DNA from: Albugo candida
Taxonomy: Eukaryota
Assembly: GCA_040437565.1 (NCBI GenBank)
Contig: JBDOQK010000030.1
Span: 1 to 64,000, forward strand
DNA: 64,000 bases
Direction: 5' to 3'
Shown here: piece after piece, positions 1-64,000 of the stretch
Position numbering within the stretch: the stretch's first letter is position 1
Layout: each line of letters opens with the position of its first letter
The notes under the pieces: generated by a model
What the model was told of the DNA's origin: nothing
Database searches by the model: none
Seen by the model: the letters and a program-made list of their open reading frames with translations, nothing else
Made by a program: the position numbers and the translations under genes

Positions 1-531
1 TCTGCTCAAACCGCCTTTTCTTAAAATCCAATGAGATATGTGTGCTAAACCACCTAACATTGTCACCTTTATTCAAAAATAATGTTTTTTTCTGTCCACC
101 GTTATCGAGTTCAAACGCTGTGCGAAGCGAACTCTGCATCCTACTTTGTATTTACCTGATAGTCGGACTGGATATGTATTATTGTCCCGTCTACTGAAGT
201 AGATTTTTCTAGTTCTTCTCACTACCGCAAATCGATGTTACACAAAACACATGATCCTGTATCCTACGAGCATGTGAACTTGGAGCAACAAGTAAACGAA
301 ATCCAGACATCATCAGCACAGCGCAAAAACATCTCAATCGAGTCTGCTAAGACCGCCTTTTTTCAAAAGTCAATAAGAGAAGGGAATTGTTGCGGATATC
401 CCGAATTGTAGCTACGGACACACCCCTAAAAACAAACATCTTCGACATAACCCTTCTTTCGTACCGTCAATTGAGTAAATAAGGAGTCTTTTTATCCCTA
501 AAAATAGAAATTACAAACATGGGTGCGACTA

Positions 532-3500
532 TGGTGTGACTCCCCTAAAACCAACACTTTTTTTTGTTTAATTTCGGGCAAATTTTTTCTTAACAAATCC
601 AAGAAGTTTTGTGAATTAACCAAAGCTTTTTTTCGAATATGTTCATTTGATTTAAATGTTATTATTTCAAGTACTATTTAAAGTAAGTTTTTAAAAATAA
701 GAATGTAGATTTGAGTAAAGTTGGTAAGGTTCTGCGCGTAATATCAAATTAAACCATTAAAGAAGAAATTTANNNNNNNNNNNNNNNNNNNNNNNNNNNN
801 NNNNNNNNNNNNNNNNNNNNNNNNNNNNNNNNNNNNNNNNNNNNNNNNNNNNNNNNNNNNNNNNNNNNNNNNAATTAAACCATTAAAGAAGAAATTTAAA
901 AAAAAATTATAATGGCTCCTCCCAAAAAAAGAAGGCTGGCCCTATTAGCCAACTTGCACCAAGCCAACAACAACAAGAGGCAGCTTCAGGCACAGAAACC
1001 ATAGCAGGAAGAGGTGGAGGCAGCAGAGGATCTCGACTGTCAGAGCCTCATGTCAGACTGGAGTGGAGACGATGAAGAGGAAGAGGAAGGTGGAGAGGAA
1101 GAAGACTGGCTGGAATCAGACACATCTCAGCTACAAAAGAGAATTGCTGCTGTCCAGGCTCAGCTGGAGAAGGAAAAGAAGGGGGAGAAGAAGAGATATT
1201 CTACCTTTAAAAGCCAGCCGGCTTCTTTTGCCAAAAACGTTCTTTACTTTCTATCTCTTTACATACCTTGGCAGAGAACTCAAGTACTACCAAGTGGAGG
1301 AGGGAGAAGTATGTCAAGGAGAATAACCTGTAGAGGCTGGACATCTACTTCAAACCAGCAGGTCAGCAGGTCAGCAGCCATCAGCAACTAAAAGAAAGGG
1401 TCTTTTCATTGCATCATAAGCTGAGAGTAGTGAGCAGTAGGGAGAAGAGGGAGAAGAAGGCAGGATGGAAGAGGCCATTAACGGTTTTAAGGAAGGGCTG
1501 AAAGGCATACAGAACCAGAAAAGCAGCTGGGGAAAATTCACACCTTATCTTGTTTTAAGACTTATGGTCATCCTCCAGTATCTGGAAGGACGGCTTTACC
1601 AGGGCATGAGAAAGAAGGAAGTGTCAGCTACTGCGGCCAACGACAAACTGCACAAGACGTCAGACTGGGCCTGCAGGAACGTTGGGCTTTGGGCAGATCG
1701 GTACTTGGTCAGCAAAGCCCTTCCAACACATCAGCAAGGCCGACATTCAAAAAGGAGAGAGATCCTAGCAGACCTTGATATCAAGACGGAGTGCCTGTCA
1801 TGGATGAGGGGGAGGAAGCTCAATGAAGATCGCCCAAAGAGCTCCAGATGGTCCTTCAAAACAGCATTTCCCCAAAGGTCCTGGGAGAGAAGGAGCAGAA
1901 GATCTGCTTTTTGACAGTGATCAAGTACCTTAAGATCTGGGGATTCAAAGAAAGAAAATGGGAAAGCAATTGTATAGGGACGGTCATGAAAGGGAGGATG
2001 TGGTAAAGTATAGAGGGTTGGTCAATGAGGATTATGGAGTACAAAAGAAGATGGATGAGTGGACTGAAGAGGAAATGGATGTGTTGGTGGAGGGCAAGGT
2101 GGAAGTGTGGGGCAACAAGTGTGTGCATGTGACGCACGATGAGTCCACCTTCTACAGTAACGATGGAAAAGAGGGGTTCGGGGTAGAAGAAGGCGATAGC
2201 TGGATTAGGAAGAAAGGACCAGGAGGGTCAATCATGATCAGTGACTTTCTGTGCCCGTACAATGGGCCCGTGAAAGTCACTAATCAGCAAGCGAGGGAGA
2301 AAGGGCTCACTTCACCATTATCTAGAGAGATGATCATGGCAGGCAACAACAGAGATGGTTGGTGGAAAAGGGGAGATATGGTGAGGCAACTCAAGGAGAA
2401 GGCCATCCCCATTTTCAACAATCTCCATAAAGGATGTATTGGTGAGTTTTATTCAATTTCTTGTTTCACATTTCAAGTTGGAACTGAAGATTGATTTTTT
2501 CTTCCCAGGACTGTTTTCTTTCGACCAATCCTCCAATCATCAGTCTTTGCTCTCAACGCTCTGGTGGCTGGCAGGATGACTCTCAAGCCCAAGAAGGAGA
2601 AAACATACCAGTACAAAGATGGATGGTACATCATCGATTACAAACAAATCTGGCAATCCATGTGGTTTACCCACATGGGAGAGATTTACTTTAAGAGCAT
2701 CGAAAGGGTAAGCTTTCTTCTCTGTGCTTTCAAGATCTCACTGATGCGATCTCACCACTGACGTTGCTCTCTCACAGGTGCTAAAGGAAAGAGGGCTCGG
2801 TCCTCCTACCAACGTAAATTGGAATCTGGATTGCCATTCCAAGGCATTGCCTCCAACAAATGGCTGCTGCTGGAGGCATGCCTTGATGGCCTAGACCGAT
2901 TTTGCTGAACAGGAGTCAGTCCTGGAGATGGAGGTGAAGCAGACAGTAAAAATTATTGAATATTACTCCAAATTCCACTGTGAGTGCAACTTCATCGAGA
3001 GTTACTGGGGAGCCGTCAAGAGAGCATCGCGGAAGCAATGTAATTATAAATTCACCTCGCTTTGAAAGAGGCTTCCTGTTATCCGCAATGGAGTGAGCAT
3101 GACGGATAGTCGGAAGCACGCTCAAACATCCTGGCGATACATCGAAACGTAAAGCAAAGTCAAGGATGGGGTTGAGGCGAAGAAGGTTGATCTGGAAAGA
3201 CGGAAGATGAAATCGCACCGACGTCTACGTTGATTTCTACCGGCATATCGATGTGCTGACAGGTGTTTGTGCTTTTTTTAGATTTTCTTATAACTCTGCC
3301 ATATATACATCGTCATTCCTCGTTTATACCTCCCATGCCCTATTTCCTCTTATCCCAGGCCAAAAACTGTGCATAGACATTCCCTTTTTTTTACCTTGCC
3401 TGCCTTTTTTCCTTTTATTTCAGCCACGAAAAAAAAATACACAGCTTACGACCTTTCACACGGGGTGTTTCAAATCCTGCCGATCTTAGGAAGACATGCA

Positions 3501-3688
3501 AGAAGTCAACCTTTCAGGAGTATCAGCACCATGAAAAAAAATATATGCACGATCTGCTTGAAACAAAATGTTCATCACTGCAAAAGCTGTCGTTTGGTGC
3601 AAGAAAACTTGACAAAACTTTCCAATCCAGGTGTCTGATAGACTTTGAACTTGGTCAAAAAAATGTTGGTTCTAGAGGACTTGCACCA
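532..3688 (+). mobile_element. IS630/Tc1/mariner-superfamily DNA transposon (tentatively Sagan-like), about 3.16 kb, TA target-site duplication
   Basis: Imperfect ~40-bp TIRs (tggtgtgactcccctaaaaccaacacttttt at 532; aaaaaaatgttggttctagaggacttgcacca ending 3688). TA lies on both sides (530-531, 3689-3690), and the element encloses a DDE transposase pseudogene. Confidence 0.85.
912..3233 (+). pseudogene. Intron-containing DDE transposase pseudogene
   Basis: Starts MAPPKKRR (NLS-like) with an acidic tract. Motifs: VTHDESTFYSND, KKGPGGSIMISDFLCP, GNNRDGWW, spliced GLFSFDQSSNH, NGCCWRHAL, YYSKFHCECNFIESYWGAVKR, C-terminal KSHRRLR*. Introns at 2442-2508 (GTGAGT..CAG) and ~2708-2777 (GTAAGC..CTGAC..CAG). 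Multiple stops and frameshifts. Confidence 0.85.
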
Positions 3689-6600
3689 TATTGCCACAGA
3701 CGTTATGACTTTAGCCACAGACGTTTTAGCTTATGCCACAGAAAAAAACAACTCTGATTGGCTAATTTGTGTACATTAATAAGATTGGTCGATAAGGTAG
3801 CTATATTACTGCTTCAACGTAAGATATAGTATACAATGCAATGTTCTCTAGATCCGAAATCTGTTACACAAACAAAAGTCGGTGACTGTTCAAAAGATAA
3901 CATCTTGGACCTGAAGTGAAAATAAAACATGGTCCGGTTATTATTCTCTGCACCTTTGATTCAGGTCTTCTTCAAAAAATTGCTAATAAAACTCCTTTTT
4001 AAGTTGTGCATTTGTTGCTGCATGCCTTCTAACTGCTTTGTTGACTCCGCGGCAGCACATTTCAGAATCCTTCTAAAAAAGCTCACTTGTTGTCGCTCAC
4101 ATGATATACATGGGCTGTTTACATAACGTTCCCCGGCAGACAAGGTCAAGGAGTATATCAAAAATCGCGAGAAATTGGATCGGAATTGCCACATGCGCAT
4201 TAATGAGTAAGGTATTACCGTTGACGTATCTAGTTAGGAAATGGTTACGTCTCTAACGTATCGGGTTCGGAACTGGGCTCGTATCTTTCTAGATATCGGT
4301 CGAAAGGTATCTTTCTAGATTTTACGTAAGGAGAGAACCTTGAAGAAAAAAACACACGTACTTTACGTCGGAATAGGAAAGATCGAGCAATCGACGAAGC
4401 TGTCGTCTGGATTGCTCTGTGAAAGATATGTTGAAGAGAAATAACGACGAAGACCGAACACGCATCGCGAAAGGTTATCACGCAATTTCGCATAAAGTCG
4501 AGAAAATAGCACAATATTCGTGTGCAGTTTCTCCAATCGACGTATAAGCACGACGACGAAATGAAAAATTGGTGCGAGGGGACAGAATGAAGAATATGTG
4601 GTAGTTCATCTTCAAACGACATGAAAATTGAGTTCAGGAACGCGAAATCTCCTATTTTTTTCCTCACATAAACTTTAACGAATGCGAACTTTGAGGACTA
4701 AAGCTGCGAAAGCTCTATCAGCGACCAGTTTTTTTATGGCGCTTCGTCGCAACGCATGTATGGCGCGATGCCTAGGCTATTTTGAGTAACAAAATATACA
4801 TACTGGAAATCTCTATTACGAACATTCAAATATTTATGCAAATAAGAAAAGAAATGATATTTACGTGAGCATATTCAGCGCCAGCATTCTATTGATTTTC
4901 ACTTTATAGAATGGGGAAGCTTCAAAATATATCTTATGTTGAAGCAGTGATATAGCTACCTTATCGATCAATCAAATTAGTGTTACACAAATTAGTTAAT
5001 GAAAGGTGTTTTGTCTGTGGCACTAGGCACACTCATCTTTGCAAATTCTATTTTTAGGGATACTTAGACTCCTTAATTTACTTATTTGACGGTATGAAAG
5101 TAGGGTTATGTTTGTAAGTTTTATTTTTAGGGGGGTGTTCGTAGCAAATATTGGGTGTGTCCGCAGCAATTTCTTATTTTTTTTATGTTTTCACACAAAA
5201 GTAAGTTTGGCATTTGATGTGCTTTCAAGCGGCAGCTATCAGATATTAGTTGATTTTTCGTGGCTGGCGATACTCTATATCAACCTCTAAATGATGGCGT
5301 TGTATATACACAACTCTGAGTGGTGATAATGCTACATGGCAAAACCCTGTCCCAAACTCGGTGGAAACAACTTTTTGGTGTTGAACTTCTTCTTGAAGAA
5401 GTATGCTGATATAAGACTCGAGCCACCAATGATGCCAAGACACCCATTTTGAATTAGGCTTCACTAACAGCCACACACTATCAGGCCAATGGTTAGTCAT
5501 TTCGGGTGCTCTTTTTCAACGCCTATACGAAACTGTTCGGAGGTAGGCACTGCATAGCTGTTCTTTGAATTGATGATATACAGTTGTACATCTCTTGTAC
5601 ACATTACCTTATATCATATAATAGAATGCATGTTAATCCGTCAGATATACTGATGATTCATATTTATTATTGCTAGATTATTTCACGGAGTAGTGTTGGA
5701 GTTGTCTCTTATGCCGTGTTAATGGCAAGTTACCCGAGTCTTCTTGGGACGAGGTTGTGCTGATACTGTTCAATTCAATATAAAATCTCTTGAATAAATC
5801 ATGCTAGGTGCAGTTTCAGCTTGTTCCATTACGCTGTATAGCGTCTGAGTATATTTCACGGCATCCATATAGCTCTTCCAGTGACATAAAATAAACATAC
5901 TGACGTAATTAGGAAGTGGAGATTAACACGATCGTCTTTGTCCTTACTCGATTCTCTCTGATTCGATTGAAACTGTTCCTAAACTTCAGCGACTTTTTCT
6001 TGGCCGTGTGGTGTAAATTCATCTCGCTGCTTGACCACCATTCTTAGAGCTTCAAATATTTTGATCGACATAATTGCCTTTTTACACTGCTCTTAACGGA
6101 ATATGCTGAATTACGATAGCACATTATATGTTGTAATTGTGGGGAATGACGCCGGCTTTATCTTCGAGGCGATTCATAACGAATTACATTACTTTACGGT
6201 CTCGTAATCCGTAAGGTACATCTATTTAATATGGACCGCAACAAAGCTCGTGTGTTTAGCTTGCTTTTTCCGGATGATGTCAGAATGCCTCTCTTTTTTT
6301 TGCTTCAACCTTTAGGTGCAAATATTTATCGCGTCTTATTTTTAATTCTCATCGTGTTGAGCTTCCTCATCGATGATGGAATTTGTATAGTGCTGCCGCT
6401 TTGATTTTCACATCGGTGTCTTTATCTCGGGGAAGTTACTACTGCATTGCGTGATGAATCCTACTATAGTAGTAGCAAGAACAGTATACTAGAAAAAGCA
6501 GACATGGAGCTTGTCGTGCCGATGATGGCAAAGGCTATGATGATAATCATTGCCTTGAAGCGCTAAGCAGCCGTGCAAAGTGTCTATGCAAAAGGTCGGA

Positions 6601-7609
6601 ATACTGTGATACGTTTCAATTACATGGTCCATATCTTTTTTTTTTCAACATTTTTCGGCTCCATCGATTTTCCCCAGTAGTTTGTATTTGATACGGCCAG
6701 GAATTCTCGTTCACGAGGGTTCAACGTTTTGCTGCAAGATGGAGATAATAGAAATAGAAATGTGTGGAAAATGGTATACTGGTTAGCTACATCGGCATGT
6801 CATGAAAAGCCGATAAAAAGGTCAAATTTATCATAGTTCTTCCAGGATTACAGCTAAGCAATTGAAAAGTCGGGCTTCACAACCACTATATCCTGAGGCC
6901 CGATATAAGTTGGTTGTCTATCAAGCTATTCTTAAACTGGACCGGTAACGGTATCTACTGTTTGAAAACACATGGACTTCACTTAGATTCCGCATAGAGG
7001 ACAGTTTCAACCTTTGCAGCGCAAGGTGCTTTCGGCTGCTCGTGTGACGAATGACTAGGAGTTAGTGAGCATGATCATATGAAAACTGATCTGCTCTGCT
7101 TTTAACGTAGCTGTAGCTCCAAATCAACCATAAAGCAATTCTGAGCAACTCCAAGCAAGTCATAACCTTTATGTGTGTATCATTCCAGCGATGAAGAGGC
7201 ATATCATTTATCTTGGCGTTCTGAAGTATCGTTGCCACTGGAGTAGTGGTGCTTTTTGCGGCTATGTTTATCGAATAAAATCCAGTCGAATCTTTGTCTA
7301 TATTGTTGAGAACTTCATTTATAAAATATAATGGTTGGAAAACATAAAAGAAATTAAAAGTTGCATAATCTTATGAGAGTGCTGAACATACGTCGAGTCT
7401 AATGGGGTGGGTGCCATTATTCCAGTCTTGATTTCTTTCTCTATCATACAAGTATGGACATTAATGAGGGGACTCATCGATAGCACGAAGTGTGCGAACT
7501 TTTGTACTAAATCGCGCATGATAGCGAGGGTACCGCCAAATGTACAATATACTCACGTTTGTTAAAGGATTCATCGTCGTACTGTACATCGAATTTGAAT
7601 TTAGCGACT

Positions 7610-8978
7610 GCCAATGGTCTAAAAACGGCATATACTCACACTACCAAAATGAATCTCGCTTGGACTTCAGAAGCCTTAGCAATCATCTTTGGAAGTTGCA
7701 TATGCGTCATCAAATCTAATATATAATCAAATCTCTCGCTCTTGAGATGGTTTGAAAAACATACAGCCGAAATCTGAAACCAAAATACTTGGAGTCGCTT
7801 GCTTCGGAATACTTGGATAGATGTTTCATGTCATTGGTTGGGATCAAGCGAATGCATGATCTTTCTGGTATGCTTCATGGTAAGTGAGTGGACAGCATCA
7901 AGATATTTTGAAAAACTTACAAGCATCAAACAGATTATTTTAGGTCATTTACGACAGAGTGGCTGTGGTATGCATCAATGTGAAAGCGCAATCAATCGAT
8001 AAAGCTTATTTTTGAAGCTACGCGATATGCATGTGATTGCTTGGTTTTCGAATCGACCGCAACACATATCGTATTTGGTGATTTCAACACACCACTCGAT
8101 CCAGCTATCGATGCTTCGAGTGCAACAATTCGACACGAACCAAGTCGATTAGCGTGTTTGTAATGGCTTTCACAGCTGGGTGTGGTCGACGCTTGGAGAA
8201 TTTAACATCCGACTGAAAAAGTATTTACAGGACCATTACCGCGCAAAAATCGACTTCATTAAATCTGCATGTCGGAAGAGCTATTCAATATGGTATAAAA
8301 ACCCTCTGAGTATTTTCGTCCACGACATGCGGGAGATCATCTGGCACAAAAAGTAACTTTTGCAAATCCAACTCAATCTCCGGGTCGAGGAGATTGGAAT
8401 ATTCATTACGACTATTTGAATATCCTAAACTTGTCGAACCAATCAAATTGGAAGCGATTTTGCTGCTCGAAAAGGTGCGGACAACTTCGAATCCCGGAAA
8501 AGTGTGGGAAAGTTGGAAGACAAAAATTAAGAAACAGCTTCAAAGCATTGAAAAAAAGGTTGCAAAAGATAGCCGACGTGATGTTGAGTCTAGCCAGCGT
8601 GTCTTTGAAGTCGCCGCAGATCGATATCGCATTCAAGACACCAATGAGTCACGGTATTTTTACGAATCGAGTCTCCAACATTTAGAATTTCAGTCGAAAA
8701 CAATGCGAAATACAACCAAGATACAAGTTTCGACCATCACGTGAAGCATATGGAGAACTCTTCCAAGCATTTTTTTTGCCCTCTGGATAGTTCTTGTCGT
8801 CGCGTGCCGATAGAAAATGTCATCAAAAAGTGTGGTACCGTGACATCGACCCGAGGGAGATTATTGACGAATTCAGAGATCATTGGGGTGGTGTCATGGG
8901 CTCTCTTTATAGCTCAGAGACCGACTCAAATGTTCCATGTGAAAGAAAGCAAAAAAAGTTACTCGATTCGATTCAAGT
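7610..8978 (+). mobile_element. Degenerate L1/Tx1-like LINE ORF2 (APE endonuclease plus linker), cut off by an assembly gap
   Basis: Endonuclease motifs across broken frames: VFGDFNTPLDPAID (~8071), VVDAWR (~8182), VFTGPLPRKNRL (~8221), AGDHLA (~8329), GRGDW; then VWESWKTKIK and ENSSKHFF, typical of the EN-RT linker. Confidence 0.75.
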
Positions 8979-9579
8979 NNNNNNNNNNNNNNNNNNNNNN
9001 NNNNNNNNNNNNNNNNNNNNNNNNNNNNNNNNNNNNNNNNNNNNNNNNNNNNNNNNNNNNNNNNNNNNNNNNNNNNNNAGTCTCGTATTAAGGGTGCTGA
9101 GTCTACTGCGATACGGGATTATCAACGAGACGACATATTATCAGCTCTCAAAGGTATTTCACGAACCGTTTTTATATGTATATATATATTATTTAAGATA
9201 GCCTAGGCAACTAGAGAAGTCAGTTAGTCTAATTCTAGTAATATAGACTCCTTCAACTGATTGCTTGATTACTGGTGAGGCTAAAACTACAGATTTGCCA
9301 TATACACGGTTGAAATTGATGGGATTATTGGATGACGTAAAATACTTGAGAGTTAGGATGAAAATTGCTCACTATCATCGCCGTCTAAGCAATTCATCCT
9401 GACCCTGCATATATAATTCCGGTAAAAACGCATGGATCTTTAAAAGAATTGACGAAGCAATGTGATTTTTGGTACAACGTATACATTAAAGCATGGATCT
9501 TCGGATGTGTTCGTTGTAACATTCGGGAAGAGATTAAACATGAATATTGTAATTGAAGGCAGTTATGCATACATCGTGC

Positions 9580-9900
9580 ATCATAAGTAACGGAGAAAAC
9601 ATACGATACGGTGATGCTCTGACCAGGTGATTATCGTCACAAATTTCGTGATACTATCGGTGGGCTCAACATAAAATGGCTCGCACACCAAGCTATCGAC
9701 ATCAAAACAGGAGGCAGCGATAGATTCATCGAAATCAGAAAGAAACTGGGCGCACGAGATGAACCTATCGACAGGGTTCACTCGTCGGCATGTTCACTAG
9801 CTTGTATACAAGGTGTTGGTGTTTGAATTTGTAAGTGTAATTGGATCAAGAAGCATAAGCTTCAAATATTGACATTCATCTTCTTAAAGTCGTAAGAATC
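9580..9900 (-). pseudogene. Fragment of an unidentified multicopy gene family, paralog of 14300-14660
   Basis: The minus-strand peptide VDRFISCAQFLSDFD matches VDHYISCIQFLSKFD of the ORF at 14298-14501, with shared DNA aacataaaatggct. Both copies are interrupted by stops. Confidence 0.4.
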
Positions 9901-12127
9901 AAATAGCCGAAAGCGGAAAACAATTCTATGTCTCAACAGAATTGTGAGAAAAATATAATAGCTAGCCACAATGAGCAATGGAAGCAACGAAATTGTCCAG
10001 TCGAGGGTGTTCATTATGCTAGAATTCGAGATGTCCACTTATTTAAATTTTAGNNNNNNNNNNNNNNNNNNNNNNNNNNNNNNNNNNNNNNNNNNNNNNN
10101 NNNNNNNNNNNNNNNNNNNNNNNNNNNNNNNNNNNNNNNNNNNNNNNNNNNNNCTAGAATTCGAGATGTCCACTTATTTAAATTTTAGGCTATGCCAAAT
10201 CATATATATAGCTGAGCACTTTGCGTGCATAACGCTATCTTCAATGTATTGCAAATTTGCTACCTGCTTCATAGGTATAAATGTACAAGCAAGTCATATC
10301 TTTGTTTCTGAGAATACTTAGTGACAGTCCTTCAGTGGAGCTGCCTTACTCCTCCTCAACACGAGACTGTATCCAAATTCTAGATATTTATTGTATCAAA
10401 ATACAAGTTCCCCAAATTGCTGCCCAATACACTAGTATGAACACAGCTTTCCAACTAGGACCATGTTTGGGGTGACACTTGCTAATCTAGTTTCCAGTGT
10501 GACACCCACAGCTAAACAACTGGTGCTAGAGAGCATCAGAAATACTTTAACTGGCCCAGCTGATCCATAAGCTATGCAAGCTGACTTCACTCGTCCTGAT
10601 TGTGATACTGCCCTCAAAACAATCTTATATGCTTACTAAAGGTGATGTAGATAAGGACACACCATTGCAAAATTACAGCGCTGGTATCCATTATAATAAT
10701 AACGAGCCGAAGAGCACAGTTGCGATATTGCGGAAGCAATAAACGTCTCAACAGATCTAGTATACAGATCAGGGTTAACACGTGCTTCCAATTCCGCATA
10801 ATTACAGCTGGACCCGATTATCTTCCCACTACTGCACGGCTCTTTTCAATGAACAACTCCGAAAGATATAATGGAAATTTCAACACCAATTTCTGACATC
10901 GCAACTCAAATGTACAAAGGAGAAAATGGCCTATCCATGACCGACTGATTCGACAATTTTAATTTTTGTGGAAGATAATGCAGCATTGAAGTAACGTATT
11001 ATATGTTCAAGAAATAATTATGGTGGGACTAACATGAAATAAGATGTGACTGGTTCCATAAGAAAGTGCTTTCCTCGCTCGAGAAGCGATCCAAAGCATG
11101 CGGTAGACCTCTGGGAGAATCTCTTCATGCAACTGAATCGCTGGAGTAATTAATTTCGAGTGCATGTACATGGTTAGAAGTGATCAAGGAAACGAATATC
11201 ATTTTGCCAAAAATGGCGATGTTACCAAGTACATTGGCTGCTACCACACTGCCAACATAACAGAGGAAAGTAGCAGAAAATAGCAGATTGCTTGCTAGAA
11301 TGGTATGCAATTTTGTATATGTCACACATGGGTTTAAGACCAAGTTACCTATCTGGAGAAAGAGCTGTTCCGAGAAATACAGCGAGTGCTTGAATCAGTA
11401 CAGTAATATACCAGGCCCAGATGCCCGTGGGGAAATAAAACGGTTGATAGAGCGATCAGTGAGGTCCTAAGGGATTACATGAGCGTATAAAGCATGCAAC
11501 AAGATGAGTGGGATCATATTATTTGAAATAATCCCATCACACATCAATTAAAGCTTTCAGCCTTTGACGCTAGTCCCACCGATGCCACCCTTAAATGAAA
11601 CACCTTNNNNNNNNNNNNNNNNNNNNNNNNNNNNNNNNNNNNNNNNNNNNNNNNNNNNNNNNNNNNNNNNNNNNNNNNNNNNNNNNNNNNNNNNNNNNNN
11701 NNNNNNATGTGACTGGTTCCATAAGAAAGTGCTTTCCTCGCTCGAGAAGCGATCCAAAGCATGCGGTAGACCTCTGGGAGAATCTCTTCATGCAACTGAA
11801 TCGCTGGAGTAATTAATTTCGAGTGCATGTACATGGTTAGAAGTGATCAAGGAAACGAATATCATTTTGCCAAAAATGGCGATGTTACCAAGTACATTGG
11901 CTGCTACCACACTGCCAACATAACAGAGGAAAGTAGCAGAAAATAGCAGATTGCTTGCTAGAATGGTATGCAATTTTGTATATGTCACACATGGGTTTAA
12001 GACCAAGTTACCTATCTGGAGAAAGAGCTGTTCCGAGAAATACAGCGAGTGCTTGAATCAGTACAGTAATATACCAGGCCCAGATGCCCGTGGGGAAATA
12101 AAACGGTTGATAGAGCGATCAGTGAGG

Positions 12128-13430
12128 TCCTAAGGGATTACATGAGCGTATAAAGCATGCAACAAGATGAGTGGGATCATATTATTTGAAATAATCCCAT
12201 CACACATCAATTAAAGCTTTCAGCCTTTGACGCTAGTCCCACCGATGCCACCCTTAAATGAAACACCTTATGAATGGTACACTTCCGGAAATATGAGCAA
12301 CTCTCCAGGAGGTAAGCGTATGAATACAGATAAAGTACAGAAAACGCAGTATCATTATGATGCGGTAGAAGCGAGTATCAGACAAAGTTATCCGAGCAAT
12401 TTAACTCGCTTTTGAGGAGATGAGATCTGTTCACTTGAGTTACACGTGGGGTACACTCGTCCTGGTTGCAGTTTTGTGCTAAAAAAGCGATTTGAGACTA
12501 TTGCTTAAAAAAGGGAGGGCATTTTATTGCGCGAATACGAACTCATCAGTTTTACAAGCCGTCATAGCAATACGAAGTGCTATTAAAACGCAAATGGTTT
12601 TACAATACAGAAGCAATACTGTAATATGTAGGGAAGTTATGAAGATGTACATGTGATATCATAATACTGGAAATAACCTTGCGAAGAGAGCTGTAGCCGT
12701 TGCTGAATTTGCTTAAGCTGAAGCTCATTCCAGCTGGACTACCAGCTACGTAATTAGGTGAACGGATAATGTAGCTAATAAGAGACGTTATTTTGCCATC
12801 CAATCTTTATGGAGACTTTATGCGGGCAACGTAGAGACCTTCGAAAGTCCCTACCGAAACTTTTTAGCCATCTCATTTGGAATGTGACAGCCTGTAGATG
12901 GAATGGACGTTCATTTGATTTTATAGCGTAAATTAGTTCATCTTCTCAAAGATGTCGACAATAGAAATATATAGAGTGCAAGTAAACGCATAAAGTCCAG
13001 CGCACGTTATGAGCTGAAGAATAGTGCACCAGGCCATCTAATTGAAGATGATAACCAATCTCGATCGATATTTTTCTCCAAGAAAGAAGACGCATGAAAT
13101 TGTTGCACGATTCCGATCCATGATACATAGATCAGTTGAGGCGCAAGGCGTAATCGATGGCTCTTGAATAGATGTCAGAATTTTTTCAGCATGATCAAAT
13201 CAAGACTGATGTATATTCTCATCCCTACATACAATTTTATGATAATTTGGAAGCTTAGCCCCAAATTGGTCATAATATTTCATCTTACATGAAATCAATG
13301 ACAAATAAGAGCAGAAACAAGTCGGATGCCATCTATGACAATCCTAACGGCCTAAATTCTTCGTATGACTGACGAAATTGTGCTTCTTGTATCTGCCTTT
13401 ATGTACAAGAAGAAAGGTTGCTGCAAAGTA
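12128..13430 (+). repeat. Dispersed repeat or decayed gene copy A (inverted copy B at 57287-59680)
   Basis: Colinear reverse-complement similarity over ~1.3 kb. The ORFs 12600-12803(-) MDGKITSLISYIIRSPNYVAGSPAGMSFSLSK and 58942-59160(+) MDGKITALIRYIIRSPNYVAGSPAGMSFSLSK are near-identical. Confidence 0.85.
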
Positions 13431-14299
13431 TTCATGTAAGAGTCTTGCCTATAATTTGTGGAAAAATCATGTAGATTTTAATGGCTTCAACATGCGATAC
13501 ATCTTGGCATTTGCTAAATGTGCACTTGTGGTGGATTCACGTACAGTCTTGTGAGGTGCGCGCCATTTTACCCTCCATGCACTGTTCATGTAAGATAATC
13601 AAACAGATTGACAAGAATCGTCCAGAAAACTTGATGTTTAATCTTCTGAAAGAAAGCACGTATCAGGATATCGATAACGACATGTCTGAAATGGAATCAG
13701 AGTTACTATAGAGATCAAAATCTTATACTAGCTTTTGAATGCAGTTCCGTAAGTTTGGATGACATGCGACAGATAACACCGACTATCGTCAAGAATCTTA
13801 CGAAGGATATTCATCCTAATGGCTGGAGCCAATTTGATGTTTGATCATGGTTTTTATTTTTATAATTTGAAACGTTGAGAATGTGGTAGAGGGACTGAGC
13901 GCATCAAAGGCAGTTTGTGGTTATTGTTAGAACGAATATCTGGTATGTGGAGCCATGTAGCGACGTATCAGACTTCCAAGAACGACTATAGACTTGCTTC
14001 TCTGCCATAAAAAGAGCTCTTTGTAACTACAAAAAAATTCATACATTTGGTTGATAAATGAATCCTTTCTATCACAAAAATCAAAATAGTGAGTAAAAGA
14101 ATGTCTATTAGTATCGTCTTCTTGACATGTATTGCTGCTGCCACAATCCATCGAGTAATTCGCTTATTTGGGAGACATGTGTTGTTGATTGTATGTTTAA
14201 AGGGGCTCTGTTGCAGACCCGTAAACATAGATGTGTAGGGTATCAACTTTAAATGCTTCATGATCATCAATGATCTCAAGTAGATGTACTTCCATGTTC

Positions 14300-14660
14300 A
14301 ACATGCTTCATAAAAATTATAACATTCGTCTGCGTCTTTGACAAGATGACTGTTGATGGGACTTCCGTGATAGAATGGTGATCTAAACATAAAATGGCTA
14401 CTTCTCCTGGCTATAGAAGTCAAGATGGTCAAAATGACGCAATAATCAAACTTGGACAGGAACTGTATGCAAGAGATGTAGTGATCGACATTTGTGTACA
14501 CGTTTTCAAATTCATTATCTTGGAAAAAGCATATTTAGAGCCTACTTTTGGCAGTGGGATGCCGGTGCGTCAAGGTCTTGATTGGTTGAACACATTTGTA
14601 TAATATCATGCAGTAATGTCTACATTAAAACTCAAGCATCATAAGCTATTTTATCAACAT
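14300..14660 (-). pseudogene. Fragment of an unidentified multicopy gene family, paralog of 9580-9900
   Basis: Peptide and DNA similarity to 9580-9900, as described for that feature. Confidence 0.4.
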
Positions 14661-17461
14661 GAATGCCCTTTCGTGTTGTAATTATCAAAGCGTCCGAACG
14701 CTACCAAAGAATAATCTCAGCGTAGAACAGGTCGTTACAGCAGTAAAATCTTCTTCTGCAAGATTGATGAAATGGATGGTACCGTTCCGTTGAAGTCCTG
14801 TACAAGCAAAACTAGATTGATTCACGTCTACAGGCACCTAGGCTACAATAAAAAAAACATTAAAAGAAGATTACTTTGATATTTGTGACAGTTGACATTA
14901 TTTTTTACGTTACAGTCCATCAATTCGATTACTGCTCTTGCGTCACCCATGAAAACGTGAGACTATAAACAAGTTTAAAGTATAGTCTTTCGCAAATATT
15001 GCCAAACTGATCAAGTATTTCTATATTCTTCGAAATAGTCGGTTCTGGCTGATTCAGATCCGTCCAAATACTTGTCCGCGTCCTCTAAATTCAATATGGT
15101 TAAATTAAAAAATAGAGAACAAGGTATGGTGCAATTAGGCCAGCACAAAGACTTTCGCTCTCTTTGAGCTTCATACGTAATCGAGCTGAGTAGACCTGAA
15201 CAATTTCGAGTCTTTTTTTGAACTCAATGCGTTGTTTTACAAAGCAATATCGAAGCGCTCGCACAAAAGACTTGCAATAGCTTTCCCATTCCAGATTTAG
15301 TATTTGCATAGGCTCGAGCGTCACTGATATAATTAATGCTGATAAAGAAATAATCTGCTCCACAGTGTGGTGTAATGGATGCGTGAAATTTCCACTGATT
15401 TCCAGCCACCTATAGCCCACAATCTCGGTCACAGTTGAGCGATGCGAGAAATGATCTGGACTTCCTGTCTCCGGAATGAACTTGAGTGGAGTTAGTGGAA
15501 GTTTTAATTGTTACCATATTGATCAAACGATACGACCTAGGAGTCTCCTATTGAACCCATACACCGACCGCAAGATTCCTGCATCCACAATACTTTGCTT
15601 AGGGTCGATGTCATGGTGACAAATTATTCGGTAGCTATGTATATCGCACGCGTCGACAAGAATCAACCAAAGGCAAAAATGATTTAGGAATCGTTCATGT
15701 GCTGAACGTAATGTAATGATGGAAGCTTATAATCTTGATTCTACCTGGCATTTTTTTACCAAAACTTCACATTGCTGGAGACTCGATCCAAAGAATTGCC
15801 GTGACTGACCTATGTACGATGTTCAGCTACTACAGCTCTAGAAGACTGAGTCAAAAAACATGTCGGATTTCTTGGGCACTACTTTTACATTACTTGTAGC
15901 TATTCTCATTCTCATCGTTCAAGTTTCTCGCATTTTTCTGGCAGCAAAGTTTCCCATGTTTTTTCTAGAAACAGTATCGCTTACGATTTGATTTCTTTGA
16001 CAAGTAGCGCATGACGAATGCTTGTCAAACCATTCTCTACGTCCTCTTCGGTTGATTAAAGTTGGACAGAAAATATTACTTTTTGTACAGAGGATTTCAT
16101 GCATTTTCTAAACGAAAATCTCCAGTCTTTAAGCGTCATATTCAAGCGATCTAGAAACCTGCAAATTTAGTGGGCCGATTATGCGCTGTTTTGGTCGTGT
16201 AATACTTTTTATCTGGATTTTGCATTTTACAAACGTTCACCACACGCTATTATAGAATTCATTCAAATATGATACTGGAGTAGACTGCTGTCAAATGCAA
16301 TGCGTTGGCAGTTGGATCCGGTGGTGTGTTAGATTCACCAGATAAGAGACCTTTCGAGGCCGATCCGTACTTGTTATAGAAAATTTGATGGGAAAAGAAC
16401 ACCTTTCTCTCGGCCTTCACAGGTGCGGGCCCACTGCACACTGCGAAAATACAATGTACATCGGTAATGTGACGAACACGAAAACCACACTAGATTTTAA
16501 GAAAAAAAATTCAATGAGCTTCCTATTTGCTGTATGATCAGAATGTTGGAATAAAGAATTGTCGTCACACCACCACCAAGATTTGACTTGGACGCAAAAA
16601 AGAAATGCTGGCTTTATGGACAGAAACTTGAGTTGCGTGTTGGAAGGTGAGAGAAAGTGAAACGATCCCAGTCGATTGAAGTATAATGTTCGGATAAAAG
16701 GTGGGCGATGGTATGATGGCGTTGTTGTGAAATTTCATTTTCGTTCAATGTGAGTGCTGCCGCGGTGATTAAACCGAGGATATCTTAGCATCCGCGCTGA
16801 CGCTAGCCAGATATCATCTCTTTTCACCCATCTTGAATTGAGCGCTGTGTAGTTGACATGTTTTTGGGTTGCTACATGTAGTTAAGAATATTTTTTCAAT
16901 AACATCGAAAGGGCTCCCCACCATTTGGCTCGAAACCAATTCGATCAGCGCTTACGCTGATCTCCGTGTGTTACAATGATAGTAGCCATTGGTGTGCAAT
17001 AAACGGCGTTACTAACCTGAATTCTAAATCAGCGGAAATCAGTGATAAAATAGATCTAGCAATCATTATAGTAAAGAGTGGAAAAAGAACACATAAGAAG
17101 TCGCTGCATCAGGCAATGGTTGGTTTGCTTGATTTCAAACGAGTGCGATCACAGCACTGAATTTCACCAAAACATTGCATTATTACCCATTGAATCACGT
17201 TTACAACGAGCTATTTCAACAATGTGGCGACTCCATCGCGTAGAATGTAGCGTTCGCACCAAACCTGTAAGCATCGAATACTAGAGGAATCAGAAGTCGA
17301 TGATCCAATACTTCGAAACACACCATTTTTGGTAATGGTATGATTTTCCTTGACTTCATCGCTGCCAACCTGGTGCAAAGAAATTTATGTTGGATGATGG
17401 TGCAAAAGAATGATTCGCTTTGTATAACTATAATGGTTTCCAATCTTGAGACCGTAATAAC

Positions 17462-17642
17462 TGTAACAACCTCCATTGCACATGCATACATAATTCTACA
17501 TAGTTGAAGAACTGGATTAGCCAATCAGATAGGTGAACCAGGATTCCTTGATCAAAATCTCACTTTTCATTTTTTACCAAATACAGCTCCGCCAGCAAGT
17601 ATCTTTCTTTGCTTCTTCTCACTTCCTCCTGCCGGCGTTATA
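17462..17642 (+). repeat. 5' LTR of the chromovirus, followed by PBS TGGTAGCAC (~17645, tRNA-Met-like)
   Basis: TGTAAC...GTTATA (terminal CA changed to TA); direct repeat of 22405-22576. Confidence 0.92.
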
Positions 17643-20600
17643 ACTGGTAGCACTTGTTGGTCACATAACTCAAAGGTCGTTGGTCGTCCGGACGGGGTTT
17701 TTCTTTCGCGCTGTTTAGCGTCACGAGATTGGGAAAGCCGCTCGCCAAGTGTTTGTCGTTTGTTCCGGCTCTATTTGTTTGGACTTTCTTTTTGTTGTTT
17801 TGGTTATCATTACGTCATGGAACCCCCAAGGATGGTACCCGACGCCATCACGAAAATATTGATCGTATTGGTCGAAAAACAGCAGCAATTGCTTGAAGCT
17901 ATGACCAATCGTGAAATAAATGTTGAAGGGATCATCTTACCTCAATTCCGTGGTAAAATGGGCGAGTCCGTAGATCTGTACTTTGAGCAACTGGCTCAGT
18001 ACTTCGAAGCAAAGAGTATCGACTGGCGCGATGTCAGTCATAGCGCTCGTAATTTGGCAATCACGACCGCCGATCTCAAACGGAATGCCGCAGCTTGGCA
18101 CAAGTTGAACAAGCCATGTGTCAAAGACATGCAAGACCTCATCGTTCAAGTAAATGAAGAATTTGTACGCCCAAATCTGCAAGAAACGCTTGCGTGATTA
18201 ATCGTAAACAGAAAAGTTGTCCAAACCTAAAAGTTTATATCTCACGTTTCCGCGAAGCTATCATGCAAATTACGGAAATGAGCGAGTTGGATAAAATCAC
18301 CTACTTTAGCGAGGACTAGTAAGTCCCACATGGGAAGAAGTGCAATACCGCCGGTGTGCCACAGTTTTACAAGCCATGAAGATTGCGTTGGAGTATGATC
18401 GATCTTACCGTGGTCCGTGGGAAGAACTACCGTCCACCGATATACTCGCAAGACCGATCACGTGCAACTCTCAATCAACATTATCACCATCAACAACCTG
18501 CATCCTCGCGCGTGCAAGAAAATGACCCGGAACCAATGTAGATTGACTCAGAGTTTACCAAACATCGTCGCTCCTCATCATCATCAGCTTCTTCGTCGAA
18601 GAAATGTCGCTACTGTAAGAAGCCCGGTCACGTCATCGAACACTGTTACAAGCTGGCGAATAAGGAGAAGCAAGCTCATAACGCTCGACATGAACACGTC
18701 TCCAAGAGCGACTTACTCGTTACCTTCTATTACAAGTTCCGGAAACGAAGTGGAAATTGTCGAAATGGAAGAGATTTCGACGTCGACTCGGTGCTTCCAG
18801 AGAATAAACTTATTCGTAAAAAAGGAACTTGTGATGGAACACCTGTCACTATTATGTTTGATAGCGGTGCAACCTGTAATGTTGTTCGTCCCGGCTTGGT
18901 GAAGAAACTGACACAATCTGGTGTCTCCCAAGTTACACGATTCTATAAAACTTTCACTAGAGCCCGTTCCATCAAAAAGGGTGCTGCGACTATCGTATTT
19001 GATCGATACAGATTTCGCAATTTACAAGTCATGGAATGGCCATTGGGTTCTGCTCATGATGTTATCTTGGGAAACCCATGGTTCACCAACATTCAACCTC
19101 AGCTTGATTGGTGTTCTCATGAAATTTCATTTCCACATCAGTGCGTGCCTTCGACATGCGATAACAGGGATAAAAGCAATGATCGATATGGAAATTGCTG
19201 CAGTTGACTTCAAACGCAAAGTCAAGAAGCATCAGTACGACGAAGTGTATCGCGTAAAGATATGCGCTGTTATGACGGAGAGTGATATAATACCTCAATC
19301 AATTACTACTCTTTTGAACGAGTTCAAAGATGTCTTTCCAGAGACACTTCCGGAAGGACTTCCACCTTCACGTCGTGTGGGCTCTGATCTTATTATAAAA
19401 CCGGATGCTGTATCTAGCAACCGTGCACCGTTTTGCCTATCTAAGGTCGAACAAGATGCACTTGACATGTTTGTAGCGGAAAATCTCAAGAAAGCATGGA
19501 TCGAGACTTCTAACTCTCCATGGGTATCAAATACATTCGGTGTACCTAAGAAGGACCCCATTACTGGTCAAAACATATCACGATCCGAGTGGGTACGCTC
19601 GGACAACGCACATCTACCTCTTCGATAGGTCATTGATTACCGTCACGTCAATTCGCAGACGATCACTCCGAAGATACCACCTCCTCGCATCGACGAACTC
19701 TTTGATCAGATGTGTGGTTGTGTCATCTTTTCAGTTCTAGATCTGGTTCAAGGCTATCATCAAATGCGGATCGCATTCAAAAGCCGCAAGTATACCGCCT
19801 TTCGCACACATGCTGAAACCTATCAGTGGTGCGTGGATTCTATGGGATTAGCTGGTATGCCTGGTGTTTGGTCTCGTCTCATGCGAGTACTTTTTGAGAA
19901 AAACAACTTCATTGTTGTCTATCTAGATGACATTTGTGTTTTCTCCACTAGTCTGGACGAAGACGTTGGACATCTTCGCATTCTGTTTGGAGTTCTTCGG
20001 CGGGAGAAATTATTCTGGAATCAGTCCAAATGTCATTTTGGCCAGTAAGAAGTGAAGTTTCTAGGTCATACAATTTCGGCTAAGAGACTTACAGTGGATA
20101 CTCGGAAGACAGAAGCTATGGCGAAGTTGCCGACTCCAACAAATCAGAAACAACTATTAAGTTTCTTGGGTTTGGCTGGTTACTATCGTCGTTTCATTTG
20201 TGACTACGCAACTCTTGCGTTACCACTTGGCCCTCCAGTCAAGAAAGAACATGTTTGGGAATGGAAGGATGGCCAGATTCATGCTTTTGCGCAACGCAAG
20301 TCAGCTCTTCAAGACGTACCTGTGTTGAAATTACCAGATCATGCCAAACGATCCATCGTGACAACGGACGCCTCTGGCTATTGTGTTGGTGGTGTTCTTT
20401 CTCAACTTCATTCTTGTTGCTACCATCCCATTGCATTCTTTTCCATGGAGCTGGGGATTCATGAGCTTAATTGGCCAGCACATGAAAAGGAACTAACTTT
20501 ATGTAATCAAGCTTGCGTTGGAAAAGCGGCGTCATTATATTTATGGTCGCGAATTTGACATACACACGGACAACACTGCATGCAAACGGTTTTTGCATCA

Positions 20601-22214
20601 TCCAAAAAGTTCGCCAAAGCTGGCTCGATATTTGACGTTCTTTTCGCAATTTACATTCAAGCTGCATCACGTTCAAGGTCATTTGAATGTGGTAGCCGAT
20701 GCTTTATCACGTCAAGGTTCCGAATTGTCAACGGCACGGGATGCTATCAGCGACTTTGATGTTGGTGATTTAACGCTTACTAATGGCGATATAAATGGAA
20801 AGTCCAGTACGTTGCGTTCTATAAGCGCTACCGAGCCTTCTTCTGGAACTGTTGATGTGACACAAGAATCTCACAATTGGAGCTCGCTTGGTTCGTCAAA
20901 TTCGGTTTGTAAGAATTTGCGAGTGGATATCGTACTTGTCCAGATTATGCCGAACACTTCAAACGTCCAGACTCAATATATGTAAAACACGAAGGTTTGC
21001 TTTACTTCAAGTCACAAATGATGAATGCGTGTGTGTGTACCAAGCACACAAGATAATTATCGTCGAACTTCTATCAGCTCATGCTTTCATGACTCCAAAA
21101 TTGCCGCACATCCTGGTGCTCAACGAACATTTTTACGCATCGGTCAATGGTATCATTGGACTACATTGAATCAAGAAGTTCGAGATTACGAACAGAGTTG
21201 TGAAACATGCACTCACTGGAAACACAGAAACGCTCGCAAGAATGGAAAATGATTCCAATCCCGACTCCGGAAGAATGTTGGTCAGTTATCTCTATGGATT
21301 TCATTACGGGATTACCGAAATCGAACGGATTTGATGCTATCATGGCAGTTGTCGACAAATTGTCCAAACGGTCAAAATATCGGGCGTGCAATCGCAATGA
21401 TGATGCCCATAAGACAGCGTGTCATTTCTTTGATTGTGTCGTTCGTCATCATGTTCTACCATCGATTATTATCATCGATCGAGATTCCGAGTTTGTTTCG
21501 AAGTTTTGGTCCTCTCTTGCTAAGTTGATGGGAATTCGTCTGCATATGGCAACTTCATATCGGGCACAAGCCGACGGACAAACGGAGCGTCAAAATCTGA
21601 TTTTGGAAGACGCTCTACGCTGTATGATTTCGTATCATGGACGTGGTTGGTCCGATTATTTAGGGACAATTGAATATGCTCATTCCCTTCTCGTCAGTGT
21701 ATCAACTGGTATGTCACCTTTCGAAATTAATACTGGTGGCAAGGAACGCAATCCGTTGAATCCGCTAAGTACTCCTAGCAGCACAACTCAAATGCAACAT
21801 GGAATCGCTAAGTATGCAAAACATTTTCAAAACCGTTGTCAAGAAATCATTGATCTAGCTACGAAACATTTTCTTCAAGCTCAGGATCGTCAAAAGAAGT
21901 ACTACGACAAAAAACGCACTGAGATTACTTTTAAAATTGGAGATTTGGTCATGTTGGATACTCGTCGCATTCCTGCGAAACATGTGACACAAGACATTGA
22001 TGGAAATCGCGCCAAATTAGCTGCTCGCAAAGTTGGACCATTTCCAATTATTAAAATGGTCAAGTCGAATGTTGCGCAATCGAAGCTTCCGCGGAGTATG
22101 AGTCGATTCAATATCGACTTGTTAAGTCACTATGTGAGAAATCTATCGCGATTTTAGACTCGTCCAATTCCGAAATCATCCAGACTTATTTTTGACGAGG
22201 ACAGTGGCGACACA

Positions 22215-22409
22215 ATGCACATCATAGAACAGCTTCTTCAGAAGCGTCAATTTAATCGTAAACCTGAATGGCTCGTGAAATGGCATGGATTACTCGAGCA
22301 CGAAGCTACATGGGAGCGGGAGCAAGATATTCGTCATGTTTCTCATTCGAATGTTCTCATCGCCGATTTCAAGAAGTGCCAACGAGAAGTCAAATCCGGG
22401 AGGATGTAA
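22215..22409 (+). pseudogene. Integrase C-terminal chromodomain of the chromovirus
   Basis: IIEQLLQKRQFNRKPEWLVKWHGLLEHEATWEREQDI fits the chromo motif (LVKW.G....ATWE). Its stop codon lies inside the 3' LTR. Confidence 0.9.
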
Positions 22410-22576
22410 CAACCTCCATTGCACATGCATTCATAATTCTACATAGTGGAAGAACTGGATTAGCCAATCAGATAGTTGAACCAGGATTATTTAATTAAAA
22501 ATCTCACTTTCTCTTTTTTATCAAATAGAGCTCCGCCAGCAAATATCTTCGTTTGCTTCCTCCTGCCGGCGTTACA
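22405..22576 (+). repeat. 3' LTR of the chromovirus, preceded by a short purine tract (gggagga)
   Basis: TGTAAC...GTTACA; roughly 90% identical to the 5' LTR by eye, with a ~10-bp deletion. Confidence 0.92.
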
Positions 22577-24958
22577 ATAACTCAGTTATATCAGTTTTGT
22601 GTATCACGTTGTGCTTCGTAATGCAAACCTTCGACTCCAGCTACAAAATCTTTACGCTGACAGTCAGTATATTGAATAAAACTTTATCTTCGCATATTAT
22701 CTCCCGTCTGAAGCCATTAGACCCCACATTCTTCACTAGGCGTCCATCAAGTTTCGATATTGAAGCTGCACTCGCTGTATAGAACGCCCACTTGCCGTGA
22801 TCGACTGCCGCATCCATTTTCTATTATTATATCATATAATGAAGCCTCTTGATCGAAAGTCCACTGATTCATATAATGCTTTTCTTTATTGATTCAATCC
22901 TTACCCCATGAACAAGTTGTAACTTATGTAATGGTTTCTATACTCCTAACAGCAGATTAGTACTATTGTTGAGATGCTGACATCAATTATCGCTGCATAA
23001 GCTCACTGTTGGGACGCCAAGCAATTCCGACAATTTAACTGTCATGGAAACCTTGCAGCGCCTGGGATTATATTCGGGTATTGCTATGATGTATCTTCGA
23101 GATCAGCCTTAACGAGTATCCGACGGCTTTGGACTAATGGACTCCCATTTCAATTTCAGGAATCATACTTATTAAGATCTGCAGACAGATAGACCCACAT
23201 GCATATTCATAGCAGGTAACGTTCATTAGGATGATTCTGATCTATATCAACGTTGCGTTTGCGGAATCGCGACAATTAATCAGCTGGCACACGTATTCTT
23301 GTGCTAAAGTTTTTGTGCAATTATGCCTGCACGTGATTCTCGTCACACATACGAAACCCGCTTTGCTTACCCAGTGTATCAATTCGTGGGCGATCGAGAC
23401 TGTTGGAGGGTCAGACTGCTTGACGTACTAAGAAGTTGTTCACAGAAATTCACTCCTTTATACTCTTGCTTTTACAATAAGCCATGCTAAGCTATGAAAA
23501 GTTCCCACTATAAAATTAGGCAGAATAAAAAGTTTTCGCTATTATTCCACGTCGGCACTGCTCTCAATTTTGCTATCGCTTTTTGCCATTAGTGTCCTAG
23601 TTGTAAGAAGAAAACAGCTTTGAGGTGAATCAATGTATTGCGCTAACAATAGTGACTTTCTTTCGGATTATTTGATTTTCACATTGCACAATTTCTCGTT
23701 GAAAGATGCAGACATGCTTGTAAATTTCTTTTTCATGCAAAACAGCTTCTATTTCTCAAAGCGTATTTTACGTATCGACAGAAGAAGTGGCGTCCAATCC
23801 TATGATACGGAGAGAGATCAACATGGTTTTTGTTTCTGTCTTCTTCAGCAGCATGCAGCTCCTCTGGATCCACACTACTTGTCCACGCACCGAATATCTT
23901 TGTGAATGAATAGGTAATTCAAGAGCGCGCAGTATATGCTCATTCATAGAGCATACTTAAGATGTGGTTTTGTGGAAATGGTCAAATGTCGCATCATTAG
24001 ACGCTACTTGGCTTAAAAGGAGATGGGGCGTATGTATGGTGGGGAGGCTCGGAGAGAGAAAGCATTTGCATATATAGATAGGACTGCATCATCATCCTTT
24101 TATCGTGCACTGTTCCGCCTTTACATTTTCGTTCTGCTTCTTTCAGATCGGCGTTCGAGAGTGTGCTCACTTACAAGATACTCACTACAGAGAGGTGGTC
24201 CTTCCTTCCACATAGAAACAAGTGATCCATTGTCAGCACAATTAGAGGCTTTGGAAGCAGCTTTTTCAGACTATCCTTATATGAGCTTGTAGTTGAGCAA
24301 TCCAAGTGGACGTAATGTAACTTTTCACAACGCTATTTACCAAGTTACCTTTCTTCTAAAATTCTTGAACTTTAGTTAATAATGCATACACAGATATCTA
24401 AAACCTCACATACGATATTAATGACATAATCTGGTGAGATTGGGTAGATACGTGACGACAAAGGGCGGAGCTGATTGACCCGACAGATTCCTCACATTCT
24501 CTTAGGCTCGTGGGTTTTTTAAACAGGCATAATGCAACAGCACTAAGATGACGGTGCTTTGATTCGCTGCACGTAGCCAGCCGAATGTTTTATAGGAGAG
24601 GAGGAATCTCTCGCGTGCGTGAGGAAGTCAAAATCCTTCATCAGTGTCAAATCGCCGCAGATCAATCTCACCTGAATCAGCGGGTTCGAGCAAATATCCA
24701 ATGATCAATGGATTATTAAGGGTAAATACATCTCAAGTCTTCTACCAATAATTATTGCATCGAAATAAAATGCTACCAAGTTTATTGCAATAATAAAGAC
24801 GACGAGATGAAGAAAGATCTTGGGTTTTGCATATAATTCAGACGATAGTGGATAGGAAATCGGTTTTATCTTGAGTCTGCTAATGTATCAGGTGTAGTGA
24901 TGAACTACTATCCATCTTGTGCAATTGCAGGAGTCAGTGAGTTATCACAAAAATATTA

Positions 24959-25003
24959 GAAAAAATGGCTGAGTGGTTATAGGCGGCAGACTGTAACTCG
25001 GTA
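24959..25003 (+). pseudogene. 5'-half tRNA-Tyr(GUA)-like fragment, organellar/bacterial style (possible NUMT)
   Basis: gaaaaaatggctgagtggttataggcggcagactgtaactc: D-arm TGGCTGAGTGGTT, anticodon arm GCAGA-CT-GTA-AC. No T-arm or 3' acceptor strand follows. Confidence 0.5.
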
Positions 25004-25790
25004 GCCCAATTATTTGCATTAAATTGATACTTTACACTTTGCTGATCGTTCAGCTACAAATAGAAGTTGTAATTACAATATTACTTCATTGCAATAGTCT
25101 TCAACATCATGCTGTACGTTGTTGTATGAGACAACTATGACTACAAATTACAGCGCAGTCAATCCCTTCAACACTTTGCATCGGATGCTTGAAAAAATAT
25201 ATAGTAGGGGCGAGATCTTGTAACGAGTAAGCTTTCATTATGGATAAAAGTCGAGGACCATATTACTCGTAATCTGCATCTTCTATCCTGCCAGATATAA
25301 GTATTTACAGTAGACACCTTTCCCTTGATACTGTCGGCTTTGCGAGAAGCTAAATACTCTTTTATCCAGCCACTACGTTGTAATTCAACTGAATAGCAAC
25401 CGGGAGCTACACAGAGATAATGTTTCATCATCAACGATGTCGTCAGCCCGTGTTATATATGCTTTGTCAATTCGATTTAAAACCTCCACCAAAACGGTAC
25501 ACTGTGCGCTTCTAATCCTTGCACCATTTTGTATGATCTACTCGTGTAAAATCCGTTATCACTTGGTAAGCGTTTGCTCCTGTTTGGCTAAGCAAACGCC
25601 TTATATAAAGTAGTTATGGACAAATTCCAGTAAAGAGCAAACTATCCTATTTCCAAGCTAACAAATAATAAAAGCACAAAATCCGTACTGACTTTTGAAA
25701 TCTCAAAGCAGACACAAAAAAGTGATACTTTAAGTGCTTCAAGAGGCAAGTCTGAGCCTAATTTTGTGGTGCGATCTAAGCACACTATAA

Positions 25791-26869
25791 ATGCCGGATG
25801 CACCATCAGCTATCATTGATGTTGTGTCTGGCGTCACTGCAGGATGTGCTGGTGTTTTTGTAGGGCAACCATTTGATACGGTACGCAGTAATTCCCAGTC
25901 CTTAACATAACTCTACGATCCTATCAATCATCTTTACAGATTAAAGTTCGGTTACAAACACACGGCACGTTTTACAAGGGACCAATCGACTGCGCAAAGC
26001 AAACTGTACAATGTACACAAAAGACTTCAACTGCTCTGTTATTAATACAATTTCTCTATAGTTCAAACACGAGGGAATACACGGATTCTTTAAAGGCTTA
26101 TCATCTCCGTTGATTGGTAGTGCATGCACCAATGCAATTGTGTTTTCAATATATGAGAAAGCACTCAAGTATCTCGGAACTGATGAGAAGCATCCATCGC
26201 TGGATTCGGTGTTCATTGCAGGTAGTACTGCTCACACACCTTTGTCAATGAATAATATCGCTTACCAATGCACAGGCTGCCTTGGGGGATTCTGCCAAAC
26301 AATTGCTGTGACACCCACAGATCTTATCAAATGCAGACTACAGGTTTTATTGCAACATTGGCATTGTGCAATAGCTAAGTACGTTCTAGGTGCAAGATGG
26401 ACACCAGCGTAATCACTATCGCGGTCCTATTGATTGTATTCGTCATGTGTATCAACGGAATGGATCTCGTGGATTTTATCTAGGATTTAACGCAACCATT
26501 TTGCGTGAAACTCCATCCTTTGGATTTTACTTTTACACGTATGAAAAGACAAAGCGTGCAATGGTTTCTCATGGATTTAACGACAACACAGCGATGCTTT
26601 GCGCTGGTGGATTATCAGGAGTGGGTTCTTGGACTCTATCGTATCCACTCGATGTCGTCAAGTCTTCGATCCAGACACTTCCCATTGATGCTACAAGGAA
26701 AGAGAAACAAATGATGTACCAAGTTAAGAGTTTGTACGCAAAAGGAGGCGTTAGGATTTTCGTACGGGGTTTAGAAACAGCAGTTCTTCGTGCATTTCCG
26801 GTGAATGCAGTGACGTTTTTCTGTTACGAACAATCATCCCAGTTATTGCGAGATCTGTTAGAAAAATAA
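25791..26869 (+). CDS. Mitochondrial carrier (SLC25), carnitine/acylcarnitine-ornithine/basic amino acid-like subfamily, 5 exons
   Basis: Exons 25791-25880, 25940-26005, 26062-26221, 26276-26343, 26390-26869 with GT-AG introns. Three PxDxxKxxxQ signatures: PFDTIKVRLQ, PTDLIKCRLQ, PLDVVKSSIQ; also RAFPVNA. Confidence 0.93.
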
Positions 26870-26927
26870 TCAATTTCACATTTTTCAATTTGAACATTTG
26901 AAATTTGTACAGCAGCAAAATTGAGTC

Positions 26928-27530
26928 ATGGAGAAGATTATCGTGCAGCTTTCGCCGTTCGATAAGCAAGCGGAGCATCGTTTAGATGCGATACGCTCAG
27001 CGATTCACAGACAATTTCGTAGAGACCAGAGTGTTGATCCAAGTGGCGCTCTACAGGAGCGGATAAAGCGAGCTGCTCGATGTTCAATTGGCGAGCTATT
27101 TAATGAGCAATTTGGTTCTTTTGAGCAAATATGTAAATATGAAATACCGATTCCATTTGCGCAAAGTGAAATCTCTGAAAAGATCGGATTCAACGTTGCG
27201 ATAAAGCGGGAGAACACACAGATTACAGCGCCAAAACCAAACCGAATGTCGAAGCCATCGTGTCTTCGACCTCCAACGCGACTCACTTTGAAGCGCGAAA
27301 GAGTGGCTGATGAACGTCACAGAGAGGAGTTGGGTATGCGAAAATCAAAGATCGCTTCAACTTTTTCATTCGATAACGACTGCACACAAATCGACAAGCT
27401 CGTAGGCGTAGGCGTAGCTGGTCGTTCAAGCTTGTTTTCAAAAGCATGGAACCCAATAATGAGGAACGGTAGATCGCATGATGCCCTATTAGGCTTTTCC
27501 GCATCGAAAAGTGTGATATCTCTTTCGTGA
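26928..27530 (+). CDS. Hypothetical 200-aa protein
   Basis: ATG-initiated 600-nt ORF filling the space between the carrier and NUP93. No recognisable motif. Confidence 0.5.
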   Translation: MEKIIVQLSPFDKQAEHRLDAIRSAIHRQFRRDQSVDPSGALQERIKRAARCSIGELFNEQFGSFEQICKYEIPIPFAQSEISEKIGFNVAIKRENTQITAPKPNRMSKPSCLRPPTRLTLKRERVADERHREELGMRKSKIASTFSFDNDCTQIDKLVGVGVAGRSSLFSKAWNPIMRNGRSHDALLGFSASKSVISLS

Positions 27531-27595
27531 GGCCGCCACACGACAATACAAAAACTTATATTCGTGTTACCTTCCTTCAGACTTTGCCAGAAATA

Positions 27596-30289
27596 CTAGA
27601 AAATGATCATCGACTCCATTCGAGTCAATTGCTCGTTCGTTCCTATTGGAAGCCGATATTTGATCATTCCAGCAAATGCAACCACAAGCTCCATTTTTTC
27701 TCGCAGAATACCGACACCGACGCGAGCAATGTCTTCTGAGCTGTGTGCTTTGAGACGTTCAGACTCGCGAACGAGACATTCTGCATACCGCAACAGAATG
27801 ATATCAAAATGTTGACGAACAGAGTCTTCAAATGCCATAAAACGATCCACGCACAGTGTGATCGTATTGATACTATTCCCATTCTCATTTGGCGATGGGA
27901 ATATATCCAATCCTTCCACAAAACGGATTGCATCGGTACACTTTTCGTCTTGAAAAAGATTGAGGAAAATACAGAAATTGAGCAAAGTTTGGAATGAAAT
28001 TGTGGTCGAACGCGCGTATCCGCTGGCAATGTTCTGTACCCACGGATGCTGTAGCCATTGATCTGCGAATTCTTTACCAATGCGAAAGACCTGTTCACGC
28101 TCGACTCGAGTTGCCGACAAAGACGCTGAAAGCTGTTTGTTCAGAAGCGAAATCACTGCAACGATATCGCCGGCGGTTTGATACAACTGTAAAGCATCAG
28201 AGGAAGCACCTTGCTGTTCTGCTTTTCGTGCGGCTGAAATGAGAATTTCTTGGACTTTGGCGTCATCTCTAAGAAGACGATCGTATAAGCCATGTGAACG
28301 ACATCCATCAGCATTATTCATACGCCCAACAAGTGTCTCAAACTTTCTGGATTCCAGCAGTAATTCAATCAAAAGCTCGTGTCGTGTGATTTCATCGGTA
28401 ATGCAGCAGTAGTACTCAGTGGCTTCACAAGGATGATTTCGTTGGAACTGATGGACAAATTGACGTAACAAGCGAGTGAGATCCAAATTCGACTCATCTT
28501 CTTCTTCTCCAGCTGATACCATTGCACAATGAAGCAAGCCATAATAATTCAACGTGATAGCGAAATGGACAGCTTCCAATATATGTCCTTTGGACGCCAG
28601 ATATTTGATCGCAGCTTCAAAATCCTGTGTGATTAAAAGAATTTCAAAGAACAGCAGCGGAGCTAAAGCGGGATTTTCGATATTAGATGCTTCGAAATGT
28701 GAAGGACCAAATTTTTGAATACTCTGAGCCAATTTATTGACGCTGTAGCGTTGCGATGTGTCGGATGCGGTCGTATTGCCATTGATGAAACACAAACGTT
28801 GCCACAGGTAATCCTCAATAGTGACAAGCACACGCGACTCACGCAAATTCGGGTTCACAAAGCAGAGAATATTGAGCACACATACTTCGTAGGGATCAAT
28901 TGTGTGAGTATCGTCCATTGAACTGCTCGTGAGTTGTCGGTATTTCTCTAACAAATGCTTGTACTCCACAGGATATCTGATTTCAACCGATGGAATGCCC
29001 AAAGCTTCCGACTGAGTATGAGTTTTTTTCAATGCGACACGATATTCCAATAGTTTCAATACAGCTTTATCAACGACACTTTGGTTCGATCGGATGATAT
29101 TTGCAACATATTCAACGATTTCTTCTTCTGCTCCACAACGTAAGCCGTAATAGATCACAGCCCAAAGCTGTGATTGAGACTCACTTGCCCTCTGTGATAA
29201 AAATGGATCATAGGAAGACTTTAACACATGATGGACAAATGCACGCAAATTTGGTAAAAGGCCCGACACTCCGCCTGTTGCTAATTGATATTTTGTGACC
29301 GTTTGCTGCACACAAACGCGAAATTGATTTTCTAAAAACAAAAGTGCACCAAATGCCAACTGACGTCGAAGCGATGAGAATTGCGATTCGTTTGCAAGTG
29401 CATTGCTGAATGCATTCTCGCCAGGGATTTTTTTGTATTCAACATACTTTGTCATTTGGCTGGTACTATTGCTATCAATTTGACCAGTAAGCATTGTGCC
29501 AAGCAGCTGCCAGCATTTCCAAATGAATTCCCATTTTGTACCGGGACCTTCCTGTTGTAATTGTTCCAAACACGCTCTCTCAAACGCATGCACCAAATCG
29601 AATTGACAGCGTGTTTCAGGCTGACGATGTATCATGAGCTCCTTAATGACTTTATGATAAACTTTCATTTCTTGACTCATTGACATCTCACTTTGCAAAT
29701 GTGATATTCGAAGTGGCGTATCGAGTCCATTTAACCTCATACGTTCAGTCTCCAATTTCTGTACGATTTGATTCCTTGTGTGACCATCAGAGCAAGTGAC
29801 GATCTGTCTCGATCTGCTGCTACTTTTGAGGCTTTCTTTGGTGCAATTGTGAAGGATCTCCTGTTTCATCGTCTCATAATCGTCAATAATCGCCTGATTC
29901 ATCGCGTCGTGCGTAAACTCGACCGTTCTTCGATTCGTTTGATCGATGGATGCAAACAGAATTCGTTCGTGATGACGCGCCAAATGGCTTTTTAGATTCA
30001 AATTTGCCCCAATAAATTTGCTTTTTGGCTCAATGAGAGAATTCTGTAAACTCTCCAAATCGTTAAATATTTTGTGTGTGTCCAATCCTTTGGACGCCAG
30101 TAAGAAGCTCGCTTTGTCATTGCGTCTGCTCCCTTCGTGTTGATCGCCACATTGCCGAATGTGGCGCTTAAATGCGTTTTTATGGACCTTTTCGAGCTGA
30201 TCGAGTCCTTTCACAAGTGGAGGGATTTCTGTCTCGTTGATTGGAGTCGTCAGCTTCAAGGAATTCTCATACAAAGTCTTGAAATCCAT
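27596..30289 (-). CDS. NUP93: Nuclear pore complex protein Nup93/Nic96
   Basis: ~897-aa single-exon ORF, first ATG at MDFKTLYENS. Nic96-type motifs: KASFLLASKGLD, WAVIYYGLRCG, DPYE, TIEDYLWQRL, EAVHFAITLNYYGLL, FAGMIKYRLP. Confidence 0.93.
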   Translation of the reverse strand: MDFKTLYENSLKLTTPINETEIPPLVKGLDQLEKVHKNAFKRHIRQCGDQHEGSRRNDKASFLLASKGLDTHKIFNDLESLQNSLIEPKSKFIGANLNLKSHLARHHERILFASIDQTNRRTVEFTHDAMNQAIIDDYETMKQEILHNCTKESLKSSSRSRQIVTCSDGHTRNQIVQKLETERMRLNGLDTPLRISHLQSEMSMSQEMKVYHKVIKELMIHRQPETRCQFDLVHAFERACLEQLQQEGPGTKWEFIWKCWQLLGTMLTGQIDSNSTSQMTKYVEYKKIPGENAFSNALANESQFSSLRRQLAFGALLFLENQFRVCVQQTVTKYQLATGGVSGLLPNLRAFVHHVLKSSYDPFLSQRASESQSQLWAVIYYGLRCGAEEEIVEYVANIIRSNQSVVDKAVLKLLEYRVALKKTHTQSEALGIPSVEIRYPVEYKHLLEKYRQLTSSSMDDTHTIDPYEVCVLNILCFVNPNLRESRVLVTIEDYLWQRLCFINGNTTASDTSQRYSVNKLAQSIQKFGPSHFEASNIENPALAPLLFFEILLITQDFEAAIKYLASKGHILEAVHFAITLNYYGLLHCAMVSAGEEEDESNLDLTRLLRQFVHQFQRNHPCEATEYYCCITDEITRHELLIELLLESRKFETLVGRMNNADGCRSHGLYDRLLRDDAKVQEILISAARKAEQQGASSDALQLYQTAGDIVAVISLLNKQLSASLSATRVEREQVFRIGKEFADQWLQHPWVQNIASGYARSTTISFQTLLNFCIFLNLFQDEKCTDAIRFVEGLDIFPSPNENGNSINTITLCVDRFMAFEDSVRQHFDIILLRYAECLVRESERLKAHSSEDIARVGVGILREKMELVVAFAGMIKYRLPIGTNEQLTRMESMIIF

Positions 30290-30717
30290 TCCGTCGCTGA
30301 AATCGTTTGGTTCTCGTTGCAATGTTTACCTCGAATAGAGTGGACCAAGTCAATATCTTCTACCTAGAGTAAGGTATTTCNNNNNNNNNNNNNNNNNNNN
30401 NNNNNNNNNNNNNNNNNNNNNNNNNNNNNNNNNNNNNNNNNNNNNNNNNNNNNNNNNNNNNNNNNNNNNNNNNNNNNNNNATTTCAATCAAGATACTCTA
30501 TTCCATTTTTCCATCCTCATTACTTGACTCGAATCGAGTTTGGGACGCATACAGAAAGCTGAGGGAATACATCTACACCGAGACAAAAGCAAACGCGATA
30601 GCTAATAAAAGTGACTATAGTGTTCTGCAACTTGGTGTAACAAGCTACTGTGTGTGTCTCCCAGTACATAGGAATCGTTGAGTACACAGACGCGCTACTT
30701 TAAAAGAGGACCTCAAT

Positions 30718-33700
30718 ATGGCATGGGATTGTCCAATGTGCAATTTCTCTCGAAATGAAGATGATCAGTCACGTTGCGTGGCGTGTGGCGCAGGCGAGAA
30801 ACCTCAAGTGGATACCTCAAAACCATACACAATCAGTATTGAGTTACCTGCAAAGGAGAAACTTGGTGTGAAGCTAATGCCACCCAAAAATGGGGTCATT
30901 CATCACGGGTTAAGTATCGATAACATCGATAATCCATTGTTAGAAAATAAGGTCCAAGCAGGTGATTTGATCGTTGCAATTGGTGGAAAAGCTGTCCATG
31001 GATTAGGATTCTCAGATGCAATCGATCTGATTCGAAAATTACCACGTCCATTAGCTATTTCATTCGAAATCGATGAAAAAAGGAGAGAAAAAGCACAACG
31101 CGACAAATCCGATTTCGTCATTCAAAATGATTTGGACACACAATTAACGACATACGCTGTCGTATTCGAAGAAGGACCGATGGGATTGAATTTGGAAGAA
31201 GCGGTACGATACGGAATTGATGGAGCTGTTGTGAAGGCTTTGAAAGGACAGGCGAAAACGAGCGGAATGATCTCAGTCGGTGATATTGTGTACAAAGTGA
31301 ATGAGACCGATGTGCTTTGTATGCCATACACTGAAGTAATGAATGTGATCCGAAACACACCAACGCCGAGGACTTTGCAATTCGTGCCGAAAGATAAATT
31401 AGCAGACGTACAACGAGTGAATTCACGGCATTCAGAATCGTTCCGAATGAGAGACTCCAATATTGTTAAAGATAAACTGATGAAAAGTCCACGGATTGTC
31501 AAAGATGAAGGAAGTGAAGATGCTGATGATCATAAATCCATTGCACGGTTGATTTTGGATAATCAAGCAGCTACCATAAAGAAAGGACGAATGTACAAAC
31601 AGGGACGTGTGATGCGAACGTGGAAAAGTCGATATTTTATATTGAGTGTGTCGAAATTGGAATACTTTAAAAATCCAAGTGCCACCAATGCACGTGGAGA
31701 GATGAGTTTTTTGAGTCATCGATGTACTGTGCGCTCCCTACCTCCAACGCAAGATGTGGTGTGTAAGTCTCCGGCAGTGACCGCCAAATACTTGTTGGAA
31801 TTGAGAGTGGATGACAGGCGATTAGTGATGGCGTGTACTTCGGATTCCGATAAGAAAGGATGGATGGACGCTCTCAAGTTGGCTATTGATGCATCCAAAA
31901 CAGTTGGACGCACGCAACCCGACGGATCTCCTGAAGCAGACAGTCGAGCGCTTTTACTGCAACATACCGCTAGTATCCGCGCAGACGCCACATTTCTCGA
32001 TAAAAACACCAGTGGAAGACTGTCTCAATTCAGCTATGACGCATTTGCTACACCGGTTGTCCATATCACTGTGGTATCAGCGACGAACCTCACAAAGGCG
32101 GGAAGCACAGTCAATGCTGTGTGTGAAATCACTCTTGGCGATGAGACATTCCGAACGTCCACAGTGAAGAGCCAACGATCGCCTGTTTGGCAACAAGACA
32201 ATTCAGCGTCTTTCGAAGTACCGAATCAGGAAATGGTGATAGAAGTTCGAGTTTTTGATGAGCACGTATTTCGATCCACAGAGCTGATGGCGACACTTAC
32301 AATTCCATTGAGATCTCTACCGAATATGGAAAAAACCAATAGAAAGTATCCTCTTGCAGTCGGAAATCGATCGTCCGGTGCATTTTTATCGTTATCGCTC
32401 GAGTATATCAATAAAGCACGAGCATTCCAACAGGATCAAGAGCGTCAGAGGATGGCGGATGATTTAGGACGCTTATCGATGCTGAGATCAGGCGATGAAA
32501 TGACCAAATTACAAAACGAAGCACAAATGGCTGCAGATGAAGCGACTGATATTGCTGCACGCGCTGAAGCCGAAGCATTAACCCTTCTTGAACAAGCTCG
32601 TCAGAAAGCAGAAGCAGCTGTTGCAGCAGCTCGTGCAGAACAAGAGCAAGGTAAAGCGGCTGTTGAGGCTGCGATGGCGGAAGCGGCGTCCGCCAAGGAA
32701 GAAGCAGAAAGACAAGCAGAGGAAGCACGAAGGGCACAAGAAGAAGCTCGCAAGTTGATTGAAGCAAATCGAAGAATCCAAGAGCATTCTTCCCAAGCTC
32801 AACAATTGCAAGGCAATTCTGTCTTTGCCAATTATCGCAAAATGATTATGGATGGCCAATCTTCCGAAAGTGTTATCGAGACGATGCGTAATGACGGAAT
32901 CGATGAGATCAATATCACAGCTTTTTTCGACGGAATCAACTCATACGATGAGAAAATACGAGCACTGCAAGCTGAAGTCGAAAAATTGAAGCGGAATCGA
33001 AGCACTCGCCAGCGTGAAGAGACCAAAACGGAAGACATGTTTGCGCATATGGACATTTCAAAAGACCAAGTCAAACTTCTCCGACGTTTACTGAAATTGG
33101 AGAAACAACTACAACAAGCCGGAATTGCTGTTGCTGCTGATATTCCGTACGAGGAAGCAAAAGCGAAAATTGAAGAGATATCTCGTCGAATGTACGAAAT
33201 CGGGTCTTCGGATGTCACTCATCCCGATCCGCTGATTCAGAAACAACTTCGTGAAGAATATTATAAATTGGAACAAGATATGGAGAAATACAACACCGCT
33301 CTCATGCTTACGGATGAATTTGCAGCAGAAGAAGCTCGTAAAGACAGAGAATGGGAAGAAGAAAATGAAGAGGCAAACGCTCGGGCTTTGATAGCAATTC
33401 GTCGTATGATGCCTGTTGACGTGAAGCAGAGATCAGAGGCAGATTTACAAAGTATGGAGACTCCACGCGGTGGAAAGATCCCGCGAGAAGTTGCACGAAA
33501 ATACAAACGAACGAATGTGTTACAATTACTTCGAATGGATCCCGCGGAGATTGCAAAGAATCATCCGTCGCTGTTGGATAATTTTCGTGTGACGGGTCTG
33601 ACGGTCACAGAACGTCGGGCTTTGCATCATCATTTACGTGGCATTGCTGATGTGTGGAAGACTCAGCAATCCGATGAAATGACAAAGAAAAAGTATGATT

Positions 33701-34911
33701 GGTTCAAAAGTCTCAAAGAGACCTCCAAAACAGTTTTGAATGCGTACAACACACATGTGAAGCAATACGGCCCACCAAGCAATCATCCATACGCGACTCG
33801 CGATGATCCCGACATTGGATGCCCGTTGATTGGAAAGCAGTGCCCGATCAAAGCCGATATGGCCCCACCGTATGACTTGGATTTGGGCTTCCCGGAAGGA
33901 GATGTGTACTTGGAAACAACGATTCAAAAAGGAAGTCCAGACGACTCGGGAGCACGGGCATTACGTGAAGCGCAAGAATTAGCTCGTGCTAAAGTATCGA
34001 ATTCTCGGACAGATACTTTGAAAAAGCACTACAAGAATGTTCGACTCGTAGCGGAAGCCAAAGGTGCATGCGAACATCTCGATACAATGCTGGACACTAT
34101 AGAATTACGACAATTACAATTGTTCCAAGCTCGTCTCAAGCATCGACTTGTGCAGTCTGAGACAGCTGCTACAATCAAATTGGAATTGGCTGAATTTGGA
34201 GATTTAGTGAATGAAATACGTCTTGCAAGCTTCAAATTCGCAGAGCGATCAGGAATGAGTATGAAAGGCAAACGAACGGCAACATCGGATGGATCCGACA
34301 CTCGGTCGTCGATAGAGTGTCATTTGTGTATTTTGTACTGTGATGCCGCATTGGATTGTTTCGCAGGGATTCTTGAGCGCATGGATGAAGTGAAAGCTTC
34401 CGATAAACGACTTGGTTCAGCAATTCCTTCACTCGAAGAACTGCTCCGAGAAGTACAAGAACGAAGTAGAAAAATGCTGTCTTCTTTATCGGACAAAGGA
34501 CCTCCAATGAATCGTCGATTGAAGACTCGGGTTGAGATTATGAAAGAAGCCAAAGAGAAGAATGCCGCAGAAAATGGAACTACAGCAACGTCTAGTGAGT
34601 CGAGTACTCCAGCTGGAGGTGAGCGTCCTCCAAATCCAATGCTTGCAGCACGAGGACGTGGTCGTGGAGGTCGAGGAAGAGGAGACTTATTATCAGCATT
34701 GAAAGGCCGTGGAGGAAACACCGATGAGAATGGAGATGGTATGAAAGGAGGACCACCAGGTGCAGGAGGTTTGTTTGCTGCAATCAAAAGTCGTGGTGCT
34801 CGTGGTGAAAATGACACTCGAGGTGGTCTGCTTGCTGGTATTCAGGCGCGTGGTCGTGGAGGTCGTGGGAATGATCTTATGGCAGCAATAGCAGCGCGAA
34901 GGAAAGAATGA
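30718..34911 (+). CDS. 1397-aa multidomain protein: RanBP2-type zinc finger, 2x PDZ, PH, C2, coiled coil, CCDC53-like motif, unknown helical domain, RGG-rich tail with WH2-like repeats
   Basis: WDCPMCNFSRN...RCVACG (ZnF_RBZ); KLGVKL..VQAGDLIVAIGG and GPMGLNL..ISVGDIVYKVNE (PDZ); KKGRMYKQGRVMRTWKSRYFIL..KGWMDALK (PH); VHITVVSATNL..PVW..EVRVFDE (C2); E/A/Q/R-rich coil; tail RGDLLSALK/GGLFAAIK/GGLLAGIQ/NDLMAAIA. Confidence 0.9.
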   Translation: MAWDCPMCNFSRNEDDQSRCVACGAGEKPQVDTSKPYTISIELPAKEKLGVKLMPPKNGVIHHGLSIDNIDNPLLENKVQAGDLIVAIGGKAVHGLGFSDAIDLIRKLPRPLAISFEIDEKRREKAQRDKSDFVIQNDLDTQLTTYAVVFEEGPMGLNLEEAVRYGIDGAVVKALKGQAKTSGMISVGDIVYKVNETDVLCMPYTEVMNVIRNTPTPRTLQFVPKDKLADVQRVNSRHSESFRMRDSNIVKDKLMKSPRIVKDEGSEDADDHKSIARLILDNQAATIKKGRMYKQGRVMRTWKSRYFILSVSKLEYFKNPSATNARGEMSFLSHRCTVRSLPPTQDVVCKSPAVTAKYLLELRVDDRRLVMACTSDSDKKGWMDALKLAIDASKTVGRTQPDGSPEADSRALLLQHTASIRADATFLDKNTSGRLSQFSYDAFATPVVHITVVSATNLTKAGSTVNAVCEITLGDETFRTSTVKSQRSPVWQQDNSASFEVPNQEMVIEVRVFDEHVFRSTELMATLTIPLRSLPNMEKTNRKYPLAVGNRSSGAFLSLSLEYINKARAFQQDQERQRMADDLGRLSMLRSGDEMTKLQNEAQMAADEATDIAARAEAEALTLLEQARQKAEAAVAAARAEQEQGKAAVEAAMAEAASAKEEAERQAEEARRAQEEARKLIEANRRIQEHSSQAQQLQGNSVFANYRKMIMDGQSSESVIETMRNDGIDEINITAFFDGINSYDEKIRALQAEVEKLKRNRSTRQREETKTEDMFAHMDISKDQVKLLRRLLKLEKQLQQAGIAVAADIPYEEAKAKIEEISRRMYEIGSSDVTHPDPLIQKQLREEYYKLEQDMEKYNTALMLTDEFAAEEARKDREWEEENEEANARALIAIRRMMPVDVKQRSEADLQSMETPRGGKIPREVARKYKRTNVLQLLRMDPAEIAKNHPSLLDNFRVTGLTVTERRALHHHLRGIADVWKTQQSDEMTKKKYDWFKSLKETSKTVLNAYNTHVKQYGPPSNHPYATRDDPDIGCPLIGKQCPIKADMAPPYDLDLGFPEGDVYLETTIQKGSPDDSGARALREAQELARAKVSNSRTDTLKKHYKNVRLVAEAKGACEHLDTMLDTIELRQLQLFQARLKHRLVQSETAATIKLELAEFGDLVNEIRLASFKFAERSGMSMKGKRTATSDGSDTRSSIECHLCILYCDAALDCFAGILERMDEVKASDKRLGSAIPSLEELLREVQERSRKMLSSLSDKGPPMNRRLKTRVEIMKEAKEKNAAENGTTATSSESSTPAGGERPPNPMLAARGRGRGGRGRGDLLSALKGRGGNTDENGDGMKGGPPGAGGLFAAIKSRGARGENDTRGGLLAGIQARGRGGRGNDLMAAIAARRKE

Positions 34912-35989
34912 ACGGATACTCTCATTAGAAATTGTATGGCAATCAGATATCAGCTCACAAAGGATCCATTCTCACTGATTGGAAGTCAATTTGTCGACAG
35001 TTTGATGGCTGACGATCGAATGCTTTTCCATCGAGTACTTTTATTACGACTCAAATGACTTGTTACCATTTCGAAACAGTGAGATACAATGCTACCCGAA
35101 AGGAGACAGAGTGACGACTGGCTCTGCATGTATCGTCGTGAGCGCATCAAAAGCAGTGACTTTTGCACAAAGGTCGAAGAAGCATTTTTATAAAATCAAA
35201 CGCATACAAATATGAAAAGAATTCTTCTTCTATTGAGAGTTATTGATTCGAGTGTGAAGGCAGTGAGTAGCATTTCTGATGTGTGAGTTGGGAATCTGCT
35301 TTTACCGAAATCTGTCCAATAAAGCATTCAACGACAACCACCACTTCTGATGGAGCGGCTACTACCATTTGTCAAACAGCCACTTTGATCAGGTCAAGGT
35401 TTCCATGATGGAGTGCTTTCAGCGCGTTCGGTGAGTCAGAACAAGCAAAAGTATATTGATATTCTCTGAGAGGATGATCTCTTTATTCAGCTTATCCGAT
35501 CGCTGATCGTTGCGATGCCATTTTGGTCCATTAGTATGCTTGAGCATTTAAGGGATTCACGTCAGTATGGAGCGACCTTACTCCTTTTAGGCTCCGACAA
35601 TAACTGCAAGTAACGTATGCATGCTTCTCGTACTGCTATTTTGCGACATTTACCTGGCAATGCACTTATCACAATTATAAAAGGCACAGTCGACCAGCAG
35701 CTCTTCTATCGTGTAACCAATTGAGTTTTGTTTGTTTGGATGTACATCTATCATTGACTTGCATCAGGGAATTATCCTCCAAGTAATGATGGTATGCTAG
35801 CGAAACCATGCTCACACCGGATTTTGAACGTTCGGCAGCGAATGGCACTGAACACCTTGCACTTGAGGACTTCCGCCCCCTTTGAGCCGCATTCTCTGTC
35901 GATCTTTTTACTTTGTGCCCTCTGATCAAATGATGAAAATAATTTCTATCTATTGGTAACATCAATCTCATCGACAGAGCTCAGGAGGT

Positions 35990-36480
35990 AGCGAGCGTGA
36001 GGGCGACCACGTGGCGATATGAACCTACTTCATTCACAGTTATCGATCAGACAAAGCGCTCCATGTAAGGAATTGCAGGAAATCCTCAGAGAAGATGGAG
36101 CCAAATTCGAAATACTTGAGCTATATAACGTCAATGTGCTACCTATCTTGCTATACAAGTCACGGGCGTGGGATCTTGCAACGAGACATTCGTACTCTTG
36201 AGCCTTCCATCGTCGCACCTTGGCCGAATCCTTCGCATTCAACATCCCCCGTACGTAAGCAATGAAGACTTATACAAGCGATGGGTGACAACACCATTTC
36301 GATTTCACCTTGATCAATCTAGGTGGGAATTATTTGGTCACATCATCCGCCGCCGTCAGCCGATCCCAGCACAGATGAACATGCTCTGACACTACAACTC
36401 GATCGACTTACCTCAATTTCTCAGAGATAAAATGTTCACTTGCCTCCCGACAATCCTGCGAGCCTTCAAAACATCTACGT
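35990..36480 (+). mobile_element. 3' fragment of an RTE-clade non-LTR retrotransposon
   Basis: Across frameshifts: LELYNVNVLPILLY..W, FHRR, YVSNEDLYKR, RWELFGHIIRR, which is the characteristic post-RT region of RTE LINEs. Confidence 0.75.
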
Positions 36481-38912
36481 GTTATCGATTGATGTCGGGC
36501 CGTGGTCAATAATATCAGCGACGCCATTGCATAAGTAGAATAACGCCCATGGCGAGCGTAGTTTGAATGCAGAAAAGGTGTCTCATTGAAACACATGTGC
36601 ACAAAGAGGGAAATAGGTAGACACATCGATCGACGGCAAGCCGAAAGCTCAATAGCAGCACGTAGCAGTAGCTCTGAAGTGGGGTATAATCATCCAGATG
36701 AAGGACTTTTGTTCGCCATCGAACATGCAATAAAGCTAAGAATGCAAAGATCACTGTGTAGAAGCTGTCAAGCAATGGCTCTGAGAATAGATACTCATTG
36801 TTTACTTACTACTACCGGCGTATGCATTAGCGCGCGTATTCAATAGCCGGCAGACGTTGGGAACATTTATATATCAGAGAAGGTCACTGGATGGAGTAAT
36901 GCTAGCAGTTGTCTCAAGTGAAGACCGACTGAATCATTTCGCCAATTAGAATTGTAATTTTTCGCAGCGGGTAATCGATTGACGTCGAAGAGCTTCTAAT
37001 GTCAATGTGCCATGTGAGTAAGTGGCGTGTCTCCGCAGCCACGCGCACGTGGAGCCTTTATCTCACCAAATGCTTATTTGTGTGCAAAGAAAGAATGCAA
37101 GTGAGATCTCAGTCTCAGATCATTTGTCGTTTGCCTCTTTTCAAAAATACAACAAAGTTTATTGATACGAATACAAAATTTGTAATCGATGCGGCCACGA
37201 ATCTTTGTGGAAGAAATTGTTGCTATTCATGGCTCTTGGATTGAGAGCATTCCTTATAAGGATGTTTGGTGAAGCTAAACACGACATGTTAACAATTACT
37301 CATCAGCATGCGCTAAAAGTACTGCGATATCATCTCCCGGAATGATCGATAGAGATACAAAACAGAATGTGACGCGATGTCAATGTAAGTTTTTTAGATG
37401 TTCAAATAGATGAATTAGTCTGTGTTTATGCGTTTTCTTCCAGCAACCATGCACGCCCTGCAGCTTTAGGAACCAATTAGGAACTTGAGCAAGCAGATGT
37501 TTTACAAAACACTTTCGAGAACAACTGAGAAAAGAAGTCCCGGACAGGCTTTTCACGTGAAAAATCAGGCAAGCGTACGCACGATATTCAAGTTTTGTTA
37601 CAAAGAATGTTGGCGACATCCCACTGCATCTTCCGAAGTAAAAATAAGTCCAGACGACTGTGGAGGCACTAGACCCAAAATCAGGAAAGGTTGATGTAAT
37701 GCAAATTCAAAGATCCGGTCATTACCCATTCGGTCTGCCTTGGCAATGCGTTAGAAAAAGGTGCCTTAAGATCAGCCTATTTGTTCCTGTTTTATCCACT
37801 TTAAGAATGATGCTGCAACATTATCCTCGCTGCCTGTAAATATTGCCTACACATCATAGTATCGAATTCATTGAGATGACATTGGCCGTGAGAAATAAAG
37901 AAAATATGATAGGTCAACGCCAATCCATTCAATGAAGAGATCGCTTTAATTTGAATTCGAGCGGTTCTAATGCGCTTTCATTTCCAGAAGCTTTCTGATG
38001 GGATACGAATACATTCACGTCCAAAGTATTGAGAGACCGCACGTTTTCTGATCTGTTTTCAGACACTTTGATACATTAGTTGCAATGTGATGTGAGCGAG
38101 ACTGCATGACAACAGAGCAAGTTCAGTGCGAGTAAGAGCCGTCTCGTAATAGGACAACGCTTGTTCATATTCTGCTGTAGTCTTTTACAAAGGAAATCGA
38201 CTCATCGTATCTCTTTACTAATCAAGAAGAGTACACCCCCATGTACACAATGNNNNNNNNNNNNNNNNNNNNNNNNNNNNNNNNNNNNNNNNNNNNNNNN
38301 NNNNNNNNNNNNNNNNNNNNNNNNNNNNNNNNNNNNNNNNNNNNNNNNNNNNGTCCAAAGTATTGAGAGACCGCACGTTTTCTGATCTGTTTTCAGACAC
38401 TTTGATACATTAGTTGCAATGTGATGTGAGCGAGACTGCATGACAACAGAGCAAGTTCAGTGCGAGTAAGAGCCGTCTCGTAATAGGACAACGCTTGTTC
38501 ATATTCTGCTGTAGTCTTTTACAAAGGAAATCGACTCATCGTATCTCTTTACTAATCAAGAAGAGTACACCCCCATGTACACAATGAATCAAGCAAAACA
38601 TAACGCCACAATCAAACGTACAAATGAGGTTGGCCCACTCAGCCCGTCTAATTCACAGAGGAACTATTGCGTATGTCGGATGGCGAATGTGTCTCTGGGA
38701 CGATACCACGCTATGATGCTATAAGCTGTCTCAGCCGGCCGAGCTTTTCATAGCTGCCTTTGTCACATACCAACTTGTTCTAGACGCTAAGAGAGCTCAC
38801 GAATTTGGAGCCGTGTAAATGCAGACAAAAGCATTGATGCAGCCAATCTGAGCATCAAAGTCAGAATTAATTAACAACGAGCACTCGTGAAGAAGAAATT
38901 CTGGCGACAATG

Positions 38913-39101
38913 TCACTTACATTTCATTTGGTGGGTTCGGTGAGACATCGATCTCTGATAGATAAAGTGAGCCCGTACCTTTGTCGAAGTATTGGGAGTC
39001 TGGGATGCGTATTGTGACGCGGTTGAATCAGATATGCATAAGAATTTAGCCGCGGCCGTAGAAATAAGCAGGTTGAGAAAACATAAAGCTGGAACTTGCA
39101 T
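38913..39101 (-). CDS. Possible small secreted protein (uncertain, may be spliced)
   Basis: MQVPALCFLNLLISTAAA is signal-peptide-like (AxA cleavage), with a GTACGG donor-like site after ..TSTK. The second copy at 39301-39424 is gap overlap. Confidence 0.25.
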   Translation of the reverse strand: MQVPALCFLNLLISTAAAKFLCISDSTASQYASQTPNTSTKVRAHFIYQRSMSHRTHQMKCK

Positions 39102-39731
39102 CGAGTGATAAAAAGAGATGATGAATTCAGTAAAAGGCTTGGACCAATATGGAGAGCGGAGAAAGAAAGATATTGATGGATAAACACTCTTTTCCACAGA
39201 NNNNNNNNNNNNNNNNNNNNNNNNNNNNNNNNNNNNNNNNNNNNNNNNNNNNNNNNNNNNNNNNNNNNNNNNNNNNNNNNNNNNNNNNNNNNNNNNNNNN
39301 ACCTTTGTCGAAGTATTGGGAGTCTGGGATGCGTATTGTGACGCGGTTGAATCAGATATGCATAAGAATTTAGCCGCGGCCGTAGAAATAAGCAGGTTGA
39401 GAAAACATAAAGCTGGAACTTGCATCGAGTGATAAAAAGAGATGATGAATTCAGTAAAAGGCTTGGACCAATATGGAGAGCGGAGAAAGAAAGATATTGA
39501 TGGATAAACACTCTTTTCCACAGAATTTTGACTTTTTAACCCTTTGATAATACGTTTCAGTCCTGATCCACGCCAGTAGGATCGCTATGCGCAGCAATCC
39601 AACAGCTTAACTTGCTATGCCTTCTTCTAATACATTCATTTATGTCGTCTTTAAGCGGTTATTCAATTGTCCGTCGATAATTCTCCTAAACTAGGCTCAC
39701 ACTCAGTTAGAGTGGTCACAAGTTCCGTAAA

Positions 39732-40381
39732 ATGGTGCGTGGCGCTGTGGTCGCGTTCTCATGATAGCTCACTTTCTATCTCTAGCTCCCTTTATCCCTT
39801 TTACGCGCAGCACAAGGGCATCCAATGCTTGTAGAGCTCAAAAATGGCGACACATACAATGGTCACTTCAAAAATTGTGATACCTGGATGAACATTAATC
39901 TTTGTGACGTCATTTGCACGTCCAAAGTACGATTTCGCTCTAGCGTTGCGTCTGCTTTATTGACACAATTTCTTTATAGGATGGAGACCGTTTTTGGAAG
40001 ATGCCTGAATGCTACATTCGCGGGAATACTGTTAAATACGTTCGTGTTCCCAATGAGGTGTGTGCATTTACGAGACCGAAAGGATTAGTGCTTATACAGT
40101 CTATTTTCTCTGTAGATTTTGGGCTTGGTTCAGGAAGAAGACACAAATAGAAAAGGTTTGAAACGCGTTCGAGTGTCAAGGATACCACTAATCATGTAAT
40201 TAAAGATCGACAGGTGATGAGAGGAAGAGGTCGTGGAGCTCGCGGAGGATTCACAGGAAGAGGGTACGGACGAGGACGGGATTCTAAACAATCGATAGGT
40301 AACGGAGGTGCAGGAGGCCGTGGACGGAATGGTGGAAGGTATGGCGGACGAGGAAATCCTACGCCTGGTCGATCACACTGA
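39732..40381 (+). CDS. LSM4: U6 snRNA-associated Sm-like protein LSm4, 5 exons
   Basis: Exons 39732-39734 (ATG only), 39786-39926, 39980-40057, 40116-40155, 40206-40381 give [48 protein letters not shown].. plus an RGG tail. Confidence 0.95.
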
Positions 40382-40392
40382 GTCTAGACGCG

Positions 40393-42910
40393 TTATCGCA
40401 AACTAGCCTTTTCATTTTGAGCTATTTGATCGATGTCGATACTAGGATCGTGGACGCTTTCTTCGCATTTCGGCCGCCAAAGTAGCGGTGCTGGATAAAA
40501 TATCTTTGCTCTCCAATGGTCTTTCAATAAAAAACGGGATGAGATCCGTTGCAAATCGACGAATTTGCCGAGAGATAACGTCAATGTTTTCGTCGCTCGT
40601 GAGAGCCGAAATCTCCACCAATAATGCTTCTACACGCAAATTTTCAAGGTCCACCATGCGATATTCCTCATTCGGATCCTCTTTCTCCAGCTATCCGTTA
40701 GTATCCGATTAAAAGTGTGAAGGTCTCTTGAGAAGTCGCAAACACAAACCGCTTTGATTCGTGTTGCCTCAATCATGATCCCATCGCCGAGCTGCCAACG
40801 CGTTCCAAGGCGCATGAATTGATACGCCTGTCTAAAGCGAAAAAAAGTGACTCATTCGGATGTGTTGAGACTGAACGCACCGAAATCCCATCATTTGGAG
40901 AAAAGAGCATACATTCTGACTTGTTGAGACGGCAATTTGACTGCGAAAAGGTACTCCCAACGCTAAATTGGTCGCTTGATCGGAAATTTTCTTTTGTTCC
41001 CAGCGACCCAAATAGCGTAGTTCCCTTATTCGTCGATTGTTCAGAAAAATTGAGGGTATACATTACGTATTTATACCATTTTTGAGCCCCATCCAGCGGC
41101 ATTTCAACTATTTCTCCTTGGCATGTAAGCGAGCCTGAAAACACATGCCGCGCACGTACTTCGTAGTGTGGTACACCTTATCGGAGTCAAACTGTGTCAA
41201 AGTTCAACATGAAATAAGGACGACTGACCTTGGATGTAATATGGACACTCTGCATCGAATTTGAAGACGTATTCCTTGTACGCCATGTCTTCCTGCATAA
41301 TGAGGTTGAGTCGCTCATAATTGATACTTTTGTAGGCGCACCTTGACGACGCTCGCACCGCGCAAACCCTGCACACGCTCTACGAACGACGGGAAATCCT
41401 TTAGATTCTACAGAAAGGATGTGCTGTTGAAGAATAGATTCACTGCGCATGCCGATCAATGAGATCCCACCACTTCGCCCTGAAGAACGACTTCAAAACA
41501 TTTGCTACTGCGCGCCATGATTCCACGCCAATTCAATTGTGGCTGTTTTGGATGAATAACCAATCAGAATCCGTTCTGTTATACCGATTAAGCAAAGAAT
41601 TATTGATACGTCACGAAGAGCGAATGTAAATGTGATCACCCAGAAAAAAGCTCTGTTCCTAGTAAAAACAATAGGAATTTCACCTAGAATTGAGTAAGTA
41701 AATAGCTTTTCCATCCGCAGATGTATAAAGGATGGATACAGACTGCCAATCACGCGCGATAGTGAACGACTCATGAGGAAATAGAAAAGCTACCACGCAA
41801 CAGTAGATGAACATTGTCGGATGGAACCTATTAATTTTCGATGAGATGGAATTCCTCGAATAGTTGGGGACTCTCAACACGAAGCATTTTACTAGTGGTA
41901 AAGTATGCACATGCTACTTTAGCTGACAGATTATCTTTCTTGTAGAATTCGCACCAGCGATGTGGAGTGTGCGAGTCTCTATACCATTTTGTACATGCCA
42001 GATATTTTCGAATTATCGCAGATTCACTTACAAGTGATGACATACTACCATTGGATCCTTCACACTCTGACTCCGAGCCTAGTGATGACAAACGATACAT
42101 GCGACGAGTTGACACACACTGGGTGAACAAGGACAACAAGGAGCTTTTGATGCTATCAAAGGATACGCTTCATTGATCAAGAGTTTGTGATAAATTCATG
42201 ATTAGCAACTGGTGGAGTGTCCCGTTCAAAATAAGAATCTAGACATTTTGATGGCTCACTCAGAGTTGGAAAAAAATCTAGCTCTTCCTTGCAAAGGAAA
42301 AATGAGAGGGATGAGTAATGTTACGATATTGGGCGCTGTACGTTGCAATTGAATTGAGTTTGTATGAGTGTAACACTTCCTCCTTAGGTGTATAAAACCT
42401 TCCAGATAAAAGTCTTATTGGGTACTTTAAGCCATATCAAGCTTTGATATGAGAGACCATTTGTTTCTCCGTGTGATGCCAGTAGAGTTTGATAGTATCA
42501 GACAGTACGAAAGCGTGAATGAGATATGTGGGGGATTTTCTCTGAAAGAGTTAGCGTTAGAAGTCTACCGAGGACCAAAGTGAAGTTTTAGTGATAGCGA
42601 AACCCAAAGTGAGTGTTTTGATTTCCAGTGCGTTGACATGAAGCACAAGAAGTCTTGCACGTATAGCCGTCTTGAACATCCGTTCAGAAAGATATAGCAA
42701 AATAAGTTCACCGGCTTGCGTACACGACCAGAATACAAATAAACTAACTCTGATTAGCAGTGCAAGAAGCTGTAATTTTTTCTTTCCAGCGGAAGACCGC
42801 AATATCACCAGACCATTCTCAGACTACTTATCTTGGCTTCTTACACGTCACGACATAGAACATGCAAATGTGCTAAAGAACGAAATGACAACCATTGGAA
42901 GAGAATTCAT
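40393..42910 (-). pseudogene. Chain of overlapping minus-strand ORF fragments, candidate decayed long secreted-protein gene
   Basis: ORFs 42557-42808, 41831-42139, 41680-41910, 41505-41774, 41187-41459, 40773-41144 and 40393-40657 largely tile this strand. The 5' end MNSLPMVVISFFSTFACS is hydrophobic. No family recognised. Confidence 0.35.
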
Positions 42911-43783
42911 AGTACTGCATACGCATACTCTCGAGTATAATCGTGCACGACAAAAGATTTGTGGGGGTCCAAAAAATATGCGAAGAATGCGCATCCATGT
43001 CGCATGAGAAGANNNNNNNNNNNNNNNNNNNNNNNNNNNNNNNNNNNNNNNNNNNNNNNNNNNNNNNNNNNNNNNNNNNNNNNNNNNNNNNNNNNNNNNN
43101 NNNNNNNNNNNNCTTGGCTTCTTACACGTCACGACATAGAACATGCAAATGTGCTAAAGAACGAAATGACAACCATTGGAAGAGAATTCATAGTACTGCA
43201 TACGCATACTCTCGAGTATAATCGTGCACGACAAAAGATTTGTGGGGGTCCAAAAAATATGCGAAGAATGCGCATCCATGTCGCATGAGAAGAGATCACC
43301 AACCAAAGAGCTTGTGCAAGTGATCAAAAATCGATCTCTCAGAGCCCTGTCGTCTCATTTGACCTAACCTACCAATGTATATACTGCCTCGGCATACATT
43401 ACACTAAATAGGCCATGCTGCGCTCGGCGTACATGCCTTCTACATACCGTGTTGTAGTTGTGGTCTCGTAACTCATTGCCATTTAGCTTTTACGCGGTAT
43501 TTCTGCAAATGACCACAATGATACTAAATATTCCCTTTCTAGCAACATATGACNNNNNNNNNNNNNNNNNNNNNNNNNNNNNNNNNNNNNNNNNNNNNNN
43601 NNNNNNNNNNNNNNNNNNNNNNNNNNNNNNNNNNNNNNNNNNNNNNNNNNNNNTTACGCGGTATTTCTGCAAATGACCACAATGATACTAAATATTCCCT
43701 TTCTAGCAACATATGACGTAACGTACACAAATCTTGTCATCCAGGGTTTAATTACTGCTTCCTTATCCTCCTCTACTCATCAA

Positions 43784-45406
43784 ATGGCCGTCGGATGGAT
43801 AGCACCATTCGTATCACTGGTTTTCGTGTCATCGATAAGCTATCTTGCTGTCATTCTATTAATTCCGCCAATTGCCGCACGTCTTTCATTAAAGCTCGCT
43901 GGTAAGGATCTCTGTAAGAAAGGCACACCATCCGGCGATATTGCAATGTACAAAGAGAATTTTCATACCCTTTCTTTACGAAATGTCTAACTTTTTCCCA
44001 GTCCGGAAGCTTTAGGTATCGTTTCTGGGGGAGTGTATGTGCTATCCCTGTTATGCCTCGCCTTGTTCGTAGTTGACGACGTAAAGGTGCAAGTAAGTGT
44101 GTAAACTCTTTGAGACTCGCAATATGTCAACTCAGCTTGCCAATGAATAGCATATGACATTCTGTGGCATACTTTCAATCACACTGATGATCATTTTGGG
44201 AATTTTGGACGATTTCTCCGATCTCCGATGGCGTCACAAGTTACTGTATCCGCCATTGGCGTCTATTCCTCTACTTTTGTACTATCCTGGTGTTACAAGC
44301 GTCGTAATACCCAAGCCGTTTCGATTCATTTTCGAGAAAGATGCTTTGATATCTACCCTTCTTTCCAATTTCTTTTCCATCTCCGATCAAGGCGATATTG
44401 TGGACTTGGGTTGGTTATTTTATGTGTATATGGCAATGATGGCAGTATTTTGCACAAATGCAATCAATATATATGCCGGTGTCAACGGACTTGAAGCTGG
44501 GCAGTCGTGTGTGATAGCGTTCGCCGTTCTGATACAGAATGTTGTTCAACTATATCGTGGTCATGACAATGAGAATAATCACTATCTCTCGCTTATTTTC
44601 ATGCTTCCGTACCTCGCGACTACTTTGGGTTTAGTAAAGCACAATTGGTATCCAGCTCGAGTGTTTGTTGGCGATACATTTTGCTACTACGCCGGTATGT
44701 CGTTTGCCGTCGCGGGTATACTTGGTCATTACAGCAAAACACTCCTTCTGTTTTTCATGCCTCAAGTCATCAATTTTCTGTATTCAATTCCTCAGCTTTG
44801 CAACATTGTTCCATGCCCTCGTCATCGTTTACCAAAGTTNNNNNNNNNNNNNNNNNNNNNNNNNNNNNNNNNNNNNNNNNNNNNNNNNNNNNNNNNNNNN
44901 NNNNNNNNNNNNNNNNNNNNNNNNNNNNNNNNNNNNNNNTCTCGCTTATTTTCATGCTTCCGTACCTCGCGACTACTTTGGGTTTAGTAAAGCACAATTG
45001 GTATCCAGCTCGAGTGTTTGTTGGCGATACATTTTGCTACTACGCCGGTATGTCGTTTGCCGTCGCGGGTATACTTGGTCATTACAGCAAAACACTCCTT
45101 CTGTTTTTCATGCCTCAAGTCATCAATTTTCTGTATTCAATTCCTCAGCTTTGCAACATTGTTCCATGCCCTCGTCATCGTTTACCAAAGTTTAATGCAA
45201 AGTCGGGTCTACTGGAGCCATCAACGATCACGCCAACCTCAAGTCGTTCCAACTTTACTTTGATCAATGCATTCCTTGTTTGGCTAGGACCTACGCACGA
45301 GCGAAACTTGGTGATTTGCTTGCTTCTCTTTCAGGCATTTTGCTGCGTTATCGCGTTCTATATTCGATACGGTCTCAGTCAATACTTGTACGACTTTGTT
45401 CATTAA
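43784..45406 (+). CDS. DPAGT1: UDP-GlcNAc:dolichyl-phosphate GlcNAc-1-phosphotransferase (GPT/ALG7)
   Basis: Introns ~43948-44001 and ~44093-44150. Motifs: [71 protein letters not shown]. 44587-44839 is repeated at 44940-45192 across an N-gap (assembly overlap). Confidence 0.95.
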
Positions 45407-45598
45407 AACGTTAATTCGCTGAATACGACCAATTCGACTATACATTTTTGTGAATGGCACGCCATACGTTGGCTCATCTCATACTCGAGCAAACTTGCAC
45501 TCCTTTGCAGTGAACGTAGATACACAGTGACTCGATACCATGGGAAAATGCATCTTGAGTTCTCTTCTTCCCAATTCAAACCCGAAAGAACCGCTTGG

Positions 45599-48500
45599 TC
45601 AACTGTGGCTTCGATTTTCCGATGAGAAAATATAGTTGAATGAAAATTGACTGAATCTCCGGCTGTTGATATTTTTCTGGTTCACGCTTGGATCATATAA
45701 AGCTGAAGGTGGCCCGTCATCTGTGAATTCGGGATCCACATAGCGTGTATCGGTATCACCCGACAATTTGGGTCGCCAAAAAGCTTTAATTTCGCGTCGT
45801 GCGAGACTTTCCCAATTGATGGACGCAAAAAATGGATTCGATTTGATTTTGTCCACGCCGTGTGTTTCGGAGCATCCGAGTCGCTCGGTAGGATCCTTAC
45901 ACAGAAGCCCACGAGCGAGCTCTAATGCATCTTTTGGGAAATCAGCAGGAAACACGACTTGTTCATTTGCAATGCGCTGCAACATTGTGTGCTCGTTTTC
46001 GTGATAGAAAGGAGACTCGCCAACTAACATCTCATACTGCCAATATGAACATTCAATGAGACAGAAAAAGTGGAGCAAGTGTACTGTCTTACCAGAACAA
46101 CGCCGAGACTCCACCAGTCGTATGCTTTACCGTACTCACGTGTTCCATCGATAGCTTGAGCCAATGCTTCCGGCGCAACATACTCGGCTGTACCTGATAG
46201 AGTTCGCACACCAGAGCTGCTTCCATGAATGTGCTGCTTTGAAAGCCCAAAGTCGACAACAGCAATATGACCTTCATCATCAATCATGATATTAGATGGC
46301 TTCAAGTCTCTATACAGAATGTTCAATTCGTGCAAGTATGATATCGCTAGCACCAATTCAGCAGCGTATAAGCGCGCATCGCGGACACTCAAGTTGCCTC
46401 GTAGATTCAGATGATAAAATAAATCTCCAGCTGCGTAATATTTCATCCCAAGATAGAGTCGCTCATTGGTTTGGAAGGCAAATAAGAGTCCACAAATGTA
46501 CGGATGGTGAATACGTTGCAGAATTTGGCGTTCTTCCATGGCGTTGACCTTGTCAGCTGAATCCATGTTCGTTTTTTTTAATATTTTGATAGCAAATATG
46601 CGACCATCTTTTTTGAAACGAACAAGAATTACTGCTGCAAAACTTCCTTTGCCCAAAACACTAAGCATTTCGAAATCTTGAATCGATAAAGCCTCAACTT
46701 CGCTCTGTTGCTCGGACGAGTCCGCATCGAAGCGGACTTCACTGGATCTAGAACTGCTCAAAGGTTCACGGTTGGTGTTCATTGCCGTAAGATTACTGGC
46801 GTCAGCATCGAGTGAGACTTTCATCTCAAGTTCCTTTGTCTCTTCGTGCACAATAAGTGGCACATCCGAGTGAATCGATTGCTTCTCTCGCGACGTTTCT
46901 GTGGTCTGATAGGTTTCCAACTTGAGACTATCGGCTGACATTGACGCTGAGAATGTCTCAGAAATTGAAGGAATGGGTATAAGTAATTCGTTGTGTGGGC
47001 GACCAATGTGATTTTCGTGATGTATTTGTGCTGCAATTGCTTCTGCCTTGGCCTTTGCCTGAGTAGCTGCTACTGCACCGGCTTTGGCAAAATCCGTATC
47101 ACGTTCAGGTGGCGAGAGAGAAGCAATTAATTGCTCGCTTAACTGACTCCCACCAACGTTTTCATCGTTTCGTTCGACATCGCTTGGCTGTGTCATAAAG
47201 TAATGTTCCAACGCTACTTGAACATTTCCTCCAGCACCATCTAGATATACGCTGAGCACATCTCGAGACACGTCAGGACCGGTGATGCTTGTCATTTGAT
47301 CGATTTTTGCATCTATTTCTGATATCATTTCGCTGGTACAGGAATTACGGAGAGCCTACAAAAGGTGTTATTCATTAGAAGATTCCAAATAGGCAAATGC
47401 ACAGCAAACTCTTACTCTGCTGAGAGATGATCTCGATCGTTTGGGCGAACCGGTCAGGATGACTAACTTTGACGGATCCATCGGATCCCCATCGATTGCG
47501 ATACTCTCCGATGCATTGTCTGTTAGCTTCACGTACATATACAATCTCTGTGATGGCCTAAGCGGTGATAGAAGAAAGAAATCCTAAGTGCTCTGCGCTA
47601 ACAATAATCATGAAGCTAAAATTTCACGCACGTTTTGATGCGTTCCATACTCAAAAAGTAGCGATTATGATTGAAAGTTCCAGCGCCACCTGGTCGTTCC
47701 GCTCGAAGAACTAGCTCTTTATCCTTCCACTTGTAACTAGTCAGAAAGAAATACTCGCCAGGCCGCAAGTATCGTCCCAGAGGAAGTCCTCGAATGACGA
47801 ATTTGGATCGATCATCATCGGACGGTTGTTTCCATTGTAACATTCTCCGATTTGAATATAGCTGGCCAATTGGCCGTAGCCATAAACCATCACATTCCAA
47901 CGTGACAACATCGCCGTTCATAAGATACGGAAAGTGAAAATCTGTAGTTGCAGTGTTTTCCACGTAAGGAGAATTTGGTGCTGCGCGCTTCATGCCACCC
48001 ATTTTCTTCCATAATCTCTTCCGTAATATAATCGACGAGTTCTTATCATTATTAGGCGTCAAGACTTCGTATACTCCCGACCCAGCAGTGAGATGTGCGT
48101 TACATCCTTCTACTTTACTAATCGTTCCGGGAAGATAACGTGCATGCAGATTGACACGTAAGCCCGAGTGTATGAATGTGGAGTAAGATTTCTTCGAGTC
48201 GTTGGGATGTCTCGATATGGCTGCAACATTTGCCACATTTTCGCTGACTTGTTGCATCGGTGCAACTTCCATAAAGTAGTAATTGATAGCGTCGCTAACA
48301 TCAAAAGCACACGTGTGGAGACATGTGAGTATGACACTTTTCGGGACATGTTCTCCAAGAATAGTACGCATCAAGTCAACGTCATTATCAGCTTCGGATA
48401 TACTTTCATCCACAGATGCAGCTTGGGATTGTGTCTCCTGCATTGGGTGAGTAGAGGTGTCGTGCTCACTCGAAAGCACGACAGAGTGAGACTGGACGAT

Positions 48501-48857
48501 TTTCAGATTGGATAAAGCCTACCCAATCACAGTCATACTATCGAAATGGCGTACAGCGTGACCGATCAGGTTTGTTGGATTGTCTAAATATGGTGTCCAA
48601 ATAACATTTGCACTTGTGTGAAAGGTAGTATCCGACTTGAGTAAGAATGACGTTCTTGGGGATGAGTGGGTCTTGACGACTTTCACTTTATCCAATAAAC
48701 ATTTTGATATGATTTCTGGCAAATGCAAGACCGAACAAATGGTCTTAAAAAGACGAACTGAACATGGATCAATCCCTATATCCACTGTAGTCTCCATACC
48801 GTCTATTTCTACGCGTACTGCATGGATTATCGTGGAAGCAAACAAAACAGGCAGCAT
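45599..48857 (-). CDS. AGC-group Ser/Thr kinase (Akt/SGK/S6K-like) with two N-terminal UBA/CUE-like modules
   Basis: Catalytic motifs LGKGSFA, FAIKIL, YRDLKPSN, DFGLSK, GTAEYVAPE, DWWSLG; AGC tail DTRYVDPEF and hydrophobic motif FSQFSF. In-frame splicing links 48491-47633, ~47559-47416, ~47355-46093 and ~46036-45599. Exon 1 (48857-48555, via a 63-nt GTACGC..CAG intron) is tentative; an alternative start is the ATG at 48443. Confidence 0.88.
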
Positions 48858-51800
48858 CAGTTTTCAATGGTATGATATAGCGATTGCTTCAACTTTTTTG
48901 ATTAGTATTATGATTTTGTATCTGCAATGACACGCCAAAGTCTGAGTGAATTGTATCAAGTCGCTCGGAAAATGAACAGCTTACATGGGAGGAATTGTCA
49001 GGTCTATATTTGTCTCGTGGACTCGGGGTGTATCAGGTACACATGATCAAGTATATTGGGAACTGTCTATCATAGCCTTTTTAGCTACTACGAAATGGGA
49101 GAGGGATTTCCCCATGCGAATTGGGTGAACCTTGATGGCCTTGCAATATCAGACATTTGATTCGTATTGTAACGATAAGGGATCTGAAGTTGAATAACTC
49201 AATTGTAAAATGAGCTGAGACCGGCGTAACAGTTGACATGTTACTTACTGACTCGTAGAGTAATGATAGTCGATGTCCAAGTCGAATTCAACAACTTTCC
49301 CGAGTCGATGTCGTAATCATAGCAACGTTAAATGAGTTGTGGAGCACAATCCAATGATGGTGGACATTGTACATTGTCCCATCCTTACATCATGCTCCAA
49401 GGTGTACGAAATCTGCAGATAGTGCTGAAATTATCAGAATCGACGACCTTGGATATCAAACAGCCGAAATGTTGAGTCCATAAAGACACAGCATGAAGTT
49501 CAAGCCGCTGATCAAGAGCCCTTAGCCTAGGTGACATATCTTCCGCTTTATTTTTCTCGACGACGCTATGACATTAATAAACAAAACCTATTGCCATTTC
49601 ACGTCTACCCGTTGAGGTTTACCAGCTGATCGAAAGAAATGAACAGGAATATCGCGACTTCTCTGCAGATGATCATCATTCGTGGTCTAAAGGTTTTTTG
49701 TATCTACTGAATCAGGAGAAGAGAGCACATTTTATGATAAATTATATTCAAGCAGGATGATCGGTGAAGTAAGGAAAACGAAGAGCTATTAGATCCTCAC
49801 GCATTTGTCCTCAATACATTAGACATGTTCAACATTAATCATCATAATCATGTCTATCGAAGATGTTCTAGAAACATATCATCAGCTGACAAGTTAAATT
49901 ATTTTTGCATCACAAATACAGATTTTTGAGAGGCTTATGGTTATATTAAGTCCAGCATAAGACGAGCAGCACGCATTTGTTGAAGCAGAAATTGGTATTG
50001 TATCAGGAGCACATCAAATTTTCTAAAGCAGTATGACTTTGCCATTTGGGGTCATACGGATGTATGATCCTCTCTCATCACGGTCCATCGACAATGTCCT
50101 TATGGTTGCTAGATTACCTTAGTCATTTCAAATCACTCATTTGAGCATGTGAATACAATCAGAACTAGAAGGAATCACCTCCGCAAAGTTTAAAATTTGC
50201 TGAGTACAATACGATCTCTCCCAACTGATAAAAGCGTCTGCTTGTCGTTCAAAATGTCAGGTTGAATTTTAGGTAAATTCCGCAAATTCGCATCTACGAT
50301 ACCTCACAGAAAGTACATACATTAAGGCTTCCTTTGACCCAGAAACACCATCCGAATTGGATTACACTATCCAGGAACTATGAATGGCGACAGACTTTGA
50401 GAATTAATCGTGTAGTTTGGTTCGTTCTTCATATGATAGGTCTATGATGCGATCGGATGCGTCTAGGTAGGCTATGCCATAATGAATATTGGGAGCACAC
50501 CTTTTCTACATACTACTGGAGTTTAGTCTACCTAGACGCATTCCTTTCAGAGTCTTGCATCGAGTTCAACATAAGGAGCAATAATTTGAAGGTTATCGCA
50601 AGCTTTCAAGCGTTCCAGATCCCGAAATCTCCCTCCCTTAGCATGGCCAAATTTATTGCTCTGGTGAATGCAGTTCTAGCAGTAGTAGTGGAAAAATCCA
50701 TCGGGATCCTCTATCATCACAGTACACAATAGATTTTCATACAGACTGGGCGTCCGTTCTGCGTGCCGACGTAAACGATTGGGATTTTTATCTGCTTCTG
50801 GGGAATGAACATCTATGCATGCCCAGACAGCCAAATATGGCAGAATTGCTATAATCTGTTTGGGTCTATTGAAAGAACTTATCAACCGTCATCGGATGCA
50901 ACAAGAATTTTAGCAAATCGTCCATCGAGACGCAACCGATCAAGTTCATCAGCTACAGCGCCCATATGATGTCGCCTTCTTGCGTTTCGGCACGACCCAA
51001 GGCCTAAAACCGCAGCTCCCTCGACGTCACGTGAACCCCTACAAGCTATATGACTAAATACAGAATTTCTTCCTCTTGGCCATTTGTTTCCCAGATAATT
51101 AGGTTATACTATTCTTCATACAGCTGCGCTGCAATTTCTGATCCCCATTTCTATCTCACGAGTCTCTTCATTCTTTGGTTACACAGAAGTGATTCAGACT
51201 AGAACAGGTGCAAACGACGGGAGCGTATTTCATCCATACTCACATGGATCATACGGTTTTTGACTGATGGCCAATAAGTTATGCGATTCCTTCATCGGCC
51301 TAGCAGCGACCATTTGAGAATGTAAATGCTTCAGAATTTTTCCGCGTGTAAACGCTCATATGCATTCAGATATCAAAAACACTGTGTGACATAATCTAAA
51401 TTTTGTCTAATGCTTTCAAAGCACTGAAAGTGTGTTGTCTGCTCTCCTTCGATGTCGAAATGCTCACTTGATTTCTTACTACACCAATATAACTGGCACA
51501 GAAGTTCAATGAAAGAATGTTTGCCAAATCACTGATCATCCCGTTTTTATAACTTCTAGCATGAGTGATATATTCATACCGCTCTTTCTTCTCTTCACTT
51601 GATTTGACTAGAATCAGTACTTTTGTAGTCCGCAAATGATGTACGAACATTTTTAGCACGCAGGGCATATTCTCTTATATGTCTTCTGCTTGTGATTATC
51701 TACCTTTGCACCTCCCTTCATTTACTTCAGTAGTGTCGGATGGTCGATTTTGTTATTAATAATCACGTCGTGTACTCCCTGTAGTCAATTTCGAGCCTAT

Positions 51801-53454
51801 AACAAGACAGTTTCCCCAAACAATATAAATTATCATTGACTTTCAACATATGTTATCGACCATAGTCTCTGTGCAGACAAGAAGGCCGGTTTATCTTGTT
51901 GAGCAATACCTGACACAAAATCTTTCCGATATCATATCATTGCTACTGGTTTACTTTACAGGGTGAATCGAAATGGTATGCGCTCAAATTTTCACTCGCG
52001 ATACCAAGATTTTAGAAGATAAAGAGGAAGTCAATGAATATATTGCAACCTGACGAGTTGCAGGCGCTTAGTACTACTTTTACACACATTTGAAAATATC
52101 TCCGGTTCGAGATCTCGTTGTATGCACATGATGCTCATCGACTTTGTTCATGTTAGCACAGCCTTCCCCTTTTGTTTATACCAGTCCATCTGTATTAATG
52201 CCCGTCGGATTATTTTTGTAACTTCCTTCAGTATTCCATAGAAAGATATATTAGTGGGTGATGCACATACTATGCCAGTCTGCACAAAATTCCTTTCATG
52301 CTGCACTTTTGGTATATTCTCTCTTCAAATCCTCGAGAACGTTCTTATATGTATAGACGGACATTGAAAATCAGTGCCACACACAGAAGTAATATGCATA
52401 TTCTTTCCGGAGAAGACAACTCGTAATCCGTCACAATATAAGTGGTAATAAACCAATCTTCTTGAACGCATTGAATATGCTTCACCACCCAAATGTACCT
52501 TGACTGTGTATCTTCAACATAAAGAAGTATCAGAGGGTGATAGATAAATGGGATGATATTACTCACATCGCATATAATCATTTCGATTCTATATTTGTTT
52601 TGTGTGTGGATTTAATGAAAATATTTTTGACAAACGTTATCCCAAATACATATTTAGGGAGGTAATGTTTGGTCTGTAAGGTTCATGTTTATCTTACTGA
52701 CTTGCACTGAAATGCATGTCAATCCTCATCTTTTCTAAGGGTGTCAAGAAGAGCTATTAGTAATTCGAATCCAAACAAAACATGTGTCCATCCGTTTATC
52801 AAATTTTATAAATATCTTGTTCGGGTCTGTTCAGATCCTCCCACCTTTTACAATGATGAAAAGCTTGGCTCGCTTAGGTTTCTGAATTATTCTGCTTGCT
52901 GGTATGATTTTTCAAGTGTTGAGCCTTAGGGTAAGCTACTATTTGCTCAAATGCAGTCTGATGTGCGCACCGTTGGCGGCATTGACGCTCCATTCATCAT
53001 CAATTTTTCTTTTTGAAATTGTTAAGCAGGGAAAGGAACTCGTTTGCTGGTTTTATGTAATCGCTGGGGAGGTATATTCCTCCATGTACAGTACACAATC
53101 AAAGCCAACTTTCCTCACATTATCGTGACTATATCTTTCTCTTTAGTCCATCAAGTTCGCAAGGGGAGTTTCAGCTGCGTCCTCCTCGAGCTCAATAGAA
53201 ACAAAACTGAAGTTTGATGAGGTAATTTGAGGCTTAGAGAGAACGGCACTTGGATGTATGTATTGTTGTTATTATGCTAGTACACAGCAATAATAAGACT
53301 TTCGTCAGTGGGGTCAATATTATCAGAAAATAGATCTGAGCTAAGACCTCGACTTTGTACCGTAGAGTAGTAATCTCTTTCTGAAACATATTTCAACTCA
53401 GCGAAACTCCACTACAATTTGACTCTAGCAGGAAGATGATGTCAATGCTTAGTC

Positions 53455-54553
53455 AGTGACAGGTAGGACGTGACAGTACGTTCTGACGGCTTTCTTAGAG
53501 ACAGCCACAAACTTCCTAGATAAATTCTGTCTCACCTCAGCGCCACAGACCACTATAATGCGACTCCTATACTTCAAGATGGACGCCAACATCAGTTGCC
53601 GCACTCAACTTTGTATGGAAGCGTTACTGCTGTGGGTGGTAAGATTCTGAGCTTGAGAAATGTAGCATAATGAGCACTCGTCTACAGCCAGACCAATTCC
53701 GTTAAAACTAGTAGCAGTCCAGGTTTTTCAATCTGGTTTCCGAGTTTGAAGCCAGACTTGAGTGATATTCACACGCTCAGGGGCTTATGATTGGATAAGG
53801 AAGGTAGTTGAGAACCAGATAAGAAGTGTTATGGTTTCCTTGACAATCTAAGCTGGTTTCCGAGCCCGTGTCAGGTGACCAATTCTTGTCATGGTCGGAG
53901 TTTTGATACAGGCTAGGAAGCTCTCCCAAGAAGTTTTTTTTTGCAGAGTGAGTATATTACCAATATTACAGTTGTACTTACGAGCAACCTGGTTTTTATC
54001 CACTCATTCTCCCATACAATTGGCACCTGTATCGTTTCACACCGTACTGCCTCTTCTGTCGCCTGCTGAACTTGAATCATTAAATCCTGTCGGAAGTGGT
54101 ACCGAGGCAGCCAGAGACCTGGCAACATCCTGCTCGATCAAATACCATCTTCCAACACGGAGCTACTATAGCTCTTTGCCAGAGGAATGCCATTTACTTG
54201 ACAAGCAATTTCGTTCTTTAAAAGAACTCGACTCAGCGAGTCAACAAGCTTAAGGGCTTAAGGTCCTTGTTAAAGGGACCTAACGATTCAGGTAATCGAC
54301 AACACAAAGTGTTCAAAAGTCTACACCTTCACAAGGCTTGACTGACTGACTCTTTCAAGATCTGGGACGCCTCAACAAGGCACGTGTCTCTGACAGATCA
54401 AAAGGGGGACTGACTTTATTTACTTTTGTTTAAGAATACCTAACTCTATACGTACCTAATCTAGACACTAATGTCCCAAATTAGTACCTTCAAGGTATTC
54501 CGATATCTGTATCAATGGGAAAGCGTCCCAAATGTGTACCGCACTGTCATAAC
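53455..54553. mobile_element. Probable ~1.1-kb solo LTR (Gypsy-type)
   Basis: Near-inverted termini gtgacaggtaggacgtgacagtacg ... gtaccgcactgtcata, an internal short repeat ctggtttccgag (x2) and no coding signature. TG/CA ends are degraded and no TSD was found. Confidence 0.35.
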
Positions 54554-56289
54554 GGTTACCAACCGACGTGAAATCCCATTACAGAGCCCATATTTTGAGA
54601 AAACATGTATGAGCAATCTTCCGCTCACGGTATCATAACTCAGATAGGATCCGAAATTCCGTATCTTAGTAAAGCTGTATTAATATTTGTGCTTGTAAGG
54701 AGCTTCTTAGTAAGGATAGGATAGGGTGGGTGGGTAGTCGTAATCATTTTACATCGTATTTTTGATTATTAGCAGGCAATTATACGCTCTTCGAAGATAG
54801 TTTTGATGAAAGACAGAGCTATTTGCATCATGGGAGACGATCGTCACCACTTTTTAAGTAGTGTCGCTTATTAGCTTCTAATCGTGGAGATGCGCTGTGC
54901 GTTACTCATAAATAAGCATCTTCGCTATTTCTAATTCGACTACCCGTTCAAACTCTCTCTTCGTTCATCAACCGATAAACCAAGTCAACTCAACTCAAAA
55001 ATGGCTACATCTACCACAAAAATATTTCCTCAAGTACTAAGCAAAAAGCTATTAGTTCGTTTGGGGTCGACTGACTAAAGTAATTCCTTAGCTACTCCCT
55101 GCAACAGTATAATTCTAAGGTGAGACTAAAACTCAGCTCTCCATGATTTTGGCATGAGATGTACGTACAACAAAAACTTGAACCTGATTTAGAATGATGA
55201 AGCTAGCGTTGATCCTATAAAGCAGAGAAGTCGTCGATCGAAATTTCGGGATCCCTCAATCGAGAAAGAGTCAAGGCTTATTTGGATGGCTCGTATCAAC
55301 GCATTCAATGTGTTATTGTGACCAGTGTCGATATTGGAGAGTAGAGNNNNNNNNNNNNNNNNNNNNNNNNNNNNNNNNNNNNNNNNNNNNNNNNNNNNNN
55401 NNNNNNNNNNNNNNNNNNNNNNNNNNNNNNNNNNNNNNNNNNNNNNCGCTTATTAGCTTCTAATCGTGGAGATGCGCTGTGCGTTACTCATAAATAAGCA
55501 TCTTCGCTATTTCTAATTCGACTACCCGTTCAAACTCTCTCTTCGTTCATCAACCGATAAACCAAGTCAACTCAACTCAAAAATGGCTACATCTACCACA
55601 AAAATATTTCCTCAAGTACTAAGCAAAAAGCTATTAGTTCGTTTGGGGTCGACTGACTAAAGTAATTCCTTAGCTACTCCCTGCAACAGTATAATTCTAA
55701 GGTGAGACTAAAACTCAGCTCTCCATGATTTTGGCATGAGATGTACGTACAACAAAAACTTGAACCTGATTTAGAATGATGAAGCTAGCGTTGATCCTAT
55801 AAAGCAGAGAAGTCGTCGATCGAAATTTCGGGATCCCTCAATCGAGAAAGAGTCAAGGCTTATTTGGATGGCTCGTATCAACGCATTCAATGTGTTATTG
55901 TGACCAGTGTCGATATTGGAGAGTAGAGACACTCTAGAAGCGATCGGTCTTCAAAACGTTTGAGAAAGGGTGAAGCACCAAATAATCCCTCCTATAATTT
56001 GAAGACGTAGAGTGGCCAGTGGGGTACTACAATCTAGAATCTCCAAAGAATTTGACATATTTGGAAGCATGAACATGTGCGGAAAAATGTTCAATCAAAG
56101 TTTACAAATTTTCAAACGCCCCGCACGTGTCTTCAAAATGCTGAAGATAACTTACTCCAAGACTTGTTACTATAAAGCCAGTAGTAAACGATTTTTCTGC
56201 GTTAGACTGACAGAAGGGAAGTCAATAAGCTGAAGATTTAAAAAGTGAGAAAAAAGTTCGTTTCTGACTGGTTGTTGATCTCGACACCA

Positions 56290-57286
56290 CTTGGTAGGTG
56301 AATTAGTTGCGTCCACCACACATCCAACTGCTTGTTGTAATAGCTTTTGCGGTGCCACTCAAATAGTGTCCAAGGACGTCAGCTTTGCCTTCTTCGGACC
56401 AGGCGAAACCGCACGCGTGCTATGCCATTGTGACCTGTCTCAGGAACGTTCGCTACCAGTCAAGGAATCTGGAGTCGAGGCCATGGTAGAGCTAACTCCC
56501 GTCAAACCTCCTGATTGTCTGGTTCCGCTAACCTGATTTTTTTATTTTTTTTTAAATTATTTTTTTTGCAGCTTCGATTTGAAAATTATTTAAACGTGTT
56601 TGCACAGGTCCCGCTTCCTGGGGCTCATGCTGATGCCTCTTCTGCGCGAGCCAGCGATGTCGTGGCTCCGTTGCCACGTACTGCGGTCCGAGTGGCTGAA
56701 CGTGCATTTCTTGTCGCCTCGGCGGCGAGTTCCCAGGCGCGTCTAGGTGGATTGAGCCCGCGTTTCCCATGTTGCGCCCGATTAAATAGCTAAAAAGATA
56801 GCTCTCGATCGCGCCTCGCAGTCGCCCCGTTCTCGTCGACCTGCTTCTGTGACGCTTCCATGTGCTCCATGAGACCTTTAAGCCCCATGGGCATCTTGAG
56901 GACCCTTTCGTTTACGTCCGCGCCCCTTTCCTGGTCTGGCGGGTCGACGACAATGTCAGGCGCCGACATGGCCTTTTCTTGGCCGGTAGTTGGCGGCGCT
57001 TGTGCTGCGTTGCTGGTGTCGTCGTGGTTTGTACTTGGGCTCATAACCTGCTCGATATAGACTTGCACTGTGATAAAAGGATGCTATATTTAGGTTCTTC
57101 CTGCCTACAGCCCACACACTTTCGTTCTTTTAAGTGTTTTCTCCCCGTGATTTTCTCACCAATCAATCGTTCAGGATGTAGCCCTAACGCCTTGTCTATA
57201 CTCTGCAGATACCAAAAACAAAAAAGGTTGTGTCGTCAGTCGCATCCCCAACCGTTTCATGTGCAGGTACTCATTCCCTTTCAGCA
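56290..57286 (-). mobile_element. 5' part of a Ty1/Copia element: LTR (57049-57286), PBS and truncated gag
   Basis: Minus-strand LTR TGCTGA...GAGCA directly followed by GGTTATGAGCCC (57037-57048), the copia half-tRNA-Met PBS. Gag remnant IRRFDGS*LYHGLDSRFLDW..ACGFAWSEEGKADVLGHYLSGTA..YYNKQLDVWW resembles oomycete Copia gag. Confidence 0.8.
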
Positions 57287-57468
57287 TACTTTGCACCAAC
57301 ATTTCTTCTAAAAGGAAGATACAGGAAGCAGAGCTGCGTCAGTGATACGACGACTTCGGGCAGTTAGGATTGTCATACATGGCATTTGACTTGTATCTAT
57401 TCTTATTTGTCATTGGTTTCATGTAAGAAGAAATATTATGATCGATTTTGGGCTAAGCTTTCAGCTTA

Positions 57469-58462
57469 GGGTATTGATATCCCGACAGCTTTTTTTAAAT
57501 TATAACATGTCTAGTTGAATTATTAATCTCATAACTTTTTCTTTTTTGCAAAACACATACATGATTTTACATCTCTAACTAAATACATCCATACACACCC
57601 TAAATTGTTGCTCCAATCGAGAATATTTTTTGATTGGCTAATACACAGAACGTTTCATCTGTGATAGGCTATTACTTCTGACAATTTCCATCTGACACAT
57701 AGCATTTGAGCATCGGACACAGGAAAATGCAGGTGCAGCAATTGCGGAAAATTGGCCATAACAAGCGGTCTTGCGGAAGTCCGGGTACAAGGTTAGATTC
57801 AGAACAAGCTTTGGTAAAAAAATCGATTTTTTTGTTCACAGAATTATTTCTTAACACATTTTACTTTCGGCCGTTAGTGTATAATAACTTTTGCATCTTT
57901 ACGACGCATTATACCTTAACAGACTGGCAATGAATCGTCTACTAGTGATAAGTCTTTAGCTCAGTTAAAGGTATCTTTCTCTACTAGATTTAGCGTTAGA
58001 CGTAAATGACTTCAGTTAGTTAAAAATGTAAACATTTATTTTTTTAAAAAGTTGTGGGAGTAATAATCTAAGTAGGCATGATGTAATTTAAAATGAGAAA
58101 TAAGGGAACCTATGGATTTTATACCACTTTTGTCAAAAAATATGGTTTATGTACCAAAAGTTAAAAAAATATGATTTATATACCAAAATATGGCAAATTA
58201 TGGTTTTTATACCAAACGTTAAAACAATNNNNNNNNNNNNNNNNNNNNNNNNNNNNNNNNNNNNNNNNNNNNNNNNNNNNNNNNNNNNNNNNNNNNNNNN
58301 NNNNNNNNNNNNNNNNNNNNNNNNNNNNATTTTTTTTACTTTTGGTATAAATACCATATTTTCAATTTTTTGTATATAAACCATATTTTTTGAAACAAGT
58401 GGTACATATTCTCGAAAAATAAAAATGGAATTTAAAAAAAAGTTGTCGGGATATCAATACCC
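57469..58462. mobile_element. Non-autonomous TIR element with GGG..CCC ends and TTA TSD (PIF/Harbinger-like; pogo-type not excluded)
   Basis: TIR gggtattgatatcccgaca(g/a)ctttttt at both ends, TTA at 57466-57468 and 58463-58465. The element is absent from the paralogous site near 13250. Confidence 0.8.
58104..58413. mobile_element. Nested foldback/Mutator-like element with subterminal ~29-bp repeats and a 9-bp TSD; centre lost in an N-gap
   Basis: The arms are inverted arrays of aaatatggtttatatacca-like units. Flanks are gagaaataa (58095-58103) and gaaaaataa (58414-58422). Confidence 0.65.
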
Positions 58463-61400
58463 TTAAATTATTATAAAATCGTATGTAGGGGTTGAAAATA
58501 TACATCAGTCTTGATTTCATCATGCTAAAAAAATTCTGACATCTATTTAAGAGCTATCGAATACGCCTTGCGCCTCAACTGATCATGGATAAAAATTGTG
58601 CGACGATTGCATGCGTCTTTTTGGAGAATATATCGATCGAACTGGCTATTATCTTTATCAACAAAATGGAAAGATAGCCAGCCTGAGCACAAGTGTACTC
58701 GTATCAGAGGGACTGGTGAGGTATCCTTGAGCTTAAAAAGTACGCTGGCCTTTATGCGTTTACTTGCACTCTATACATTACTATTGTCGATATCTTTGAG
58801 AAGAAGAACTAGCTTGCTCTATAAAATCAAACGCACGTCCATTCCATCTACAGGCTGTCACATTTCAAATGAAATGGCTAAAAGGTTTCGGTAGGGACTT
58901 CCGGAGGTCTCTACGTTGTCCGCGTAAAGTCTTCATAAAAATTGGATGGCAAAATAACCGCTCTTATTAGGTACATTATCCGTTCACCTAATTACGTAGC
59001 TGGTAGTCCAGCTGGAATGAGCTTCAGCTTAAGCAAATGCAGCAACAGCTACAGCTCTCTTCGCAAAGGTTATTTCCAGTCTTTTGATATCACTTTTATG
59101 AGTGGATATTTAGCCTTGGACTTGCTCCAATCAATCACAAGCTCAGGTACATCTTCATAACTTCCCCACAATCTCCAATGTTGCTTTTATATTCGAAAGC
59201 CCGTTCCATTTCAACAGCACTTCGTATTGCTATGACGGCTCGTAAAACTGGTGAGTTCGTATTCGCGCAATTACATACCCTCCCTTTTACGAGCAATAGT
59301 CTCTAGATATTTGCCAACGTTATTTAAATAGTTTTTCTAGCACAAAAGTGCAAACAGGACAAGTATACCCATGTGTAACTCAAGTGAGCAGATCTCATCT
59401 CCTGAAAATTTGCTCGGATTACTTTGGCCAGTACTCACTTCTACCGCATCCTAATGATACGGCGTTTTCTGTACTTTATATGTATTCATACGCCTATCTC
59501 CCGGAGAGTTGCTCATGTTTCCGGAGTGTACCATTCACAAGGTGTTTAATTCAAGGGTAGAAGCGGTGGCACTAGCGTCATAGGTTGAAACCTTTAATTT
59601 ATGTGTAATGGGATTATTTCAAATAATATGATCCCAATCATCTTGTTGCATGCTTTATACGCTCAGGTAATCCCTTAGGATTGACGTAGTAGCTCTTTTG
59701 TTAATATCTCTTTGGGATGACGGGGAGGTAATAAAGCAGAATTGAATAATGAGTTATGCATTCCGTTCGCCATGATCAAAATCGTGACATTGTGGTCAAT
59801 GGTTTTGGAGATGCTCTATCGGTGCTTGAATTTATTTGTTGAGTCAAAGTTCCTAATTATCAGCTCTGTTACAGCTGGAATTTTTCAAACAAGCATAGGA
59901 AAAGAATGAAAGCGTCGCTAAGTTCGTTGTGAGCGATTTCGTCGACTTATTGGCGCTTTATTCAGCAACGAGACTGGCAAACGCGCAGAAGTAATTGAAC
60001 TTACAATGGCACGTGCAATGACCCTGGTGAACCAGCATTATAGCCGACACCATGTATTTACTATCCGACCTTTGCAGTGTCCATAATCCTGCGTATCTCT
60101 TGACTTCATTCCCATGATTATAGCTGCCTGCCGGATCAATGGGTCGGTATTTTTGCTTTTAGGGGAAACTAGGATCGTCTCATTGAGCTGTGTGACAGTT
60201 TGGCTACAGTTATTGTATATCCCTTTGATTATCCACTTCAGTCGATACCAATCAAATAACTCTGAGTCTCTTGTTATACTCAAAGCCATCATTGAATACT
60301 GTGAAGGATTTATCTAAAACCAGCTAATGATCCCAGCTCCTGTGATTTAGAGACCAATAATCACTCATCCTGTATCATATCTCTCGCTATTGATTCGATT
60401 CGACGTTATACAAGATCGTCGTTCTGGTTCCATTCAGGACGCATTCGTTTAGTCATCTATTGTTTCCACATCATCCCATTTATTGAGATGTATTCTTTTC
60501 TATGACCATTGTAGCATCTTCATGCTTCAGCGCTTATTTATGATATCGTACCATTCAACAGCATTGCACTGCCATGGGCAAAATCTGACGTGCGAGAGCT
60601 AATCAAATTATTTGTATTGCATTGAAGACATCGTTGTTTCGGTAACTATTAGTCTCAAAACTGCTATGCTTATACTGATCTCTCGATTTAATCAAACTCA
60701 CTGTTTCTTGATATACATACGCTAAAAGTTCGAAGCACTCTGATGCCAAGCTCAAGGTAGAAGAATTTATTATCTCAAAGCACCGACAANNNNNNNNNNN
60801 NNNNNNNNNNNNNNNNNNNNNNNNNNNNNNNNNNNNNNNNNNNNNNNNNNNNNNNNNNNNNNNNNNNNNNNNNNNNNNNNNNNNNNNNNCTCCCACACAA
60901 ATCTGGTCAAGGTATGACAATATCGCGTTTGTCCAGTATGAATGCGAAAAGGCAAAACAATCTGATTGTGTTAACTGTCTACTTCAACACACAGAAGTAT
61001 TTTTCGCGTACAATGACGAATCAACTACAGAAGGTTATGTTTGGATGCGTCAGACATCATCACTCATTCTAAAATCTTGCGTTGGAAAGGATTGTTTGCG
61101 TCTGAAATATGACACGCGTCGAACTCAACTTGAGCGTCCCGTCGGACTTCGGCAACTGACAGGAGACGATATCTCTTCCACAAAAGCGCAGTTCCAGAAA
61201 TAATCGTGTAGATCAAGGAATACATCAAAGCATTGTATGTCGCAGAGCTGCATTACTCAAACTGAAGCAAAGAAAGGTTTTTCAAGTAATTCTTTTTTGC
61301 AGCAATTGCGTTTGTGGTGTGAATACGATAGAATATCCCTGGTATTAAAACCATAGCATGATGTCTCGTAGCGGATGGTTCCTCATGCTGACGTACGAGA

Positions 61401-63477
61401 AGAACTCTACGCACGGCGATTTGACCGCTACGTTCATCACTTACTATGTCCAATAGTAGATCCATCAGCCGTACAATAAGGCAAAACCCATCGTGAGGAG
61501 CATATGAGTATGACGAGGAGCTGCACTCTGTTAGTTATAGACAACTTGTAGAATGAACGTATCGTTGAAATCGGTGGCATTTTGAATGGAGATGTAGGTT
61601 GATACAAGCGCACAAGAACAAGCGTGCATTCACTTCGTCCGTCTTTATTGATAAAAAATATGTTGTGTTCGCAGCAAATTATTTCTGTTTCCATGATCAT
61701 GAATTCAATGAAGCGCAGGTATCGCTTTGTCACCGGCACTGATATGTGACGTAATCATGATTCTATCAAATTATGCGAATTTCATCTACCCAGGATATAT
61801 ACTACTCAGATACGCTTGATACTCGTGGTGATATTTCATCGACAATTTCCATGCGTACGATGGGCTCCTTGCACTCACATTTTGGCTTAACCGACATGTC
61901 ATGGCGATAGAGAGGCTACATGGATATTGCACTGACTATTGTGATCACGTTTTTTTCTCAATCCACTGTATCTTTCGGGATGAAGCTTGGAGTCGTGACA
62001 TCTCCTATCCATACTTTATGACGTTAAAAAGTATGGCACTCAGGTAGAAAACAAAATTAAACCCTGCTCCAGGTTTCGTCGACCGAAACAGTTGGCTGTT
62101 TTTTGATGTGGCTTTGATCAGCTGAGACATTACTTTTCATATTTGTTCATCTTCTTCAAGTTTCACGAATGACGAAGTTTTGTGCTGAACACACTCGGTG
62201 TAATTGGGATGCCGCTTTGACTAGTCATTGTAAAGAATGCAAGCGAGCGAGAGACACCGCGAGAACTTTGATATATTCGATTTAAGATCTTCTACTACAG
62301 TGCAATGAGAAATCCTAAAGAATGTGACAAATTTCTTCTAATATGTTGAGAAAGCGACCAAAAATGCACACGTGAGAAGCAATCTAGTGTCCTTCGATTG
62401 GAAAATGTATGTCAGGAAGTTGCTTGACTCATCAAGATAAACGCTTGCTGATATGAACAAAGGAGTGACCTATGCTGACCTCTCCTCCTCTTCTTTGACC
62501 ATACTTCATCTCATGGTTGAATGCCCACACATTCGATGACACACTCGGGGAAGTAGGGCACAAAGCGAAAAATGAAAATCATAATCACCATTAGAGAGTC
62601 GTTCTTTAAAATCTACATGTATATTCTTACAAGCATTCGTGAAAGCTTTCGAGCAAGAATAAGCTTCTTGTCGGGAACGGCAATTGGACGCTTGAACCTT
62701 CCAAATATAAATGGAAGCAAGCTCAACGAAAGACGCTTTTTTTTGCTTACAATGAGTTTGGTATATAAGTGCCATGCAGATATACCACGGTATCACTTAT
62801 ATGGCACATTCGGGGTGAAGCAATGCGCTGAACGAAATGACCAGTTTCTATAATACATACGCGTTTGATGGCCATTTTACGGGAGCTAGTCCAAAAAAAA
62901 GATGCCAATAAGGTGCATGAATAGCGCGTGAAATGGCGGCACTGTCAAGGAGTCGGCACACCTTCACAAAGTGCTACACGGCGTCCACAAAAGAGGATCG
63001 AGCAGCAAGATGTGGCGAGATTGAGAGGCTCCACATTACGACCAAATATGCTGCTTTAATAAACGCAGAAAGACACATGTGCGCAGGATGGTCCATCTCT
63101 GAACAAAACTGGATTGATACATGAAGGTAGCTTGCTGTCAATATAAGTCATGATCATGAGCAACGTGCTCAAGATGTCATGTATGAATTTCCTCTACAAA
63201 GACAACCTGCTATGTCACACTACACACTCAGAAACCATCACCACAACACTCGAACACAAAATTCGGGAGCCATTATCTGATCAGTTTTGTTTCAGTGACC
63301 ATGGTACGCCACTAATTCCTAAGTACTCTTCTGTCACATGGATGAGCTGGTGATCATTTGATTGATGTCCTTCTACAACACCAATTAGAGAGATTACATA
63401 CTACTACCACGCGTTCCTTTTACTACCCTCTAAATTTTTATGTTTATATATAAAATAACTAGACGATTCCTATCACT

Positions 63478-63558
63478 GACAGCTTGGCCGAGTGGTTAAG
63501 GCGATAGACTTGAAATCTATTGGGGTTACCCGCGTGAGTTCAAATCTCACAGCTGTCG
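63478..63558 (+). tRNA. tRNA-Ser(UGA)
   Basis: Acceptor GACAGCT/AGCTGTC with discriminator G, D-arm TGGCCGAGTGGTTAAGGC, anticodon arm ATAGA-CT-TGA-AA-TCTAT, long variable arm, T-arm GTGAG-TTCAAAT-CTCAC, followed by TTTT. Confidence 0.95.
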
Positions 63559-63640
63559 TTTTAGTCTACTGACAGTGCTTTTGACCGCTCCATAACTACT
63601 GCATTACTCTGTCACCAGTAATAAATAGCTCGACATTCAT

Positions 63641-64000
63641 TTATTTACTCTTACTGCGTGAATTGGAAGTCGACATTATCGCTTCTAATTCCTCATTAAT
63701 TAAGACTGCGGCATTGTGCATCCGCACCTGTTGCAGCGAATCTTGGGTATTGTGATCGCGAGCATACTGAATGGATTGTTTGATGCCCCGAATGACCAAT
63801 TCACTCTTTCCACATACCGATTTGGCAATGCGATAAACTTCTTTGGTCATTTCATCAGTGTTTTCAAAACAAGTTGAAACGAGTCCAATCTTTTCAGCTT
63901 CCTGTCCTGAAAAATTACGGCCTGTGTACGCCAACTCTTTGGTTCTTTGCTCCCCAATGAGTTTAGGAAGGCGTTGAAGTGCACCCAGATCAGCAATGAT
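63641..64000 (-). CDS. ECH1: C-terminal part of an enoyl-CoA hydratase/isomerase, delta3,5-delta2,4-dienoyl-CoA isomerase-like (5' part outside the window)
   Basis: ADLGALQRLPKLIGEQRTKELAYTGRNFSGQEAEKIGLVS...YARDH matches crotonase-family ECH1 motifs. Confidence 0.8.
   Translation of the reverse strand: MIADLGALQRLPKLIGEQRTKELAYTGRNFSGQEAEKIGLVSTCFENTDEMTKEVYRIAKSVCGKSELVIRGIKQSIQYARDHNTQDSLQQVRMHNAAVLINEELEAIMSTSNSRSKSK

Follow-up and report, generated by a model that had tools for sequence, protein, structure and literature searches.

A candidate membrane-to-actin scaffold of Albugo candida with a C-terminal module shared by oomycetes and diatoms

Analysis of a 64,000-nucleotide stretch of DNA from Albugo candida (the window; contig JBDOQK010000030.1, positions 1 to 64,000 of the forward strand) reveals a reading frame whose large, uncharacterised product may be a new kind of link between membranes and actin; as a candidate it is good, though unproven. 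The reading that we tentatively favour is that of a membrane-recruited, Arp2/3-independent actin-binding scaffold; an earlier note on this DNA suggested that it might act as a nucleator or recruiter, possibly in tip growth or haustoria. Oomycetes include major crop pathogens, and they rely on actin to grow at hyphal tips and to form plaques and infection structures; to our knowledge, few oomycete actin regulators have been recognised. Diatoms build elaborate actin arrays. Because the protein family is conserved in both lineages, stands repeatedly behind phosphoinositide-binding heads and ends in tandem motifs resembling the helix of WH2, it could be a lineage-specific link from membrane to actin and is a candidate that lends itself to testing.

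Domain composition of the reading frame

The reading frame starts with ATG, consists of a single exon and runs without an internal stop through all of its codons to a stop codon. Its coordinates, length and uninterrupted frame are exactly those claimed in the earlier note, and the order of domains proposed there is also correct (Table 1). At NCBI the protein is listed as 'unnamed protein product [Albugo candida]', which is identical to the translation at all but three residues.

Table 1. Features of the reading frame and their positions in the window
Feature	Residues	Positions	Strand	Basis or remark
Whole reading frame		30718..34911	+	1397 aa; 3/1397 residues differ from the NCBI Albugo candida protein
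RanBP2-type zinc finger	3-25	30724..30792	+	Pfam, below cut-off; PDB phmmer matches to RanBP2/Nup153
PDZ domain 1	about 37-118	30826..31071	+	first of two Pfam PDZ stretches; PDZ_6
PDZ domain 2	about 146-228	31153..31401	+	Pfam, best stretch 152-216
PH domain	about 282-392	31561..31893	+	Pfam
C2 domain	about 445-547	32050..32358	+	Pfam
Ala/Glu/Gln/Arg-rich helical spacer	566-700	32413..32817	+	composition
Single degenerate CCDC53 C-terminal-like motif	706-739	32833..32934	+	Pfam, below cut-off; BLAST to diatom copies
Subdomain A of the family-defining module	793-1073	33094..33936	+	conservation, AF2 model
Subdomain B, helical bundle	1074-1290	33937..34587	+	
Gly/Arg-rich tail with five short hydrophobic motifs		34588..34908	+	motif starts at nt 34639, 34687, 34771, 34828, 34876

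The N-terminal finger scores 17.9 bits in the whole protein; searched as a 45-aa piece it reaches 24.4 bits (E 1.7e-5), just short of the Pfam cut-off of 27 bits. Its assignment to the RanBP2 type is nevertheless borne out by phmmer matches to RanBP2 (E 2.5e-7) and Nup153 (E 4.2e-7) among PDB sequences and by the spacing W-x-C-x2-C ... N ... C-x2-C, in which the four cysteines, the tryptophan and the asparagine are all present, with one extra residue. A CxxC...CxxC arrangement occurs within the first 40 residues in 31 of 46 oomycete-type matches.

The two PDZ domains, the PH domain and the C2 domain that had been proposed to follow the finger all score above the Pfam gathering values. Pfam PDZ is found in two stretches, the better of which reaches 35.4 bits against a cut-off of 23.2; the PDZ_6 profile gives 25.7 bits (cut-off 27) at residues 79-106, and the PDB matches at residues 61-115 are PDZ domains of MAST kinases. 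The PH domain (residues 287-390; 48.9 bits, cut-off 25.1) has its nearest PDB relatives in the C-terminal PH domain of centaurin-alpha-1 (E 1.2e-7), TAPP1, DAPP1 and Akt2, and has kept the basic beta1-beta2 residues seen in the closest of these structures. The C2 domain (residues 448-546; 55.7 bits, cut-off 22) is nearest to those of extended synaptotagmin-2 (E 7.9e-6) and MCTP2. In the alignment with E-Syt2 the acidic loop is partly replaced, which suggests that some of this loop has been lost.

The spacer after the C2 domain is composed of 25% A, 15% E, 12% Q and 10% R. A coiled coil, which had been placed in this region, was considered for residues 566-700 and set aside as the heptad check was weak.

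Similarity to CCDC53 (PF10152) is not significant in the A. candida protein taken alone. The match in the whole protein (residues 626-730, profile positions 62-143 of 147) has 20.1 bits and an E of 9e-4 against a cut-off of 24.6 bits, residues 557-792 searched by themselves give E 0.5, and residues 695-745 give no CCDC53 match in Pfam. In diatom relatives the same similarity is clear, with three to four copies of the motif above the Pfam cut-off at up to 144 bits, and only on account of these copies is the earlier label 'CCDC53-like' justified. The A. candida motif is 36-41% identical to repeat copies in the diatom relative P0067 (BLAST, E 0.029 and 0.22). In the database search P0067 itself was 45% identical to the query across 35% of its length, yet pairwise BLAST gave short matches only.

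A helical module shared with diatoms

The best-conserved part of the A. candida protein is a core module of about 500 aa (about residues 793-1290), which AF2 models confidently as an all-helical, two-part structure. The 'unknown domain' of the earlier note is real, and it is this region that defines the family. In subdomain A the pLDDT is mostly above 90, the median identity to 29 non-oomycete relatives is 53% and four columns (H949, H1013, C1035 and C1042) hardly vary. Searches of Pfam and of PDB sequences gave no match for the core module, and fold comparison gave no clear one; the best Pfam match of subdomain A reaches only E 0.063, and residues 780-1290 gave no usable match in the ESM Atlas. 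Subdomain A is an unannotated domain. A weak match of the diatom protein P0072 to ferritin among PDB sequences (E 0.007, 17 bits) lies on subdomain B and is read as a four-helix-bundle likeness only. The unusual conservation of subdomain A is what would be expected if its partner itself hardly changes, and conservation to this degree calls for an explanation whether or not actin is bound by the tail.

The family comprises 291 clusters at 50% identity and is conserved between oomycetes and diatoms; all non-oomycete relatives that bear an organism name are diatoms. Together, the CCDC53-like motif, the helical core and the tail repeats make up a single module, which diatoms carry behind other N-termini. 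A second class of named oomycete paralogs has the same module behind a FYVE domain, which is also present in 8 of 45 further family representatives. Only in oomycetes was the ZnF-PDZ-PDZ-PH-C2 cassette encountered in fusion with this C-terminal half. The assembly by oomycete domain shuffling suggested earlier needs correcting in that the C-terminal half is no oomycete invention; since it is present in diatoms too, only the N-terminal cassette is oomycete-specific.

No characterised protein with the same architecture turned up, in line with the earlier note, which did not recognise the combination from any characterised protein. Relatives are named in their sources as 'hypothetical', 'unnamed' or 'uncharacterized', or after a domain only (PDZ-, PH-, C2- or FYVE-type), apart from a few evident mislabels. 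Our search of titles, abstract openings and passages found no paper describing the family and none joining WH2, oomycetes and actin. Seven locus tags, PITG_00263 among them, likewise gave no mention in the literature, though supplementary files could hold some.

Recurrence of lipid-binding heads (PH/C2, FYVE) on the same module would favour, judged from the sequences, a membrane-recruited actin-binding scaffold. PH/C2 and FYVE heads are also typical of trafficking proteins, and they would suit a somewhat unlikely alternative in which the protein is a membrane-trafficking or tethering scaffold and its tail motifs are short linear motifs for a non-actin target.

The C-terminal repeats and their possible partners

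The five motifs in the tail of the A. candida protein start at residues 1308, 1324, 1352, 1371 and 1387, the last of them lying 4 residues before the C-terminus, and have the form R-G-x-L-[LMF]-x-A-I-x-[GA]-R-G. Across the family there are 2-10 copies per protein. At least two are present in 107 of the 170 proteins with the core motif, and in 95 of these 107 multi-copy proteins the last copy is at most 20 aa from the C-terminus. The tail is flexible and has a pLDDT below 55 in the AF2 model, where two motifs appear as short helices of low confidence. No tandem repeats are present at the DNA level in the A. candida tail, so that the repeats must be old at the protein level. The motifs were also considered as IQ/calmodulin motifs; this reading was rejected, as no more than 15% of units have Gln at the relevant position and the motifs are not spaced as it would require.

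In the passages of Kollmar et al. 2012 (PMC3298513) used here, the WH2 pattern consists of a helix half followed 4-10 residues later by LKKT/V. The helix pattern published there was counted in the last 150 aa and in the rest of 164 family proteins. The tails contain 156 matches (0.63 per 100 aa) spread over 81 of the 164 proteins and the other 177,006 aa contain 30 (0.017 per 100 aa), an enrichment of about 37-fold; shuffled tails gave 0.9 +/- 0.9 matches. Among the A. candida copies, one of five (residue 1324) matches the helix pattern strictly and four of five meet a loosened five-residue core.

The second half of WH2 is a different matter. The full published pattern has no match in the 164 family proteins, and L-[KR]-[KRST]-[VTIAL] follows within 10 aa in none of 482 tail units. 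In the last 97 aa of the A. candida protein the Pfam WH2 profile (PF02205; cut-off 23.1 bits) scores 9.6 bits with E 1, and of its 28 positions only 5-14 are matched. Four of 38 members reach E <= 0.01, always over profile positions 1-14 or 1-16; P0032 passes the cut-off of 23.1 with 24.6 bits, a score summed over copies that all fall on profile positions 1-14. Of the WH2-like repeats claimed earlier, the helix half stands and the LKKT/V half does not. The label 'WH2-like' is fair and 'WH2' is not.

The missing LKKT/V, the Pfam E of 1 and the single strict copy in A. candida would argue against binding of actin by this tail, and other partners could be served by a hydrophobic core of five residues set among Gly and Arg. 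The apparent partial loss of the acidic C2 loop and the lack of a recognisable fold or family for the core module also count against the favoured scaffold. The absence of LKKT/V, together with the Arg or Lys flanks on the hydrophobic core of every motif, suits the trafficking or tethering scaffold introduced above. Its tail could hold basic-hydrophobic anchors on acidic lipids, contact another cytoskeletal or trafficking partner or serve as an autoinhibitory latch on the conserved module. However, the motif fits the WH2 helix by residue class, including an Arg three residues upstream in 64% of units and Ala at the small fourth position in 79%. The protein already has dedicated lipid-binding domains, and AF2 did not dock the low-confidence tail onto the module. 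Searched alone against PDB sequences, the tail gave chance-level matches only (E 0.68 and 0.97).

The composition of the A. candida tail (25% G, 14% R) raises the thought of an RGG-type RNA-binding or arginine-methylated region, which with the RanBP2-type finger would make the protein a membrane-associated RNA/RNP scaffold. RGG boxes and RanBP2-type fingers co-occur in RNA-binding proteins of the FET family. Yet in tails of the FYVE class the Gly/Arg linkers are missing and the hydrophobic core followed by Arg/Lys is retained, which identifies the core, and not RGG, as the conserved element. Saprolegnian paralogs have acidic and proline-rich spacers in place of the linkers and no finger, and the Pfam scan of the protein gave no RNA-binding domain. 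We regard an RNA scaffold as highly unlikely.

The least probable of the readings weighed is that of an oomycete Arp2/3 nucleation-promoting factor or WASH-complex component. It draws on the CCDC53-like similarity, the WH2-helix-like motifs and the WASH protein of Phytophthora mentioned in the passages of PMC3298513 used here. Against it, a connector and acidic-Trp end was found in none of the 107 members with at least two tail motifs, only five of which have a Trp anywhere in the motif region. The family also thrives in diatoms, which the same passages of PMC3298513 describe as being without the Arp2/3 complex and WASP-family proteins. The missing acidic-Trp end and the presence in diatoms would favour an Arp2/3-independent protein, as nothing appears to point to Arp2/3 activation.

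For the membrane-recruited actin-binding scaffold, the following mechanism may be proposed. Lipid binding by PH and C2, or by FYVE in the sister class, would seat the protein on a phosphoinositide-bearing membrane, while the PDZ domains and the zinc finger would supply a protein cue, possibly ubiquitin or Ran. Each tail helix would dock weakly to actin, entering the barbed-end cleft of a monomer or of a filament end, with the Arg/Lys after the helix substituting for the missing LKKT/V. Since several copies would be held on the membrane, they could gather actin monomers and pass them on, or tether filaments. Either oligomerisation of the protein or contact with an equally conserved partner would fall to the conserved module.

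A bolder proposal, which we consider unlikely, is that the A. candida protein is the founding member, on the oomycete side, of a so far undescribed family of stramenopile factors that assemble actin independently of Arp2/3. The new helical domain of about 280 aa and the 2-10 helix-only WH2-type motifs would then nucleate or elongate filaments on membranes, and in diatoms the expanded family would be a main route of actin assembly beside formins.

Comparison with known actin regulators

The tail units resemble WH2 (PF02205; pattern as in the passages of PMC3298513 used here) in having a pair of large hydrophobic residues, then two that are small or acidic, and finally Ile/Leu with a basic or polar residue after it, and differ from it in that the LKKT/V anchor is missing from every family unit examined. 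With CCDC53/WASHC3, a subunit of the WASH complex, the A. candida protein shares one degenerate copy at the same place as the repeats of its relatives; however, the N-terminal part of the profile is unmatched, the score stays below the cut-off, and the motif sits in another protein, in organisms that the same passages of PMC3298513 report to be without WASH partners. Unlike WASP-family proteins with their VCA region, the 107 members with at least two tail motifs have no connector followed by an acidic stretch that bears a conserved Trp.

Spire nucleates actin through tandem WH2 motifs, has a modified FYVE domain that binds membranes and works independently of Arp2/3. The A. candida protein is similar in that a single chain joins membrane- or lipid-binding domains to several WH2-type motifs at close spacing, a logic that is repeated by its FYVE-class paralogs. 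In contrast to Spire, the motifs of the family are without LKKT/V and lie at the extreme C-terminus, and Spire has no counterpart of the family's large helical module. KIND/Spir-box, FH2 and EVH1/EVH2 are absent among the 11 Pfam families found up to E 1, a range in which HMMER filters drop most matches above about 0.1.

The formin FMNL3 reportedly has a WH2-like C-terminal sequence that binds monomers and barbed ends. FMNL3 and Ena/VASP resemble the family in that, at or near the C-terminus, a WH2-like motif consisting of the helix alone precedes basic residues. The difference lies in number, as one or two copies are present there, compared with five to ten copies here.

The gene and its conserved helical core

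Of the 1397 residues encoded by the studied ORF, all but 3 are identical in an Albugo candida entry named 'unnamed protein product', so the window derives from that oomycete or from a near-identical strain. The N-terminus has the initial pattern M-x-W-x-C common to all oomycete orthologues; the start codon is therefore correct and the gene requires no exon further upstream. Its 5' neighbour, in head-to-head arrangement, is a Nup93/Nic96 nucleoporin gene, the two being transcribed divergently with about 430 bp between them, and this neighbour is uninformative on the function of the studied gene. Only 7 ORFs of at least 200 aa are present in the whole 64 kb. The 316-aa ORF with an integrase core has the appearance of a retrotransposon remnant.

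Features of the window referred to in the text
Feature	Position	Strand	Remarks
Studied gene	30718..34911	+	Single uninterrupted ORF, ATG start, 1397 codons
Nup93/Nic96 nucleoporin, 897-aa ORF	27596..30289	-	Full-length domain, Pfam E 5.2e-96
316-aa ORF, integrase core and Tf2-1-type SH3 domain	21207..22157	+	
ORF with UBA-like and protein kinase domains	46024..47328	-	
ORF with RAD5A-type UBA domain	47616..48443	-	Adjoins the UBA-like/kinase ORF

A search of 5.8 billion proteins reveals orthologues of the same architecture, 53-73% identical, in Peronosporales, Pythiales and Saprolegniales, together with many further proteins that match the last third of the query only. The Phytophthora orthologue is PITG_00263. 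P0096, from Nitzschia, covers residues 793-1359 in an alignment of 598 columns with 42% identical positions (E 2e-128). Using residues 780-1290 as query, a filter-free HMMER search recovered 291 clusters (at 50% identity) at E <= 1e-3, 215 at E <= 1e-10 and 161 at E <= 1e-30. All non-oomycete members with an organism name are diatoms (Nitzschia, Cylindrotheca, Pseudo-nitzschia, Mayamaea, Seminavis, Fragilaria and Bacillariaceae MAGs). Most matches are nameless metagenome or transcriptome proteins and it is possible, given this, that the taxonomic range extends beyond oomycetes and diatoms.

The AlphaFold2 model, built on a 38-row alignment, is all-helical over residues 782-1290, where most pLDDT values exceed 90. 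Median identity to A. candida is 53% for subdomain A (residues 793-1073; 29 non-oomycete rows) and 35% for subdomain B (residues 1074-1290; 27 rows). Some diatom members stop soon after subdomain A, where a tail motif follows directly, and since they lack what lies between, subdomain A plus a tail motif is the minimal unit. Residues H949, H1013, C1035 and C1042 (window positions 33559..33846) are kept in at least 90% of family rows, and the two cysteines sit in a C-x6-C loop which is non-helical in the model. It is possible that these four residues form a structural metal site.

For the module, no clear match was obtained in Pfam (best E 0.063), the family profile gave none among PDB sequences (best E 0.2) and Foldseek of the module gave none in the PDB (best E 0.3). 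The ESM Atlas search returned no usable match for the module, subdomain A being barely probed in that search. By these comparisons, in which no annotated family was matched, the core domain appears to be new.

Lipid-binding heads and family history

In the N-terminal cassette, C2 (residues 448-546, 55.7 bits), PH (287-390, 48.9 bits) and PDZ (two stretches, the best at 152-216 with 35.4 bits) score above Pfam's curated cut-offs, and the first PDZ is additionally detected as PDZ_6 (79-106). The RanBP2-type finger (residues 3-25) stays below its cut-off (24.4 bits on a 45-aa piece, against 27). Alignments to RanBP2 (E 2.5e-7) and Nup153 (E 4.2e-7) fingers show the four Cys, the Trp and the Asn all present and one additional residue. 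The cysteine pattern of the finger is retained in 31 of 46 oomycete-type matches; among the other 15 are the five paralogs from Saprolegniales and models whose N-terminus is different or shortened. The C2 domain has its closest relatives in extended synaptotagmin-2 and MCTP2, although its acidic loop appears to be partly lost. The closest solved relatives of the PH domain are the C-terminal PH of centaurin-alpha-1, TAPP1, DAPP1 and Akt2, which bind 3-phosphoinositides. Because of this kinship, 3-phosphoinositide binding is a reasonable inference for the PH domain of the studied protein, in which the basic residues on strands 1-2 are preserved.

A quick maximum-likelihood tree of subdomain A (76 rows, 281 columns, SH-aLRT support only, midpoint root) places every oomycete sequence on a side of 22 rows (support 95) and every named diatom sequence on the other side of 54 rows. 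The 22-row side contains the PDZ-PH-C2 class (support 96), a FYVE class (support 99) and one Thraustotheca protein. If the root falls between the two sides, the module predates the oomycete-diatom split and both lipid-binding heads were gained within the oomycete line. The FYVE-headed class (P0098/P0268, P0284-P0286 and P0149-P0188, from oomycetes and unnamed sources) has only two tail motifs. One of its members is labelled 'fab1' (PI3P 5-kinase) at source, and with no kinase domain detected in it by Pfam this is an apparent misannotation.

In five further oomycete proteins (P0036, P0038, P0039, P0045 and P0047), Pfam finds the PDZ-PDZ-PH-C2 cassette joined to a protein kinase domain in place of the helical module, and in Phytophthora kernoviae such a cassette-kinase protein is encoded by a separate gene. 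On domain content, oomycetes use the cassette as a reusable unit. The domain shuffling proposed in the earlier note thus holds for the N-terminal half of the protein but not for the C-terminal half, where the module is shared with diatoms. In Saprolegniales, a paralog without the finger (P0040-P0044) adjoins the relatives P0023, P0024 and P0030. Their locus tags are adjacent on shared contigs (SDRG_02288/02289, ACHHYP_12825/12826 and DYB31_000795/000796), which points to a tandem duplicate, the tail linkers of which are acidic and proline-rich as opposed to Gly/Arg-rich.

Tail repeats and the CCDC53-like region

Gly makes up 25% and Arg 14% of the final 107 residues, which contain five motif copies starting at residues 1308, 1324, 1352, 1371 and 1387, with no DNA-level repeat. 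The family logo, G-R-G-[DG]-L-[LM]-[ASD]-A-I-x-[GA]-R-G-[RG]-G-G, was derived from 322 complete units among 403 found in 127 proteins. Family proteins carry 2-10 copies, with starts mostly spaced by 15-26 residues. When the set is enlarged to 170 proteins, 107 show at least two copies, the final one lying within 20 residues of the C-terminus in 95 of the 107. The FYVE-class tails retain the hydrophobic core followed by Arg/Lys in the absence of Gly/Arg linkers, so the hydrophobic core is the selected feature. An RGG-type RNA role, suggested by the composition, fits the data poorly and is very unlikely.

WH2 was defined from 1080 examples by Kollmar et al. 2012 (PMC3298513), who found conservation to be strongest at the LKKV motif and at the three hydrophobic residues of the helix. 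The helix half, as given there, finds 156 matches in the last 150 residues of 164 family proteins (in 81 of the 164), against 30 in their remaining 177,006 residues and 0.9 +/- 0.9 in shuffled tails. The complete pattern has no match across the 164 proteins, and an LKKV-like motif follows none of 482 tail units. Similarly, the Pfam WH2 model matches over profile positions 1-14 or 1-16 only; 4 of 38 members reach E <= 0.01, and for the A. candida tail the value is E 1. Of the WH2-like repeats proposed earlier, the helix half is therefore borne out by its enrichment in the tails, but the LKKV half is absent. In the main rival reading the protein is a trafficking scaffold whose motifs bind the membrane or a partner other than actin; this seems to us unlikely, though it deserves consideration.

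The CCDC53 signal in the A. candida protein lies below the Pfam cut-off (20.1 bits against 24.6); it falls to E 0.5 when residues 557-792 are scanned alone, and residues 695-745 alone give no Pfam CCDC53 match. In diatom members, CCDC53 profile positions ~85-147 recur as three or four tandem copies (40 to 144 bits), and residues 706-749 of the A. candida protein align to two copies in the relative P0067 (36% and 41% identity, E 0.029 and 0.22). From these alignments, the region is homologous to a repeated motif also carried by the WASH-complex subunit CCDC53. As no match extends over the N-terminal part of the profile, the earlier CCDC53-like label describes this motif and not membership of the CCDC53 family. 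Of 45 further representatives scanned with Pfam, 8 have FYVE, 4 have the CCDC53 motif (one of them together with TPR repeats) and 33 have no match. An unnamed relative of 1231 aa (P0182) combines CCDC53-motif repeats and subdomain A with a C-terminal TPR block in place of the usual tail. Despite the shared motif, a role as Arp2/3 activator or in WASH is a poor fit and highly improbable; an acidic-Trp end is found in none of the 107 members with at least two tail copies.

Possible mechanism and known systems

We tentatively propose the protein as a candidate membrane-recruited, Arp2/3-independent actin-binding scaffold. Recruitment to a phosphoinositide membrane would depend on PH and C2, or on FYVE in the sister class, a protein cue would come from the finger together with the PDZ domains, and the tail helices, in several copies, might bind actin monomers or filament ends weakly. 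Such action would be independent of Arp2/3, which fits the absence of a CA region and the presence of the family in diatoms, reported in PMC3298513 to be without Arp2/3 and WASP-family proteins. That surface-clustered WH2 motifs accelerate filament elongation is an established idea (PMC5753033).

No characterised homologue of the protein was found, nor any paper on the family in a literature search covering texts outside supplementary files, and the protein falls outside Spire, the WASP-family proteins, the formins, CCDC53 and WH2 proper. The closest working analogy is Spire, in which tandem WH2 motifs are combined with a FYVE-type membrane anchor. We rate the protein as a variation on a known sort of system, a membrane-anchored tandem actin-motif protein with putative actin binding, built on an apparently new core domain.
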